From an uncultured Magnetococcales bacterium (lineage in GTDB: Bacteria > Pseudomonadota > Alphaproteobacteria > UBA2136 > JAPKEQ01), in assembly GCA_964015495.1 (NCBI GenBank), contig CAXHDG010000012.1:943-64942 (forward strand): a DNA stretch of 64,000 nucleotides, given 5' to 3'. Shown here piece after piece: positions 1-64,000 of the stretch (positions are counted from its first letter, which is position 1; each line of letters starts with the position of its first letter). Below the pieces are notes generated by a model that worked only from the letters and a program-made list of their open reading frames with translations, made no database searches and had not been told where the DNA came from. Both the position numbers and the translations under genes were made by a program.

Positions 1-519
1 TTTAAAGTTGTCTTCGGCACCAATTGGCATTTGAATAGGAACAGCTGTCGCGTTTAGGCGATCGCGGATCATCTCAACACCTTGGTCAAAATCTGCACCA
101 GTACGGTCCATTTTGTTAATAAAGCAAAGACGAGGCACACCGTAGTTGTTTGCGTGGCGCCAGTTTGTTTCAGACTGAGGCTCAACACCACCTACTGAAC
201 AAAAGACTGCAACCAAACCATCAAGTACACGTACAGAACGTTTTACTTCAATGTTGAAGTCAACGTGTCCTGGTGTATCAATAATGTTAATTTGGTAGTC
301 TTTCCAAGAACAAGTTGTTGCAGCAGAGGTAATTGTAATACCACGTTCCTGCTCTTGCTCCATCCAGTCCATAGTCGCGGCACCATCGTGTACTTCACCA
401 ATTTTGTGCTCACGGCCAGTGTAAAATAGAATACGTTCTGTTGTCGTTGTTTTACCAGCATCAACGTGGGCCATAATCCCGATGTTTCTGCAATGGTCTA
501 AGGCATATTCACGAGCCAT
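1..519 (-). CDS. fusA: Elongation factor G, N-terminal part (runs off window start)
   Basis: Manual translation from ATG at 519: [31 protein letters not shown]...[10 protein letters not shown]...DTPGHVDF...NKMDR. AGGAG RBS; follows rpsG. Confidence 0.97.
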
Positions 520-575
520 TGTTTTCTCCTTGTGTGCGATTCAATTGCACCGATTATTAAAGATTTTTTTCTTAA

Positions 576-610
576 GTAAAAAGTGGGGCGAGCGCATGCG
601 CCCGCCCCAA
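576..610 (-). terminator. Intrinsic terminator-like hairpin between rpsG and fusA
   Basis: Minus-strand RNA GGGGCGGGCG-CAUG-CGCUCGCCCC followed by ACUUUUUA. Confidence 0.6.
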
Positions 611-617
611 AGTTTGG

Positions 618-1474
<857 letters not shown>

Positions 1475-1479
1475 TATTT

Positions 1480-1645
1480 TCACCTTTTCTGTTAACTTCA
1501 ATCACCCATTAGCACCAGCATCATAAAATGATATACCGCATGCACCACCTTTTTTGTGGCGGGTGTCTTTACTGTTTTTGCTTCAATTAATACATTGAAA
1601 ACAATCACTTAACATTTACCCATTTCTAAGCAGAGTAAAGTGATA
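1480..1645 (-). promoter_or_regulatory. Structured rpsL 5' leader (candidate autoregulatory element)
   Basis: About 170 nt between the promoter and the ATG, with several hairpins including CACCC...GGGUG enclosing two inner stems. Confidence 0.5.
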
Positions 1646-1650
1646 GAGCT

Positions 1651-1679
1651 CTTATAGAGGAGAGAGGGCCAATTGTCAA
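1651..1679 (-). promoter_or_regulatory. Sigma70-type promoter of the str operon
   Basis: Minus strand TTGACA (1679-1674), 17 nt spacer, TATAAG (1656-1651). Confidence 0.7.
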
Positions 1680-1725
1680 GTCTAGCCGCCATATTTTATA
1701 TAATCTATTCAGAGAGATAAACGGC

Positions 1726-2313
1726 CTAAAAAGAAGGTGTCAGTGCAGAAATCATCACCCAGCTTGCGCCTGGCGCGCGCTGACAAAATAGACCTCTTGT
1801 TTTATGTTGCTGAGCGCCGCCTGTGACCAGCACCACAGCATCCCTACATCTGCCGCCACTATAATGAGGCTGGTAAATTGGCGAATTCGGTTTAAATAAG
1901 AAATTTTGCACTCCAGCCTTCCAACGCACCTCACCTCCAGGCGGGGTTGTTTCAAGGGCATCCTCAAGACGTTTCCTTTGAAGCGCTCCAGAAAAAACAA
2001 AGCCACTACCTAAGCCGCCCTCAGAAGGAACCCACAATGAAAATCCTCGTGCATCGCCCTGCTCTTGCTCCAAAGGTATAATAGCTTCCACTTGCATATC
2101 CGCCTTTGCTTCATCTAATGCAGAAATATAAGAGTGAACAATGCCAGCACTTTCAGGTGTGACAGCTTCTTCACGGCCCGCGCTTACATATGGCTGAGCA
2201 AGAGGATGGTTGCTTGAGTAACGGTGACCATTATCATTATAAGAATAGTAATGCCCACAAGCTGACAAGGTAGCAGCAAGACCGATTATTGGAATGAGCG
2301 TTAAAAATTTCAT
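1726..2313 (-). CDS. Lipoprotein with 17-kDa surface antigen (RT0821/Lpp0805)-like C-terminal domain
   Basis: Lipobox LSAC. C-terminal ALETTPPGGEVRW...GRCRD...GLFCQ...W pattern. Confidence 0.65.
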   Translation of the reverse strand: MKFLTLIPIIGLAATLSACGHYYSYNDNGHRYSSNHPLAQPYVSAGREEAVTPESAGIVHSYISALDEAKADMQVEAIIPLEQEQGDARGFSLWVPSEGGLGSGFVFSGALQRKRLEDALETTPPGGEVRWKAGVQNFLFKPNSPIYQPHYSGGRCRDAVVLVTGGAQQHKTRGLFCQRAPGASWVMISALTPSF

Positions 2314-2445
2314 ACCCGCTAGTTTAACAAAAAAAATTTATTTCGCTACCCTTCTCTTGCACAATGAACAAAAACACCCTACAGTTTATGTATACATCAA
2401 ACTTCTCTTACCTTCCTCCACCCCTTACCATAAGGAATCCCTCCT

Positions 2446-2841
2446 ATGATTGCTCACTACACCCGCGTGGCAATCAAACACGCCCAAATTATCAACACAT
2501 TCTCCGACTGTGACCTTAAACTCAGGTTTATAGAAGGCGCAAAACCGCCATACCTTGAACTCTCACTTGATGGTCGTTGCGTTGAAAAACGCTTATTGCC
2601 AGACCTTAATGCTGTAAGCGCTCAGGACCTTATCGGCAAACACATTTGGATTGCCATCATAAGCGAACCCGGCGAGCCCATTGGTTGCCGTGGATGGGAA
2701 TACATTCGCCCCTACAAAAAAGGCGACAACATTCTTGATATTCAAAGGTTGCCAGTCCCCAAACCAGCATCCAACTGGGAACTCCTTGCGCGCATATCGC
2801 AAAACCTTCGCAACAGAGGCCCTCAGCCTCCCTTCCAATAA
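2446..2841 (+). CDS. Hypothetical protein (131 aa)
   Basis: Fills the intergenic gap and has TAAGGA upstream; no recognisable motif. Confidence 0.55.
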   Translation: MIAHYTRVAIKHAQIINTFSDCDLKLRFIEGAKPPYLELSLDGRCVEKRLLPDLNAVSAQDLIGKHIWIAIISEPGEPIGCRGWEYIRPYKKGDNILDIQRLPVPKPASNWELLARISQNLRNRGPQPPFQ

Positions 2842-2864
2842 TCGATTTCAAGAAAATGCATCCA

Positions 2865-3662
2865 TTACGGGCGCATTTTTTTTTGCAGAACCTCATAGGC
2901 TGCATTGATTTCAGCAATTTTGATTTCCGCTTTTTGGATTTGCTTTTCACTTTTGCCTGCTGCGCGCACTTTATCTGGATGATATTGATGAGCCAGTTTC
3001 CTGTAAGCTTTTTTAAGATCAACAGCAGAAACGCTCTGCTTCACCCCTAAAACAGCATAAGGGCTTTTATTCCCATAAGCGCGCGTTACGAGCGGGTCAT
3101 CCTCAATATCTCCCCCTTTTTTCTCAGAAGATTTTGTCGTTTTTTTAGAAGCATGCCCGCCCTTAGTCTTTATATTGGCCCAAACAACAGGAGGAAGATC
3201 AAAAGCTTTTAAAAGTTCCTCAACTCTTGCCCTGCCAGCACTGCCTTGCAACACTCCAAGCTGAACAGCAACACTCCCAACAATAGAAAGCATGTAAGGG
3301 TCAGCATCGCAGGAGGTCTTCATATCATCAACAAGTGCAGAAAAATTCCTATGGCTCTTTTTTGCTTGCCGCATAATACGGTTCGCTACAGATTTATCCT
3401 TTGCTGAAATATAGACACCAGCCTGAATTGCTTGCAGGTCTGCCTGCGTTACACGCCCTTTAGCTTTTGCTATAAAAGTTAATATCTGCAAAAAATGCAC
3501 AGAAAACTCTTGCATCCAAAAAGATTCTTTAGATTTTTTAAGCTGGCGTTTCAGGTACAATTCATCCACCAAGATACCAAAAATTAAGCCAATAAGCACG
3601 CCTTGTGGAAACCAGTCCACCATTAAACCAGCAAATACTCCAACAACCTTCCCTGCAATCAC
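2865..3662 (-). CDS. djlA: DjlA-like co-chaperone (TM + TerB-like + J domain)
   Basis: N-terminal [16 protein letters not shown]-terminal J domain PYAVLGV...[15 protein letters not shown]...EINAAYE. Confidence 0.85.
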
Positions 3663-3784
3663 TCTTAAAAAACTCTCTTTTTTAACTTAAATCCATTTCA
3701 AGGAGTCATGAAACTTGACGTTCACTCAAGCACGCGTTTATTATGCACGAAGGTACAGACATTTTAAGAAAAAAGGTAAAATTC

Positions 3785-4318
3785 ATGTCCCCTTCTACAC
3801 GCGCATTTATGGTTTTAGTCCTTATTGCTGATTTTTTTGCCATTATTTATTTTGGCGGACACTTTGTTATTACGGGTGCCGTCCTTCCACATAACGCTCA
3901 TGCAGAAGAAAACATGATTGCCAAAGCCGAAGATCCTGGCAGCAGTGCAGGCCACGGTATAAAGGTTGCTGAAGTCGCTCCTTTTGATATTCATACATTT
4001 GAAGCTGACGCCGCCAAAGGCGCTAAAGTTTCTGGTAAGTGTAAAGCTTGTCACAGCTTTAACAGCGGCGGTAAAAACTCAATTGGCCCAAACTTATGGG
4101 GCATTTTCAATTCACCTATTATGAATAACAGTGAATTTTCTTACAGTGCGGCCTTCCAAGGTAAAAAAGGAGAGCTTGTTTGGGATAAAGACGCCCTTAA
4201 TGACTACCTTAAAAATCCTAAGAAATATATTAAGGGTACAAAAATGGCCTTTCCTGGTATCAGAAAAGATGCCGATCGTGCCCATCTCATTGCATGGCTT
4301 GAGACACTGTCAGAATAA
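3785..4318 (+). CDS. Membrane-anchored class I cytochrome c (CycM/c2-like)
   Basis: N-terminal TM, CKACH heme motif, GPNLWG, GTKMAFPG axial Met. Start set at MSPST. Confidence 0.92.
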   Translation: MSPSTRAFMVLVLIADFFAIIYFGGHFVITGAVLPHNAHAEENMIAKAEDPGSSAGHGIKVAEVAPFDIHTFEADAAKGAKVSGKCKACHSFNSGGKNSIGPNLWGIFNSPIMNNSEFSYSAAFQGKKGELVWDKDALNDYLKNPKKYIKGTKMAFPGIRKDADRAHLIAWLETLSE

Positions 4319-4337
4319 CCCCCTGACATAAAACAGG

Positions 4338-4376
4338 AAAAGGAGTGTAACGAGTCGTTACATTCCTTTTTTGTTT
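4338..4376 (+). terminator. Intrinsic terminator after cytochrome c
   Basis: AAAAGGAGTGTAACG-AGT-CGTTACATTCCTTTT followed by TTGTTT. Confidence 0.8.
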
Positions 4377-4504
4377 GCAAAACTATCACACAACATTGTT
4401 TTAATTGGTATTTTTGCTGGCCACATGTCTTTTTTTACTACATGTCAGTTACAATTAGAATGTAACGTCATAATACAATGCAACTTATCGACTGGAGAAA
4501 AATT

Positions 4505-5074
4505 ATGTTGAGTTTAAAAAAATTTAAAAATCAAAAAGGTGCCATGTTTGGTCTAGATGCTCGTGTCGCCCTTGCAATTTTTGGTGGTCTTTCTGTTATT
4601 GCTGGTGCTGCAGTATTCAGTAGTATTAGTGAAACACGTGTAACGTCACTTATCACAGAGTTTGATAACGTTTCAAAAGGTTACATCAACTACGTATTTG
4701 ATACAGGTGTTGATACACTTACTTTTGACGACATGCTCGCTGACCCAGGTAACCCTGTTGTTGGTTGGTCTGGCCCATACCTAACAGTAGCCAGTGATAA
4801 CCAAACAACATACGGCACTTACAGCTATGACGAAGGCCCAGATTCTGCTGGTGCAGACCCTACAAGTAACGCTTGCGCCACAATCTGTTATGTATGGCTA
4901 GAGCTTACTGGCGTTCCAACATCAATTGCCATTAGCGTTGATAACGCTATTGATGGAGATGATACACCTATAACAGGTACACCAACAGCAGGTAATTTCC
5001 GATTCGTAGATACTGCCGGAACATCTGTAACACGCTTTAAACTATCTCGTTGCCAAACTGCAACCTGCGTATAA
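4505..5074 (+). CDS. Putative major type IV pilin/pseudopilin with atypical class III signal
   Basis: Basic leader KKFKNQKG, then AMFGLDARVAL and a hydrophobic helix, YVFDTG, four Cys. GGAGA RBS, own terminator, first gene before the ATPase. Confidence 0.8.
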   Translation: MLSLKKFKNQKGAMFGLDARVALAIFGGLSVIAGAAVFSSISETRVTSLITEFDNVSKGYINYVFDTGVDTLTFDDMLADPGNPVVGWSGPYLTVASDNQTTYGTYSYDEGPDSAGADPTSNACATICYVWLELTGVPTSIAISVDNAIDGDDTPITGTPTAGNFRFVDTAGTSVTRFKLSRCQTATCV

Positions 5075-5115
5075 TTTAAGCCTACCTCTTAAATTTGTGC
5101 TTATTTAGCAACGGC

Positions 5116-5150
5116 GAAAACGGCCTCGTAACATATGCGAGGCCGTTTTC
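5116..5150 (+). terminator. Terminator hairpin after the pilin gene
   Basis: GAAAACGGCCTCG...CGAGGCCGTTTTC perfect inverted repeat. Confidence 0.75.
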
Positions 5151-5233
5151 ATGTCTAATACACAGAGAAAGGTTGAGTTCTGCCCCTCTTCTTTGCCATA
5201 ATAGAATATAAGAAAAAGAAAGCGATGTAATAG

Positions 5234-6931
5234 ATGGACATTGTCGATCTCATGATCAGTGATCAGGTGATCAACATAGCAGACCTACAAGGTCTGCCTG
5301 TTACTGTGCAAAAAGATCCAGAACAACTTATTGATGCCCTTGGTAAGGCCGGTAAGCTTTCTGAGATGCAACAGTCTCGTTACAAGGCTATCGCTTATGA
5401 TTACCCTGTCAGAACAGATGAAGAGATGTCCAGAACCACACCTCACCAAGTGGACGGGGTCAACGCTGACTTTATGAACTTTTATACCGCCTGCCCTATT
5501 GAACTTGGGCGCGGTGCGATCACTTGGGCTTCCGCAGACTTGCCTAACAAACGCCTCCTAAGCGAAATTGTGCTCAGGCACCGTAAAAACAGGCATCAGT
5601 TTGTATGGGCTTCTGCAAAATCTATTGAATCTGCCATCGAGCGCATGTCTAAGCGTGAAGGGCATTCCCTTAAGTTTCTTGTGGAAACAGCTTACGCACA
5701 AATTAACGCAGGTAATGACGATGCAATTGTCCACCTAACTGATGAAATCATCAGAACAGCTTACAAAAACAATGCATCAGATCTACACATTGAAATTTTG
5801 AACCGTAAGCCTACGGTTATGGCACGTATTGATGGTGAACTTGAAGAACTTGTACCGCTTCCTATTGAAGTTTACGAGCGGGTTGTTGGTCGCTTACGTC
5901 ACATGGCCGGCGTGCGTGCTGAAAACTATAAAAAACCGCTCTACGGACGTATGACATTTGAACTTTCTGCCCGTCAACACATTGATATTCGTTATACAAC
6001 GCAGCCCATTACCCTTGAGAGCACAGCAAAAATTGCAATGCGTTTCCTAAAACCATTTGAAGGTAGTATTGATAACTTCGGTTGGCGTAAAGATAGCATT
6101 GACAGGCTTGATGTTCTTATGCGTTTTGAGGAAGGCTGTATTATTTTTGCAGGACCTACGGGTTCTGGTAAATCAACAGGCGCACGTATGATTATCCGCC
6201 GCGGCCAGCGCCCGGGTCAAAACGTAATTTCATACGAAAAGCAAATTGAGGAACGTATGGATAACGTAATCCAGACGGAAGAAGACCTGAGCGCAGGCCT
6301 AAACCTTGAATCGTTCATGTATGCTGCCCTTGGTCTTGACCCTGATGTTCTCTTTATTGGTGAGGTACGTAGCCCAGAAGATACGCGCCGATGCATTGAT
6401 GCGGGTAACCTTGGTCACCTTGTTATTACAACCATGCACGCCAACGACACATTTATGACCCTTGACCGTCTTGTGCAGCGCGGTGTGCCTGTGGAGCAAA
6501 TTTTTTCTAATGTTCGCGGCATTATCGCCCAAAGGCTCGTTAAAAGGCTCTGCAACAAATGTAAAGTTCCACTTGAACTTGATGCTGAATTTACGGAACA
6601 GCTGAATAGTTTACGCCCCCTTGATTTTAAAGAGGGTGACGTTATTTATAAAGCCAATGTTAATGGTTGTGAACATTGTCGCCATAGAGGATATATTGGC
6701 CGTATTGCTATTGAAGAAATTTTAGAGTTATGGCGTAAAGATATTACCCGCAATATTTGGACAAGCACAGCGCTTAGACCTGATTGGATTGATATTATCC
6801 GTAAGCAAGCTGTAGAAATTGGAATGCCCGATATGCTGACGCAGGGTATTTCTCAAGTAAAAACTGGGGTAACATCCCTTGAAGAACTAGAAAGATTTTT
6901 CAGTGCAGATTTGGAAACAATTCAGTCGTGA
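5234..6931 (+). CDS. PilB/GspE-family extension ATPase (divergent)
   Basis: ASDLHIE, RIDGEL, Walker A GPTGSGKST, DPDVLFIGEVR, His box GHLVITTMHAND, AQRLVKRLCNKC...CEHC Zn motif, GYIGRIAIEEIL. Confidence 0.93.
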   Translation: MDIVDLMISDQVINIADLQGLPVTVQKDPEQLIDALGKAGKLSEMQQSRYKAIAYDYPVRTDEEMSRTTPHQVDGVNADFMNFYTACPIELGRGAITWASADLPNKRLLSEIVLRHRKNRHQFVWASAKSIESAIERMSKREGHSLKFLVETAYAQINAGNDDAIVHLTDEIIRTAYKNNASDLHIEILNRKPTVMARIDGELEELVPLPIEVYERVVGRLRHMAGVRAENYKKPLYGRMTFELSARQHIDIRYTTQPITLESTAKIAMRFLKPFEGSIDNFGWRKDSIDRLDVLMRFEEGCIIFAGPTGSGKSTGARMIIRRGQRPGQNVISYEKQIEERMDNVIQTEEDLSAGLNLESFMYAALGLDPDVLFIGEVRSPEDTRRCIDAGNLGHLVITTMHANDTFMTLDRLVQRGVPVEQIFSNVRGIIAQRLVKRLCNKCKVPLELDAEFTEQLNSLRPLDFKEGDVIYKANVNGCEHCRHRGYIGRIAIEEILELWRKDITRNIWTSTALRPDWIDIIRKQAVEIGMPDMLTQGISQVKTGVTSLEELERFFSADLETIQS

Positions 6932-7997
6932 TGCTTTAGGCCCTCGGGTCACGGAAATGCGCGCACGCGATCGTGAACGCATGTTTTTCCTTATGTATCA
7001 GATGCTTAAATGTGGTCAAACCACAGAGTCAGCTGTGCGTGCCGTTGCGAAATCTTTCAGATCAGAAGGCAAGGAAGATATCTCTGCTGCACTTCATGCT
7101 ATTGCTCAAAAAGTTGCCCAAGGAAAGCCTATGAGTAAATCCATGGAAATGGAATATGTTATGTTTGACGATGTTCACCGCGCCGCTGTTATGGCAGGGG
7201 AAGCCTCAAACTACATGACAGAATCTTTTCATATTTTACAGGTTTTAGAGGATAAAAAAATTGCAGCTTCGCGCGCAGGACTGGCTGAACTCCTCACACC
7301 GATGCTTATGCTTTGCTTCAGTTTATTTTCTATTTTTAATACAGGCCTTAACACACTGCCTGTCCTTACACAGCTAAAAACTGCCCAAGGAAAAAGCCTT
7401 GGCGTAGCACCACGCATGGTTATGGATATGACGGGGTGGTGCGCAGAGCACTGGCATATTCTTCTCGCAATTGCTATTACACTTGGTATATCAGCTTACG
7501 CGGGCATTAAGTCAACTCAAGGGCGTTTTTGGTTAGATTACTACACCCTCCGCGTCCCTCTTATGGGTAAGTTTATCCGCTATAAAACCTATGCAAACAT
7601 GCTGCTTTATTTTCCGCACCTTGTAGAAAGTGGTGTAAAGCCAAAACAAATGATTCCAATCATGGAAGCCATGTCGACTAACATTGTTTTGCGTCGTAAA
7701 ATTGATGCTTTTAACCAAGTTATTACAACTGGTGGTAAAATGTCTGACGCTATGGAAAAAGCAGGGTTCCCAGGTTTGATTGTGACGCCTATTCGTGTAT
7801 CAGAAAACTATGCTGGTAGCGATACTGGTACCAACGATGTTATGATTGAAGGTATGAATCACGCTTATTCTATCTTAGAACGAGACTTAACCGATACGCA
7901 CAAGCGTTTCATTGGCACATTTTCGGTTATTTTATGGCTAATGGGTGGTGGCGTTATGCTACTTGAGATGATGTCAATTGTACTTGCACAGTCGTAG
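6903..7997 (+). CDS. PilC/GspF-family inner-membrane platform protein
   Basis: Two GspF-like repeats (KVAQGKPMSKSM...AGEAS; GGKMSDAMEKAGFP), three TMs, LRVPLMGKF; follows the ATPase. Confidence 0.85.
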   Translation: MQIWKQFSRDALGPRVTEMRARDRERMFFLMYQMLKCGQTTESAVRAVAKSFRSEGKEDISAALHAIAQKVAQGKPMSKSMEMEYVMFDDVHRAAVMAGEASNYMTESFHILQVLEDKKIAASRAGLAELLTPMLMLCFSLFSIFNTGLNTLPVLTQLKTAQGKSLGVAPRMVMDMTGWCAEHWHILLAIAITLGISAYAGIKSTQGRFWLDYYTLRVPLMGKFIRYKTYANMLLYFPHLVESGVKPKQMIPIMEAMSTNIVLRRKIDAFNQVITTGGKMSDAMEKAGFPGLIVTPIRVSENYAGSDTGTNDVMIEGMNHAYSILERDLTDTHKRFIGTFSVILWLMGGGVMLLEMMSIVLAQS

Positions 7998-8009
7998 GAG
8001 AACAAAAGC

Positions 8010-9170
8010 ATGCCTATGATTAAAAACCTTCTCGGACAACAGTTTAAAAACATTTGTTTTACTGGCTTGAACCGTGTGGAATACTTACCTGATGGGTCTG
8101 ACCAGCCTATTTTTGGTGATAGTTGGCAAGACGTATCTGATGATCAAGCGCGCCGTACAATGTGCCTCGCATTTTTTGCACCAAGAGATCTTTCAGGTGA
8201 ACCTGTTGATCCCGCATCAATTCTTATTGAGAATTACTCTGATGAGGATGTTCCTGATGCTATAGCAGCAGAAAGCATTAAACATATTCCTCTTATGGAT
8301 TATTGCCGTATGCCACCAGCTGACTCAAACACCGTAAACTTTATTGTTGTGGCAGATGTCATTTTCCATTGGGATATTAAAGACAACTACTTGCAGCCTA
8401 CATCCCAGCTTACATGGGTACAAGATATTAAGGCCATTTTAAAATCTTACCCAAGGAGTTACACTAAAAACGTTTATACTAACTGGCAAAAAGATAAGCT
8501 TGAAGAGCTTCGCGTTAATGTTCTTCCGCTGAGAGAATCTCCTGTTTTTAGCGAAGTTTGGCTTAACATGCCATCCTTTCAAGAAAAACACGGTAATATT
8601 ATGCTAACCTTAGGTATCTTGGTATCTCTTGTAGCCTTTGCAATCACCTACATGCAAGATATGAAAATCCAAGAACTGCAAGATCAAAAAAGATCTGTCG
8701 TTAGCTCTATGCCATCAGGGCAAAACTTTTCTGTCCTCTCAAATCTGATCCGTACGCAACAGCAAAACATGTCCTATAGAGAGTATTTCCCATTCATACT
8801 AAAAGATATTTCATACGCCATCCAATATTCAGGTATGAAAATTGATTCATTTGAATTAGAGGTCCCCAACCCTCAGGAAACACCTAAAAACCTCCTGCTG
8901 ACAATTAATGCCAATAGCGATGCTTATGATGGATGGCTTGAGGAAGAACCTGTGGCCAAATCATTCCTTGCACTTAGCAGTACTGTTCAAGCTGTAAGAC
9001 GTCAACCAGGAAGCAAGAAAATGAAACTTGAAGGTATTATTCCCCTCAGGTCTGCCATAAAAGAGATTCACCCTTACTTGCAGGAAGCAAGAAAGACAAG
9101 AGCCATTGGTAACCGTACTCTTGGTAATACCTCCGAGGAAAAAAACAAAGAGACTGGAGATGACTCATGA
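8010..9170 (+). CDS. Bitopic alignment-complex-like protein (PilM/PilN- or GspL-like)
   Basis: About 195 aa cytoplasmic part, one TM, coiled coil, then a periplasmic domain; position in the operon. No direct motif. Confidence 0.5.
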   Translation: MPMIKNLLGQQFKNICFTGLNRVEYLPDGSDQPIFGDSWQDVSDDQARRTMCLAFFAPRDLSGEPVDPASILIENYSDEDVPDAIAAESIKHIPLMDYCRMPPADSNTVNFIVVADVIFHWDIKDNYLQPTSQLTWVQDIKAILKSYPRSYTKNVYTNWQKDKLEELRVNVLPLRESPVFSEVWLNMPSFQEKHGNIMLTLGILVSLVAFAITYMQDMKIQELQDQKRSVVSSMPSGQNFSVLSNLIRTQQQNMSYREYFPFILKDISYAIQYSGMKIDSFELEVPNPQETPKNLLLTINANSDAYDGWLEEEPVAKSFLALSSTVQAVRRQPGSKKMKLEGIIPLRSAIKEIHPYLQEARKTRAIGNRTLGNTSEEKNKETGDDS

Positions 9171-9664
9171 TTCAGTTTACAATAGGCCTTGCACTTTTTG
9201 CTTTTGCCGCAATTCTTGGCACTTTTAAATCGTTTGAAAACGTGGATAAAATTCATGTAACCCAAAATAGCTTGCAAAGCTCTATGAGGGATAGAGATCG
9301 CATCCTAAAAATCCAAACTGATATTCAAAAAGCAGTACGTGAAACACTTGAAGCAGGACAGGATCAGAAAAACAATATTGAACGATTGTTTAACCTCGCC
9401 GAAAGAGATTTATCATTTAGCTTCATTGGTCAACCGGTTCAAAACCCTGCTGCACCGGGAATTTTTTATCACACCTACAGAATTACTGGCATTGAAACCT
9501 ATTCTAAAATTTCAGAACTGTTAACCCTTATCGCTTCAACTCCAGGGTTTTCTGTGTACAAAACATGCTTTAATTGCTCAAGAGTAAACCGTGAGCTCAA
9601 GCCTGGCCACCATATGATTACAATAGAAGGGCACCTATATGTTCATGACCCACGCCAGATTTAA
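9167..9664 (+). CDS. PilO/GspM-like bitopic protein
   Basis: N-terminal TM, coiled coil, 'YRITGIETYSKISELLTLI' resembles the PilO/GspM core; ATGA overlap with the previous gene. Confidence 0.55.
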   Translation: MIQFTIGLALFAFAAILGTFKSFENVDKIHVTQNSLQSSMRDRDRILKIQTDIQKAVRETLEAGQDQKNNIERLFNLAERDLSFSFIGQPVQNPAAPGIFYHTYRITGIETYSKISELLTLIASTPGFSVYKTCFNCSRVNRELKPGHHMITIEGHLYVHDPRQI

Positions 9665-10784
9665 ACTTGCCCTAACAGCTTTTGCTATTACTGTTGTGAC
9701 GCCAAGCCATGGCCAAACTATTTCTTGGCCAGATACATTTACAGGCCAGCCAGATTTTGAGTTTACGCGCACAGATATTGTAAAAGAAATTCAAGAAAAA
9801 AGACCTGAATCATTCTCAATATTAACAGGAAACCTTGATCGATCTCTAAGTACACAAGGGGTTAACCCCTTCTCCCCTAAAACATCTCAAAACCTTATTG
9901 AGATATATAGTAGATATAACGAGAACGAATCTATTGCTATTGAGCGTAAGAAAAATCCGGTTCCGCAAGCATACGTAGGCTCTAGGCATCAAATTTTCCT
10001 TAGAACAGGTGAAACCTCTGGCGCTAATATTATTTTAAAGGATGGAGAGGTCTTTGCTATGCTGTCTAGCGGCAAAATTCTCCCTATTGAGCTCGCACCC
10101 AACAATACCATTGTGGAATACGTTGCTACAACACAGATTTCAAAAGAAGAAATTATTGACCAAAAATTCCAAGATCTTTTTGCTGGAAAACGCCTGTTTT
10201 CTGATACATCTGTAAACCTAGAAGAAGTTGATAGCAGACTTGCAGGTCTACAAACATATCAAGCAGATGGGCAATTGCCTGATTTTTACACAGATTCTCA
10301 AGGACGCCTTGCTCCCACAGAGTTCAAGCGCTTTTTAGAGAGGCTTTTACGCCAAACGCTACAAAAAGAGCAAAAAAATCTTGGCTTACAAGATTTCTCT
10401 CAAGATATTAAAAAGATCAAAATTGACAGTATTGTAACCTCACCATTTAAGTATGCTGTACTAGACGGTGAAAAATACAGCGAAAAGGAACGCTTTTTCC
10501 TTTCTGTTCAAAGGCCTCAAGGGCAAAACACTAACTTTAGAGCCATTGTAGAGCAATACATACCCCCTAAAGATTCTATGGATGCGGGCATGCACCAATC
10601 TTTCTTAAATGAAGCCAATGGTGTTATTGAGCAATACGAAAGAGAGCTTGGCATAGAAGCAGGCACTGCGACTCGTATGGCAACCCATAAGATAGGGGTA
10701 ACAGTAAAAGAAATTGGCCACAGAAAAGTTATTTTAACAATTGGTGACAGGGATTACCCGCTTAAAATTAACTTGGCTTTATAA
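9639..10784 (+). CDS. Exported protein with PilP/GspB/MshK-like C-terminal beta domain
   Basis: Signal peptide; IKIDSIVTSPFKYAVLDG...VTVKEIGHRKVILTIG pattern, split by an insertion. Confidence 0.45.
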   Translation: MFMTHARFKLALTAFAITVVTPSHGQTISWPDTFTGQPDFEFTRTDIVKEIQEKRPESFSILTGNLDRSLSTQGVNPFSPKTSQNLIEIYSRYNENESIAIERKKNPVPQAYVGSRHQIFLRTGETSGANIILKDGEVFAMLSSGKILPIELAPNNTIVEYVATTQISKEEIIDQKFQDLFAGKRLFSDTSVNLEEVDSRLAGLQTYQADGQLPDFYTDSQGRLAPTEFKRFLERLLRQTLQKEQKNLGLQDFSQDIKKIKIDSIVTSPFKYAVLDGEKYSEKERFFLSVQRPQGQNTNFRAIVEQYIPPKDSMDAGMHQSFLNEANGVIEQYERELGIEAGTATRMATHKIGVTVKEIGHRKVILTIGDRDYPLKINLAL

Positions 10785-10787
10785 GAG

Positions 10788-11546
10788 ATGATGAAAGCAA
10801 AGCACAAAAATAAAATGAAAATATTATGTCAAAAGGGTGGCTTTTCGCCATTCATGTTTGGCGTTCTTGCTGCGCTCTCTATTTTTAGTACCATGCTTGC
10901 TCAATGGGCAAAAGAAGATCTAAAACAGCTACAAAGTGAAAAATTAAAACGCCAACAAGCACACTCTGAAGATATTAAAGAAGCCATTGAAATAGCCATC
11001 CTTTCAGAGAACAGTAATGTTGCTGGAAATAATTACAGCCAAACTTATGATGTTGGCCGCGCACAAGGGTTTCTTTCATCCTCAAACAACACGACACGCG
11101 GTGGAGCTGCCATTCAAATACAAGAAGTTGATAGTAGTCAGGTTCAAGATATTCAAAACAAACGTATTGCGATTAGCTCATCAGATGACACATTTCTGCG
11201 TACTGACGTTGCAGGGCTTGCAACCGAAGATGCTATAGCTGCTTATGACAGCGGCCTTGATGGCGCTCTGGCAACAGTAGATACAGAAGCTTTACGTAAC
11301 CAGCAAGTAAAGCACTCAAGAAAGCTCTTAGAAAAAGAGGCCAGCTTGCTTTATACATTTTTTACAGAAAACAGCAGATTTCCCGCCAATCAAGGCGAGT
11401 ACGATACTGATATAAACGCCTTAACAAATTACAAAGATACTTGGGGAAATGACTTTACCTACACCTATGCAAGCGATACCGAAGCAACATTAGGTTTTAC
11501 CACCCCATGGGGGAAAAGCTTTAACGTTCGTGTGGATATGAACTAA
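10788..11546 (+). CDS. Minor pilin/pseudopilin lacking E5
   Basis: QKGG|FSPFMFGVLAALSIF class III signal; C-terminal RFP...KDTWGNDFTY GspG-like motif. Confidence 0.7.
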   Translation: MMKAKHKNKMKILCQKGGFSPFMFGVLAALSIFSTMLAQWAKEDLKQLQSEKLKRQQAHSEDIKEAIEIAILSENSNVAGNNYSQTYDVGRAQGFLSSSNNTTRGGAAIQIQEVDSSQVQDIQNKRIAISSSDDTFLRTDVAGLATEDAIAAYDSGLDGALATVDTEALRNQQVKHSRKLLEKEASLLYTFFTENSRFPANQGEYDTDINALTNYKDTWGNDFTYTYASDTEATLGFTTPWGKSFNVRVDMN

Positions 11547-11566
11547 GAAAAACAAAGGAAAATAAT

Positions 11567-12475
11567 ATGATACGTGCCATTGCAAAACGCTTAAAAAGCC
11601 AAACAGGTGCTGTTTTTGGTATGGATGCCCGTGTGGCACTTATTATTGCAAGTATTATGGCTGCAACAGGTGGTGTAACCGTACTTTCTCGTGTTGAACG
11701 TAATAAAAACGATGCTGCTGAACGTGGTGTTGATTTACTTGTGAATGCCAACCTGAAGTACTACATCACAACAGGTATTAACACCATATCCCCTGATATT
11801 GCGACCCTATTTACATCTGGTGTTATGGAAGAATCATACCTCCAACAAGATCCATGGGGCAACAACTGGAACTATGTGATTGGCTCGACAAATATTGAAA
11901 TTGAAGATGTGCCTGTCACCATGTGGTACGGTACTATTCATACAAGCGGTAAAGATGGCACAGATGACTCTGTAGCTATTGCATCTTACGCGAACTGGCA
12001 AGTATGGGAAGCCGCTGGTGATGATATTGGTATTAAATTTTCAACCACATCTATTGAAAAAGATCGGGTAGAGCTTTACAGAAAGCAAGGCCAAGAAATT
12101 TCTGACCGTCTCGCAGCTGTAGAAGCTGCATGGTATCTTGATGCAGATGGCGCTTGCACTGGCCCTGCGTGGTGTACAAGTGGTGGTAAATCTTACACAA
12201 ACTTTAGTTACTACCCAATCTCTAGCCTTGATGCCAATGTCAACATACAATATTTTGATGCTGTTTGTACCGACACCGATATTGCAGGGACAACCAGCGC
12301 CTGTAATGATGTGACATACATAAGCGGGAACCAAGGCTCAATGGAAGCGCTATTAAACTTGCTTAACCTGCCCATTAGCTATGCAACAGACCCTTGGAAT
12401 CGCACTTTAAGGTATAACTCAAACCTAACTGACCGCGAAGATCCACCATTTAGCGCTCAGGTTTGGTATCAATAA
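11567..12475 (+). CDS. Minor pilin, paralogue of the 4505 pilin
   Basis: KSQTGAVFGMDARVALII signal; QDPWGNNWNY, SGKDG and TDPWNRTLRY GspG-like motifs; four Cys. Confidence 0.75.
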   Translation: MIRAIAKRLKSQTGAVFGMDARVALIIASIMAATGGVTVLSRVERNKNDAAERGVDLLVNANLKYYITTGINTISPDIATLFTSGVMEESYLQQDPWGNNWNYVIGSTNIEIEDVPVTMWYGTIHTSGKDGTDDSVAIASYANWQVWEAAGDDIGIKFSTTSIEKDRVELYRKQGQEISDRLAAVEAAWYLDADGACTGPAWCTSGGKSYTNFSYYPISSLDANVNIQYFDAVCTDTDIAGTTSACNDVTYISGNQGSMEALLNLLNLPISYATDPWNRTLRYNSNLTDREDPPFSAQVWYQ

Positions 12476-12478
12476 ACA

Positions 12479-13090
12479 GTGTTTGCATTTGAAAGACAGT
12501 TTCTCACAGAGGATGATATTTCTGAGGGGTTAATCCCAGAAAAGTTCCATATTATCCTTACAGGACTGTTTTTTATTATCTTTGGCGCATTGAGCCTTGC
12601 AAGCATAGCAACAGCAATAGAGTGCCTTTTTTGGGGGATATCAAGCCTGGTTTTAGCAAGACTTATTGCCCTAGACCTTACAAACCATACACTCCCCAAC
12701 ATTTATATTGCTCCTCTATGTTGCTTTGCACTTATTGGCAGCCTTACAGGCATGCTCCCAATTATATGGCAAGATGCTCTCTTTGGAGGCGCTATCGCAT
12801 TTTCAAGTGTTCTTGCTCTTAGTTTTCTTATTGAGCTTTTATTAAAATCTGCCTTTCTTGGCGGAGGGGATATAAAATTCATCGGCGCATCAGGCCTTTG
12901 GCTCGGTTGGGGGCTTTTACCTTTTTACATGATGGTTGCCTGCTTTTTCACAATTATCATTTCTTTCCTGCCCAGTAAAAACAATCACATCGCCTTTGGC
13001 CCAGGGCTTTGCTTCTCTTTATGGCTGTTTTTGCATCAAAAAACTTACTTGATGGTCTTGATAAACAAGGCATTTGCCTTTATATCTTGA
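12479..13090 (+). CDS. Prepilin peptidase A24 without N-terminal methyltransferase domain
   Basis: Catalytic ALDLTNHTLPN and LGGGDIKF, C-terminal IAFGPGL; no CxxC Zn motifs; 203 aa. Confidence 0.88.
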   Translation: MFAFERQFLTEDDISEGLIPEKFHIILTGLFFIIFGALSLASIATAIECLFWGISSLVLARLIALDLTNHTLPNIYIAPLCCFALIGSLTGMLPIIWQDALFGGAIAFSSVLALSFLIELLLKSAFLGGGDIKFIGASGLWLGWGLLPFYMMVACFFTIIISFLPSKNNHIAFGPGLCFSLWLFLHQKTYLMVLINKAFAFIS

Positions 13091-13093
13091 AGT

Positions 13094-13639
13094 ATGACCG
13101 AAATATGTGCCCATCCAGATTGCGAGCTTGAAGGAACTTTTCCTGCCCCTAGAGACCCTAGCAACATATCTGCGCGTCAGTATTTCTGCGAAAAGCACAT
13201 CAAGGAATTCAATAAAAATTGGAATGGTCTCAAAGGCTTTAGCAGCGATGACCTCTACACCTTACAGTCCGGTGCCACCTGGGGACGCCCAACGTGGAAA
13301 ATGGGTGTAAACACAGAATCCTACAAAAAGGCAACCCTTGCAGCCGATAAGAGTTACAAAAACCCATACACCCTATTTGGTGATATGGATGAAGACCAAG
13401 CAACCACGACATTCACACCTAAAATGCCAAAAAGAATTACTGAAGCCTGCGAAACATTAGGCATAGAGCCACCACTCACGCCTCACATTATCAAAAAGCG
13501 CTTCACAGTTCTTGCTAAGAAGTTTCACCCCGATATTTACACAGGGGATGATGCTGCCGAACGTATGGGTATTATTAATGATGCCTATACAACACTTAAA
13601 GACTACCTTAAACGCCAAGAAGTAGAAACTAAAGGCTAG
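13094..13639 (+). CDS. J-domain protein with N-terminal Cys/His Zn-finger-like region
   Basis: CAHPDC...FPAP...FCEKH..EFNKNWN, WGRPTW, C-terminal LAKKFHPD...INDAY. Confidence 0.85.
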   Translation: MTEICAHPDCELEGTFPAPRDPSNISARQYFCEKHIKEFNKNWNGLKGFSSDDLYTLQSGATWGRPTWKMGVNTESYKKATLAADKSYKNPYTLFGDMDEDQATTTFTPKMPKRITEACETLGIEPPLTPHIIKKRFTVLAKKFHPDIYTGDDAAERMGIINDAYTTLKDYLKRQEVETKG

Positions 13640-14337
13640 AGGCTAAAGAAACGCTCTACTGCTGCCATATCCCCACGCTCTAAGTAACTTAAAACAACTT
13701 GCTGTTTCGTTAAAACTTGCATGCGGTGCTCTTCAACAGCCATGCGCTTAACGCAGTAACTATAGGTTTGAGAAAGCAGCTGCTCTAAAACCTGTGCTAA
13801 AACAGCGTTTCCAGATTCCTTTGCAAGAGAAACCCTCCAGCCATGTTCTTTTTCCACTAATTTTTCAGGAGAATCGGTCAAGAAAATCTCATGAGAAATT
13901 ATAAGATTCAGCAAGTTCCGAGGCGACTTTTTAAGCGGAAGATAAGCTGTATAAACAAGCCCCTTAATAACTCTCAAAGCATCTTCATAGTCATTTTCTG
14001 CAAGGCCTGAAACCTTCAATGTAGCCGTTTCTTTAGGTATCAGAGGCCGGGAAGCTTTAACGAAAGAGCCGCGCCCAGGAGAAACATCTAAATATCCATG
14101 CGCTCTTAAAATTTGCATAGACTCCCGCAAAGTAGATCTGCTCACAGAAAAATACTTACATAACTGATGCTCTGTTGGAAGCTTATCCCCAACCTTTAAT
14201 GCCCCCGTCGCAATCATACCCTTAAAATGTTCTGCCATAGATTCAGAAAGACGCATGCCTGGATTTTCATTTACAGGTTCCAAGAAAAGATTTTCTGAGG
14301 CTTTTCCATTCCGTGTAGGAGAGATGTGCGGTTCCAT
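13636..14337 (-). CDS. GntR (FadR-like) transcriptional regulator
   Basis: LKVGDKLPTEHQLCKYFSVSRSTLRES...PGRGSFV winged HTH. Confidence 0.88.
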   Translation of the reverse strand: MEPHISPTRNGKASENLFLEPVNENPGMRLSESMAEHFKGMIATGALKVGDKLPTEHQLCKYFSVSRSTLRESMQILRAHGYLDVSPGRGSFVKASRPLIPKETATLKVSGLAENDYEDALRVIKGLVYTAYLPLKKSPRNLLNLIISHEIFLTDSPEKLVEKEHGWRVSLAKESGNAVLAQVLEQLLSQTYSYCVKRMAVEEHRMQVLTKQQVVLSYLERGDMAAVERFFSL

Positions 14338-14423
14338 ATAAGCATCCTATGTTTTTGTACTACTTTAAATATCTAAACATCAGACTAGCACAACCTAAAA
14401 TAGAATCAAACAAAAATTTAAAC

Positions 14424-15227
14424 TTATAAAGAAAGCTCCTTTGAGCGATCCCTTGCATGCAACAGCGCATCAAAAACAATCCTATCGAATTGATTTTTAT
14501 TAAAAACATTCAAAGCAGCCTCTGTTGTGCCCCCTTTGCTTATCACCTCCTCTTTAAGTTGCAAAGGATATTTTCCACACTGCATTTGCTTCACCGCAAG
14601 GCTGCCTGCCCCCCTCGCTGTCTCGCAAGCAAGCTCTCTTGCAAGATTTTCAGGAAGCCCTAAAGCCTCTCCAGCCTTTATCATGTAATCCATAAGAGCA
14701 AAGAAGTATGCCGGCCCACTTCCAGACACTGCGGTTACGGCATGCATTTGCGCCTCGTCCTGCACCCAAAAAACTTTTCCAACAGCTTTTAGCACATCCT
14801 CGCAAAAAAGCTTTGTCGCTTTAGGGCAGTTTTTATCACTCACTAAAACGCTCACCCCCATACCAATGGCGGCTGGCGTATTTGGCATAGCCCGCACTAC
14901 ATGAGCGCCCTCTTGCATATAATTTACTATTTGTTTTCGCTCAACGCCTGCCATAATAGAAAGCGCAACGCCTTCTGGTTTCAGAATACCAGAAAGGTCC
15001 CCGTATATCTTTTCTGCAATTTGCGGCTTTACAGCAAGAATAACCATATCGAATTTTTGCTGAATATCCTTTGCACCCTTATATAAAGTTACCCCATCTA
15101 CAGGGCTGCCCTGCTCATAAAAATACGGGTCAACAGCTTCAATTTCATAAAGCCCTGTTTTCTCAAGCAAACCACTGGCTATGGCTTGACCCATATTGCC
15201 AAACCCAAAAAATAAAATCTTTTTCAT
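14424..15227 (-). CDS. proC: Pyrroline-5-carboxylate reductase
   Basis: GFGNMG, LAVKPQ, RAMPNTP, AVSGSGPAY, SKGGTT. Start trimmed to MKKILF. Confidence 0.96.
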   Translation of the reverse strand: MKKILFFGFGNMGQAIASGLLEKTGLYEIEAVDPYFYEQGSPVDGVTLYKGAKDIQQKFDMVILAVKPQIAEKIYGDLSGILKPEGVALSIMAGVERKQIVNYMQEGAHVVRAMPNTPAAIGMGVSVLVSDKNCPKATKLFCEDVLKAVGKVFWVQDEAQMHAVTAVSGSGPAYFFALMDYMIKAGEALGLPENLARELACETARGAGSLAVKQMQCGKYPLQLKEEVISKGGTTEAALNVFNKNQFDRIVFDALLHARDRSKELSL

Positions 15228-15376
15228 ATACCTATTCTTTCTCATATAAACACTCATCAGTGTGCAAACAGAATGATGAACTGTCCAGTGTTAATGGTTT
15301 TCGCGCAAAACCTCTGTTTTCAAAACATCACTTTTGGGGTACTCTACCCCTAAATTTACGAAGGAAAGAAACGTTT

Positions 15377-16369
15377 ATGTATATCGTAACTGGCGCAGCA
15401 GGCTTTATTGGCTCTGTCATTGTAGAAGCTCTTAACCGTGAAAAGCCAAACACACCCGTTGTTGTGTGCGACTGGCTAGATACAGATGACCGCTGGAAAA
15501 ACATTGGTAAACGCGTCGTTCATGATATTGTTGCCCCAGAAGACCTGGGTAATTTCCTGATTCAAAATGAAAAAGAAATTACAGCAATTATCCACATGGG
15601 CGCAGATAGCAGCACAACAACAACGGATATGGACGCCATTACTCAAATGAATATCCGTCCGACACTTGATCTGTTTGATTGGTGTGCAAGACGCAACGTG
15701 CCTTACATTTACGCCTCTTCAGCTGCTACATACGGTGATGGCAGCAAAGGATTTGAAGATAATAATGACCTTTCAGAACTTCTAAAGCTTGCACCGCTTA
15801 ATGGCTACGGCTACAGCAAACACATGTGCGATAAAGCAATTGTGACACGTAAAAGCCAACCTAAACAGTGGGTCGGTCTCAAGTTCTTTAACGTGTATGG
15901 CCCTAACGAGTACCACAAGGAGCGCATGCAAAGTGTTGTGGCGCACTCTTTTAGACAAATTAAAGAAAATGGCAAAGTTGAGCTATTTAAATCCTACAAA
16001 GAAGGCTTTGCCCATGGCGGCCAATCTCGTGACTTTATCTACGTCAAAGATATTGCGAACCTGATTATCTGGTTCCTTGATAACCCAAAGGTAAGCGGCA
16101 TCTTTAACATTGGTACAGGTGAAGCCCGTAGCTTTAAAGACCTTGCGCTTGCAACATTTACAGCATTAGATAAAAAGCCAAACATTAAGTACATCGAAAT
16201 GCCAGAAGACCTGCAAGGTAAATACCAGTACTACACAGAAGCTGGCATGGATCACCTGCAAAGCGTTTATACAAAGATCATGGGTAAAGCGTACACATTC
16301 CACTCACTTGAAGAAGGTGTGACAGACTACGTCCAAAACCACCTTGACCAAGCAGATCCATACCTATAA
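15377..16369 (+). CDS. rfaD: ADP-L-glycero-D-manno-heptose 6-epimerase
   Basis: IVTGAAGFIGS, YASSAATYG, PLNGYGYSK, FFNVYGPNEYHK, YQYYTEA. Start trimmed. Confidence 0.95.
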   Translation: MYIVTGAAGFIGSVIVEALNREKPNTPVVVCDWLDTDDRWKNIGKRVVHDIVAPEDLGNFLIQNEKEITAIIHMGADSSTTTTDMDAITQMNIRPTLDLFDWCARRNVPYIYASSAATYGDGSKGFEDNNDLSELLKLAPLNGYGYSKHMCDKAIVTRKSQPKQWVGLKFFNVYGPNEYHKERMQSVVAHSFRQIKENGKVELFKSYKEGFAHGGQSRDFIYVKDIANLIIWFLDNPKVSGIFNIGTGEARSFKDLALATFTALDKKPNIKYIEMPEDLQGKYQYYTEAGMDHLQSVYTKIMGKAYTFHSLEEGVTDYVQNHLDQADPYL

Positions 16370-16383
16370 GGATATCAACTCAT

Positions 16384-17196
16384 ATGATCCCATTTCCGCA
16401 TATAGACCCTGTTGCTCTTTATATTGGCCCCCTTCCACTCAGATGGTACGGGCTGGCTTATGTGGCAGGTTTTATTTTAGGGCTCTACGCCTTTAAACAC
16501 CTCTGCAAAACCATGAAAGGCTCAAAGCTCACAAGTAAACATGTAGATGATTACTTTGTATGGATTATTATCGGAGTTATTCTTGGCGGCAGACTTGGGT
16601 ATGTTTTCTTCTACAACTTTAGTTATTATATAGAACATCCTATGCAAATTTTACAAACGTGGCATGGCGGCATGTCATTCCATGGCGGCGTACTTGGCTG
16701 TATTTTAGCTACAGTGCTTTTTGCATGGAAAAAAGGCCTCGAAATCCATCAACTTTCAGATAAACTTGCTGTTGTTGTGCCTATCGGTCTATTCTTTGGA
16801 CGCATTGCGAATTTTATAAACGCAGAGCTGTACGGTCGTCCAACAGACCTGCCTTGGGGCATGGTTTTCCCAACAGCTGATGACCTACCAAGACACCCCT
16901 CTCAGCTATACGAAGCAGGGCTAGAAGGCCTTGTTTTATTTATCATTTTATTTGCAATGGCGCGCAAAAATCCGCGCCCTTGGGCACTCACAGGAACTTT
17001 CCTTATGGGTTACGGTATCTTTCGTTTCTTTATTGAGTATGCTCGCATGCCAGATACTCACCTACAAGACGGCATATTTACAACAATAACCATGGGGCAA
17101 ATTTTATGCTTGCCAATGGTTATTTTAGGTGTATACTATTTATTCATACACAGAGGTAGTGCCTCTATTACAACAAAAAAACAAACAATTAAATAG
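16384..17196 (+). CDS. lgt: Prolipoprotein diacylglyceryl transferase
   Basis: RWYGLAY, GGRLGYV, GGMSFHGG, GRIANFINAELYGR, RHPSQLYE. Confidence 0.98.
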   Translation: MIPFPHIDPVALYIGPLPLRWYGLAYVAGFILGLYAFKHLCKTMKGSKLTSKHVDDYFVWIIIGVILGGRLGYVFFYNFSYYIEHPMQILQTWHGGMSFHGGVLGCILATVLFAWKKGLEIHQLSDKLAVVVPIGLFFGRIANFINAELYGRPTDLPWGMVFPTADDLPRHPSQLYEAGLEGLVLFIILFAMARKNPRPWALTGTFLMGYGIFRFFIEYARMPDTHLQDGIFTTITMGQILCLPMVILGVYYLFIHRGSASITTKKQTIK

Positions 17197-17251
17197 GGAC
17201 GCAAACGCTTTCTGTGGTGAGTGCAATTTGTAAAATGAATAGGCAAAAACC

Positions 17252-18301
17252 ATGATGAAAGATTTGATTATACAGCGCATTAAGGACCGCGGTCCCCTTA
17301 ATGTTGCGGATTACATGTCCCTTTGTCTCTACGAGCCCAATCACGGCTACTACATGACACGCGATCCTTTCGGCAATGCAGGCGATTTTACTACAGCACC
17401 TGAGATGACTCAGCTGTTTGGTGAAATGATAGGCATTTGGGTCATTGACCTATGGCAAAAACTGGGATGCCCAGAACCTTTCCACCTTGTAGAAGCAGGC
17501 CCTGGCCGCGGCACACTCATGAAAGATGTTTTACGCACACTTCAAAAAGTGCGCAGTACATGTTACGCAAACGCCAAAGTACACCTTGTTGAGATTAGCC
17601 CGCACCTGAAGTCTATTCAAATGGATACACTTGACGATCATGATGACGTGGCATGGACAAGCAACATTGAAGATATTGATTTTGATGCGCCCGTGATCCT
17701 CATTGGTAATGAAGTATTAGACGCCTTCCCTGTTCGCCAATTCCAAAAAACAGAAGATGGCTACAAAGAACGCATTATCGAACTTAATGAAAATAAGCTT
17801 TCTTACGCAACAAGTGATAGGTCTTACACCTTCCATAATACAGACGCAGACTTTATTGAAACTTACGACGCTATGGAAAAATTCATCCGCAGTGTTAAGC
17901 GTTCTATCAAAAAAGGCGCAGCCCTCTTTATTGACTACGGGGCAATGAGCGGCCATGCAGATACGCTGCAAGCTCTTTCTAAACACCAAACCGTTGACGT
18001 TCTTGATAACCCTGGCGGCGCAGACCTAACGACCCACGTAAACTTTGGTTTTGTCTCTGATATCTTTGGATCTAACACCCTTGGCCCAACAGATTTAGGA
18101 TACTTCCTTACCCAAATGGGGCTGCCGATTCGCGCTGCAACGCTTCTGGAAAATACTGAAGGTACAGAACGTGAAAACTTACAGGCTGCAATACACAGAC
18201 TGATGCACCCTAGCCAAATGGGAAGCCTCTTTAAAGTCCTTTGCTGGCGCACACAGGGCGTCCCGGACCCGGCAGGTTTTCAGAATACCTTCTTCCAATA
18301 A
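17252..18301 (+). CDS. MidA/NDUFAF7-family SAM-dependent methyltransferase
   Basis: GYY...GDFTTAPE...FGEMIG, EAGPGRGTL, NEVLDAFP, IDYG, DLTTHVNF, MGSLFKV. Confidence 0.93.
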   Translation: MMKDLIIQRIKDRGPLNVADYMSLCLYEPNHGYYMTRDPFGNAGDFTTAPEMTQLFGEMIGIWVIDLWQKLGCPEPFHLVEAGPGRGTLMKDVLRTLQKVRSTCYANAKVHLVEISPHLKSIQMDTLDDHDDVAWTSNIEDIDFDAPVILIGNEVLDAFPVRQFQKTEDGYKERIIELNENKLSYATSDRSYTFHNTDADFIETYDAMEKFIRSVKRSIKKGAALFIDYGAMSGHADTLQALSKHQTVDVLDNPGGADLTTHVNFGFVSDIFGSNTLGPTDLGYFLTQMGLPIRAATLLENTEGTERENLQAAIHRLMHPSQMGSLFKVLCWRTQGVPDPAGFQNTFFQ

Positions 18302-18357
18302 GGAAAGCTTTGTGGCACACTGCCCTCTCAAATAACTGGAGAGAAAGTAGGGTTTTT

Positions 18358-19035
18358 ATGAAGTTTATTGAAGCGGACATTCCATTTCCATATGCAGATC
18401 ATGCCTTTGGTACAAAAGAAGGCAGCCATGACAATGTGGAAGAAACAATCCGTGATTACACCGAGCTTCTCGGCCCCATCGCCCATATGCGCCAAGTTCA
18501 TGGCGACCGTATTGTTTATGCGGGCGAACCACGTGTTTACCCTGAAGCAGATGCACTTGTAACTGACCGCCCAGACCTTTGGCTTGCGGTAAAAACAGCA
18601 GATTGCGTGCCCGTACTTCTCAGCTGCCCACAAGCTGTTGCGGCAGTTCACTGCGGATGGCGCGGCCTGCAGCAAGATATTCTCAAAAAGACAATTGATG
18701 TTCTTCAAAATGATCTTGGGGTACGCACCGCAGATATGCACATGCTCATTGGCCCGTGCATCCGCCAACATAACTACGAAGTTGAAGATGAATTCCGAAA
18801 ACACTTCCCTGAAAAGTTCTTTAGAGCCTCAGATAAAGAAGGCCATAGCCGCCTTGATATTGCAGGCGTTGCTGCTTGGCAGGCCACAAGGGCAGGCCTG
18901 ATTGACCTTAACGTGCATGACACGCGTCATTGTACCTTTGATAAGGTTGATACATTTAACTCTCATCGCCGCACCAAAGAATCTGGCAATGAAGATTACA
19001 ACGTTCAGCTCTCTCTCATAAAAAGACAAAGCTAG
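18358..19035 (+). CDS. pgeF: Peptidoglycan editing factor / purine nucleoside phosphorylase YfiH family
   Basis: QVHG, ADALVT, TADCVPVL, HCGWRG, IGPCI, SHRR. Start trimmed to MKFIE. Confidence 0.9.
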   Translation: MKFIEADIPFPYADHAFGTKEGSHDNVEETIRDYTELLGPIAHMRQVHGDRIVYAGEPRVYPEADALVTDRPDLWLAVKTADCVPVLLSCPQAVAAVHCGWRGLQQDILKKTIDVLQNDLGVRTADMHMLIGPCIRQHNYEVEDEFRKHFPEKFFRASDKEGHSRLDIAGVAAWQATRAGLIDLNVHDTRHCTFDKVDTFNSHRRTKESGNEDYNVQLSLIKRQS

Positions 19036-19042
19036 CTTAAAT

Positions 19043-19070
19043 AAAAAGCCGCCAAGTTGGCGGCTTTTTT
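19043..19070. terminator. Bidirectional terminator between pgeF and zupT
   Basis: AAAAAGCCGCCAA-G-TTGGCGGCTTTTTT between convergent genes. Confidence 0.85.
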
Positions 19071-19084
19071 AGAGTTCAATTTTC

Positions 19085-19939
19085 TTAATGCAGCAAAATA
19101 AGGCTCACTGCCATAACGGCCATACCACACACCACGCCAACAAGAGTCTCTTGCCCCTTACTATAACGGCGCGATGCAGGAAGAAGTTCATCAAGGCCAA
19201 GTACAACCATAAAGCCTGCAATGGTCGCAAGTACCATTCCCATGACAATGTCACTCATAACTGGTTTAAGAACAAGATACCCAAGAAGTGCGCCCACAGG
19301 CTCAGCAAAACCGCTCAATGCCGCATAGAAGAACGCTTTCTTTTTGCTTTGCGTTGCATAGTATATAGGTACAGCGACGCTTACACCTTCTGGAATATTA
19401 TGCAGGGCAATAGCTGCCGCAACAACAAGGCCCAGCTCAGGCTCACTTAATGTCGCAAAAAATGTCGCCATACCTTCTGGCAGATTATGCAAACTAATGG
19501 CAAGGGCCGCAAGAAGACCAAGCTTTTTAAGAAGAAGTGCATCATGTATATGCACATGTCCGTGCTCATGTTTATGGCCAGAAGCCATATCTTCCACGCA
19601 ATCTTTATCACGCTGTACGTGCGGGTTCAAAAGTTTAGGCGTGACCCAATTCATAAAAAGAAACAGCAAAATTCCTATAAAAAACATCGCAGCAGCAATA
19701 GCAGATGTATGCCCTTCGCCTGCGGCTTCCAGTAGCATATGACTGGCTTCATAATAAAATTCTGTGAAAGAAATATAGATCATGGCCCCCGCACTAAAGG
19801 CAAGCGAAAGTGCAAGTAGGCGTACATTACTGTAATGGGCAAAAAGCAGAGCAACCGTGCCAAGCATTGTGGAAGCACCAGCAACCGTTGTAAGTAAAAG
19901 CGCAAGAAGCACTGGATGGGCGGTAAACATATCTAACAT
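19085..19939 (-). CDS. zupT: ZIP-family divalent metal transporter
   Basis: HNLPEG and HNIPEG motifs, His-rich loop, about 8 TMs. Confidence 0.92.
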   Translation of the reverse strand: MLDMFTAHPVLLALLLTTVAGASTMLGTVALLFAHYSNVRLLALSLAFSAGAMIYISFTEFYYEASHMLLEAAGEGHTSAIAAAMFFIGILLFLFMNWVTPKLLNPHVQRDKDCVEDMASGHKHEHGHVHIHDALLLKKLGLLAALAISLHNLPEGMATFFATLSEPELGLVVAAAIALHNIPEGVSVAVPIYYATQSKKKAFFYAALSGFAEPVGALLGYLVLKPVMSDIVMGMVLATIAGFMVVLGLDELLPASRRYSKGQETLVGVVCGMAVMAVSLILLH

Positions 19940-20012
19940 TTAAAATTCTTTCTTAAGCTTTTCACAGTATGGCGCTTTTATAGAGGATTTCAAGCCCCTC
20001 TTTAAATGCAAA

Positions 20013-21878
20013 TTACCCGTGAAAGAAACCATATATATGCTCTGCCAAGCTCTTACTCACTCCATCCACCTGCATAAGCTGGCTCACACTTGCTGCTTCC
20101 ACAGCTGATGCGGAGCCAAACGCAAGAAGCAGAGCCTTTTTACGTCTTGCTCCCACACCTGGAATTTGATCCAATTTTGAGGTTACCATGTCCTTGGAGC
20201 GTTTTTGCCTATGGAAATTAATCGCAAAGCGGTGCGCTTCATCGCGTACCTGCTGAAGCAAAAAGATAAGCGGCGTGTCTTTTTCAATAGGAAGGCAGTC
20301 TTTTAATCCATACATCCAGATGACTTCTTGCCCCTTGTCTCGCTCTTCGCCTTTGGCAATAGCGCACAGCACCGTCTTGCCATCTTCAAGCAGGCCCAGC
20401 TCATCAAACACCTTCACAAGCACACGAAGATGCCCCTTACCACCATCCACCATAACCACGCTTGGCCAAGGCGGCGCCTGCGTTTTATCTTTACGCGCCT
20501 TTTCTGTTTCCCGAGCAAGGCGACTATAGCGGCGCGAGAGTGCTTCACGCATCATTGCGTAATCATCGGGTGTATTTTTAACTGTAATTGCAAACTTACG
20601 GTATTCAGATTTCATCATGCCTTCTTCGCCCGCCACAACAAGAGAGGCCACCGGATTTGTACCTGAAATATTGGAAATATCAAACGTCTCAACTCGCTTT
20701 ACATGGGGCACGCCCAACACCTCAGCAAAAGCAGCCATTTGCTTTTTCCAACCTGCACCTGCTGCTTGCCTACGCTTAAGGGCTTGCTCTGCGTTTAAAG
20801 AGGCTTTTTTTACAATATGAAATTTTTCCCCACGGCTTGGTGCATGCACATGCACAGCCTTGCCAAGGTTTCTTTCTTTTAAGTAATCTTGCAGCGTGTC
20901 TATATCGTTTGAGGGCAAAGATGTAAAAATCTCTTTCGGGGGTTTACGGCTTGCATAATGAAGCGCAAGAAATATACGCATAACTTCTGCTGGCTCTTCT
21001 GCCTCAACGCCTTTCGGGTAAAATACATGGTTACCCACATGTTGGCCGGCGCGGTAATAAAACACCTGTACTGCCGCCTCGCCCCCTTGCACATAAAGGC
21101 CAACAACATCTGCATCAATAAGAACCTGAGTCGTTGCGTGCTGTGGGGTCAGCACTTGCTGCAATGCTTTTAAGCGATCTCTACATTCAGCTGCTGCCTC
21201 ATAGCGCATATCCGCTGATGCTTTCTGCATGTCCTCGGATAAAAGCTTCTGAACCTGCGCTCCATCACCTTTTAAAAAACTTTTCGCTTGAGATAAGAGC
21301 CCCTTATATTCCTCTGGAGAAACCTTATTAACGCAAGGCGCGCTACAGCGTTTAATATCATACTTAAGGCATGGGCGCGTTCGGTTTTTAAATACGCTGT
21401 CTTTACATGTTCTAAGCCTAAACACACGCTCCATAAGATCAATTGTACGATATACCGCATCGCCGCTTGGGTATGGGCCAAACAAGTCTCCGCCTACATT
21501 CTTTTTACCCCGATAAGGCATAAGGCGCGGTGTTTTGTCGTCTGTCATAAGAATAGAGAGATAGGTAGAGTCATCTCTAAAGATAATGTTGTATTTAGGC
21601 TTTAAGCTTTTAATCAGGTTAATTTCAAGCAGGAGCGCTTCTGCTTCTGTTTCTGTTTCCACAAGAGTGAGTTCACGCGTTTCAAATACCATACGCTTAA
21701 TCCGCTGAGTGAGTGCTTCAAACTGCGTATAATTTATGAGGCGATTTTTTAGGTTCTTTGCCTTACCAACATAAAGGATATCACCCTTTTCATTCATCAT
21801 CCGATATACACCAGGAGAGGTAGGCGCATGCTGCACCTGCTCTTTAAGATATTCTACACCTAGATTTTCTTTTGCCAT
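20013..21878 (-). CDS. uvrC: Excinuclease ABC subunit C
   Basis: PGVYRM...YVGKAKNL GIY-YIG domain, FDISN, DGGKG, RDEAHRFA, HhH. Confidence 0.98.
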   Translation of the reverse strand: MAKENLGVEYLKEQVQHAPTSPGVYRMMNEKGDILYVGKAKNLKNRLINYTQFEALTQRIKRMVFETRELTLVETETEAEALLLEINLIKSLKPKYNIIFRDDSTYLSILMTDDKTPRLMPYRGKKNVGGDLFGPYPSGDAVYRTIDLMERVFRLRTCKDSVFKNRTRPCLKYDIKRCSAPCVNKVSPEEYKGLLSQAKSFLKGDGAQVQKLLSEDMQKASADMRYEAAAECRDRLKALQQVLTPQHATTQVLIDADVVGLYVQGGEAAVQVFYYRAGQHVGNHVFYPKGVEAEEPAEVMRIFLALHYASRKPPKEIFTSLPSNDIDTLQDYLKERNLGKAVHVHAPSRGEKFHIVKKASLNAEQALKRRQAAGAGWKKQMAAFAEVLGVPHVKRVETFDISNISGTNPVASLVVAGEEGMMKSEYRKFAITVKNTPDDYAMMREALSRRYSRLARETEKARKDKTQAPPWPSVVMVDGGKGHLRVLVKVFDELGLLEDGKTVLCAIAKGEERDKGQEVIWMYGLKDCLPIEKDTPLIFLLQQVRDEAHRFAINFHRQKRSKDMVTSKLDQIPGVGARRKKALLLAFGSASAVEAASVSQLMQVDGVSKSLAEHIYGFFHG

Positions 21879-22035
21879 GCCCCACCCTACTATGAGTCCC
21901 CCATAATTGGAATAGCTATAATCATGCCCGTCCTATGCGCTTAAAAGCAATAACTGCTTTGTTGTGAGGTTTCATTTTAAGTTAATGCAAGAATATGCCT
22001 GCGCATTGCACGCTTCTACAACAGATGAGAAAAAG

Positions 22036-22237
22036 TTATCCACGGAAGCTGTGGATAACTCTGTGGACAAGCATGTGGATGACACAAACATGTCACAGAA
22101 GTCTGCACCCAAGTACAGATTGCCCATTTTTAGTGCACTTTTATTATCTAATAAACTTCAATCACTTACACCAAAAAACAACACACTAACGACCTCAGTT
22201 AAAGTGCATTATGACTTGACACCCCTTTTGTGGATAA
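22036..22237. promoter_or_regulatory. Cluster of five DnaA boxes
   Basis: TTATCCACG 22036, TGTGGATAA 22050, TGTGGACAA 22062, TGTGGATGA 22074, TGTGGATAA 22229. Confidence 0.8.
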
Positions 22238-22395
22238 ACCGTATGCAACGTATGCAATTTCTCGAAGTAAAAAGAGGGTTGTTTTATAAGTTTTTTTTCG
22301 GAATCAAGCGTAAATTTGACATTTTTTGCATTTTTTCAAAGCTAATTTGCCAGTTAACGTTCATTAGAGTGTGCTTTTTTGATATACTTCCATCC

Positions 22396-23178
22396 ATGAA
22401 AAATTTAGTGACTCTTATTCTTGCCGCAGGGCAAGGTAAGCGCATGAAGAGCGATATGCCTAAAGTGCTTGTTCCTATGGCAGGAAAAGCAATGCTTTCT
22501 CATGTGCTAGATGCAGCCGCTCCGCTTGGAGCTGAACGTACATTAGTTATTGTTGGCCATAAAGCTGAGGATGTAACCTCTCACCTCAACGCCAACCATA
22601 AAGGCTCGGAATCTGTGTTTGCAGAACCTCTCGGCACAGGTTACGCAGTAAGAGAGTGCGGCCCAAGCCTTAAAGGTTTTAAAGGGCAAGCTCTCATTCT
22701 CACGGGTGATTGCCCCCTTATAACAACAGATCTCCTTGAAAGCCTTATCACTGAGCATAACCAGGAAGACCACGTCATCAGCTTTATTTCAACCATTGCT
22801 GAAGATCCTACAGGCCTTGGCCGCGTTATAAGAGATTCCTCTGGTCATGTTTCACGCATTGTTGAACATAAAGACGCAACAGAAGAAGAGCGCCTTGTTA
22901 AAGAAATTAACACAGGGCTCTACCTTGTAAACTGCCCGGAACTTTTTGAACTTCTTGCAGATGTAACAAATAACAATGCACAGGGCGAGTACTACCTTCC
23001 AGACATTATGGCTCTTGCCCTTAAAGGCGGCATGAAAGTTGGTACATTTACATGCAGCAACGGCCTTGGACTGCTTGGTGTAAACTCACCAGAACAACTT
23101 ACCAGCGCTGAAGAACTTTATAATAGAGGTACAATGAACTATCCAGCACATAAAGAAAGCTTACAACATGCAGGTTAA
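22396..23178 (+). CDS. glmU: GlmU uridyltransferase domain only (stand-alone)
   Basis: ILAAGQGKRMKS...PKVL, LGTG, GDCP, IVEHKDA, EINTG, NNAQGEYYLPD; stops before the beta-helix. Start trimmed. Confidence 0.85.
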   Translation: MKNLVTLILAAGQGKRMKSDMPKVLVPMAGKAMLSHVLDAAAPLGAERTLVIVGHKAEDVTSHLNANHKGSESVFAEPLGTGYAVRECGPSLKGFKGQALILTGDCPLITTDLLESLITEHNQEDHVISFISTIAEDPTGLGRVIRDSSGHVSRIVEHKDATEEERLVKEINTGLYLVNCPELFELLADVTNNNAQGEYYLPDIMALALKGGMKVGTFTCSNGLGLLGVNSPEQLTSAEELYNRGTMNYPAHKESLQHAG

Positions 23179-23884
23179 AGACCTATTTTTTGCAGATGAC
23201 CTTTCAGAGAAAATGACAAATTTTATAGCTGAGCACACCTCACCAGTTGAGCTGCTTAACAACTTCCCTTCCCTTATGAAAGGCGTAAAAGGGCAAGTCG
23301 TTAAAGGAACAGTGCAAGAAGGCGCAATCATACAAGGGGACGTATTCATTGATGAAGGCAGCGTTGTGCATGCAGGCGTTGTTATCGAAGGCCCTGTTTA
23401 CATCGGCAAAAATGTTTCCATACGCCCGCACTCAAATTTACGTAAAGGCTGCTACCTAGACGATGAAGTGGTAATTGGACACGGCGCAGATATTAAAAAT
23501 GCCCTTCTTATGCGCGGTGCAAAAGTACAAGACGGCACATTTTGCGGAGATAGTGTAGTTGGACGCGGCGGACGCGTAGGTAGCGGAACCATTCTCGCTA
23601 ACCGTAAATTTAACCAAACAAACATTAAAATTGATTTAAACGGCGTACAAGATAGCGGCAGAGATTTCTTTGGCGCAATTCTTGGGGATTACTCACGCCT
23701 TGCCGCCAATGTTGTCACATCACCAGGTACTGTCATTGGTGCTTACACATGGGTTGGAAGCGGCGTTGTACTGAACGGAACCATTCCAGCAGACACGCTT
23801 GTAACCGTAAAGCAAGAGCTTGAGTCACGCACAAAAGATCGTGTAGATCTTAAAAGCGGTATCGGGGAATATGAGCACTTGTAA
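23168..23884 (+). CDS. Left-handed beta-helix acetyltransferase (archaeal/chlamydial GlmU C-domain type)
   Basis: Hexapeptide repeats, IEGPVYIG, IKNALL, GDSVVG, GTILANRK, GAILGD. Confidence 0.75.
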   Translation: MQVKDLFFADDLSEKMTNFIAEHTSPVELLNNFPSLMKGVKGQVVKGTVQEGAIIQGDVFIDEGSVVHAGVVIEGPVYIGKNVSIRPHSNLRKGCYLDDEVVIGHGADIKNALLMRGAKVQDGTFCGDSVVGRGGRVGSGTILANRKFNQTNIKIDLNGVQDSGRDFFGAILGDYSRLAANVVTSPGTVIGAYTWVGSGVVLNGTIPADTLVTVKQELESRTKDRVDLKSGIGEYEHL

Positions 23885-23896
23885 GAAAGGTATATT

Positions 23897-24184
23897 ATGA
23901 GAATATTACTCATACTAATTATTATCATTTCAGGATACAGTCTCCTAAAGCCTAGCAGCGGTGATAGCTCTCCAAATACAAGCAACCTTTGGGGAAACTA
24001 CAGTCCTATAGTAAAAGAAAGAATTGATAAAGCGGTCCAAGAAAAAGATTGCCTTCAATTACAAAAGGAATTTGATGCCGCTTATAAAAATAGCAATAAT
24101 CAAAGACATAGAACTGGTACTAGTAATAGTAAACTCATGAACTTTTTAGACTATAAAATGACCCAGTTAAAGTGTTACAAATAA
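23897..24184 (+). CDS. Small exported or membrane-anchored hypothetical protein
   Basis: AAAGG RBS, N-terminal hydrophobic stretch, two Cys; AT-rich. Confidence 0.6.
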   Translation: MRILLILIIIISGYSLLKPSSGDSSPNTSNLWGNYSPIVKERIDKAVQEKDCLQLQKEFDAAYKNSNNQRHRTGTSNSKLMNFLDYKMTQLKCYK

Positions 24185-24193
24185 AAGAATCAA

Positions 24194-24314
24194 AACCTTT
24201 CAGAAGCTATTTAAGCAAACTGAAAGGTTGCGATTTGAGTGAAGAAAATATTTTTTGAAGAGCGAATTGTACAGATAAGTACCAGAGCGATAAGAAAAAG
24301 ATTTTATACCTCAA
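24194..24314 (+). other. Two adjacent stem-loops in the glmS leader
   Basis: AACCTTTCAG/CTGAAAGGTT, then TTTGAG...AAAATATTTTT...GTAC-N6-GTAC...AAAAAGATTTT...CTCAAA. Confidence 0.45.
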
Positions 24315-24340
24315 AGAAATAACTTAAGAAAGGTTTTATC

Positions 24341-26164
24341 ATGTGTGGAATCGTCGGCGTAATCGGAGATAACAACGCAACAACGCAAGTGTTAGAAGGC
24401 CTCAAACGCCTTGAGTACCGCGGCTATGACAGCTCGGGCATCGCACACAACACAGGCTCATCTGTTGAAATTCGCAAAAGCGCCGGAAAAATCAGCGCCC
24501 TTGAGGAGCACATCAAAAACTCTCCATTCACAAGCACAAGCAGCAGTGCCATTGGCCATACCCGCTGGGCAACGCACGGCGCGCCTAACGAAGGTAACGC
24601 ACACCCGCATAAAAGTGGTGCTTGCACAGTTGTTCACAACGGTATCATTGAGAATTATCAAGATATTAAAACCATGCTTGAAAGCAAAGGCCGTACGTTT
24701 GCCTCGCAAACAGATACAGAGGTTATTCCTGCGCTGATTGATTTTTACATGAGCGAAGGCAAGGACCTTCTAGGCGCAGTACAAAAAGCAGTAAGCGAAT
24801 TTGAGGGCGCTTTTGCAATTACTGTTATGCATGAAGGCAGCGCAGATACTCTTATTGCTGCCCGCCGTGGTGCGCCTCTTGTCGTTGGCTTTGGCGACGG
24901 CTGCAACTATGTTGGCTCAGACCCTATTGCCCTTGCCCCTTACACAAACAAGTTCCTCTTCCTTGAAGAAGATGATATTGCAGAAGTGACAAAAGATAGC
25001 ATCAACATCACTCGTCCTGATGGCTCTGTTGCAACACGCCAAACAAAGCTTATTGATGTAAACAGCGCTCTTGTTGGCAAAGCAGGCTATAACCATTTCA
25101 TGCTGAAAGAAATTCATGAGCAGCCTGACGTTGTAAGCCGCATGCTAGAAAAATACCTAACTGGCGACACTGTTAAACTTCCTGAGCTACCATGCGATTT
25201 GAGTGCAGCCCCGCAAATTAATATTATTGCCTGCGGTACAGCCTACTGCGCAAGCCTTGTTGGTAAATACATGCTTGAAACAGCTGGCGGCGTACCTGTT
25301 AATGTGGACGCAGCAAGCGAGTTTCGTTACCGTAACCCACCTCTTATTCAGGGCGGCATTTTTGTAGCCGTTTCCCAAAGTGGTGAAACAGCAGATACAC
25401 TTGCTGCTGTAGAGCATGCCAAGGCAAATGGTCAGTTCATCGTAGCACTCACAAACACCCCAACAAGTTCTATTGCTCGCATTAGTGATGCTGTCATTGA
25501 TTTTAATGCAGGTACAGAAATTGCAGTAGCTTCCACAAAATGCTTTATTGGCATGCTCACAGCCTTCAACCTTATGGCCCTAAAAATGCTAGAAGAAAAA
25601 GGCGCTCCAGAGACTGAGCGTAGCGCTTGGTCTCAAGCCCTGCGCGAGCTCCCAACGCAAATTGGTAAGGCTGTCGCCAATACTAAATCTATTGAAGCGC
25701 TTGCTCAAAAAGTTAAAAAAGCATCCAGCATGCTTTATCTTGGTCGTGGCCAACTCGCACCAATTGCCATTGAAGGTGCACTTAAAATTAAAGAGATATC
25801 CTACATTCACGCGGAAGCTTATGCATCTGGTGAAATGAAACATGGCCCTATTGCGCTTGTGGATGAAACCCTTCCAGTGGTTAACCTTGCCTCATCATCA
25901 GATGGCCTACTTGAAAAGACAATTTCAAACATGCAAGAGGTAAACGCGCGGGGCGGGCAAGTCATTCTTGTGGGCGACAAAGAAGCCCTTAAAGCAGCAC
26001 CAGAAATTGAACGTGAAGAAATTCTTGTTCCTCAGTCTCACCCTTGTGTGGCACCAGTCCTCTTCACTATCCCAATGCAGCTTCTAGCTTACCATGTTGC
26101 CGTACTTAAAGGTACAGACGTGGACCAGCCAAGAAACCTTGCAAAATCTGTAACAGTGGAGTAG
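24341..26164 (+). CDS. glmS: Glutamine-fructose-6-phosphate aminotransferase
   Basis: MCGIVG, LEYRGYDS, HTRWATHG, SQSGETADT, PRNLAKSVTVE. Confidence 0.99.
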   Translation: MCGIVGVIGDNNATTQVLEGLKRLEYRGYDSSGIAHNTGSSVEIRKSAGKISALEEHIKNSPFTSTSSSAIGHTRWATHGAPNEGNAHPHKSGACTVVHNGIIENYQDIKTMLESKGRTFASQTDTEVIPALIDFYMSEGKDLLGAVQKAVSEFEGAFAITVMHEGSADTLIAARRGAPLVVGFGDGCNYVGSDPIALAPYTNKFLFLEEDDIAEVTKDSINITRPDGSVATRQTKLIDVNSALVGKAGYNHFMLKEIHEQPDVVSRMLEKYLTGDTVKLPELPCDLSAAPQINIIACGTAYCASLVGKYMLETAGGVPVNVDAASEFRYRNPPLIQGGIFVAVSQSGETADTLAAVEHAKANGQFIVALTNTPTSSIARISDAVIDFNAGTEIAVASTKCFIGMLTAFNLMALKMLEEKGAPETERSAWSQALRELPTQIGKAVANTKSIEALAQKVKKASSMLYLGRGQLAPIAIEGALKIKEISYIHAEAYASGEMKHGPIALVDETLPVVNLASSSDGLLEKTISNMQEVNARGGQVILVGDKEALKAAPEIEREEILVPQSHPCVAPVLFTIPMQLLAYHVAVLKGTDVDQPRNLAKSVTVE

Positions 26165-26253
26165 CTCTCTATATGGCAACACAAGCCTAGGATGGAAGAA
26201 AAGAAACATAAGATATGCTTCACCCCTCCGTCGCAAAGGTAATACATCGAAAA

Positions 26254-26283
26254 GAAAAAGCCCACCATTTGGTGGGCTTTTTC
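26254..26283. terminator. Bidirectional terminator between glmS and glpX
   Basis: GAAAAAGCCCACC-ATTT-GGTGGGCTTTTTC. Confidence 0.88.
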
Positions 26284-26299
26284 CTCTTAAATTTAAAAC

Positions 26300-27298
26300 T
26301 TAATTTTGGTGGAATGTTTCCACGCGCCTGACTGTTCCAGTATGAGAACGCATCACAATTGTTTGTGTCATTTCACCGCCTTTAACGTGGCGCACCCCTT
26401 TAAGAAAACTGCCATCAGTAATTCCTGTTGCTGCAAAAATAACCTCGCCGCCAGCTAAGTCTTCGGTCATGTAAACTGCCTCTTTAGAAAGGTTCATATC
26501 CTTCATGTCAGCAATAGCTTTTACTGTGTCACGGCTGCTTTCCACATCAAGACGACCCATAAAGTGTCCGCCAAGGCATTTAAGAGCTGCAGCTGCAAGC
26601 ACGCCTTCAGGCGCACCGCCACTACCAAGATAAATATCCACACCACTCTCAGGGAGAGCCGTTGCAAGCGCCCCAGCAATATCACCATCTGAAATGAGTT
26701 TAGTACGTGCCCCAACTTTTCGAATCGCTTCTAGGTGATGCGCATGACGAGGACGTTCAAGCAAGCAAACAACAACATCTTCTACATTCATACCTTTTTG
26801 ACGGGCGTACTCAGTCACAATAGCATCTGCTTGCATATCTAATGTAAATTTAGATATATCAACCCCAGCACCAAAGGCGAGCTTTTTCATAGACATATCA
26901 GGTGCAGCCAGAAGTTTTCCTTTTTCACCAATAGCAATCACACTTATAGCATTGTCTAGCCCTTTAGATGCAAGGGTTGTCCCATCAACGGGATCAACAG
27001 CAATATCAACAGGTGTACCTTGTGGCGTACCCAAAATTTCACCATTATAAAGCATGGGAGCGTTATCTTTTTCACCCTCTCCAATCACAACAGTTCCATA
27101 AAGGTCTATACCATTAAGCGCACGGCGCATCGCATCAACCGCTGCGCCATCTAGCGCATTTTTATCCCCGTGGCCAAGGTGTTTATAAGCAGCCCTTGCA
27201 GCAGCTTCTGTTACCCGAACAAGTTCAATAGAAACGCGACGATCTATGCTTGCATCAATGCGTTCACCGAGTTCATAAGCCTTTAAAGCGGATACCAT
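26300..27298 (-). CDS. glpX: Fructose-1,6-bisphosphatase class II
   Basis: RVTEAAA, VIGEGEKDNAPML, DPVDGT, GGAPEGVL, ATGITDG. Confidence 0.96.
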   Translation of the reverse strand: MVSALKAYELGERIDASIDRRVSIELVRVTEAAARAAYKHLGHGDKNALDGAAVDAMRRALNGIDLYGTVVIGEGEKDNAPMLYNGEILGTPQGTPVDIAVDPVDGTTLASKGLDNAISVIAIGEKGKLLAAPDMSMKKLAFGAGVDISKFTLDMQADAIVTEYARQKGMNVEDVVVCLLERPRHAHHLEAIRKVGARTKLISDGDIAGALATALPESGVDIYLGSGGAPEGVLAAAALKCLGGHFMGRLDVESSRDTVKAIADMKDMNLSKEAVYMTEDLAGGEVIFAATGITDGSFLKGVRHVKGGEMTQTIVMRSHTGTVRRVETFHQN

Positions 27299-28404
27299 GT
27301 GTCATTCCCTTGAAATACATTATAAATTTTTATACCAAATTCAGATGTGAGGCGATCAATTTCAATTTTTGCTTTATTCGTTCTCACAATAGCGCCTTCA
27401 ATACCTTCTTTTGCCATAAGAGAATCTGATACAACACTAAAAGAAGGGTGATCTCTACAGAATGAGGCAAGCCCCATATTGCCGCGCAAAAAGTATAAGG
27501 ATTCAACTGAGTGAGGTGCATTTGTGAGCATCGGTTTTATGTTCATTTTTACTGGTTGAAGCGCTTTTATATCTTCAATAACATTCTCTGCAAACGCACG
27601 CTTATGGTTCCTATATGTCATCATCCTATTATGATCAGAAAGAGCAACCCAAACAGCTTCATCAGCATCTTCTACATGGGCAAGCGGCAGATTTCTATCA
27701 AACAAGAAAGGAGCCACAAATACGCCATCCATACGAATATCAGCAGTGAGCTTAATCGCATAGCCCATACGCTCAGCAAGAAGAATATCACTTGCTTCAA
27801 TATGGTCTAAGCCTCTAGGGCTTTTAACAAGCCCCTTTACAGATGAGAGCACCTGTTCACGCATTAAGTCAGCGCGTTTAAGTGTTGATTTCCCCATTGC
27901 GCGCTCACGCACCTGGTCAATAGGCGTGTCATTAACTTCTGCGTATAGCTCAACAGCAGCGTCAAAACTAATGTTTTCATCTCTCATGTAACGCAGTAAC
28001 GTTGACGGTTCCCCACCAGGTATAAGAAACATTCTTGTAGAACGAGACTCTATATTAGGAGCACAATTTCGGCCATCGCCCCACACTGCGCCAGATGTAA
28101 TAAGGGAAGCCCCCTTATCTAAAATAATATCCTTGTAAGTCTCCCGCTCATTACCAAGAGCTGTTGTATTGGTTGCCACAACATGAAGACCGCCCTCAAG
28201 GGCTGCTTTAATTACTTTGCCTGCCTGCTTCGGATTATTTAAAGCCTCAACAACAATATCAACTCCGCCACCAGAAAGAAGGCTTGTATCAAGTTCACCT
28301 TCTTCTGCCCAAACATACGAAAGCTCTCTATTTTCTAAAGTTTCAAACAACTCTAGAAACTCATTTTTAAACTGAGGAGAAACGTAAAGGGCTACAGTTT
28401 TCAA
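27283..28404 (-). CDS. Degenerate homoserine dehydrogenase-like protein
   Basis: VDIVVE, ALEGGLHVVATN, DILLAERMGYAIKL and PLAHV match Hom; NAD-binding and catalytic motifs are missing. TTG start with AGGAG RBS; hom-glpX synteny. Confidence 0.7.
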   Translation of the reverse strand: MKTVALYVSPQFKNEFLELFETLENRELSYVWAEEGELDTSLLSGGGVDIVVEALNNPKQAGKVIKAALEGGLHVVATNTTALGNERETYKDIILDKGASLITSGAVWGDGRNCAPNIESRSTRMFLIPGGEPSTLLRYMRDENISFDAAVELYAEVNDTPIDQVRERAMGKSTLKRADLMREQVLSSVKGLVKSPRGLDHIEASDILLAERMGYAIKLTADIRMDGVFVAPFLFDRNLPLAHVEDADEAVWVALSDHNRMMTYRNHKRAFAENVIEDIKALQPVKMNIKPMLTNAPHSVESLYFLRGNMGLASFCRDHPSFSVVSDSLMAKEGIEGAIVRTNKAKIEIDRLTSEFGIKIYNVFQGNDTWYPL

Positions 28405-28407
28405 AAG

Positions 28408-28599
28408 TTATTCTCCTATGCTTAGCAGCTCTTCGCGCTTCTTAATAATTTCTGAGATTTCATCTTTGCTAACTGAATCATCACCCTCTTGAACGAGAGC
28501 TTCATTGCTAGGAATAGGCGGCACTGTATAAAGCGCTGGCGCTTCTACCTTAGCGCAAGCGCCCAAAAGAAATAAAAGACAAAAAAGACTATAACGCAT
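28408..28599 (-). CDS. Small lipoprotein
   Basis: MRYSLFCLLFLLGAC lipobox; TAATG overlap with the lpxC stop. Confidence 0.7.
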   Translation of the reverse strand: MRYSLFCLLFLLGACAKVEAPALYTVPPIPSNEALVQEGDDSVSKDEISEIIKKREELLSIGE

Positions 28600-29456
28600 T
28601 ACTTCCACCCCCAGTTTTTTTCATCTGCAAGGAGCTTTCTTATAAGCTTGTTATTCAGCTCATGCCCGGGAAGACGCACTTCAAACTTACCAATAATCGG
28701 GTAACCTGCCATAAAGAAATCACCAAAACAATCAAGCGCTTTATGTCGTACAAGCTCATCTTCAAAACGCACGCCTTCACTGTTAGAAACAGTGCCGTCC
28801 TCCATAAGTACAAGCGCACAATCAAGTGAACCGCCCTTAATAAGGCCTAAGTCCTGCATATTTTTCACATCTTTTTCCATACAAAATGTACGAGCTTTGG
28901 CAATTTCTTTACGGAACTCATATTCAGTGCCATCATAGTAACGCTGAGTTGGTTTTCCGTACGGGTGTGGATAGTCCACAAAAATATCAAGGCTGAATTC
29001 TGCAGCAGGCTTGACGCGTGCCATGCAAATGCCCTCTTTAATAGAAATATCTTTTTTGACACGAATCGCCTTTACAGGTTCATCAAATTTAATAAGGCCA
29101 GCGTCATCAATAAGCTCAACCCATGGCTGAGAGCTACCGTCCAAAATAGGAATTTCAGGTCCATCAACTTCAATCACAAGATTATCAACACCAAGTGCGT
29201 AAAGGGCGGCCATTAAATGCTCTACCGTAGAAACGGTGGTATTATGGTCATTTTTAAGGGTGGTACAAAGGCGTGTATCAGACACTGCACCTGCGCAAAT
29301 ATTAATAATACCACTCCCCGGAATCACATCTGTACGATGAAAGGAAATACCGTCAAATTCATCAGCAGGGCACAGTTTTACTGTGCATTCTTTACCGCTG
29401 TGCAAGCCAGTACCAGAAAGACTGACTGACTTTTTAAGTGTTGTTTGTTTTCTCAT
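28599..29456 (-). CDS. lpxC: UDP-3-O-acyl-GlcNAc deacetylase
   Basis: GTGLHSG, TVEHLMAAL, EIPILDGS, ARTF, RHKALD. Confidence 0.97.
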   Translation of the reverse strand: MRKQTTLKKSVSLSGTGLHSGKECTVKLCPADEFDGISFHRTDVIPGSGIINICAGAVSDTRLCTTLKNDHNTTVSTVEHLMAALYALGVDNLVIEVDGPEIPILDGSSQPWVELIDDAGLIKFDEPVKAIRVKKDISIKEGICMARVKPAAEFSLDIFVDYPHPYGKPTQRYYDGTEYEFRKEIAKARTFCMEKDVKNMQDLGLIKGGSLDCALVLMEDGTVSNSEGVRFEDELVRHKALDCFGDFFMAGYPIIGKFEVRLPGHELNNKLIRKLLADEKNWGWK

Positions 29457-29494
29457 AGAAATGAGTATACCTCTTTAAAAGGGTTTATCACAGC

Positions 29495-29524
29495 AAAAAG
29501 GCCGCCCCTTAGGGCGACCTTTTT
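29495..29524 (-). terminator. Terminator after ftsZ
   Basis: AAAAAGGCCGCCC-CTTA-GGGCGACCTTTTT imperfect inverted repeat. Confidence 0.75.
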
Positions 29525-29532
29525 ACTTAAGC

Positions 29533-30753
29533 CTAGTTTGCCTGACGGCGTAGAAATGCTGGAATTTCTAGATCATCAAAAGCATCTTCTTCACGCTCTT
29601 TCTGCTTTGCAGCAGCTTTAGATGCGAAGTCTTCAACATTTGTAGCTTCTTCCTGTATAGGCGTTTCCACAACAGGTTCTTCATGTTTCATTTCAACATC
29701 AGCCTTTACCAGTGGCTTTGTTTCAACAGCTGGCGTGCCTAGTCCAAACGTCATAGAACGCTCACTTGGGCTACGGCGTACAGTTTGTGGAACACCAAGA
29801 CCAGTTGCAACAACACTTACACGGATTTTACCTTCCATTGCACTATCAAAAGATGTACCAAAGATAATGTTTGCATCAGGGTCAACTTCTTCACGGATAC
29901 GGTTTGCAGCTTCATCAACTTCATAAAGTGTCATGTCAGGGCCACCAGTAATGTTGATAAGAACGCCCTTAGCACCAGTCATGCTAATACCATCAAGGAG
30001 CGGGCTAGAAATTGCCATTTCAGAAGCCATGATTGCGCGGTTTTCACCTTCAGCTTCACCAGTTCCCATCATAGCCTGACCCATTTCGCTCATCACAGTT
30101 TTGATGTCGTTAAAGTCAAGGTTAATAAAACCTGGAACAATCATAAGATCTGTTACACCACGAACGCCTTTATAAAGCACTTCGTCAGCCATTTTAAAAG
30201 CGTCTTGAAGCGTTGTGCGCTCTGTTGCAATACGGAAAAGATTTTGGTTAGGAATAACAATAACAGTATCAACGTAACGTTGAAGCTCTTCAATACCAGC
30301 TTCAGAATTACGCATACGGCGAGACCCTTCAAAAGAAAATGGCTTCGTCACAACAGCCACAGTCAAAATGCCTTGCTCCTTTGCAGCTTTAGCAACAACA
30401 GGTGCTGCGCCAGTACCAGTACCACCGCCCATGCCGCCAGTCACAAATACCATGTGTGAACCGCGAAGCATTTCGCTAATTTCTTCATAAGACTCTTCAG
30501 CTGCTGCTGCACCAATATCAGGATTAGCGCCAGCACCAAGTCCTTCAGTGAGTTCCTTACCAAGACGAACATGGTTCTCAGCAGGATTATTAATAAGAGA
30601 TTGTGCATCTGTATTGGCTGCAATAAAGTTTACACCTTGCAGATCAGATTCGATCATATTTTGAACAGCGTTACCGCCTGCTCCCCCAACACCAACAACC
30701 GTAATTTTCGGTTGGTGAGTCTCTTCCGTCGCCATACTAATTTTGAGTGACAT
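29533..30753 (-). CDS. ftsZ: Cell division protein FtsZ
   Basis: [23 protein letters not shown]-terminal [12 protein letters not shown]. Confidence 0.99.
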
Positions 30754-30816
30754 GTGTCTGGCCTCTTATTTTTATCGTTATTCTTATTTTTATTTTATTC
30801 TGTCAGAGTTTTCCGT

Positions 30817-32073
30817 TTATGACTCAGACTGAAATACTTGCCTAATGGACTGAGTTACCCCTGTCCAGAAACCTTTACCTACGCTTGTGCGGCGTGCCGC
30901 GCGTGCTTTTGCCGCATATTGGCGTGCCCCGTAAACAACAAGGCCTGCAGCTGTTGAAAACTGCGAGCCGCCTGAAAGATCTGTTAGACCTTCAAGTGCC
31001 ACTGGGCGTGCAATACGCACATTTTTATCTAAAATGACTTCCGCAAGCTGGCGCACGCCTTCAAGTTGGCTCGTTCCGCCCGTAATAACGACACGGCGAC
31101 CAATTGAAGATTCAAAGCCACTTTGCTCAATCTTCTCGCGGATCATTTCTAAAATTTCTTCACAGCGTGGCTGAATAATGCCTGCAAGCACACTCTTTGT
31201 TACATGTCCTGGCTCACTGCTGTCATTTTCGCCCACATGAGGAATATCAATTGTTTCATCTCCGCTCACCATAGAAGCCATAGCGCAGCCATGCATTGTT
31301 TTGATGCGCTCTGCATGAGAAAGAGGCGTTGAAAGGCCGCGTGCAATATCGTTTGTAATGTGGTGACCACCCACAGGAATCACGCCAGAATAAAGAAGCG
31401 CACCATCACCAAAGATAGCAATATCAGATGTTCCACCGCCAATATCCACAAGGCACACGCCAAGATCTTTTTCATCTTGTACAAGAGATGAAAGCCCTGA
31501 GGCATAAGGCTGCACAACAAGTTCAGCAACTTCAAGGTCCGCACGTTCTACGCAGCGCAACACGTTACGCACAGCAGAAGATGCCGCACTAATAATATGA
31601 ACTTCACTTTCAAGGCGAGAGCCTGTCATACCGCGAGGGTCGCGAATATCATTTTGGCTATCTAGTAAATACTTTGTTGCTTGCGCGTAAACAATTTGGC
31701 GATCGCCTTCAATTTGCTTCGCACGGGCCACTTCAATCACACGAACAATATCATTATCATCAATTTCATGATTATTAAGCACAACAAGACCATCTGTCAT
31801 TTGGCTTTTAAGATGAACACCACCAAGACTTACATACACTTCTTCCACATCCACGCCGGCCATATCTTCGGCTCCAGCAACAGACTCACGAATTGCATGC
31901 TCAATTTGGTCCATATCAATAATAACGCCGCGCTTCATACCAGATGTCACATATTGACCATACCCTAAAACACGCGGGTTAAAGAACTCATCAAGCTCTG
32001 CAATAAAACAGCACACTTTGCTAGAGCCAATATCAAGCCCTGCAACGATAGCGTTTTTGTTCTTTACAGACAT
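30817..32073 (-). CDS. ftsA: Cell division protein FtsA
   Basis: LDIGSSKV, DIGGGT, AERIK, TGGTSQL. Confidence 0.98.
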   Translation of the reverse strand: MSVKNKNAIVAGLDIGSSKVCCFIAELDEFFNPRVLGYGQYVTSGMKRGVIIDMDQIEHAIRESVAGAEDMAGVDVEEVYVSLGGVHLKSQMTDGLVVLNNHEIDDNDIVRVIEVARAKQIEGDRQIVYAQATKYLLDSQNDIRDPRGMTGSRLESEVHIISAASSAVRNVLRCVERADLEVAELVVQPYASGLSSLVQDEKDLGVCLVDIGGGTSDIAIFGDGALLYSGVIPVGGHHITNDIARGLSTPLSHAERIKTMHGCAMASMVSGDETIDIPHVGENDSSEPGHVTKSVLAGIIQPRCEEILEMIREKIEQSGFESSIGRRVVITGGTSQLEGVRQLAEVILDKNVRIARPVALEGLTDLSGGSQFSTAAGLVVYGARQYAAKARAARRTSVGKGFWTGVTQSIRQVFQSES

Positions 32074-32139
32074 TAAGTTTTTTACCTTTTGTGCGCCGTT
32101 TTTTGGGGTACTAAACGCGCTTTTTATACTTATTTATTA

Positions 32140-32919
32140 TCATACACTATTTTTTTTGCCTTGCGGGGGCCAACCTTCAGACAAATCTACATTTTCAGGG
32201 AGCCTTAAGATAATTCTATCTTCGACTCTCAGGTCAATCACAAGGCCGCCAACCTGCATAACCTGCTTAGAATCGTTGAGTTTCTTGAGTTTTTGCATGG
32301 CACTCACAGGAACATTCTCAGGAAGTTGAACCAATACATTATTCTCAAACATAAGATTCCAGCGCCTTTTCCCAATAAATTCCGCAGATGTAATTTTATG
32401 GTCGAGGTGTGGGCTTTCTGCAATCATTGCAAATAGAGCCTGTGCACTTTTTGAAGAATCCTCACCTGTAAGAAGAGGCAAGTAATTAAACATTTCCGTT
32501 GCTTTATTGATAGGTTCCCCTTCTCGATCAAGCACATAACGACCATCTTCTGCTTGCCATAATGCAAGAGGCTTCTTCTCATAAAGCTTAATTTTAACCG
32601 TTGAAGGCAGCTGGCGCTGCACTTCAGCCTTGGAAACCCAAGGTAGCTCTTCTACGCGAGAGCGCACACCTGACGCATCAAAACCAATAAGAGGATCCCC
32701 ATAATTTAAACCGATTTTTTCGCGCAGGTCTTGTTGATCTACATACAAAGCACCTTCAACCATAATATGGTTCGCCTTAGCGCCAAGCACTTTTGCAATT
32801 CCATCCTGCTCAAGAAAAGCGCGACCTATACCATAACTGAGCACAAGGAAAAATATGCCAAGTACCATAAACATAGCTTTTTTCAGCGGAAACTTTTCTT
32901 TCTTACTATATGTGTACAT
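32140..32919 (-). CDS. ftsQ: Cell division protein FtsQ
   Basis: TM, POTRA (LPWVSKAEVQRQLP), RRWNL, IDLR; synteny. Confidence 0.93.
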   Translation of the reverse strand: MYTYSKKEKFPLKKAMFMVLGIFFLVLSYGIGRAFLEQDGIAKVLGAKANHIMVEGALYVDQQDLREKIGLNYGDPLIGFDASGVRSRVEELPWVSKAEVQRQLPSTVKIKLYEKKPLALWQAEDGRYVLDREGEPINKATEMFNYLPLLTGEDSSKSAQALFAMIAESPHLDHKITSAEFIGKRRWNLMFENNVLVQLPENVPVSAMQKLKKLNDSKQVMQVGGLVIDLRVEDRIILRLPENVDLSEGWPPQGKKNSV

Positions 32920-33830
32920 TAAATGGCCTTTGCATAATCTTGATAAAGACTCTTTGTCATAATTTCTTCTACAAACCCTTCAAAGGTATAGCCAAGAGCC
33001 ACTGCCATTTCAGGGATCAAACTTGTTTCTGTAAATCCTGGAAGCGTATTCATCTCCAGAAAAACAGTACGCCCCGTTACCTCATCAAACATAAAGTCTG
33101 CGCGTGCAACGCCCTTGCATTTAAGAATTTCATAAGCAACCTTTGTACAGCTCATCAAACGCTCAGACACCTCTTTGGGCAAATCAGGGTTTACCACATG
33201 CTGAGAACCCCCTGCCGCATATTTAGCGTCATAATCATAAAAAACATGAGAACTTTCAGGAACAATTTCAGTGACCGCAAGAACTTCACCATCAAAAACA
33301 CCCACCGTAAGCTCACGTCCTTCAACCAGCTCTTCAACCAAAACATCTCCGCCATATATGCGTGTTTGATTCATGGCTTGAGTTAAATCTTTTTCGCTAT
33401 GCACCAGGCTCACCCCCACAGAAGATCCGCCATCATTTGGCTTCACAACACAAGGGAAAGACATATCATTCATAGACATCTGCTCTGGCACATCAATACC
33501 AGCAAGCATACAGTGTACCTTTGCCATAGATTTATTCATACAAAGTGCAGAAGCAAGGACACCGCTTCCATTATAAGGGATATTCAAACTCTCAAGAACA
33601 GCTTGCACAGTACCATCTTCTGATGGCGCGCCATGCCCTGCAATAAAGCAGTAATCAGGCAAAAGCTCTGCCAGCGTCTTCACCCAAGGCGAAGACAAGT
33701 TTATTTTATGAACCTCATAGCCCAAACTTTCTAGTGCAGACCATATTGCTTTAGCACTTGCATCAGAGACCTTTGCTTCAGGCGATGTTCCGCCATAAAG
33801 TACCGCAACTGTTTTTACACCTTGAATCAT
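32919..33830 (-). CDS. ddl: D-alanine-D-alanine ligase
   Basis: GGTSPE, HG..SEDG, KPNDGGSSVG, YDYDAKY, EMNTLPG. Confidence 0.96.
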   Translation of the reverse strand: MIQGVKTVAVLYGGTSPEAKVSDASAKAIWSALESLGYEVHKINLSSPWVKTLAELLPDYCFIAGHGAPSEDGTVQAVLESLNIPYNGSGVLASALCMNKSMAKVHCMLAGIDVPEQMSMNDMSFPCVVKPNDGGSSVGVSLVHSEKDLTQAMNQTRIYGGDVLVEELVEGRELTVGVFDGEVLAVTEIVPESSHVFYDYDAKYAAGGSQHVVNPDLPKEVSERLMSCTKVAYEILKCKGVARADFMFDEVTGRTVFLEMNTLPGFTETSLIPEMAVALGYTFEGFVEEIMTKSLYQDYAKAI

Positions 33831-34735
33831 TATACCTCCTCAAAGCTCCCCAGCTTTTGTACTTCTGTTGTCATGAGAATGCCATGCTCTTTATAAATTC
33901 TGTCTATCATCTCATCAGAAAGGGCCAGCATATCTCCTGCTGTTGCCGCACCATGGTTCACAAAGAAATTACTATGTTTCTCACTTACTGCTGCATCTCC
34001 AAGGCGCTGCCCACGCCCACCAACACTATCAACAAGCTGCCAAGACTTTTGGCCCTTAGGGTTTGTAAACCAACTCCCACTACTTGGCATGTTAAGCGGC
34101 TGACTTTTAGAGCGATCCCGATTAATATCGCGCATATCCTGTTTAATTTTTTCTTTGCTACCGTCTGCAAGCTTAAACGTTACAGATTCCACAATCCAGC
34201 CGTCTTTTACGCCGCTCTGACGGTAAGAAAAATCAAGTTCCTGAGGCTTAAACTGCACACGTTCACCTTCTGGGCTAATAAGGTTTACAGATACAAGCGC
34301 GTCAACAGTTTCCCTGCCATAAGCACCGGCGTTCATGTAAAGAGCACCGCCAACACTGCCAGGAATACCACACCAAAACGCAAGGCCATCAAGCTCAGCC
34401 TCACGCGCAAATCGTGCCACGGTTCCGCAGCTTACGCCGGCTCCCATTGTTATTTCTTTGCCGCTCATATAAATATCCTGCGGCAGATCTTTCAGGCGAA
34501 TGACAACCCCATCAAAACCACTATCCGCAACAAGCGTATTACTGCCGTCCCCCAGAAGAGCGTGAGGAATATCTGTGCCGGCTTCTTTTTTAAAGGTACA
34601 AAGCTCCTCAACCGAGCTGGGTGACCATAACACCTTTGCGGCCCCACCAACCTTAAGCGTTGTAAGCGCAGAAAGAGGCGCGCCATACTGCACACCTCCA
34701 GAAAATTTATAGTCAAACGGATGCTTACCTTGCAC
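33830..34735 (-). CDS. murB: UDP-N-acetylmuramate dehydrogenase
   Basis: GDGSN, GIPGSVGGALYMNAGAYG, FSYR, GSWFTNP, KHSNF. Confidence 0.97.
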   Translation of the reverse strand: MQGKHPFDYKFSGGVQYGAPLSALTTLKVGGAAKVLWSPSSVEELCTFKKEAGTDIPHALLGDGSNTLVADSGFDGVVIRLKDLPQDIYMSGKEITMGAGVSCGTVARFAREAELDGLAFWCGIPGSVGGALYMNAGAYGRETVDALVSVNLISPEGERVQFKPQELDFSYRQSGVKDGWIVESVTFKLADGSKEKIKQDMRDINRDRSKSQPLNMPSSGSWFTNPKGQKSWQLVDSVGGRGQRLGDAAVSEKHSNFFVNHGAATAGDMLALSDEMIDRIYKEHGILMTTEVQKLGSFEEV

Positions 34736-34854
34736 CAGAAACCCTCACACATTCAAATACTATATATAGATTTTCATTGTACGCAAAAAACTACATATTG
34801 CCCATGAAAAAGAACCCTAAAAACATAATTTTTTATTAAAAAATCAGGAGAAAC

Positions 34855-35934
34855 CTAGCCTAAGATGCAATCTGCAAAACGCTCAGCGCCCAAGGCCTGA
34901 GAAAAAGCCTTTGCACCCTGTTCCAAACGCTGCCGCTCATCCGCGTTTTCAATCAAATTTTGAATTGTCTTTTGAAGCAGATCAGTTCCCTCTAGATCAT
35001 TTTGACGAAGCAAAATGCCCGCACCAGCATCCACCACCACTTCCCCATTTATAACCTGATGACCATCCGCTACCTCATGAGGAATATAAATTGCAGCACG
35101 TCCTGCAAGAGAAATTTCAAGCATGGTACTTGTTCCAGGCCTTGCAATAACAAGATGAGATCGGGAAATTCTCTCCTTCATATTATCAAAGAAAGGCAAA
35201 ACCTCAGCAGAAATGCCATGAGATTTATACGCAGCAACCACAGCACTCACATCTTCAGGTCGTGCCTGATGAGAAACATAAAGCTTCTTTTTAATACTCT
35301 CAGGCAGCTCCATTAAAGCTGCAGGTACAGATTCACTTAAAAAGTGAGCCCCTAAACTGCCACCTGTCACAAGAATAGTCACAGAATCATCAGCTCTCAC
35401 ATGCTCCTTTTCAAAAAAAGCTAAAACATCACGCCGAACAGGACTGCCTGTTACAAGAATCTTACCCCTTGCCTTTGGCAAATATTTTTCTGTTTGGTCA
35501 AAAGTTGTGCAGACAGTTCTAACAAAGCGGCTCAAAAGACGCGTTGCCATACCAGGCACCACATTTTGTTCATGGATATATGTTTTTATAAAAAGAAGCT
35601 TACCTGCAAGAACTGGCGCAACAGAGGCATAACCGCCCGTGCCGCACACGGCAGAAGGACGAACCTTTAAAATAAACAGCATTGATTTTATAACCGCAAA
35701 GCCCAAAGCAAATAATGCCTGCAACTTAGCAAGCTTTCCCTTACCATTCCAAGGAAGCGCCTTGACCATATAAACAGGAAACCCTTCCTGAGTAATCTTT
35801 TCAGAGAACTTCTCTCCACCCAAAATAAAAACAGAATCCACCCCGCGCCCCTTTAAAACTTGGGCCGTTGCTAGTGCCGGAAAAATATGCCCGCCTGATG
35901 CTCCAACAGCAAAAATAACTTTTTTAGATTTCAT
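34855..35934 (-). CDS. murG: Lipid II GlcNAc transferase
   Basis: SGGHIFPA, GGYAS, HEQN, GSPVR, GGSLGA. Confidence 0.96.
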   Translation of the reverse strand: MKSKKVIFAVGASGGHIFPALATAQVLKGRGVDSVFILGGEKFSEKITQEGFPVYMVKALPWNGKGKLAKLQALFALGFAVIKSMLFILKVRPSAVCGTGGYASVAPVLAGKLLFIKTYIHEQNVVPGMATRLLSRFVRTVCTTFDQTEKYLPKARGKILVTGSPVRRDVLAFFEKEHVRADDSVTILVTGGSLGAHFLSESVPAALMELPESIKKKLYVSHQARPEDVSAVVAAYKSHGISAEVLPFFDNMKERISRSHLVIARPGTSTMLEISLAGRAAIYIPHEVADGHQVINGEVVVDAGAGILLRQNDLEGTDLLQKTIQNLIENADERQRLEQGAKAFSQALGAERFADCILG

Positions 35935-35937
35935 GCC

Positions 35938-37077
35938 TTAACGCCTTCTTCTCATAGCTTTCATGCTCTCTTTTCGGGTGAGAGACAAAATTATACCCAC
36001 CAAAATAGCAAGAGCAAGCGTTGATGTTCCCCCGTAACTCATAAATGGGAGCGTCATACCTGTTGTTGGTATAAGGTGCAATACAACCCCAACATTTACC
36101 ATCACCTGAAAAGCAAACAAGCCAAGCAAACTTAAACCTACAACGCGCTGCAGTTCGCTAGACCTTTCACAAACCCGCGTTGCTGCCCTTAGCACCCAAT
36201 ACCCAAAAGTAAGTAAAAGAACCGTACAAAAAACAAGACCAAGCTCCTCTGCAAGTACCGTAAAAATAAAATCAGTATGTGCATCAGGCACAGTATCTTT
36301 CACAACACCCTCGCCAATGCCTTTCCCCCAAAGGCCGCCAGAAAGCAGCGCTTCCTCAGCTTTTGAAATTTGATATACATCTCCTGTTTCTGGAAATAAA
36401 AATGTATCGATACGTGTTTTTACATGAGAGAGCGTAAAATATGCAAACCCGCAAAGCGGCGGAAGAAGCCCTGCCACCAAAAACATAACCCTATAAGGAA
36501 GCCCTGAAAAATAAAGTACCAACACCCAAGACATGGCAATAACAAGTGTCATACCAAAATCTGGTTGCAAGAACAGGAAAACAGAATGCACGCAAAGCAG
36601 ACCACATGTTACAGCGCATCCTAAAGTAAAAGCTTTTTGCTTTTTAAAAAAAGCCAAAACCATTGCCGCAACAACAGGAAAAGCTACCTTTAAAAACTCT
36701 GACGGCTGAACAGTAAATCCAAAAACTTCTATCCAGCGACTTGCCCCTTTTACGTCTTTACCAATTAAAAGAACCAACACCAAACCAGTTAAAGCGCCCA
36801 CATAGGTAAGCACCGCAATTCTCTGCACATTTTTAAAAGAGAACAAAGATATAACAAGAGCTGTTATAAGCCCAGCAATCAAAAACACTGCATGCTTTTT
36901 TGTAAAATAGAATGGGCCGACGCCATAGGTATCTGCCACAGCAGGCGAAGCAATAGAACTTGCAAGCATCCCCACAGCAAGCCACAAAAGAAAGATAACA
37001 AGAAGAACCTTATCAACACTCTTCCACCAAATTAGGAGTGGATTTCTTTTGCGCGCAAGTGAAAAGCCTCTGTTCAT
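35938..37077 (-). CDS. ftsW: SEDS peptidoglycan polymerase FtsW
   Basis: GASRWI, QPSEFLK, QPDFG, HTDFIF, LPFMSYGG. Confidence 0.96.
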   Translation of the reverse strand: MNRGFSLARKRNPLLIWWKSVDKVLLVIFLLWLAVGMLASSIASPAVADTYGVGPFYFTKKHAVFLIAGLITALVISLFSFKNVQRIAVLTYVGALTGLVLVLLIGKDVKGASRWIEVFGFTVQPSEFLKVAFPVVAAMVLAFFKKQKAFTLGCAVTCGLLCVHSVFLFLQPDFGMTLVIAMSWVLVLYFSGLPYRVMFLVAGLLPPLCGFAYFTLSHVKTRIDTFLFPETGDVYQISKAEEALLSGGLWGKGIGEGVVKDTVPDAHTDFIFTVLAEELGLVFCTVLLLTFGYWVLRAATRVCERSSELQRVVGLSLLGLFAFQVMVNVGVVLHLIPTTGMTLPFMSYGGTSTLALAILVGIILSLTRKESMKAMRRRR

Positions 37078-37084
37078 ATTGTGC

Positions 37085-38176
37085 CTATCGAAGCTTCAGC
37101 GTGGCAAGGCCAATCACTGCAAATAGGAGAGAGATAATCCAGAAACGTACAACAATAGTTGTTTCTGGCCAGCCCAGCTGCTCAAAATGATGATGAATTG
37201 GCGCACGTCTAAATACGCGTTTCCCACGAAGCTTAAACGAACCCACCTGAATCATCACAGAAAGTGCTTCAATCACAAACAGACCAGCAATAATTGCAAA
37301 GGTGATCTCATGCTTAACAACAACCGCAATAAACCCGAGAGTTCCACCAATCACAAGAGAGCCAGTATCTCCCATAAAAATGCGCGCAGGAGGCGCATTA
37401 AACCAAAGAAAACCAAGTATAGAGCCAATAAGAGCTGAACACACAATAGTCATCTCTCCTGCACCTGCAACGTAAGGAATATGAAGATACTCAGTAAAAT
37501 CAACTCGGCCAACGGCGTAAGCAATAAAGGCAAGAGAGGCCGCAGCAAATACAGCAGGAATACTCACAAGACCATCAAGACCATCCGTTAAGTTCACAGC
37601 GTTAGCGCAACCAATCATAACAAGAGTACCAAAAAGCATATATCCAATAAGTCCAAGATCTATAGAAAGATCTTTAAAGAATGGGAAATGAAGAACAGTC
37701 ACATTCACATCCCCTGAAACACGCGCCCACGCAAACAGCACGCTGCAACACACCACAAACTGAATAGCAAGACGCACCCGTCCTGGCACACCCTTTTTCC
37801 AAAGACCTGTCATGCCGCAATAATCATCAGTAAACCCAATCAGACCAAACGCAATAATAACAGCGCTAACAAGCCACGTAAGCGGTTGCGTCAAATCAGT
37901 CCAAAGCATCACATTTACAAGAAGCCCTATAATAATCATAAGCCCGCCCATTGTTGGCGTGCCCTGCTTTGCAAGAACACTTGCTTGCGGGTGATCATCG
38001 CGTACTGTTTTTTTAGCCTGCTGCAATCCTTTAAACCTACGAATAAGACCAGGGCCAATAAGCATCACAACAAAAAAGCCCATAAACAGAGCCGCACCTG
38101 AGCGCACAGAAATATATTTTAGAACATTCAGCACTGCAAAGTGCTCATAAAAGGGGTAAATAAAATTATACAGCAT
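37085..38176 (-). CDS. mraY: Phospho-MurNAc-pentapeptide transferase
   Basis: GTPTMGG, NAVNLTDGLDGL, FMGDTGS, APIHHHFE. Confidence 0.98.
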   Translation of the reverse strand: MLYNFIYPFYEHFAVLNVLKYISVRSGAALFMGFFVVMLIGPGLIRRFKGLQQAKKTVRDDHPQASVLAKQGTPTMGGLMIIIGLLVNVMLWTDLTQPLTWLVSAVIIAFGLIGFTDDYCGMTGLWKKGVPGRVRLAIQFVVCCSVLFAWARVSGDVNVTVLHFPFFKDLSIDLGLIGYMLFGTLVMIGCANAVNLTDGLDGLVSIPAVFAAASLAFIAYAVGRVDFTEYLHIPYVAGAGEMTIVCSALIGSILGFLWFNAPPARIFMGDTGSLVIGGTLGFIAVVVKHEITFAIIAGLFVIEALSVMIQVGSFKLRGKRVFRRAPIHHHFEQLGWPETTIVVRFWIISLLFAVIGLATLKLR

Positions 38177-39539
38177 GTTTTTCTTTTGCTTTATTTTGAA
38201 TCGCAGTTTTTAAATTTTTCACAACTTCTGTTGTGTAGGTAATGACCTTAGACCCCTTAATAACAATGATGTCCCCATCATGCAAGAGCGAAGAAATTTC
38301 ATCGTAGGGTAAGTCATTTCCTGAAACATAAAACCCTTTTTTCACATCAGGCCTTAAAGCATCGTATAAAATTTGAGCCGCCTCACCCACAACATAAACA
38401 CCATCAAACTTATTTACTGTTTCAGCAAGAGCTTTATGAAGTTCATCACTACGCGTACCAAGCTCTCCCATCTGGCCAACAATTGCAAAAGCATGACCAG
38501 AAGCAGGTTTCATAGATAGCGCACGATCCAGGGCCGCTTTCATTGATAAAGGATTGGCATTATAACTATCATCAATCACAGTTACACCGTCTACAATTTC
38601 AACATTTCCACGCCCCTCAACTGGTGTGTAATTTTCTAGTGTTGCAAGCGCTTTTTCCATAGGCGCCCCAAGGTACTTGACGCACAAAAGCGTTAGCAGT
38701 GCATTTTGCATAAAGGCTGGTGAAACATCCTGCACAGAGAGTGTAAAGAGTTCATTCATGATACTTACAGCGAGCGTATAACCGTGGCCGCCCTTCTTAA
38801 CAGATATAACACAAGCATCAACACCAGCAGTATCTTCATCAGCAATGGTAAGAACCTTCACAGCATCCGGAACATAAGCTTTATAAGCTTTATAACACTC
38901 AGCTGTTGTAATAAGCACGCCCCCAGGCTCAAGCCCATGAAGAATTGAGAACTTCTCTACAGCAATATCTTCTAGCGTATTGAAAGCTTCTATATGAGCT
39001 GGCGCAACAGATGTAATAATCGCAATACTTGGCTTTACAAGCTCTGCTAGCGGTAAAATTTCACCAGGATGGTTCATGCCAAGCTCAAACACACCAAAAG
39101 ATTTTCCTTTTGGCGTATTACTTAGCGTGAGCGGCACACCAATATGGTTATTAAAACTTTTAACAGAAGAATAAGCCCCTAAAGCGTCTGCTAGCATATT
39201 TTTACATGTTGTTTTACCAACGCTTCCTGTTACAGCGATGCGCTGCAAATATGCCCAATCTCTACGCGCCTCCGCAAGGTCGTTCAGAGCCTGATCTGTA
39301 GAGCTAACCACAAGAACTTGTGGATCATCATAACCATAAGATTTTTCAGATATCACATAAGAAACACCCGCATCTAAAGCAGCCTCTATATAATCATGAC
39401 CATCTTTTTCACGCTTGAGCGCAAGATAAATATCGCCCTCTTTCAGGGTGCGGCTATCAATAGAAATATGCCCAAGGTTTGCATCTTTGCCAATAGCATC
39501 ATGGCCAAGCGCACGCTTTAGCTCTCTTAATGTCCACAT
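38166..39539 (-). CDS. murF: MurF ligase
   Basis: IDSR, TGSVGKTT, NNHIGVP, ELGMNHPGEI, DDSYNANP. Start trimmed to MWTL. Confidence 0.96.
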   Translation of the reverse strand: MWTLRELKRALGHDAIGKDANLGHISIDSRTLKEGDIYLALKREKDGHDYIEAALDAGVSYVISEKSYGYDDPQVLVVSSTDQALNDLAEARRDWAYLQRIAVTGSVGKTTCKNMLADALGAYSSVKSFNNHIGVPLTLSNTPKGKSFGVFELGMNHPGEILPLAELVKPSIAIITSVAPAHIEAFNTLEDIAVEKFSILHGLEPGGVLITTAECYKAYKAYVPDAVKVLTIADEDTAGVDACVISVKKGGHGYTLAVSIMNELFTLSVQDVSPAFMQNALLTLLCVKYLGAPMEKALATLENYTPVEGRGNVEIVDGVTVIDDSYNANPLSMKAALDRALSMKPASGHAFAIVGQMGELGTRSDELHKALAETVNKFDGVYVVGEAAQILYDALRPDVKKGFYVSGNDLPYDEISSLLHDGDIIVIKGSKVITYTTEVVKNLKTAIQNKAKEKHAV

Positions 39540-40975
39540 TATAAAGCCTCCCCTAAAATATCTGCACAAATTTGAATATCATTCATTGGTAGAACTTTGT
39601 CGCCAACAATCTGACCAGTCTCATGCCCTTTACCAGCCACAAGAACCACATCTCCAAAATTTGCAGATGCTATTGCAGCACAAATAGCCTCTTCACGCCC
39701 TGCAACATTATATGCTTCTACATGGTGCTTATGCACTTCGGCGCGGATAAATTCAGGATTTTCATCACGCGGGTTATCGTCTGTAATATACGCAACATCA
39801 GCATATTTTTTGGCAGCAAGCGCCATACCTTCACGCTTAGATGTATCACGGTTTCCCCCGCAGCCAAACACAACATAAAGCTTACCCTTTACATGAGGCC
39901 TTAATGCTTGAAGTGCTTTTTCAAGGGCATCAGTACTGTGCGCATAATCCACCACAACTGTTGGTGCATTTTCACTTTGCGCAGGAATAACCTGCATGCG
40001 CCCTGGCACAGCTTGAATAGATGGCAACATTTTAATAAGTCTTTTCATATCTGCACCAAGAGCTATGACAATACCAAGCGCCGCTGCAATATTTTCAGCT
40101 TGGAAAGAACCAATAAGTGGAAGCTCTATCTCTTCCTGCACATCAGCATATTTAATCAAAACAACCTGACCTGCTTCCGTAAGAGAAACCTGCCTTACCA
40201 CAAGCTCTGCTGAATCTGGGCCGTACGTTAAAACTTTTCTGCCGCTGGCTTTAAGACCTGCAAGAAGCGGAAAAACTTCAGGCTTATTGACAGGAAGAAC
40301 GGCCACACCATCCTCTGTCAGCATTTCAACAAACAAGCGGAACTTTTCCACAGCGTAATGTTCCATATCCCCATGAAAATCAAGGTGCTCAGGCGTTAAG
40401 TTTGTAAACGCAGCCACCTTAAACTGAACACCAGAAAGGCGGCGCAATGCAAGCGCATGGGAAGAAGCCTCCAAACAAACACTTGAAACTTTTTCATCTC
40501 TTAAATCAGAAAGAATTTTCATAAGCTGGTTCGGCATGGGACTGGTATAGCCTGTTTCCACACCTTTTTGACCATTCGTAAACAAACCCATCGTACCAAG
40601 GCAGGCATTCTTTTTAGAAAGAATCCCCATAAGCTGCATTACAAACCAAGATACAGACGTTTTACCATTTGTGCCTGTAACAGCTGTAAGCATTTCTACA
40701 ATTTTAGGGAATTTTTTGGCGTAAAATTTTGCCATAAGTTCAAGTGGAAATGGATCTTGCACATCGCCAACGCCATCTATATTCGTCACTATAAGGCTTG
40801 CTTCTTTTGCTCTCGCATCAGATACAAATTTTTCAACATCCCCACCAATACCTTTATCAAACACAAACAAATCGCCAGGCCTAACAAGGCGAGAATCACT
40901 CACAACATCTGAAACCAAAACATCTTTACCGTTATAATCCGGCAACAGCTCTTTCAGCGTGACCTGCATATTCAT
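39539..40975 (-). CDS. murE: MurE ligase (meso-DAP type)
   Basis: TGTNGKTS, EASSHAL, HLDFH, DYAH, DNPR, AGKGHE. Start uncertain (40969-40984). Confidence 0.96.
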   Translation of the reverse strand: MNMQVTLKELLPDYNGKDVLVSDVVSDSRLVRPGDLFVFDKGIGGDVEKFVSDARAKEASLIVTNIDGVGDVQDPFPLELMAKFYAKKFPKIVEMLTAVTGTNGKTSVSWFVMQLMGILSKKNACLGTMGLFTNGQKGVETGYTSPMPNQLMKILSDLRDEKVSSVCLEASSHALALRRLSGVQFKVAAFTNLTPEHLDFHGDMEHYAVEKFRLFVEMLTEDGVAVLPVNKPEVFPLLAGLKASGRKVLTYGPDSAELVVRQVSLTEAGQVVLIKYADVQEEIELPLIGSFQAENIAAALGIVIALGADMKRLIKMLPSIQAVPGRMQVIPAQSENAPTVVVDYAHSTDALEKALQALRPHVKGKLYVVFGCGGNRDTSKREGMALAAKKYADVAYITDDNPRDENPEFIRAEVHKHHVEAYNVAGREEAICAAIASANFGDVVLVAGKGHETGQIVGDKVLPMNDIQICADILGEAL

Positions 40976-42593
40976 TCTTTCCATTCCTATCTAAAAGACG
41001 CCATTCATTTTCTAACTTAGGGCGCATTCCCAAAATAGGAACACTTCCTTTTACAAACTCTGCAAAAGCTGGCGCTGCAATACGTCCACCGCCACCAATT
41101 TTCTGACTTTCATCCACCATAATAAGCACAATGAGTTCAGGATCTTCAATAGGAATCGCACCAATGTATGAAGAAACTCGATGATCTTCATTATACCCAC
41201 CAGCCACACTTATCTCTGCTGTTCCTGTTTTACCACCAACATTAAAGCCAGCAACCTTAGAAAGCCGTGCCGTTCCTGTAATGGTTACCTCATTTAAAAG
41301 ACGCTTCATTTTTTCAGTTGTTTTGCCAGAAACAACCTGATAGGCAAACTCTTCTTCTGGCGCTCCTTTAAAGAATTTCGGCTGCTTTACTTCCCCATCT
41401 GTTACTACAGCTGAAAAGCCAGCAAGAAGTTGAAGCGGTGCAATGGCAATACCATGCCCAAAACTCATGGTCATTTTATGGATACGCCCCCACTTACGCT
41501 GCGGATAGAGCGGTGAGCTTGTCGCACCAAAGCCATAGTCCATCGGACTCAAGAAAGAAAGTTGCCCGTAAAAATCCTTAAATGCATCAACTTCAATAAG
41601 ATCACTAATACGTGAAGCGCCAATGTTAGAAGAATATTTTAACACCTCTCCTGGCGTCATAATCATCTTTTTTGCATGTGAATCTTTAATCGTAAAGCGT
41701 GAAATTTTAATAGGCTTACGTGCATCAATTTTACTCTCATCATCAATAACGCCAAGCTCATACCCTTGCGCAAGCGTGAACACTTTAAACGTAGAACCCA
41801 TCTCATACACGCCTTGTGCAAATCTATTTCTAAGTACATTTTCAGAAGCAGCGCTCAAAGCATTTGGGTCATAATCGGGCATACTAACCGCAGCCAGAAC
41901 TTCACGCGTTTTAGCATCTAGCGCCACACCCCAAGCCGCAAAAGTCCCTTCTTGCTGCATCACACCTTCAAGCGTTTTATGCAAACGACTTTGAAGACGA
42001 GAATCAATGGTAAGGGTCAAATCTTCCCCTTTAGAAAGTTTTTGGTTTTGGTAATATTCCAAACCAAATGCACCTTCGCCCGCATTGTTCACACCACCAA
42101 GCATGTGCGCATAAAGATTTTCATGCGGGTAAAAACGCACTTTCTCTTTCTTAAATCCAAGCCCTGGAATACCCAAATGATAAACAGATTTCACCTCTTT
42201 AGGAGTCAGCTTACGCTTCAGCCATACAAAGCGGCGCTTAGGGGATTTAATGCGCGATTCAATTTTTTCCCATTTCAAATCAGGAAACAAGAGCTTCAAA
42301 GAAGCAATCGCATCATCATGGTCCATCATCATTTTAGGATCAGCGTACAAGGAAAGCACATCAAGGCTTAAGGCAAGCTCAACGCCATTGCGATCATAAA
42401 TTATACCGCGCTCAACAAACGTATTTTGCGCATAACCAGAAACAGCTTTAGGCTCTCTGGATTGGTCCAAGCCAAGCTCTAAAATTTTAAAAGACAGGCT
42501 ACAAAAACAAAAAACAAGTACAGCTTTAAAAACGAAAAACCTCACCTGTGCATCGGTGAGTTTCCCCTGTTTTTTAGTACGTTTTTTTGCCAT
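40932..42593 (-). CDS. ftsI: Penicillin-binding protein 3
   Basis: RGIIYDRNG, STFK, SSN and KTGT transpeptidase motifs. Confidence 0.95.
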   Translation of the reverse strand: MAKKRTKKQGKLTDAQVRFFVFKAVLVFCFCSLSFKILELGLDQSREPKAVSGYAQNTFVERGIIYDRNGVELALSLDVLSLYADPKMMMDHDDAIASLKLLFPDLKWEKIESRIKSPKRRFVWLKRKLTPKEVKSVYHLGIPGLGFKKEKVRFYPHENLYAHMLGGVNNAGEGAFGLEYYQNQKLSKGEDLTLTIDSRLQSRLHKTLEGVMQQEGTFAAWGVALDAKTREVLAAVSMPDYDPNALSAASENVLRNRFAQGVYEMGSTFKVFTLAQGYELGVIDDESKIDARKPIKISRFTIKDSHAKKMIMTPGEVLKYSSNIGASRISDLIEVDAFKDFYGQLSFLSPMDYGFGATSSPLYPQRKWGRIHKMTMSFGHGIAIAPLQLLAGFSAVVTDGEVKQPKFFKGAPEEEFAYQVVSGKTTEKMKRLLNEVTITGTARLSKVAGFNVGGKTGTAEISVAGGYNEDHRVSSYIGAIPIEDPELIVLIMVDESQKIGGGGRIAAPAFAEFVKGSVPILGMRPKLENEWRLLDRNGKNEYAGHAERAVAGL

Positions 42594-42595
42594 TT

Positions 42596-42877
42596 TTAGA
42601 ACTGTTCACTTCCCTCAAATGAAATGCGCTTCACCTGCCCCATGTCCATTGGAACCATACCAATTTGGCGCGCAACCTTTTCCAAGCGTTCAGGACGAGA
42701 AACATGATAGTACTCAGCTTTCAGCACGCGAAGCTCATCCTTAAGTGCACGCTCATTTGCAACAAGCCTTTCGCGCTTATCTTTCATAACTTGCACATCC
42801 GTTTTAATATGCACCATTGCTACAAATGAAAGCCCAGTAAATAGAATAATACAAACATCCATCACTCTAATGTTCAT
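42596..42877 (-). CDS. ftsL: Cell division protein FtsL
   Basis: TM plus coiled coil, VLKAEY..SRPERLE..A; lies between rsmH and ftsI. Confidence 0.88.
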   Translation of the reverse strand: MNIRVMDVCIILFTGLSFVAMVHIKTDVQVMKDKRERLVANERALKDELRVLKAEYYHVSRPERLEKVARQIGMVPMDMGQVKRISFEGSEQF

Positions 42878-43788
42878 GAGACCCTTTCCAAAACGCGCAT
42901 CTGCGCACTTCTTGCTCTACGGTTATTTTTAACTTCTTCTTCTGAAACTTTAATACTCTTGCGCACTGGCAAAACAAAAACTTTATCCTGCAAAGAAGCA
43001 TGAGCCTCTGGCCACACCTCTGATACGGCAGCAGGCTTGGTTTTAAAACGGTGCATAAACTGCTTCACAATACGGTCTTCCAGTGAGTGAAACGTGACAA
43101 CTATAAGCTTGCCGTTCTCATTCAAGTGGTGCATCGATTTTTCAAGCAAAACCTCTAGATCCTCAAGCTCCTGGTTCACAAACAAACGAAGCGCCATAAA
43201 TGTGCGCATTGCAGGATGTTTTGATTTTTTACCCTTAGGACGCCCCACCGCAGATTCAATAACCCTTACAAGGTCAGCTGTTGTTTTAATCGGAGACTCT
43301 GCACGCGCCTTCACAATCACCTTTGCAATACGGCGAGACAAACGCTCTTCCCCATACATATAAATAATATTAGCAAGACGCTCTTCTTCAAAATCAGCAA
43401 TCACATCCGCAGCAGAAAGGCCATCACCAGACATGCGCATATCAAGAGGCCCATCTTTCATAAAAGAAAAACCGCGTTCCGCTTGATCAATTTGAAAAGA
43501 AGAAATACCAAGGTCTGCTACAATTACATCAGCGCCCTCAGTGCCTAGCGCTTCATCAAGCTCTACAAAACTTCCATGATGAATACGAAACTTATCACCA
43601 TATTCAGATTCAAAAAATTTAGAACGCTCAATGGCTGCTGGGTCTTTATCGATAGCAACAACAGACGCCCCCTCATCCAAAAAGACTTTTGTATAACCAC
43701 CCCCACCAAAGGTACAATCCACAACGCACTTCCCTGCAAGCTCTCCAGCCGAATCTAAAACATTCGTTAGCATTACTGGATCATGCAT
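42874..43788 (-). CDS. rsmH: 16S rRNA m4C1402 methyltransferase
   Basis: HDPVM, DCTFGGGG, DLGISSFQ, LDMRM, FHSLEDR. Start trimmed. Confidence 0.97.
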   Translation of the reverse strand: MHDPVMLTNVLDSAGELAGKCVVDCTFGGGGYTKVFLDEGASVVAIDKDPAAIERSKFFESEYGDKFRIHHGSFVELDEALGTEGADVIVADLGISSFQIDQAERGFSFMKDGPLDMRMSGDGLSAADVIADFEEERLANIIYMYGEERLSRRIAKVIVKARAESPIKTTADLVRVIESAVGRPKGKKSKHPAMRTFMALRLFVNQELEDLEVLLEKSMHHLNENGKLIVVTFHSLEDRIVKQFMHRFKTKPAAVSEVWPEAHASLQDKVFVLPVRKSIKVSEEEVKNNRRARSAQMRVLERVS

Positions 43789-44243
43789 TAAATTGCCCAC
43801 CCTTCTGACAAGGTTTCAAGATCGTCATCGTAATGCTCTTCATCATTCGTCTGGCACTGTTCATACAGTTCAGGGTTCCAAAGCGTAAAGTACTCGCCTT
43901 GCCCTGCAAATAAAATTTTATCTTCAACCTTTGCAACCGTTAGAAGGTCAGATGGCAAAATCATGCGCCCATCTCCATCAAGGGTAATACTTTTAGAAGC
44001 TGCCAAAATTGTACGACTTAAACGCTGACGCTCTTTAGACATTGGAGGAAGACTATTAATACGCTTTGCAAAAGCAAGGAAATCATCATACCCCCACACA
44101 AAAAGGAAACCCTCTTTGCGAGATGGGAAGATCACGACAGACTGGCGAGACTGCGCCATCATTTCAGCACGGAAAGGAGCAGGTACACTTACCCGCCCCT
44201 TCTTATCAATATTATTGACATATGTAGACAGAAAAACCGTCAT
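43788..44243 (-). CDS. mraZ: Division/cell wall cluster regulator MraZ
   Basis: IDKKGRVSVPAPFR and LDGDGRMILP repeats. Confidence 0.95.
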   Translation of the reverse strand: MTVFLSTYVNNIDKKGRVSVPAPFRAEMMAQSRQSVVIFPSRKEGFLFVWGYDDFLAFAKRINSLPPMSKERQRLSRTILAASKSITLDGDGRMILPSDLLTVAKVEDKILFAGQGEYFTLWNPELYEQCQTNDEEHYDDDLETLSEGWAI

Positions 44244-44315
44244 GTCTATCCTTGCTTCTCTTTTTTGCATCAAGCCCTATAAAAATAGGCTCTTCCAATT
44301 TTTGTCCCGCACATT

Positions 44316-44371
44316 TGGTTCGCTCATGGTGATATTTGGGACACAATGGAATCTTATGGGATAATATGGGA
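44316..44371 (+). promoter_or_regulatory. Six TGG(G/T/A)N repeats at ~10 bp period (MraZ-box-like)
   Basis: TGGTT 44316, TGGTG 44327, TGGGA 44337, TGGAA 44347, TGGGA 44357, TGGGA 44367. Confidence 0.7.
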
Positions 44372-44420
44372 TAACGCAACACCAATTTGTACTTTTCTTA
44401 ATATTTCTGCCGTGTACGCC

Positions 44421-44441
44421 TGTGGATAACTCTGTGAATAA
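44421..44441. promoter_or_regulatory. Tandem DnaA boxes between mraZ and rnpB
   Basis: TGTGGATAA-CTC-TGTGAATAA. Confidence 0.7.
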
Positions 44442-44651
44442 CCATTCAAAACCCACGAAAAACGTCAAAATTCCCAGAGAATCCCATGACATAAATTCGC
44501 TTAATCCACTGTAAAAATATTTTATAACTGATAAATAAAGGCGCAACATTCCAAGGTTCACCAAGCCAAGCACCGCAAGATATAAAATATTTATAGCCAT
44601 AAGTAAGTCGAATTTTCTTGAGTTTTCTCTCAACTCATTTATGGTCGCCAA

Positions 44652-44991
<340 letters not shown>

Positions 44992-45002
44992 ATTTTTATA
45001 AC

Positions 45003-45485
45003 ATGAAATACATAAAAAAATTCTTTACGATATTTAAAGCAAAGCTTAAAAAGCTTCACAAACGTTTACCTAAAAACAAATTCTTACGTGCATTTATATA
45101 CATCGTTGCGGTATTGTTTATTTTGGCTTTCAGCCTTTATCTTTGGGCTTTCATGCTTACCAGCACACTTGCTCTCACGCTTTGGGGATTTTTATCTGCT
45201 CTTATTATGCCTATCATTGCATGGGTTATGAGCATTCTCAGCGCCCTCGGCATCACAAGCCTTATCACAGCTATTTATGGATTTTTTGCAGCCATTGTTA
45301 TATTTATTATAAACCTCATAACAGGGCTAATCGCATGGATAGGAAGCACATACATTGGCGCCTTTGTATTACAAATTCACGCCTGGCTTATGCCGTTTAT
45401 CTCTAAAGTTATGCCTTTTGTTTCAGCTGGAAAATTTTCAAAGAAAGCCATGAAGTTTATCAAAAAAGCGCACAAAACAGAGTAA
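45003..45485 (+). CDS. Hypothetical integral membrane protein
   Basis: Lys-rich termini around ~100 continuous hydrophobic residues; fills the gap exactly. Confidence 0.65.
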   Translation: MKYIKKFFTIFKAKLKKLHKRLPKNKFLRAFIYIVAVLFILAFSLYLWAFMLTSTLALTLWGFLSALIMPIIAWVMSILSALGITSLITAIYGFFAAIVIFIINLITGLIAWIGSTYIGAFVLQIHAWLMPFISKVMPFVSAGKFSKKAMKFIKKAHKTE

Positions 45486-46055
45486 TTAACTCCAGCGCAG
45501 CGCTGCCGCCTCAAGGATAATCTCATCCTCCCCCACATACCCAAAGGCACGCAAACTTTTCGGATTTAAAGGATCTATACTTCCGTCATTTTTAAAGGCG
45601 AGATTCTTTTTCTCCAAACGCCCCCAATCAAAGCCCCTTCCAGGGTCATCTTTACGCCTTGGCGCAATATCACTATGGGCAAGCACAGCCTCAGGAGACA
45701 GAGAATACCTATTTAGAAGACCCTTTAAAAGAAGCTCAAGCGTTTCATACTGGCACTCTAAAAATTTTTCATGCGGCAAAACAGAAATTTCAATACCGAT
45801 GGAATTTTTATTCAGGCTCACATCATTTCGCCATGCACTTACACCTGCATGCCATGCCACCTGGTCTTCTTCTACAAGCTGAATCAGGTGCCCCTGCTTA
45901 TCAATATAGTAATGACAACTTACCTTTGCCTCTTGGCAAGAAAGCCGTTCAAGCGCCTCCCTGTCGCTCCCCATCCATGTGCCATGCACAATAATATATT
46001 TTATGCCCTCACTTCGAGGTTCATGATTGGGTGATGGGTAAAAACGCTTTTTCAT
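45486..46055 (-). CDS. N-acetylmuramoyl-L-alanine amidase (Amidase_2, AmpD/AmiD-like)
   Basis: IIVHGT, SCHYYI, AWHAG, SIGIE, HSDIAP.RK.DPG; no signal peptide. Confidence 0.93.
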   Translation of the reverse strand: MKKRFYPSPNHEPRSEGIKYIIVHGTWMGSDREALERLSCQEAKVSCHYYIDKQGHLIQLVEEDQVAWHAGVSAWRNDVSLNKNSIGIEISVLPHEKFLECQYETLELLLKGLLNRYSLSPEAVLAHSDIAPRRKDDPGRGFDWGRLEKKNLAFKNDGSIDPLNPKSLRAFGYVGEDEIILEAAALRWS

Positions 46056-46169
46056 AACTTTAAGACCTCATACAGAAGCAATTAAGAGAACTGGATTTTT
46101 CACTTTCTGAATAGCGCAATGTAGTTTATCTACCTAAGCTTAAAGAAAGTGAAAAAGCCTTTATCTTAA

Positions 46170-47576
46170 TTACTTCTGAGGTTCTACCATTGTTTCGGGG
46201 CGCACAACACTATCAAACGTAGCCTCATCCACAAGACCCATAGAAATAGCAGCCGCCTTCAAAGTTGTGTTTTCAGCATGGGCTTTTTTCGCAACTTTTG
46301 CAGCGTTATCATAACCAATAACAGGGTTTAGTGCTGTTGCAAGCATAAGTGAATTCGTTAAGTTATGGTCAATTTTTTCACGGTTTGGCTGAATGCCAAC
46401 AATACAGTTATCTGTAAAGCTTTCCATGGCACCACTTAGGATATCTACGGACTCCAAAAAGTTATGAATCATAACAGGCTTAAAGGCGTTCAACTCAAAA
46501 TGACCATTTGAACCTGCAACTGTTACAGCCACATGATTCCCCATCACTTGCGCACAAACCATCGTCAATGCTTCTGACTGCGTTGGGTTAATTTTACCCG
46601 GCATAATAGAGCTTCCCGGCTCATTTGATGGCAGGCTAAGCTCTCCAATACCACAGCGCGGACCTGAAGCAAGCAGGCGAATATCATTTGCAACCTTCAT
46701 GCAAGATGCCGCCAGTGTATTAAGCACAGCACTTCCATTTACAATAGCATCATGCGAAGCTATGGCTTCAAATTTGTTTTTTGCAACAGTAAATTCATGC
46801 CCTGTCAAACGTGTCACTTCCTTAACCACACGCGAATCAAATTCTGGGTGTGTATTAATCCCCGTACCAACAGCTGTCCCACCAATCGCAAGCTCTTTAA
46901 GGTCTGGCAGAATCGCCTCTACGCGCTCCACCCCCTTAGAAAGCTGAGCCGCGTAACCACTAAACTCTTGGCCAAGCGTAAGTGGCGTTGCATCCTGAAG
47001 GTGCGTGCGGCCAATTTTAATAATATGACGGAAAGATTCAGATTTTTCATGAAGCGCTGTCTGCATTTTTTTAAGGGCAGGCAAAAGCTGCTCCTCCACC
47101 GCAAGAACGGCGCTAATGTGCATCGCTGTTGGAAATGTATCATTGGTAGATTGCCCCATATTCACATGATCATTTGGATGAATAGGATCCTTAGAGCCTA
47201 TAACCCCGCCCTCGTTCTCAATAGCGCGGTTGGCAATCACCTCGTTTACGTTCATGTTGGTTTGCGTACCAGAGCCTGTTTGCCAAACAACAAGAGGAAA
47301 CTGCCCATTCATTTTGCCCTCAACAACTTCTTTTGAGGCGCGGCAAATGGCGTCTGCCTTATCACGGTCCAATTTACCCAAATCTGCATTAACCGTAGCA
47401 CAAGCCTTTTTAAGGTATGCATAAGCGCGCACAAATTCTGGCGTAAATTTTTGCGTACCAATTTTAAAGTTATGCAACGAACGCTGCGTTTGAGCACCCC
47501 AATAGGCTTCAGACGGAACTTCAACCGTCCCCATTGTATCCTGTTCAGATCTATACTCTTGATTTTTATCGTTCAT
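46170..47576 (-). CDS. fumC: Fumarate hydratase class II
   Basis: [37 protein letters not shown]. Confidence 0.98.
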
Positions 47577-47791
47577 TACATACACCGATTTTTGTTCTTT
47601 TTAAACTTGAAGCACCATCATAAACGGTTTTTTAGCACCTGTCACCAAGGAGGCTTCACACAACATCAAAATAGATTTAAGGCGCAAAGCGCCGTTTAGG
47701 GATGTATATTTAATAATGAGATAGATGTAGAATCACAAAAACTTATTTAAGGACGACTCACTTTTAAAAAAGTCGCCCTAATAAGACTATT

Positions 47792-48937
47792 TTAGCAACC
47801 CAGTTGGCGCGCAATGATAATGCGTTGCACTTCGCTGCTACCTTCGCCAATTTGCAAAATACGCTGATCGCGCCAGAAGCGTTCCACGTCATACTCCTGC
47901 ATAAGGCCGTAACCGCCATGTACTTGAATGGCCCAATCCGTCACACGACCTGCCACTTCAGTGCAATACAACTTGGCAATAGAGGCTTCTTTTGTAAATG
48001 GCACACCTGCATCTTTCATGCTTGCAGCCTGATACAGATAACTTCTCGCCACATCAATTTCCATTGCCATATCTGCAAGCTTAAATGAAATACCTTGAAA
48101 CTTACAAATAGACTTGCCAAACTGCTTACGTTCTTTTGAATATTCTACAGCCTTTTCAAATGCACCCTGCGCTGCGCCAAGACCCATAGCAGCAATGCCA
48201 AGGCGGCCCGCATCAAGAGCGGTTAGCATTTGAGAGCTCCCCTTACCAATCTCGCCAATAACTGCGTCGGCTTTTACACGTACATTATCAAGATAAACTT
48301 CTGCGGTATCTGACGCACGCCACATAAGTTTGCCATGCATTGTTTTAACACTGAGGCCCGGCGCATCTTTTTCAACCAGAAAACAAGTCAGCTCTGGCTT
48401 TCCGTCTTTTTCGCCTGTTTTAGCCTGAACCGTTAGCCCTCCAGCAAGAGGGTTACTTACATTTGTAATGAAAATTTTAGAACCGCTAATCACCCACTCA
48501 TCGCCATCTTTTTTGGCTGTGGTTTGCGTGCCTCGGCTATCGCTACCTGCATTTGCTTCCGTCAACCCAAAACCCCAAAGCATCTCACCGCTACACATTT
48601 TAGGAAGATATTTTTGTTTTTGTTCCTCTGTTCCAAATCCAAGAATAGGGCCAACGCCAATAGAGTTATGCGCCGTAACCGTAGCAGCCTGAGAGCCATC
48701 AACGCGCGCCAGCTCTTCCATGGCAATCACATAAGAAAGTGCATCCATACCTTGGCCGCCATACTCTGCCGGCACATACATGCCAAACAAGCCCATCTCG
48801 CCCATTTTCTGCGTAATGTCTACAGAGAATTTTTCCTCTCGATCAAGCTCCATTGCGTGAGGCGCAATTTCATCTTCCGCAAATTTACGAATGGCATCCC
48901 TTAGTATAATAAGGTCTTCAGACAATCCAAAGTTCAT
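47792..48937 (-). CDS. Acyl-CoA dehydrogenase
   Basis: FGLTEANAGSD, GSKIFITN, RKQFGK, IQVHGGYG, IGEGSSEVQR. Confidence 0.95.
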   Translation of the reverse strand: MNFGLSEDLIILRDAIRKFAEDEIAPHAMELDREEKFSVDITQKMGEMGLFGMYVPAEYGGQGMDALSYVIAMEELARVDGSQAATVTAHNSIGVGPILGFGTEEQKQKYLPKMCSGEMLWGFGLTEANAGSDSRGTQTTAKKDGDEWVISGSKIFITNVSNPLAGGLTVQAKTGEKDGKPELTCFLVEKDAPGLSVKTMHGKLMWRASDTAEVYLDNVRVKADAVIGEIGKGSSQMLTALDAGRLGIAAMGLGAAQGAFEKAVEYSKERKQFGKSICKFQGISFKLADMAMEIDVARSYLYQAASMKDAGVPFTKEASIAKLYCTEVAGRVTDWAIQVHGGYGLMQEYDVERFWRDQRILQIGEGSSEVQRIIIARQLGC

Positions 48938-48982
48938 GTGACTCTCTTCCTATTTTATTGTGTTCTTAAGCGCGCTTTTCTA

Positions 48983-51900
48983 TTAAGAAATTGCGACTTT
49001 TAATTTGGGGCCTTTAGGCTCTTCTTTATGGCCTTTAAAAGCTTCCATATTCTTTTCTAGTTTTTTAAGCGCACGCTCAACATTACGCTCCTTAACAGGG
49101 CCATACCCCTTAATACTTTCAGGGAAACTGAGAATATCAATCGCAGTATCATAATTTTCTGGCTTTACGTTTTTCATAACCTCTTCACACATATCAAAAT
49201 ATGTCTGAATGAGTTTACGTTCTGTTTTGCGTTCCAAACTATATCCAAACACGTCCCAAACAGTTCCCCGCAGACCTTTCATTTTTGAAAGAACCTTAAA
49301 TGCTGTAAAAATCCATGGGCCAAATTGGTATTTTTTCGGCTCGCCAGTCACTTTATTCTTACGCGCCAAAAGCGGCGGCGACAAATGAAACTTCATTTTA
49401 CGCCAATCAGCAAATTCACGCTTAGCGCTCTCTAAAAAGTTACCATCCGTATATAGACGCGCCACTTCGTACTCATCTTTATAAGCCATAAGCTTGTAAC
49501 CGTTTCTAGCGACAGCTTTTGTTAGCACTTCTTGATTATTAAAGGTACCAGCCTCAATATGACGCACGTTCGCCACAAGCGCTTCATACATGTTTGCGTA
49601 AGCTTTGTTCTGATAACTTACCAAATCATCTGAGCGGCGCTGAATAAGCCCGTCTAAACTCTCATCAACCACAGGCTTTTCATCTGCAATAAGGTGTAGA
49701 ACCTTGTCTGGATCATGCGCCATAAGGCGCCCCCAACTCAGTGCTGCAAGGTTGGCTTTTACAGCAACCCCGTTAAGCGCGATTGTTTTTTCTAATGATT
49801 CAAGCGTAAGCGGCACCCACCCTTTTTGCAGGGCATACCCAAGCATAAACATGTTAGTTGCAATGGCGTCGCCCATAAGTTTCGTTGCAATACGCGTTGC
49901 ATCCACTGTGCTCAAATTTTCCTTTTCAAAAGCGTACCGAACAGCATGCAGTGTTTCCGCCTCATGGAAGTTTACAGCCGTATCCATTACAAAACCTGCA
50001 TGGGGCACAAGAGCCGTATTAAGAACACCTTTAGTACGCGCGCTATCATAAAGCTTCATTACAGCCGGTGAAGCTGATACAACAAGGTCGCACCCCAGCA
50101 AAAGGTCTGCTTCAGCTTCATCAATACGCACAGTATCCATCTCTCGAGGCGAGCTTGCAATTTTCAAGTGAGAAGACACAGCGCCATTTTTCTGCGCAAG
50201 GCCTGTTTGGTCCAGAACAGTTGCGCCCTTACCTTCAATATGCGCAGCCATAGACATAATCGCACCAATCGTTACAACACCAGTGCCGCCAATACCTGTA
50301 ATAATCGTGCTATGCGCACCGTCTATTTTAGGCGTTTCTGGCTGCGGAATATCAGCAAACAAATGCCCCGCCTCTGCACCCGCTTTTGACTTTTTAATCA
50401 CCGCGCCATCAAGCGTAATAAAACTTGGACAGAACCCTTTTACACAACTGTAATCTTTGTTGCAGCTTGATTGGTTAATTTGACGCTTACGGCCATAATC
50501 TGTTTCTTTTGGCTCAACTGCAACGCAGTTAGATTTTGCAGAACAATCCCCGCAATCCTCACACACACGGTCATTAATAAACACGCGCGTATCAGGGTCT
50601 GGCAGCTCACCCTTTTTGCGGCGGCGACGCTTTTCTGCTGCGCAAGTTTGGTCATAAATAACAACCGTTGTTCCTTCAATCTCGCGCAGATTTTTTTGTA
50701 CAACTTCAAAAGCGTCTCTATGCTCAAACGTCGTACCAGCTGGGAACAATGATTTTTTATACCCTGCCGGCTTTTCACTCACAACAACAACTCGGGTTAC
50801 ATTTTCAGCAGCCACTTGACGCGCAATCATATCCACAGTAAGAGAACCCTCAACAGGCTGTCCGCCTGTCATGGCAACAGCATCATTATAAAGAATTTTG
50901 TAGGTAATATTTACCTTTGCAGCCACAGCCGCACGAATAGCCAGAAGCCCAGAATGCTCGTAAGTTCCATCACCAAGGTTAGAAAAAATATGATTCTCGT
51001 CCGTAAATGGCGCCTCACCAATCCACGTTACGCCCTCACCGCCCATTTGGGTAAAGCTCTCAGTTTTGCGGTCCATCCATAGCACCATAAAGTGACACCC
51101 AATACCAGCCACTGCACGGCTGCCTTCTGGCACTTTTGTAGATAAATTATGCGGACATCCAGCGCAGTAGTAAGGCAAGCGCGCAATTTTAGCGCTGTAA
51201 GTTTCATACTGCTTATGCTTAGCCTCAAGGTAGCGCAGGTGGTTTTTAATCTCTTTTCGTTCAGCCAGAACTGGAAGGTGCTTTACAATAACCTTTGCAA
51301 TTTGCGCAGGAGAAAGCTCCCCATATGACTGAAGCTGCGTTTCGCCTTGCGCGTCTGTTTTACCAGTAACTTTGCAAACCATGCCCGCTTCAAAAAGAAT
51401 TTCCTTTGCTTGGCGCTCAAGCAAAGAGCGTTTTTCTTCAACCACAAGAATTTCATCAAGGCCTTCTGCAAAGTCTTTAATACTTGTTTCTTCAAGCGGC
51501 CAAACAAGACCAACTTTATGAAGACGAATACCAAGTTTTTCGCACTCTTTTTCATCAAGACCAAGCGAGCGAAGCGCATGGAGCGTATCCCCATAAGATT
51601 TACCCGTTGTTAAGATACCAAACGTATCTTTTTTGCCCTTATAGACAGTTTTATCAAATTCATTTGCGCGGGCAAAGGCCTTCACAGCTTTAAGTTTTTC
51701 GTAAAGGCGACTTTCTTGCTTAAGACGATCATCTCCCAAGCGCGCATGCAGGTTTTCAGCAGGTGTATAACTTGGCGTTTTAATATCAAAACGATCCGGA
51801 CTCATATCAACAGTTGCACTGCTCTCTACAATTTCAGTCACGCACTTAAAGCCAACCCAAGCACCGCTAAAGCGGCTCATAGCAATGGCCTTTACGCCCC

Positions 51901-52456
51901 AATCCAAATATTCTTGAATACTTGCTGGATGCAGCACAGGAATATGTGCAGCTTCCATGCTTTGCTCGCTCTGATGCCCAAGCGTTGAAGATACACAACC
52001 GTGATCATCACCCATAAGTGCAAGCACGCCGCCATTTTCATCTGTTCCTGCAGCATTTGCATGACGCAGCACATCTACAGAGCGATCAACGCCAGGGCCT
52101 TTCCCGTACCACAGGCCAAATACGCCATCGTAGTTATTTTTACCCTGAAATTTTGTTTGCTGAGAGCCCCATACGGCAGTTGCGCCCAGGTCTTCATTAA
52201 TGCCAGGCGTAAATGTAATATGATGTTCTTTGAGATGTTCTTCAGCCTGCCAAAGCTGTTGATCGTAGCGGGCAAGCGGACTACCGCGATAACCAGAGAC
52301 AAACCCAGCAGTGTTGAGTCCGTTAGACACATCCCACTTACGGATTTCTAGAGGAAGACGAACCAAAGCTTGGGTACCTGTAATAAACACCTGACCCTCA
52401 TTTTGAGTATATTTATCGTCAAGTGTCACTTCGCTTTTAAGAGCGGTATTTGGCAT
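48983..52456 (-). CDS. Fused indolepyruvate:ferredoxin oxidoreductase family protein
   Basis: SGYRGSPL, WYGKGPG, YCAGCPH, GDGTYEHSG, CEDCGDC, GIGGTGV, AYKDEYEVARL. Confidence 0.93.
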   Translation of the reverse strand: MPNTALKSEVTLDDKYTQNEGQVFITGTQALVRLPLEIRKWDVSNGLNTAGFVSGYRGSPLARYDQQLWQAEEHLKEHHITFTPGINEDLGATAVWGSQQTKFQGKNNYDGVFGLWYGKGPGVDRSVDVLRHANAAGTDENGGVLALMGDDHGCVSSTLGHQSEQSMEAAHIPVLHPASIQEYLDWGVKAIAMSRFSGAWVGFKCVTEIVESSATVDMSPDRFDIKTPSYTPAENLHARLGDDRLKQESRLYEKLKAVKAFARANEFDKTVYKGKKDTFGILTTGKSYGDTLHALRSLGLDEKECEKLGIRLHKVGLVWPLEETSIKDFAEGLDEILVVEEKRSLLERQAKEILFEAGMVCKVTGKTDAQGETQLQSYGELSPAQIAKVIVKHLPVLAERKEIKNHLRYLEAKHKQYETYSAKIARLPYYCAGCPHNLSTKVPEGSRAVAGIGCHFMVLWMDRKTESFTQMGGEGVTWIGEAPFTDENHIFSNLGDGTYEHSGLLAIRAAVAAKVNITYKILYNDAVAMTGGQPVEGSLTVDMIARQVAAENVTRVVVVSEKPAGYKKSLFPAGTTFEHRDAFEVVQKNLREIEGTTVVIYDQTCAAEKRRRRKKGELPDPDTRVFINDRVCEDCGDCSAKSNCVAVEPKETDYGRKRQINQSSCNKDYSCVKGFCPSFITLDGAVIKKSKAGAEAGHLFADIPQPETPKIDGAHSTIITGIGGTGVVTIGAIMSMAAHIEGKGATVLDQTGLAQKNGAVSSHLKIASSPREMDTVRIDEAEADLLLGCDLVVSASPAVMKLYDSARTKGVLNTALVPHAGFVMDTAVNFHEAETLHAVRYAFEKENLSTVDATRIATKLMGDAIATNMFMLGYALQKGWVPLTLESLEKTIALNGVAVKANLAALSWGRLMAHDPDKVLHLIADEKPVVDESLDGLIQRRSDDLVSYQNKAYANMYEALVANVRHIEAGTFNNQEVLTKAVARNGYKLMAYKDEYEVARLYTDGNFLESAKREFADWRKMKFHLSPPLLARKNKVTGEPKKYQFGPWIFTAFKVLSKMKGLRGTVWDVFGYSLERKTERKLIQTYFDMCEEVMKNVKPENYDTAIDILSFPESIKGYGPVKERNVERALKKLEKNMEAFKGHKEEPKGPKLKVAIS

Positions 52457-52653
52457 ACCCTATTCACCTTGGCTTTTATTATGATTTATCGGGCGTTTAT
52501 AGCCCCCTCATTAATTACACATTATCCCTAAAGTTAGCAAGAAATTTCATTCTTGCAGGAGCTGAAAAACGATTGACAGAAAAATGCTTCAATGACAGTA
52601 TACACATGATATTTATATCTGTAGTTCCTTTCCAGTTCACCTTGGAGTTCTCC

Positions 52654-53010
52654 ATGAAAAAAATTCTTAAAATTACCTGCGCCGCCATTTTTATGGCAAC
52701 AGCAACCACTGCTGCTGCCAAGGAACGTAACACCGTCCCTCAACAAATTTGTGCCGCAACACATGCCACGCTTGACCAAATGCTTAGGCTAGAGGTTATT
52801 GATGAAATTTGGCACACCTACCTTATTGACGTTCTCTCGGATAGAGGGTTGGACTCATTTGCAAAATATTTTACACTCACTTCATCAGCAAATGTTTCTG
52901 TCCAGGAGGGGCAAATCAACATCGAGATGTATGCTGAAGACGACCATATGGTCCATATTACCATAGACCGTGCAAACTGCACCCTTGTGACAGTCACATC
53001 TCAAGAATAA
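52654..53010 (+). CDS. Exported hypothetical protein (118 aa)
   Basis: GGAG RBS, Sec signal MKKILKITCAAIFMATATTAAA, own terminator. Start trimmed. Confidence 0.7.
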   Translation: MKKILKITCAAIFMATATTAAAKERNTVPQQICAATHATLDQMLRLEVIDEIWHTYLIDVLSDRGLDSFAKYFTLTSSANVSVQEGQINIEMYAEDDHMVHITIDRANCTLVTVTSQE

Positions 53011-53017
53011 TCGACAT

Positions 53018-53044
53018 AAAAAGGAGGCCTACGGCCTCCTTTTT
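53018..53044. terminator. Bidirectional terminator
   Basis: AAAAAGGAGGCC-TAC-GGCCTCCTTTTT. Confidence 0.88.
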
Positions 53045-53055
53045 CAAATTCTTAG

Positions 53056-53132
53056 TGGTGGGCGAAGAGGGACTTGAACCCCCGACCAAAGCATTATGAG
53101 TGCTCTGCTCTAACCAACTGAGCTATTCGCCC
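53056..53132 (-). tRNA. tRNA with CAU anticodon; probably Ile2 (lysidine), possibly elongator Met
   Basis: GGGCGAATAGCTCAGTTGGTTAGAGCA-GAGCA-CTCATAA-TGCTT-TGGTC-GGGGGTTCAAGTCCCTC-TTCGCCCACCA. No fMet features; G3-C70 and C4-G69 favour Ile2. Confidence 0.92.
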
Positions 53133-53178
53133 ACTAGGGCAATTTATATCACCTCTACCGCCCCCATACAAGATGAAT

Positions 53179-53874
53179 TTAAGCTGAAAGTTGCCAGTTG
53201 ACTGGCGTTTTCCCATGAGACTCAAGATAAGCATTCGCTTTAGAAAAGTGCCCGCACCCAAAAAACCCAGTTCTGGCAGAAAATGGAGACGGGTGTGGCG
53301 ATTTAAGAACCAGGTGTTTTGACTCATCAATAACTGCGCCTTTTTTTTGCGCGTACGCACCCCACAAGATAAACACAAGCCCTTCCCGCTGGTCAGAAAG
53401 CTCTTTAATCACACCATCAGTAAATTCTTCCCACCCTCGCCCCTTATGGCTTGCTGGTTTTGAATTTTCAACAGTGAGCACGCTATTCAAAAGCAGCACA
53501 CCCTGCTCTGCCCATTCCTCAAGACAGCCATGGACCGGCGCCCTAAATCCAACATCATCAGAAAGTTCTTTGTACATATTTTTAAGAGATGGTGGTGGGG
53601 TAATTCCCTTTTTTACAGAAAAACTTAGGCCATGCGCCTGCCCTTCACCATGATAAGGGTCCTGTCCTAAAACAACAATTTTCACATCATCAAATTTTGT
53701 TTTGTTTAATGCATTAAACCAAAGAGAGGCTGGCGGAAACACTTGTTTTTGTTTCACCTCCTGTGAAAGGAAGGCACAAAGCTCATTCATACTCTCACTA
53801 GAAAGCAAAGTTGCAAGGCGTACTGTCCAGCAGGCTGGAAGCTTGGTATTTTTCAGGAAGTTGCTCTGTGTCAT
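53179..53874 (-). CDS. ung: Uracil-DNA glycosylase
   Basis: [33 protein letters not shown]. Confidence 0.98.
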
Positions 53875-53993
53875 AGCGCAAGTATACCTTAGAGATTCAC
53901 AATATAAAAGAAGAAGCTAACCTCTTGCAAAACGGATAGTTTCGGTGTAATCTCCCTCCTTCGTTTGACAGTATAGAAAAGGAGAAACGACCA

Positions 53994-54479
53994 GTGGATC
54001 GCTTGCCAATGACAAACCATGGCTACGACAAGCTCTCAGCAGAGCTAGAAAACCTTATTAAGGTTGAACGCCCAGCTATCACAAAAGCAATTGAAGAAGC
54101 ACGCGAGCACGGCGACCTTTCTGAGAACGCAGAATACCAGTACGCAAAAGAGAAGCAAGGCTTCATTGAAGGGCGTATTGCAGAGCTTCAGGATAAAACA
54201 GCACGCGCTGATGTTATTGACCCAACAAAACTTACTGGCTCTCGCGCTGTATTTGGTGCAACCATTAAGCTTATAAACGATGACACAGATGAAGAAGTCA
54301 CCTACACACTTGTTGGCCAAGATGAAGCAAACATTGATAAAGGTCTTATCTCAACAAGCTCTCCTGTTGGACGTGCCATGATTGGCAAAGAAGAAGGCGA
54401 TGAAGTTGTTGTGAAAACACCAAACGGCACACATACTTACGAAGTTATTGAAGTCCTCTTTATACCTATTACAGACTAA
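53994..54479 (+). CDS. greA: Transcription elongation factor GreA
   Basis: AREHGDLSENAEY, SPVGRAMIGK; GTG start with AGGAG RBS. Confidence 0.97.
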   Translation: MDRLPMTNHGYDKLSAELENLIKVERPAITKAIEEAREHGDLSENAEYQYAKEKQGFIEGRIAELQDKTARADVIDPTKLTGSRAVFGATIKLINDDTDEEVTYTLVGQDEANIDKGLISTSSPVGRAMIGKEEGDEVVVKTPNGTHTYEVIEVLFIPITD

Positions 54480-54492
54480 GTTTACGTTTAAT

Positions 54493-54520
54493 AAAAATGC
54501 GCCCTCTGGGCGCATTTTTT
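54493..54520. terminator. Bidirectional terminator between greA and tsaC
   Basis: AAAAATGCGCCC-TCT-GGGCGCATTTTTT. Confidence 0.85.
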
Positions 54521-54523
54521 ATT

Positions 54524-55135
54524 TTATCGAATCCAAGCATTCTTTTCAGGATCATAAATTTTAGAAGGCTTACCCCTAAGAGAGCGGGACATCTCAAGCG
54601 CCACAGGCCCATGAGGAATATCCTCAGCATCGCGCACAGGCTCCTCTCCTGTTTCATTCAAACTTGAAGAGACAAGCCCTTTCGTCCAAACTCGCAAGTA
54701 CTCTCTCATATAAACAGGTCTCGGCATACGAATCGCTACAGTATTGCGGCTTCCTGTAATCAAATCTGGTAACTCATTTTTAGCAGGCAGTACAAGAGTA
54801 TAAGGACCAGGCCAATATTTTTTCATGGCATCACGGTGTGCCTGAGAAAGCTCGCTTTTTTCAACAAATCGGTAAAGCTGCTTTGTGCTACCAACAAGAA
54901 TAATCATGCCCTTATCTACAGGACGGTTTTTAATACCTATAAGCTTTCTAAGAGCACTTTCATTAAAGGGATCGCAGCAATATCCGTACACACTTTCAGC
55001 AGGTGCAACAACCACCTCGCCTTTTCTAAGCTCTTGCGCCCAAAAAGATAAGCGGTCTTGACGCCAAAAACTACCGCTTTTCTCTAAAGAAGGCTTGAAG
55101 AATTTTTGAACAAGATTCTTCCATAAGTCCACCAT
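54524..55135 (-). CDS. tsaC: Threonylcarbamoyl-AMP synthase (TsaC/YrdC); start uncertain
   Basis: PAESVYG, KNRPVDKG, WPGPYT, VAIRMP, SSSLN. Confidence 0.85.
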   Translation of the reverse strand: MVDLWKNLVQKFFKPSLEKSGSFWRQDRLSFWAQELRKGEVVVAPAESVYGYCCDPFNESALRKLIGIKNRPVDKGMIILVGSTKQLYRFVEKSELSQAHRDAMKKYWPGPYTLVLPAKNELPDLITGSRNTVAIRMPRPVYMREYLRVWTKGLVSSSLNETGEEPVRDAEDIPHGPVALEMSRSLRGKPSKIYDPEKNAWIR

Positions 55136-55517
55136 AGACATCAGGCTTGTGATGACAGGTTTTATGGTCGTAAATACGCGCGCCATTTTGTACGCCTCCA
55201 CTTTTTACATCATAAGCTCCAAAGCGAAGCTCAGCAATTTTTGCGTGAGAAATGGCCTGTGCGCACATCGCACAAGGCTCAAGTGTCACAGCCATCATGA
55301 GCCCATCCAGACGCGCAGATTTTTGATGCTGAGCTGCTTTTCTAAGCGCAACAATTTCTGCATGTGCGGTTGGGTCATTGGAACTTATAACAAAATTATA
55401 TCCTTCGCCAACAATTTCACCTGATTTGTTATAAATAACAGCACCCACTGGTACTTCGCCAGCTTCAAACGCTATTTCAGCAAGCTCCAAAGCGCGCGCC
55501 ATCATGCTTTCATGCAT
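55071..55517 (-). CDS. tadA: tRNA adenosine(34) deaminase
   Basis: GEVPVGA, DPTAHAE, TLEPCAMC, LQAFFREKR. Confidence 0.93.
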   Translation of the reverse strand: MHESMMARALELAEIAFEAGEVPVGAVIYNKSGEIVGEGYNFVISSNDPTAHAEIVALRKAAQHQKSARLDGLMMAVTLEPCAMCAQAISHAKIAELRFGAYDVKSGGVQNGARIYDHKTCHHKPDVYGGLMEESCSKILQAFFREKR

Positions 55518-56493
55518 GGGATAGCGCTCTCTCACGCTTCACAGAAATCACCGGCTTTGAAAAGAAATAAGTTTCTTCTGTAAGATATGCAGGCTTTTTC
55601 ACGTTAGGTGCCATAAGAATATGACCATCAAACGGTGCTACAACAGGGGATCCATCACCTTCAGCTAAAACTTGACCTGCTTTCATAGCAGCGAAATTCT
55701 TATAAATCTCTATTTGCTCATAGCTTGCATCTGGGAAAAAACAGCTTTCAGTAACTTTGTAAACTTGAAGCTCTTCATCAGAAGATAATTCATAAACATT
55801 TTTTACAAGCCCATAAGATTGAATAAGACTCAAAAAACATTCGGCTGCGCACTTAAAGGCTGAAAGATCTTCATGCTGACCGCACTCAATCATATACATA
55901 TCAGCGCTAGATTTATGACCATAAAGCTTTGTTAAAAAATTACTTTTCACGGCCCTTTCCATGCCTTCAAGATAATGAGAAAGAGGCAGAGCAGACACAT
56001 AAGCAAGAGGCAACGTATCATTGGCAATTACCATAGCTGGGGCATCTTGCGATGTTGTGTGGAAATCCACAGCCACATCAAACTCTTTCCAAACCTTACG
56101 CAGCTCTTGAATACGTTTAAATTCATATTCCTCATAAACCTCGCCTTCAAGGTTAAACTCTTCTGGCACACGGTTCATGTTTGTATCTAAAAAGCGGTAC
56201 TTAAACTCAGCTGGGTCATTCTCTGGCAGCCAGTACTTTTTAGAAGCCTCAATATTATTAAGCGTAAAGATGATTCGCCCTTTAAAGGCCGTACCTTTTG
56301 ATATGAGCTGCTGAAACACACCAAGCGCCGCAAGGCCGCAAGGCTCATTTCCATGGGTATGAACTGTCACACCAAAGGTTAGCCCCGCAGTTCCAGAGTC
56401 ATACATATACACACCCTGAACGCCCTGATAAGATTGTTCAGAGAGCCATTTAAACGTGGCTTTCAAATCACTTTTTTCTGGTGTAAAATTCAC
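55510..56493 (-). CDS. Succinylglutamate desuccinylase/aspartoacylase (M14) family
   Basis: THGNEPCG, NMNR, DFHTT, IECGQH. Confidence 0.85.
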   Translation of the reverse strand: MNFTPEKSDLKATFKWLSEQSYQGVQGVYMYDSGTAGLTFGVTVHTHGNEPCGLAALGVFQQLISKGTAFKGRIIFTLNNIEASKKYWLPENDPAEFKYRFLDTNMNRVPEEFNLEGEVYEEYEFKRIQELRKVWKEFDVAVDFHTTSQDAPAMVIANDTLPLAYVSALPLSHYLEGMERAVKSNFLTKLYGHKSSADMYMIECGQHEDLSAFKCAAECFLSLIQSYGLVKNVYELSSDEELQVYKVTESCFFPDASYEQIEIYKNFAAMKAGQVLAEGDGSPVVAPFDGHILMAPNVKKPAYLTEETYFFSKPVISVKRERALSHA

Positions 56494-56610
56494 TCAAAGT
56501 TCCCAAAATCATTTGCTTCTAAGCTAGTAATGTCAGACTTTCACTGTCCTATGTCAACCTTTGTATGCTATATATTTTATACAAGTAAGCAAGAAAGTAT
56601 ATGTATCACC

Positions 56611-57348
56611 ATGAAATCTAAACCTATTATTGGCATTCCACTAGATTTTGAAGAACAAGGAAGCTTCTCAAAACGCCCCCATTATGCATTAAGGCACCAC
56701 TACTTTGACGCCATCAAGGCGTGCAATGCCCTCCCTGTCGGACTTCCCTTAGATACAGAAAGCATTGAAGATCATCTTCATCTTTGTGACGGATTTCTCC
56801 TACCTGGGGGCACATATAAATTTTCTGACGACTGGTACCAAAACGCAGCCCAAACACACACCAAACATACACCAAACCCACGCATAAAGTATGACCAAAC
56901 TCTCACCTTAGAGCTCCACAAAAGAAAAATACCAACTCTAGGTATCTGTGCTGGTATGCAAGTTATGGCTGGCATTTTGGGCGGTAAGTTTTACAGAGAT
57001 GTTTCCTTAGAGCTTCCAACCAAGTTTGATCACCTCAATGCAAAAGATGCAGAAGAAGAAGCGCACAGTATCGAAATTTTTAAAGGCGGCCTTCTTCACA
57101 CACTTCTTAATACTCATAAAATGAATGTGAATACAGCACACAGAGAAGCCCTTGTAGAATGCCCTAAAGGTGCAGAGCTTTGCGCCTCATCTCCTGATGC
57201 TGTTATTGAAGCCATTGCATGGGAAGACCACCCCTTTGGCCTTGGCTTGCAATGGCATCCAGAATTCTTTTTAGAAGATAAAAACAATCCACACATGCAA
57301 ATTATTAAAGCGTTTATTCACGCTGCTAAAGAGGCACAACATGCTTAA
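56611..57348 (+). CDS. Gamma-glutamyl-gamma-aminobutyrate hydrolase family (peptidase C26)
   Basis: KPIIG, DGFLLPGG, LGICAGMQ, VNTAH, QWHPE. Start trimmed. Confidence 0.88.
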   Translation: MKSKPIIGIPLDFEEQGSFSKRPHYALRHHYFDAIKACNALPVGLPLDTESIEDHLHLCDGFLLPGGTYKFSDDWYQNAAQTHTKHTPNPRIKYDQTLTLELHKRKIPTLGICAGMQVMAGILGGKFYRDVSLELPTKFDHLNAKDAEEEAHSIEIFKGGLLHTLLNTHKMNVNTAHREALVECPKGAELCASSPDAVIEAIAWEDHPFGLGLQWHPEFFLEDKNNPHMQIIKAFIHAAKEAQHA

Positions 57349-57868
57349 AATTACATCTGGTATCTATAAAGGAAAACAGCTAGAAACAGCAGATGACTTA
57401 AGCGTTCGGCCAACAAAAAGCAGAACCAGAATGGCCATGCTCAACAGCGTAGAAAGCCGCCTACACTGGCAAAATATGAAAGTTGCTGACCTATGCTGCG
57501 GTAGTGGTGCTTTTGGCATTGAAGCCCTTTCACGGGGCGCGGGCCATAGCACATTTATTGACATTAACACCACTCACATTAAAAACAATGTCAGTAAATT
57601 CGGTATAAAAACAGCCCAAAGCGCCATTATTCAACAAAGCGCATCTACATTTATCAATGGCCCTTTTGATGTGATTTTTGCAGACCCACCTTACGGTGAA
57701 AACCTGCTCGATAAAATTTTAAATAACAGCGCTAGCTTGGGTGAAAAAGGCACTTTATGGGCACTAGAAGAATCCAGCACATACGACCTTAAAATTCCTG
57801 AAAGCTTTACCCTTCACAAACACAAAAAATTTGGTAAGAGCGCTTTTTGGCTTTTGGAGCAACTTTAG
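57341..57868 (+). CDS. rsmD: 16S rRNA m2G966 methyltransferase
   Basis: ITSGIYKG, RPT, DLCCGSGAFGIEALSRGA, DPPY. Confidence 0.92.
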   Translation: MLKITSGIYKGKQLETADDLSVRPTKSRTRMAMLNSVESRLHWQNMKVADLCCGSGAFGIEALSRGAGHSTFIDINTTHIKNNVSKFGIKTAQSAIIQQSASTFINGPFDVIFADPPYGENLLDKILNNSASLGEKGTLWALEESSTYDLKIPESFTLHKHKKFGKSAFWLLEQL

Positions 57869-57890
57869 AAGAGTTTAGAATAGGTTTGGG

Positions 57891-58595
57891 TTAGCTTTTA
57901 AATAGCCTCTTCAAAAACCCTTCAAGCCATGCATGTGTATCTGGTAAAAATTCTCGGCTTTGCTTGAGCATTGTTTCCCATTCCACCGCCTGTGCAGTTG
58001 CCCAGCGGCCTGATAAAATATCCTCCCTGTACCAACGCTCAACAGAAGCTTCTATAGCTTCTGGGTGAAACTGAACCCCATAAACATGATCTGCATATTT
58101 GGCAGCCTGCTCTGGGTATTTTGAGCCCCCCATAAGATGCATAACACCTTCAGGGCGTGAATAAACATCCTCATGCCAAAGCGCAACATGCTTGCCGCAA
58201 AGTTCGTCGCCAAAAATAGCATCATGATGGTTCATTTTTAATTCTGAAAAACCTGCGGAAGGATGCTTATCACCACGCTGAACTTTTCCGCCATACACAT
58301 AAGAAAGCATTTGAGCACCAAGGCAAATGCCAAGGGTTGGCATGCCATTATCTGCTGCCTGCTTTACCCACTTCGCTTCTTCTTTCAGCCAAGGCAAAGA
58401 ATCAATATCACGAATAGAACATGCGCCGCCCATGATGATTTGCCCATCATAATGAGATGGGGAATCAGGAAGAGCGTCTCCGCCCCGCGTATGCACAACT
58501 GTTACATCAAAACCAAGGTGCGGCAGGAGGGTTTCAAAAATGGCGAGCCGTGGTATATCACCATGGCAAAACACCAATATATTTTTACGTTTCAT
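57891..58595 (-). CDS. Class I glutamine amidotransferase-like protein
   Basis: IIMGG, LGICLGAQ, WHED, VQFHPE. Confidence 0.88.
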   Translation of the reverse strand: MKRKNILVFCHGDIPRLAIFETLLPHLGFDVTVVHTRGGDALPDSPSHYDGQIIMGGACSIRDIDSLPWLKEEAKWVKQAADNGMPTLGICLGAQMLSYVYGGKVQRGDKHPSAGFSELKMNHHDAIFGDELCGKHVALWHEDVYSRPEGVMHLMGGSKYPEQAAKYADHVYGVQFHPEAIEASVERWYREDILSGRWATAQAVEWETMLKQSREFLPDTHAWLEGFLKRLFKS

Positions 58596-58663
58596 AAGCG
58601 TCCTATTCTTTGAAGATGGTCAATGATATTACACAAGTTACAAACTTTGCCAAGGGGAGAGTT

Positions 58664-60517
58664 TTAATAGCCCCTACGTCCAAAAAGCTTTTCAATATCC
58701 TTAAGCTGTAACTTGATAGAAGTTGGGCGACCATGGTTGCACTGCGCGCTTCCTGGTGTGTTTTCCATATCCCTGAGTAGCTGATTCATTTCACTATGAG
58801 CAAGTACACGGCCAGCACGAATACTACCGTGGCATGCCATGGTAGAAAGCAAGTGTTCCATATCTTCCTGCAGAGACGTTGTTGATTTTAGGTTTCGAAC
58901 ATCTTCAACAAGATTTTCAATTAAATCTTTTACGTTTACGCTACCCAAAATTGCAGGTGTCGCTCGCACAGAAACAGCATTTACGCCAAAAGCCTCTACT
59001 TCAAGACCAAGTTTTTCCAGCCCTTTTTCATGGGCAAGAAGCGCTTCAACATCAGCCTCGCTGAGCGTTACAATATCAGGCACAAGAAGGGCTTGTCTCT
59101 CAACACCCTGCTCGGCCATTTGTGTTTTAAATTTCTCGTACACAAGTCGCTCATGGGCGGCATGCTGATCTACCACCACAAGCCCGTCATCCGCCTGCGC
59201 CACAATATAGGTTTTATGAACCTGCGCCACGGCCGCGCCAAGCGGATAGCTTGAAAAATCCTCTGTACTGGCTTGCTGAAGGGGTTCAGCAACGCTCATT
59301 TGCGGCGTGGCATTTAAATTATGAATAAAGGCAGCTTGGCGCGCAGGCTGTGCAGAGTGATCTCTCGGCACATAAGGCGCACTGTAAGGAGAAGATGCCC
59401 CCTCTCTTACAAAAGACGGGTTTTGCACTGGAGGCTGACCGTGCTGCTGCATTGGCATTGCATTTTGAAACTTAGCAAGTGCTTCCTCTGCCGGTGTTGT
59501 GCTTACAGTTGTACTGTAAGGTGCAAGCGCCCTACGGATGGCCGTATGAACAAAACCATAAACTGCACTACTATTAGAAAAACGTACCTCTGCTTTAGTA
59601 GGGTGCACGTTAACATCTAAGTCTCCCGGCGGCACATTCACAAAAAGGAGCGCAACGGCGTGACGGCCATGGTGAAGCATATCGTGATAAGCCCCTTTAA
59701 GCGCACCAACAAGCACACGGTCGCTGACAGGGCGGCCATTAATAAATAAAAACTGTTTCCGATTATTCCCAATGTGATAAGTAGGGAGAGATACAAAGCC
59801 TTTAATGCTCATACCATCTCGCTCAAAATCAACAGGGACTGTATTTTCAGAAAATTCACGGCCTAAAAACCCCGCCACCCGCGGTAACATATCTTCAAGT
59901 AGGGCGCCTTGTGCCTGGTTCAGACGAAAAGTTTCTCTTCCATCTTGCAAGAAAACAAATTCAATTTCAGGATGGGCAAGCGCCAACTTGGTCACAGTTT
60001 CTTTCACTTGTTCTTTTTCTGTGCGCGCTGTTTTTAGGAATTTTTTACGCGCAGGTGTATTAAAGAAAAGATTTTCAACAAGAACTGTTGTCCCCTGCTC
60101 TCTTGCCGTTGGCACCGCTTCAGCAATATCACCGCCATGGCAAACAACCTGCCATGCACTATCTTCACCTTCTATTCTGGAAGTGATAGTAAGTTTTGAA
60201 ACAGAGCCAATAGATGGTAGCGCTTCCCCTCTAAAACCAAGAGTATGAATATTAAAAAGATCATCTGTACTGGAAATTTTTGAAGTGGCGTGGCGGTGAA
60301 GCGCAAGTGAAAGATCGCTTTTTTCTATTCCGCTGCCATTATCTGAAATTTCAATGCGTTTTGTACCGTCCTCTTCCACAGAAACTTGAATCTGAGAAGC
60401 CCCTGCATCCACAGCATTCTCGACAAGCTCTTTAACAACAGCTGCTGGGCGCTCTACAACCTCACCGGCCGCAATTCGGTTTGCGAGATCATCTGGTAAA
60501 ATATGAATTTTTGACAT
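58664..60517 (-). CDS. mutL: DNA mismatch repair protein MutL
   Basis: IAAGEVVERP, GFRGEAL, DVNVHP, DQHAAHER endonuclease motif, ACH, CNHGRP. Confidence 0.98.
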   Translation of the reverse strand: MSKIHILPDDLANRIAAGEVVERPAAVVKELVENAVDAGASQIQVSVEEDGTKRIEISDNGSGIEKSDLSLALHRHATSKISSTDDLFNIHTLGFRGEALPSIGSVSKLTITSRIEGEDSAWQVVCHGGDIAEAVPTAREQGTTVLVENLFFNTPARKKFLKTARTEKEQVKETVTKLALAHPEIEFVFLQDGRETFRLNQAQGALLEDMLPRVAGFLGREFSENTVPVDFERDGMSIKGFVSLPTYHIGNNRKQFLFINGRPVSDRVLVGALKGAYHDMLHHGRHAVALLFVNVPPGDLDVNVHPTKAEVRFSNSSAVYGFVHTAIRRALAPYSTTVSTTPAEEALAKFQNAMPMQQHGQPPVQNPSFVREGASSPYSAPYVPRDHSAQPARQAAFIHNLNATPQMSVAEPLQQASTEDFSSYPLGAAVAQVHKTYIVAQADDGLVVVDQHAAHERLVYEKFKTQMAEQGVERQALLVPDIVTLSEADVEALLAHEKGLEKLGLEVEAFGVNAVSVRATPAILGSVNVKDLIENLVEDVRNLKSTTSLQEDMEHLLSTMACHGSIRAGRVLAHSEMNQLLRDMENTPGSAQCNHGRPTSIKLQLKDIEKLFGRRGY

Positions 60518-60561
60518 AAACGTCATATTATATGAGCATATCTAAAGCGCAAGAAAATTTG

Positions 60562-61095
60562 TTAATCTGGCCGAACCTCAAGTGAAACTGTTCCTGCATA
60601 AACACCGGGGATAGCGCCATCAATCCATGAGCGCTGCAATGTTGTACGAACATCATTCGTGTCCCCACCAATACCGCATAGTTCATTTTCAGCTGGATTT
60701 TCACCCACATCCCATAGTTTATCTAAAAACCCTTGGTCTGCCCGAATAGTCCTCCATGTAAGATCAGTGGTCCCTCTCACTTCAACCTGCATCTGAATTT
60801 CATTACCAGAACCATCTACAACAGCATAATACTGATTATCTGTCGTAAATTGATCGCTTGCCCCTGAATTTCTAGCCTGCGCAACCCCGTCTCCATCTGC
60901 CTGCGTATAAATACAAACTGTATCCGTGAAGTCTTCATCCCCTGCAAAATCATCTGTACCAAAGTTTACATCCGTTGCACCTGTTGCTCTTGCACAAACA
61001 TCTGTTGTAGGCGTTGCACACTGCGCGTGCGTAAATTGGGAAAAGAGGCAAAAAAGCATGCCTATAAGGAGTAAAATCGTATTCTGTTTTTTCAT
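60562..61095 (-). CDS. Secreted beta-rich protein, chaperone-usher pilin (Csu/SCPU)-like; paralogue A
   Basis: Signal peptide, four Cys in the mature part, DVNFG, C-terminal PGVYAGTVSLEVRPD. Confidence 0.55.
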   Translation of the reverse strand: MKKQNTILLLIGMLFCLFSQFTHAQCATPTTDVCARATGATDVNFGTDDFAGDEDFTDTVCIYTQADGDGVAQARNSGASDQFTTDNQYYAVVDGSGNEIQMQVEVRGTTDLTWRTIRADQGFLDKLWDVGENPAENELCGIGGDTNDVRTTLQRSWIDGAIPGVYAGTVSLEVRPD

Positions 61096-61127
61096 GCCTT
61101 TTTATTCTTTTTAGCGAGAAGCTAATA

Positions 61128-61655
61128 TCAATCCGGCCGGCCTTGTAGTTCTATAAATCCAGTATAAACCCCAGGTACAGCTCCGTTGATCCATCCTCTA
61201 TTTATTACTGTTCGAATATCGTTTGAGTCCCCGCCAATACCGCACAATTCGTTTTCTGCAGGGTGCTCACCAACATCTCGTATTTTATTTTGATAACCAG
61301 TGTCAGCACGAATATTTCGCCATGTAGTATCGACACTGCCTCTAAAGGCTACACGCGTTTGAATCTCGTTTCCAAACCCGTCGGTGACTGCAAACCTGCG
61401 AGGATCTGCTGTCAGTTGAGTACTCGACCCAGTATTACGCACACGCATACGACCATCTCCATCAGCTTGGGTGTAAGCACATATTGTGTCAATTAATTGC
61501 TCATTCCCGGAAAAATCATCCACCCCAAAATCGACATCAACAATGCCTGTAACACGTCCACATTTATCCGATAAAGGGTCTGCACACTGGGAAAAAGCGC
61601 CCTCACTAAAAGCTAAAAACAGCAAAAACAAAGGTATGACAAATCGTTTACTCAT
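61128..61655 (-). CDS. Secreted beta-rich protein, chaperone-usher pilin-like; paralogue B
   Basis: Aligns without gaps to paralogue A; DVDFG, PGVYTGFIELQGRPD. Confidence 0.55.
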   Translation of the reverse strand: MSKRFVIPLFLLFLAFSEGAFSQCADPLSDKCGRVTGIVDVDFGVDDFSGNEQLIDTICAYTQADGDGRMRVRNTGSSTQLTADPRRFAVTDGFGNEIQTRVAFRGSVDTTWRNIRADTGYQNKIRDVGEHPAENELCGIGGDSNDIRTVINRGWINGAVPGVYTGFIELQGRPD

Positions 61656-61687
61656 AGTTATTTATGAACCCCTACACGAGCTTTAAA

Positions 61688-62404
61688 TTAAAACGGTAAC
61701 CATTTATCAAGAAAGCGCTCTCCATATTGTGGAGTCTGGCTTTCATCGACAAGGCCATTACCAGCGTAAACAATACGTGCTTCAGCCACCTTTTCAGAGG
61801 CAATTGTATTATCTGGGTTAATATCATCCTTACGAATAACACCACTAATGCGCATGTTCTGCTTTTCATAGTTAATCATAATTTCGCGTGTTCCTTGAAT
61901 CACAAGGTAACCATTAGGAAGCACCTGAGTGACAACAGCAGCAACCCTTGCTGTAAGTTTATCTTCTCTATCTGTTGTACCTTCCCCGTCAAACTGACGG
62001 TTTGCATTTGTATCAAGAAGTGAACGTGTTCCTGGTGGTATCCCTCTACTTGTGAGAAGGCCCTCTAAGTTAAGAAGGTTAGTAATTCCGCTATTTTTAG
62101 CGCTTAAGCGATTTGTTGTTGTTGCAGCATCAACTTCGGCTTGAGCCTGCTCATCAATAACAACGGTTACAATATCGCCAACTTTACTGGCACGGCTATC
62201 TTTAAAGAATTTACTATTGTTTGAGCTCCACAAGCTCCCTGGTGCACGAGATGCAGGCAGAGGCGCAACGCCAGAAGTGCGTATAGGCTTATTACCAAGG
62301 CTATGCTCCATACCATCACCAACCGTTGATATATCAGGACGAGCACTTGGAGGATTACAAGCAGAGACAACTGCCCCAACCATAAGAATATATGCTTTTT
62401 TCAT
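61688..62404 (-). CDS. flgH: Flagellar L-ring protein
   Basis: Lipobox VSAC, GSLW, RASKVGDIVTV, VLPNGYLVIQG, AEARIVY. Confidence 0.96.
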   Translation of the reverse strand: MKKAYILMVGAVVSACNPPSARPDISTVGDGMEHSLGNKPIRTSGVAPLPASRAPGSLWSSNNSKFFKDSRASKVGDIVTVVIDEQAQAEVDAATTTNRLSAKNSGITNLLNLEGLLTSRGIPPGTRSLLDTNANRQFDGEGTTDREDKLTARVAAVVTQVLPNGYLVIQGTREIMINYEKQNMRISGVIRKDDINPDNTIASEKVAEARIVYAGNGLVDESQTPQYGERFLDKWLPF

Positions 62405-62416
62405 TATTAAACTCCC

Positions 62417-62857
62417 CTAGTTCACCGTTAGCACGCCACCATCTTGGATGGTTGCCATAATTGTATTGTTACTTGCACCTGTCACTTTAATAGATTCCCC
62501 AGCGTAACCATCTTCAAGTGCCTTGGCGTCTAACTTTAACACCATACTACCACTTTTAAAGATAACGGTCACTCTGTCTCCGCGGTGCACATTGGGCGGC
62601 ATACGCAATTGGTTTCCATAAATTGGCACATTGGGGCGCATAGGGCGAAGCGCCTCAAGGCCAACCAGTTCTTCCACGTTCATAATAACAGTGCTGGCAA
62701 GGCGGCCTTTTTGCATAGGTTTTGATGCAATCATCTGCTTTGTAATAATATCGCCTTTTTTAATTTTAGCGTTCAAAACAGGTATTTCCATAATAGGAGA
62801 ACTATGGGCAGTAAAGCTACCAAGCAATAGTGCTGTAAACATTATAACTTTTTTCAT
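62417..62857 (-). CDS. flgA: Flagellar P-ring chaperone (short, SAF-type)
   Basis: Signal peptide, IKKGDIIT, VHRGDRV, ALEDG..GESIKV; synteny. Confidence 0.85.
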   Translation of the reverse strand: MKKVIMFTALLLGSFTAHSSPIMEIPVLNAKIKKGDIITKQMIASKPMQKGRLASTVIMNVEELVGLEALRPMRPNVPIYGNQLRMPPNVHRGDRVTVIFKSGSMVLKLDAKALEDGYAGESIKVTGASNNTIMATIQDGGVLTVN

Positions 62858-62887
62858 GAACATTTCTCCTTTTCTACCTATTTACTC

Positions 62888-63670
62888 TTATCGAATCTGG
62901 TTAATTGCATTCAGCATTTCATCTACAGTGGTAATCACGCGTGAATTAAGCTCAAAAGATCGCTGCGCTGTAATGAGGTTTGTTACCTCTTCAATAGAAT
63001 CCACGTTAGAGCCTTCCACAAAGAACTGCTCAATGCTACCAGACCCGCTTTCAGTTGGGTTGGTTGCGTTAGCAACACCAGAGGCATCCGTTGCTTTAAA
63101 AAGGTTATCTCCAATATTACGAAGTCCAGCTTCGTTTTGGAACATGACAAGCTGAATTTGACCAAGTTCAATAATGTCATCGCCAACCTGTGCTGAGGCA
63201 ATACCATCCGCAGAGACTGTTAAGTTTACAGCATCTTCCGGAAGAACAATTGAAGGGTTTAATTCGTAACCATCAATATTGACCATGGTCCCTGTGTTAT
63301 CAACCTGAAACGAACCATCACGCGTGTAAGCGCTTGTACCATCTGGCAAAGTAATTTCAAAGAAACCACGTCCAGAAATCGCAAGATCAAACTGGCTCTC
63401 TGTTCTTTGAAGCGGTCCTTGCTCGTGAATATCATATGTTGAGCCAATGTTCACACCAAGACCTGTTTGTACACCTGCCGGAGAAAGGGTTCCAGCTGCA
63501 GATGTTGCTGCGCCAGCAGCAACCTGATCTTGATAAATCAGGTCTCTAAAAGCTGCCCTTTGGCGTTTAAAACCAGTGGTATTAATGTTAGCAATGTTGT
63601 TTGAGAGCACATCAACGTTCATCTGCTGAGCAGACATACCCGTTCCGGCGATTTTAAGTGCGCGCATCAT
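62888..63670 (-). CDS. flgG: Flagellar distal rod protein
   Basis: SNNIANINTTGFKR, DLAISGRGFF, YTRDGSF, EGSNV, AQRSFELNS. Confidence 0.97.
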   Translation of the reverse strand: MMRALKIAGTGMSAQQMNVDVLSNNIANINTTGFKRQRAAFRDLIYQDQVAAGAATSAAGTLSPAGVQTGLGVNIGSTYDIHEQGPLQRTESQFDLAISGRGFFEITLPDGTSAYTRDGSFQVDNTGTMVNIDGYELNPSIVLPEDAVNLTVSADGIASAQVGDDIIELGQIQLVMFQNEAGLRNIGDNLFKATDASGVANATNPTESGSGSIEQFFVEGSNVDSIEEVTNLITAQRSFELNSRVITTVDEMLNAINQIR

Positions 63671-63700
63671 GTGGTTGGTTCTCCTTCGTTAAATCTTTTT

Positions 63701-64000
63701 TTATGGCATCCGTGCAAGTTCACGAACTGCTCTTTGTTCAAGTTCTTCAATTCCCTGCACCGTTTTTAGGGCGCTTTGGTATGCACGAGAGAGCTGCGTC
63801 ATACGTATGGTCTCTTCAACAGGGCTTACATTGCTGGCCTCAAGGAAGCCTTGCAAAACCTGTGCCTCAATAGATGGAATAGGCTCTTCACCTTGTGTAA
63901 TGTAAGAACCACCAGCTCTTAAAAGGCTTTGCGGGTTATCAAACTCAAACAGGCCGATTGCGGCAATTGGACCATCATCTCCTGAAACTGTTCCATCTCC
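63701..64000 (-). CDS. flgF: Flagellar proximal rod protein, C-terminal part (runs off window end)
   Basis: Manual translation: ...VLQGFLEASNVSPVEETIRMTQLSRAYQ...ELARMP*; directly upstream of flgG. Confidence 0.9.
   Translation of the reverse strand, partial: GDGTVSGDDGPIAAIGLFEFDNPQSLLRAGGSYITQGEEPIPSIEAQVLQGFLEASNVSPVEETIRMTQLSRAYQSALKTVQGIEELEQRAVRELARMP

Follow-up and report, generated by a model that had tools for sequence, protein, structure and literature searches.

Few prokaryotic machines are as widespread as type IV filaments, whose subunits are usually recognised by one N-terminal signature. For the pseudopilins GspG, EpsG and PulG, this signature is G|FTLxE. The type IVb pilins, which include CofA/longus of ETEC, TcpA of Vibrio cholerae and PilS of Salmonella, have long leaders, a residue other than Phe at +1, one large minor pilin and a secretin that is a lipoprotein. 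According to excerpts of two sources, position -1 may hold Gly, Ala or Ser and position +5 either acidic residue, Glu or Asp (PMC4371748, PMC3244431), and the prepilin core expression is given as [GAS]-x4-[DE] (excerpt of PMC3244431). The same excerpt describes the Flp pilins, which have about 60 aa and the signal G|xxxxEY, and TadV of Tad pili, a truncated dedicated A24 enzyme without a methyltransferase domain. Archaeal class III signals accept Ala at -1 (RA|VS), with a nearby charged residue that matters (excerpt of PMC4371748), and the archaeal PibD/FlaK-type peptidase acts without N-methylation (excerpt of PMC4471445).

The window, that is, the whole stretch of 64,000 nucleotides analysed here, contains two genes that share a variant of this signal, G-A-[MV]-F-G-[LM]-D-A-R. 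We put the probability that both products are subunits of the type IV pilin family, and that they carry a variant signal, at about 0.9. What is new is the signal variant and the large unannotated family that carries it; the type IV filament machinery itself is of a known kind. The features of the locus are as follows.

4505-5074, + strand: gene 1, putative major pilin-like subunit, 189 aa, N-terminus ...NQKGAMFGLDARVALAIFGG (ORF, AlphaFold2, VIA)
4538-4564, + strand: conserved putative processing motif of gene 1, codons for G12-A-M-F-G-L-D-A-R20
5116-5150, + strand: perfect hairpin of 13-15 bp just 3' of the gene 1 stop, probably a terminator or attenuator (RNA fold)
5234-6931, + strand: assembly ATPase of GspE/PilB type, 565 aa (PF00437, 229 bits)
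6903-7997, + strand: inner-membrane platform protein of GspF/PilC type, 364 aa (PF00482, two stretches)
8010-9170, + strand: accessory protein, 386 aa, a single membrane segment at its centre, perhaps GspL- or PilM/N-like (conserved in all related clusters)
9167-9664, + strand: bitopic accessory protein, 165 aa, possibly GspM/PilO-like (conserved in related clusters)
9639-10784, + strand: protein of 381 aa, with an N-terminal segment like a secretion signal (weakly conserved in related clusters, 24-28% identity)
10788-11546, + strand: protein of 252 aa, N-terminus again class III-like (QKGGFSPFMFGVLAAL) (translation)
11567-12475, + strand: gene 2, large pilin-like subunit, 302 aa, N-terminus ...KSQTGAVFGMDARVALIIAS, with a C-terminal extension (AlphaFold2, VIA, hhalign)
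11606-11632, + strand: conserved motif of gene 2, codons for G14-A-V-F-G-M-D-A-R22
12479-13090, + strand: A24 prepilin peptidase specific to the cluster, 203 aa, lacking an N-terminal methyltransferase/zinc domain (PF01478, 45.5 bits, cut-off 26.5)
13094-13639, + strand: J-domain protein (PF00226, 40 bits)

The locus resembles GspG, EpsG and PulG in the lollipop fold of its subunits, in their DPWGN-type and GW-GPY motifs and in having a GspE-like ATPase and a GspF-like platform as partners. Unlike G|FTLxE, the signal reads [GA]-A-M-F-G-L-D-A-R, with Asp for Glu and an invariant Arg in the hydrophobic helix; the cut-offs of PF08334 and TIGR01710 are missed, the peptidase has no methyltransferase domain, and GspC, D and H-K are absent from the cluster. 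Likenesses to the type IVb pilins are the structure of gene 1, a hydrophobic residue other than Phe at the inferred +1, the large extra pilin adjoining the peptidase, a lipoprotein as the candidate secretin and a genome in which PilT was not found. The short leader, the Ala at the inferred -1, the Asp for Glu with Arg two residues on, and the peptidase without an N-terminal domain all differ from the type IVb systems. The peptidase resembles TadV/CpaA in that it is an A24 enzyme of truncated form, dedicated to its own cluster, and probably serves its own signal variant. In contrast to Flp pilins, the proteins have 175-300 aa (189 and 302 in the window), a full globular head and Ala rather than Tyr after the acid, and the ATPase and platform are of GspE/GspF type instead of TadA/TadBC. 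The peptidase also differs from the bifunctional PilD/GspO, since it consists of PF01478 only, with no fused PF06750. The 252-aa family of the cluster, with ..G-A-V-S-P-F.., recalls the archaeal RAVSP, whereas the machine is bacterial, with GspE/GspF-type parts and a secretin.

Two pilin-like genes with a shared motif

The translation of gene 1 starts MLSLKKFKNQKGAMFGLDARVALAIFGG..., and that of gene 2 contains ...KSQTGAVFGMDARVALIIAS... (ORF and translation). The original prediction was that one non-canonical prepilin signal is common to both genes, and the motif was indeed found in each. A degenerate DNA pattern for G-A-[MV]-F-G-[LM]-D-A-R gave two matches in the window, at 4538-4563 and 11606-11631, compared to a mean of 0.00 and a maximum of 0 in 100 dinucleotide-preserving shuffles, which is far above chance. 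GGAG lies 9-12 bases ahead of the start codon at 4505, and translation of relatives begins at the same Met. A start at the Met of GAMFG, where two database entries begin, was discarded, since that position is Val, Ala or Leu in paralogues and the upstream K/R-G-A is conserved in the protein. G12, A13, F15, G16, L17, D18 and R20 are invariant in the alignment of gene 1, as are Q12, A15, F17, D20 and R22 in that of gene 2. Paralogues per genome were counted as well, with 5 family matches in the whole genome studied here; three tandem genes on another contig encode GAMFGLDTR, GAMFGLDAR and GAAFGLDAR.

AlphaFold2 models of both proteins show the lollipop fold, with a helix of about 50 residues on a beta-sheet head. 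The gene 1 model (pLDDT 89.2) has its helix at residues 14-67; the gene 2 model has a pLDDT of 77.4. When the gene 1 model was compared to known structures with VIA, ranks 1-9 were all pilins or pseudopilins, with Z falling from 8.8 to 4.2 (PilA1 8.8, the ETEC type IVb pilin 8.1, PulG 6.7, TcpA 6.5, EpsG 6.4 and PilS 5.8), where values of 8-9 are in the middling range by the tool's own scale. For gene 2, ranks 1-17 were all pilins or pseudopilins; residues about 15-160 matched EpsG with a similarly middling Z of 8.6 (rmsd 1.9 over 85 residues, 27% identity), and PulG followed with 7.9. The gene 2 family also aligned, at 97.4% probability (hhalign), with one of the genome's canonical pilins, which has GFTLPE. 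Foldseek against the PDB returned nothing at E≤0.001; its best match had E 2.4e-2, and pilins with E 0.02-0.3 ranked first. A profile search of the sequences of solved structures found nothing significant; the best rows were chance helical matches and the best pilin, a fimbrial protein, had E 0.69. The pilin identity proposed for both genes is upheld by the pilin-like models and by the best structural matches, which are pilins and pseudopilins. We lean towards the 189-aa protein being the major pilin, and the 302-aa protein a large minor pilin, of a divergent type IV filament.

The leader and the predicted position of the cut

The N-termini of the family have the layout of a class III leader, which is short, hydrophilic and ended by a small residue, with a hydrophobic helix behind it. 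A median of 7 residues leads to the first small residue, which is Gly in 200 proteins and Ala in 29, and the residue just before it is Lys in 72% and Arg in 21% (n=200). The hydrophobic part comes directly after [GA]-A in 229 of the 232 proteins, and the Ala of this pair is 100% invariant in the pilins.

The signal had been called non-canonical, and this was only partly correct. It departs from G|F(T/S)LxE, but Asp at +5 and Ala at -1 are within the published rules, and in the Ala|Met frame A-x4-D fits [GAS]-x4-[DE] in 229/232 proteins. Judging from the sequences, the true oddity is the invariant Arg two residues past the Asp, more than the Asp. A class III signal would be expected to have about 20 hydrophobic residues in which the acid at +5 is the sole charge, and 0/232 proteins pass the criterion of 14 uncharged residues in the published PilFind rule, which we re-implemented in place of the program itself. 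The expectation that standard pilin finders would miss the family is borne out for PF07963 and TIGR02532 but is too strong for finders in general, since the family matches the core expression of PilFind in the Ala|Met frame.

The Asp would be at +5 after a cut at Ala|Met and at +6 after a cut at Gly|Ala. Three comparisons were used to set the register. With hhalign, residue 37 of the family pairs with mature residue 24 of the genome's own GspG, and residue 49 of the gene 2 family pairs with mature residue 34 of the canonical G|FTLPE pilin. With VIA, model residues 39 (gene 1) and 41 (gene 2) pair with EpsG residue 26. All of these pairings, which presuppose the absence of an insertion at the extreme N-terminus, place Met14/Val16 at +1 and the Asp at +5. 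The genome's other odd pilin (NAGYTIDQ..) aligned with the family at a probability of only 32% in hhalign and was excluded from the register. Since these counts put Met or Val at +1 and the Asp at the position of Glu5, cleavage at Ala|Met is, on sequence and model, the cut that we favour to a modest degree. The modelled helix of gene 1 also begins at Met14.

A possible, though distinctly less probable, site is one residue earlier, after [KR]-Gly, and would give mature Ala1, Asp6 and Arg8 with an N-terminus one residue longer than that of canonical pilins. The register counts speak against it, as does the acidic residue, which would then be at +6 and outside [GAS]-x4-[DE]. The leader itself is more favourable to this site, as Lys or Arg stands directly ahead of Gly in 93% of 200 proteins and the first small residue is replaced by Ala alone (29 proteins), a pattern known for position -1; the following Ala, however, is invariant in the pilins, as expected of -1 in the later frame. 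An excerpt of a review describes Gly as the invariable and critical last residue of bacterial leaders (PMC4471445). The 252-aa family of the cluster also fits the earlier cut, having an invariant [KRS]-G followed by A, G or N, which would put Asn at -1 in the later frame.

The peptidase and the assembly cluster

A dedicated peptidase had been proposed at 12479, and the gene inside the cluster answers to this description, with PF01478 above its cut-off and the catalytic Asp motifs kept. Both of these motifs (D66 and G128-x-G130-D131-x-K133) are invariant in 10/10 aligned sequences; a word-based homologue search with the peptidase gave 6 close relatives, and the distant ones were drawn from related loci. 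PF06750 was not found in the 203-aa protein, and the genome's single PF06750 match is a stand-alone ORF of 138 aa on another contig. Elsewhere the genome encodes another A24 peptidase as well as canonical pseudopilins with GFTL[MI]E, which agrees with one peptidase per signal type. It is quite probable that the cluster peptidase processes both pilin-like proteins.

The pilins are encoded together with the assembly ATPase, the platform protein and the prepilin peptidase, as seen from linkage and from co-occurrence in 7/7 genomes. Among 401 sampled genomes of the class, the 7 with an ATPase orthologue (E≤1e-100) are exactly the 7 with 4-6 pilin copies, and orthologues of the ATPase with 66-79% identity occur in pilin-bearing genomes only. 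The NCBIfam scores of the ATPase are about equal for PilB (247 bits), GspE (236) and TfpB (233), all far under the curated cut-offs. The platform protein scores 93 bits with TIGR02120 (GspF), also under the cut-off. The same gene order is found in related clusters L016-L019, L024, L045, L101-L103 and L107, and the J-domain gene follows the peptidase in L016-L019, L024 and L101-L103. Pfam and NCBIfam searches were negative for the 386-aa protein, for which the ESM Atlas gave just a faint PilN lead, and for the 381-aa and 252-aa proteins. The 165-aa protein has a weak NCBIfam match to the bindosome protein BasF (E 1.3e-4, far under the cut-off). The homologues of the 252-aa protein in 9 clusters have Q[KRS]G[AGN][FV]SPF[ML][FYI]G in common, and we regard this protein as a candidate minor subunit without the acidic residue. 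No secretin is encoded inside the cluster itself; the candidate is an unlinked MshL-like lipoprotein, not GspD-like.

Another explanation, which we consider unlikely, is a machine akin to type II secretion, in which the proteins would act as pseudopilins and form a short periplasmic piston for export, with no surface pilus. Their globular domains are closest to GspG/EpsG/PulG, with weak matches to T2SSG (PF08334) in 10 of 41 family members and to TIGR01710 in 16, but the gene 1 model is near type IVb pilins too. While the platform has its best score with GspF, the cluster is without matches to GspC or GspH-K, and a canonical type II secretion system with GspD, E, F, G and minor pseudopilins is already present on contig C5. 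A PilT-type retraction ATPase is lacking among the genome's five PF00437 matches (GspE, two cluster ATPases and two VirB11-like proteins), as would suit a piston. The likely secretin, however, is of the MshL type, and the 65-74 copies of the motif per genome in some relatives would be superfluous for a piston. A Sec signal peptide or anchor, cleaved past the hydrophobic stretch (e.g. ..AGA) by signal peptidase I or left uncut and with the motif serving otherwise, is highly improbable, since the basic start, hydrophobic core and small residues (..IAGAA.. as a possible AxA-like site) are outweighed by N-terminal conservation typical of a pilin core helix, by one unbroken modelled helix as in pilins and by linkage to and co-occurrence with a dedicated A24 peptidase, ATPase and platform.

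For a type IV filament, the parts could work together in the following way. The signal would consist of a short basic leader that ends in [KR]-[GA]-Ala, then [M/L/V/A]-Phe-[G/S]-[L/M]-Asp-[A/T]-Arg, then approximately 20 hydrophobic residues, which would supply the N-terminal half of the long pilin helix. The prepilin would go into the inner membrane and lose its leader to the cluster's own A24 aspartic peptidase. The cut, most likely between Ala and Met or Val, would leave a mature protein with an unmethylated Met1, an Asp5 where canonical pilins have Glu5, and an additional Arg7 peculiar to the family. The GspE-like ATPase and the GspF-like platform would then polymerise the subunits, and the fibre would exit via the unlinked MshL-like lipoprotein secretin. 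From the Asp-x-Arg pair we infer only that the salt-bridge geometry may be changed, as the original prediction supposed. A wider and rather speculative reading is that of a distinct bacterial type IV filament class, with an unmethylated N-terminus, in which salt bridges of the invariant Asp-x-Arg between subunits in the core would stand in for the canonical contact between Glu5 and the N-terminal amine, only the co-evolved short peptidase would recognise the signal, and the class would have expanded in MarineProteo1-type genomes. The family offers a natural experiment on the purpose of the conserved Glu5 and the N-terminal charge pair, and illustrates the co-evolution of peptidase and signal.

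Just downstream of gene 1, the region 5100-5165 has an RNA fold of -27.7 kcal/mol (z -6.3), equalled by 0/200 shuffles. A consensus terminator scan did not list the hairpin at 5116-5150.

Extent and annotation of the family

G/A-A-M-F-G-L-D-A-R is present in 229/232 family proteins. The N-terminal 30 residues are far better conserved than the remaining protein in the family alignments, and outside the N-terminus the proteins are about 30% identical. Synonymous changes in the motif DNA vary freely, and therefore selection acts on the peptide.

PF07963 and TIGR02532 scored neither window protein at E≤1 and 0/41 family members; as a control, TIGR02532 detected canonical pilins of the same genome with 29.1 and 20.0 bits (cut-off 16.3). 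The gene 2 product remained below the cut-offs of PF08334 (14.7 bits, cut-off 21) and TIGR01710 (14.2 bits, cut-off 88.85), and the gene 1 product matched neither. None of the archaeal pilin Pfam families matched the window proteins or the family members at E≤1.

The family had also been predicted to be hidden among hypothetical proteins. This is mostly so in the sources, where "hypothetical protein" is the most frequent annotation of the 96 relatives found for the gene 1 product, but JGI gives the name PulG or PilE to 8 of them. With the signature shifted (Ala or Gly-Ala at the cut, Asp for Glu, an invariant Arg and no methyltransferase) and unseen by standard HMMs, at least 612 50%-identity clusters (E≤1e-30) therefore stay hypothetical. 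A keyword search of the literature, covering text other than subscription journals and supplements, found reviews that nowhere describe the signal; motif strings, searched within the same scope, gave 0 relevant papers, with "GAMFGL" in one unrelated Mycoplasma paper. Recognition of the family would improve the annotation of pili and secretion in uncultured lineages, including genomes that have several percent of their coding capacity in these genes.

Carriers of the family are small-genome marine Alphaproteobacteria and members of the MarineProteo1 group, an outgroup in studies of mitochondrial origin. Deep-branching MarineProteo1-type genomes have about 65-74 copies of the motif per assembly of 1.0-1.3 Mb, a number that may point to a large stock of exchangeable fibre surfaces.

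The two pilin-like proteins and the cluster between them

Gene 1 (189 aa) and gene 2 (302 aa) bracket a type IV filament cluster, as seen in the Pfam and NCBIfam annotation of the window.

Features of the filament cluster and its neighbors in the window
3743-4318, +, membrane-anchored cytochrome c gene, directly upstream of gene 1
4505-5074, +, gene 1, open reading frame translation beginning MLSLKKFKNQKGAMFGLDARVALAIFGG
5234-6931, GspE/PilB-type ATPase (PF00437, 229 bits)
6903-7997, GspF/PilC-type platform (Pfam/NCBIfam)
8010-9170, 9167-9664 and 9639-10784, three proteins without a family match in Pfam or NCBIfam
10788-11546, 252-aa protein with a second class III-like N-terminus, QKGGFSPFMFGVLAAL
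11567-12475, +, gene 2, open reading frame translation beginning MIRAIAKRLKSQTGAVFGMDARVALIIAS
12479-13090, A24 peptidase of 203 aa, directly after gene 2 (PF01478 only)
13094-13639, +, protein with a Cys-rich N-terminal segment and a C-terminal J domain, 3' of the peptidase

Neither pilin-like protein matched PF07963 in Pfam or TIGR02532 in NCBIfam at E<=1, and the GspG-type matches of the gene 2 protein were all below threshold in these libraries. The AlphaFold2 model of the gene 1 protein, built from an alignment of 41 sequences (A1), has a pLDDT of 89.2 and a pTM of 0.79 and shows a single helix (14-67) packed on a beta-sheet head. Foldseek found nothing in the PDB at E<=0.001, with pilins in the top rows. 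In a VIA search, which is independent of Foldseek, places 1-9 were all pilins or pseudopilins; the best was C. difficile PilA1 (Z 8.8, rmsd 2.6, 108 residues), and others were the ETEC type IVb pilin (8.1), PulG (6.7), TcpA (6.5), EpsG (6.4) and PilS (5.8). The gene 2 model (14 sequences, alignment A3; pLDDT 77.4) resembles EpsG over its first ~160 residues (Z 8.6, rmsd 1.9, 85 residues, 27% identity) and PulG (Z 7.9), ranks 1-17 being all pilins or pseudopilins; the protein has another long helix besides and is extended at its C-terminus. With hhalign, the gene 2 family aligned (97.4% probability, E 1.1e-11) to a canonical GFTLPE pilin encoded in this genome. In the ESM Atlas, gene 1 adjoins unnamed clusters, with N_methyl-bearing clusters just behind. 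Since the VIA Z values are middling by the tool's own scale, it is from fold, homology and gene context combined that we conclude that both products are type IV pilin-fold proteins, as the original prediction had it.

In the cluster peptidase, Asp66 and G128-x-G130-D131-x-K133 were invariant in an alignment with eight orthologues and the genome's other A24 enzyme, and the catalytic pair is, therefore, intact. The peptidase would remove the leader on the cytoplasmic face, the N-terminus would stay unmethylated, and the subunits would polymerize to a fiber or pseudopilus with the conserved helix in its core. At the level of prediction, the models and sequences establish the pilin fold, a dedicated A24 peptidase that is intact but has no methyltransferase domain, and genes for the ATPase, platform and secretin that are linked to and co-occur with those of the pilins. 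A new salt-bridge pattern between the Asp and Arg of the signal, proposed from the window sequence alone, is a reasonable hypothesis. Residues two apart on a helix point different ways and, therefore, such a pair would have to be inter-subunit.

A hairpin lies 3' of gene 1 (-27.7 kcal/mol, z -6.3 by RNA folding); a strong hairpin after a major pilin gene is a common arrangement. Of 78 related loci, 23 have a cytochrome c gene immediately before the major pilin gene. They include loci of genomes in which no ATPase was found within the <=10 kb flank downstream of the pilin gene, and one such genome (G405) has an ATPase orthologue ~100 kb away on the same contig. The J-domain gene follows the peptidase in eight related clusters (loci L016-L019, L024 and L101-L103), and its product may be a conserved accessory of the filament system.

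The shared signal and the predicted site of leader cleavage

A degenerate DNA pattern for the nonapeptide motif matched the window only at 4538-4563 and 11606-11631, compared to a mean count of 0.00 in 100 dinucleotide-preserving shuffles. The motif said to be common to both genes is thus borne out, and it extends to three tandem copies on contig C3 of the same genome (GAMFGLDTR, GAMFGLDAR and GAAFGLDAR). This genome (1.77 Mb, 35 contigs, 95% complete), in which the window is C12:943-64942, has five family members by profile search, of which only two fit the exact [GA]-A-M-F-G-L-D-A-R. With paralogues and orthologues included, the motif becomes [GA]-A-[MLVA]-F-[GS]-[LM]-D-[AT]-R.

Of 243 candidates from a word-seeded search, 96 were relatives at E<=0.001. 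The suggestion that the family is hidden among hypothetical proteins held up, as most of those that a source names are labeled "hypothetical protein", and eight of the 96 are called PulG or PilE (JGI). Searched exhaustively with a profile, 1.84 billion cluster representatives yielded 1719 matches with E<=1e-3, of which 786 reach <=1e-10 and 612 reach <=1e-30. G-A-M-F-G-L-D-A-R is carried by 200 of 232 family proteins, with I (167), V (32) or L (1) as the next residue, and A-A-M-F-G-L-D-A-R by 29; of the remaining three, two were called from an internal Met and one is without the motif. The 200 proteins have a median leader of 7 residues, with K (72%) or R (21%) immediately before the first small residue. 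The helix after the motif, I/V-A-L-A-I-F-G-A/G-L-S-V-I-S/A-G-A-A-L, is 90-100% conserved at most positions, while whole-protein identity is ~30% (alignment A1). Since synonymous differences between DNA copies are free, selection acts on the peptide. Twelve of the 200 (P0046, P0075, P0097, P0098, P0101, P0113, P0115, P0155, P0160, P0175, P0210 and P0219) have a leader of ~40 residues opening with a degenerate motif copy, KKGAMFGL[DE]xR..KKQFGELFL.., with the true motif and helix after it.

That standard pilin finders would miss the family proved only partly right. None of 41 aligned members matched PF07963 or TIGR02532 at E<=1, with weak matches to T2SSG in 10 and to TIGR01710 in 16; as a control, TIGR02532 (cut-off 16.3) gave 29.1 and 20.0 bits on the same genome's GFTLPE and GFTLPD pilins. 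However, the PilFind core expression [GAS]-x4-[DE], re-implemented from the published rule, fits 229/232 proteins, and in 220 the matching string is AMFGLD. Because of the charged motif Arg, all 232 fail the rule's criterion of 14 uncharged residues after the motif.

The leader could be cut between Ala and Met, giving Met or Val at +1, Asp at +5 and Arg at +7, or between Gly and Ala, giving Ala at +1, Asp at +6 and Arg at +8. The evidence points both ways, and from alignments and models we favor the cut between Ala and Met, with a probability of about 0.6. By hhalign, residue 37 of A1 pairs with mature residue 24 of the genome's own GspG, and residue 49 of A3 with mature residue 34 of the GFTLPE pilin; by VIA, residues 39 (gene 1 model) and 41 (gene 2 model) pair with EpsG residue 26. 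All four register counts would place Met14/Val16 at +1 and Asp at the Glu5 position. The modeled gene 1 helix starts at Met14, and the Ala is fully conserved (100%), in contrast to the following residue, which is M, L, V or A. Passages on published rules allow G, A or S at -1 and either acidic residue, Glu or Asp, at +5 (PMC4371748; PMC3244431). Cleavage after Gly draws on the basic residue directly before the first small residue, which is G, or A in 29/229, the known tolerance of position -1. Also, the 252-aa family has an invariant [KRS]-G followed by A, G or N, and, according to a passage of PMC4471445, Gly is invariably the last residue of bacterial leaders. With either cut, the invariant Arg in the core helix has no counterpart among the canonical signals described in the reviews consulted.

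Other filament machinery and known systems

Further filament-related features were found elsewhere in the genome.

Filament-related features on other contigs
Contig C33, locus L015 185-1441, +, 418-aa pilin with the signal G|FTLPD (TIGR02532, 20.0 bits)
Contig C33, locus L015 1435-1851, +, stand-alone PF06750 protein of 138 aa, next after the 418-aa pilin gene
Contig C2, locus L013 1357-2079, -, lone A24 peptidase domain of 240 aa
Contig C16, locus L094 7388-18667, paralogous type IV filament cluster with the window's gene order and an MshL-like lipoprotein secretin
Contig C8, locus L095 7590-9377, -, orphan lipoprotein secretin of 595 aa (MshL-like, 116.9 bits, below the cut-off of 250)

The 138-aa protein is the genome's sole match to PF06750, the methyltransferase/zinc domain, and together with the C2 domain, the genome's second A24 peptidase, it looks like a split PilD-type enzyme. 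The C33 pilin has Asp at +5 within an otherwise canonical signal, and contig C5 holds a canonical T2SS with GFTLMEL and GFTLIEL pseudopilins. The C16 pilins begin ..QMNAGYTIDQTILII and ..NKGFTLPEMILVV; the former would likewise have Asp at +5 if cut after Ala. Orthologues of the C8 secretin (49-54% identical) occur in 5/5 system-bearing genomes searched, on the cluster's contig about 10-45 kb off in four of them, and this secretin is likely the outer-membrane conduit of the window's system. A PilT-type ATPase was not found in the genome, where the PF00437 matches besides GspE and the two cluster ATPases are two VirB11-like proteins.

Among solved structures, the window pilins are closest to GspG-type pseudopilins and type IVb pilins. 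The peptidase is TadV-like in having no N-terminal domain, and the Ala at -1, if the cut is between Ala and Met, is reminiscent of archaeal signals. The machine would belong with the "generic" type IV filament systems, of which a passage of Denise et al. (PMC6668835) counts 884. Outside subscription journals and supplements, searches with the motif strings found no relevant paper and keyword searches no description of the signal. We rate this as a real and large pilin family that has its own signal and peptidase and is for the most part unannotated, and the machine as not of a new kind.

Distribution and expansion of the family

Among GTDB species genomes, the family occurs in MAGs titled Alphaproteobacteria or Proteobacteria. 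The whole cluster, in order and with the upstream cytochrome c and downstream J-domain genes, was found in loci L016-L019, L024, L045, L101-L103 and L107. A pilin match at E<=1e-8 was seen in 8 of 401 sampled genomes of the class; seven of these have 4-6 copies and sizes of 1.6-2.0 Mb, and the eighth is a marginal partial match. The same seven genomes, and 0/394 others, have the ATPase orthologue (E<=1e-100, 66-79% identity); since the genomes are kin, this agreement does not amount to a statistical test. The orthologue was also present in four of five further pilin-bearing genomes and absent from one ~1.4 Mb assembly.

The family is massively expanded in MarineProteo1_Bin2 (G401, ~1.0 Mb) and UBA12223 (G402, ~1.3 Mb), and this makes the whole family more interesting. 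The two assemblies hold 74 and 65 exact coding matches, respectively, to [GA]-A-M-F-G-L-D-A-R, compared to 0 in each for a reversed control pattern. These matches often lie in tandem runs ~600 bases apart, with examples in loci L038-L093.
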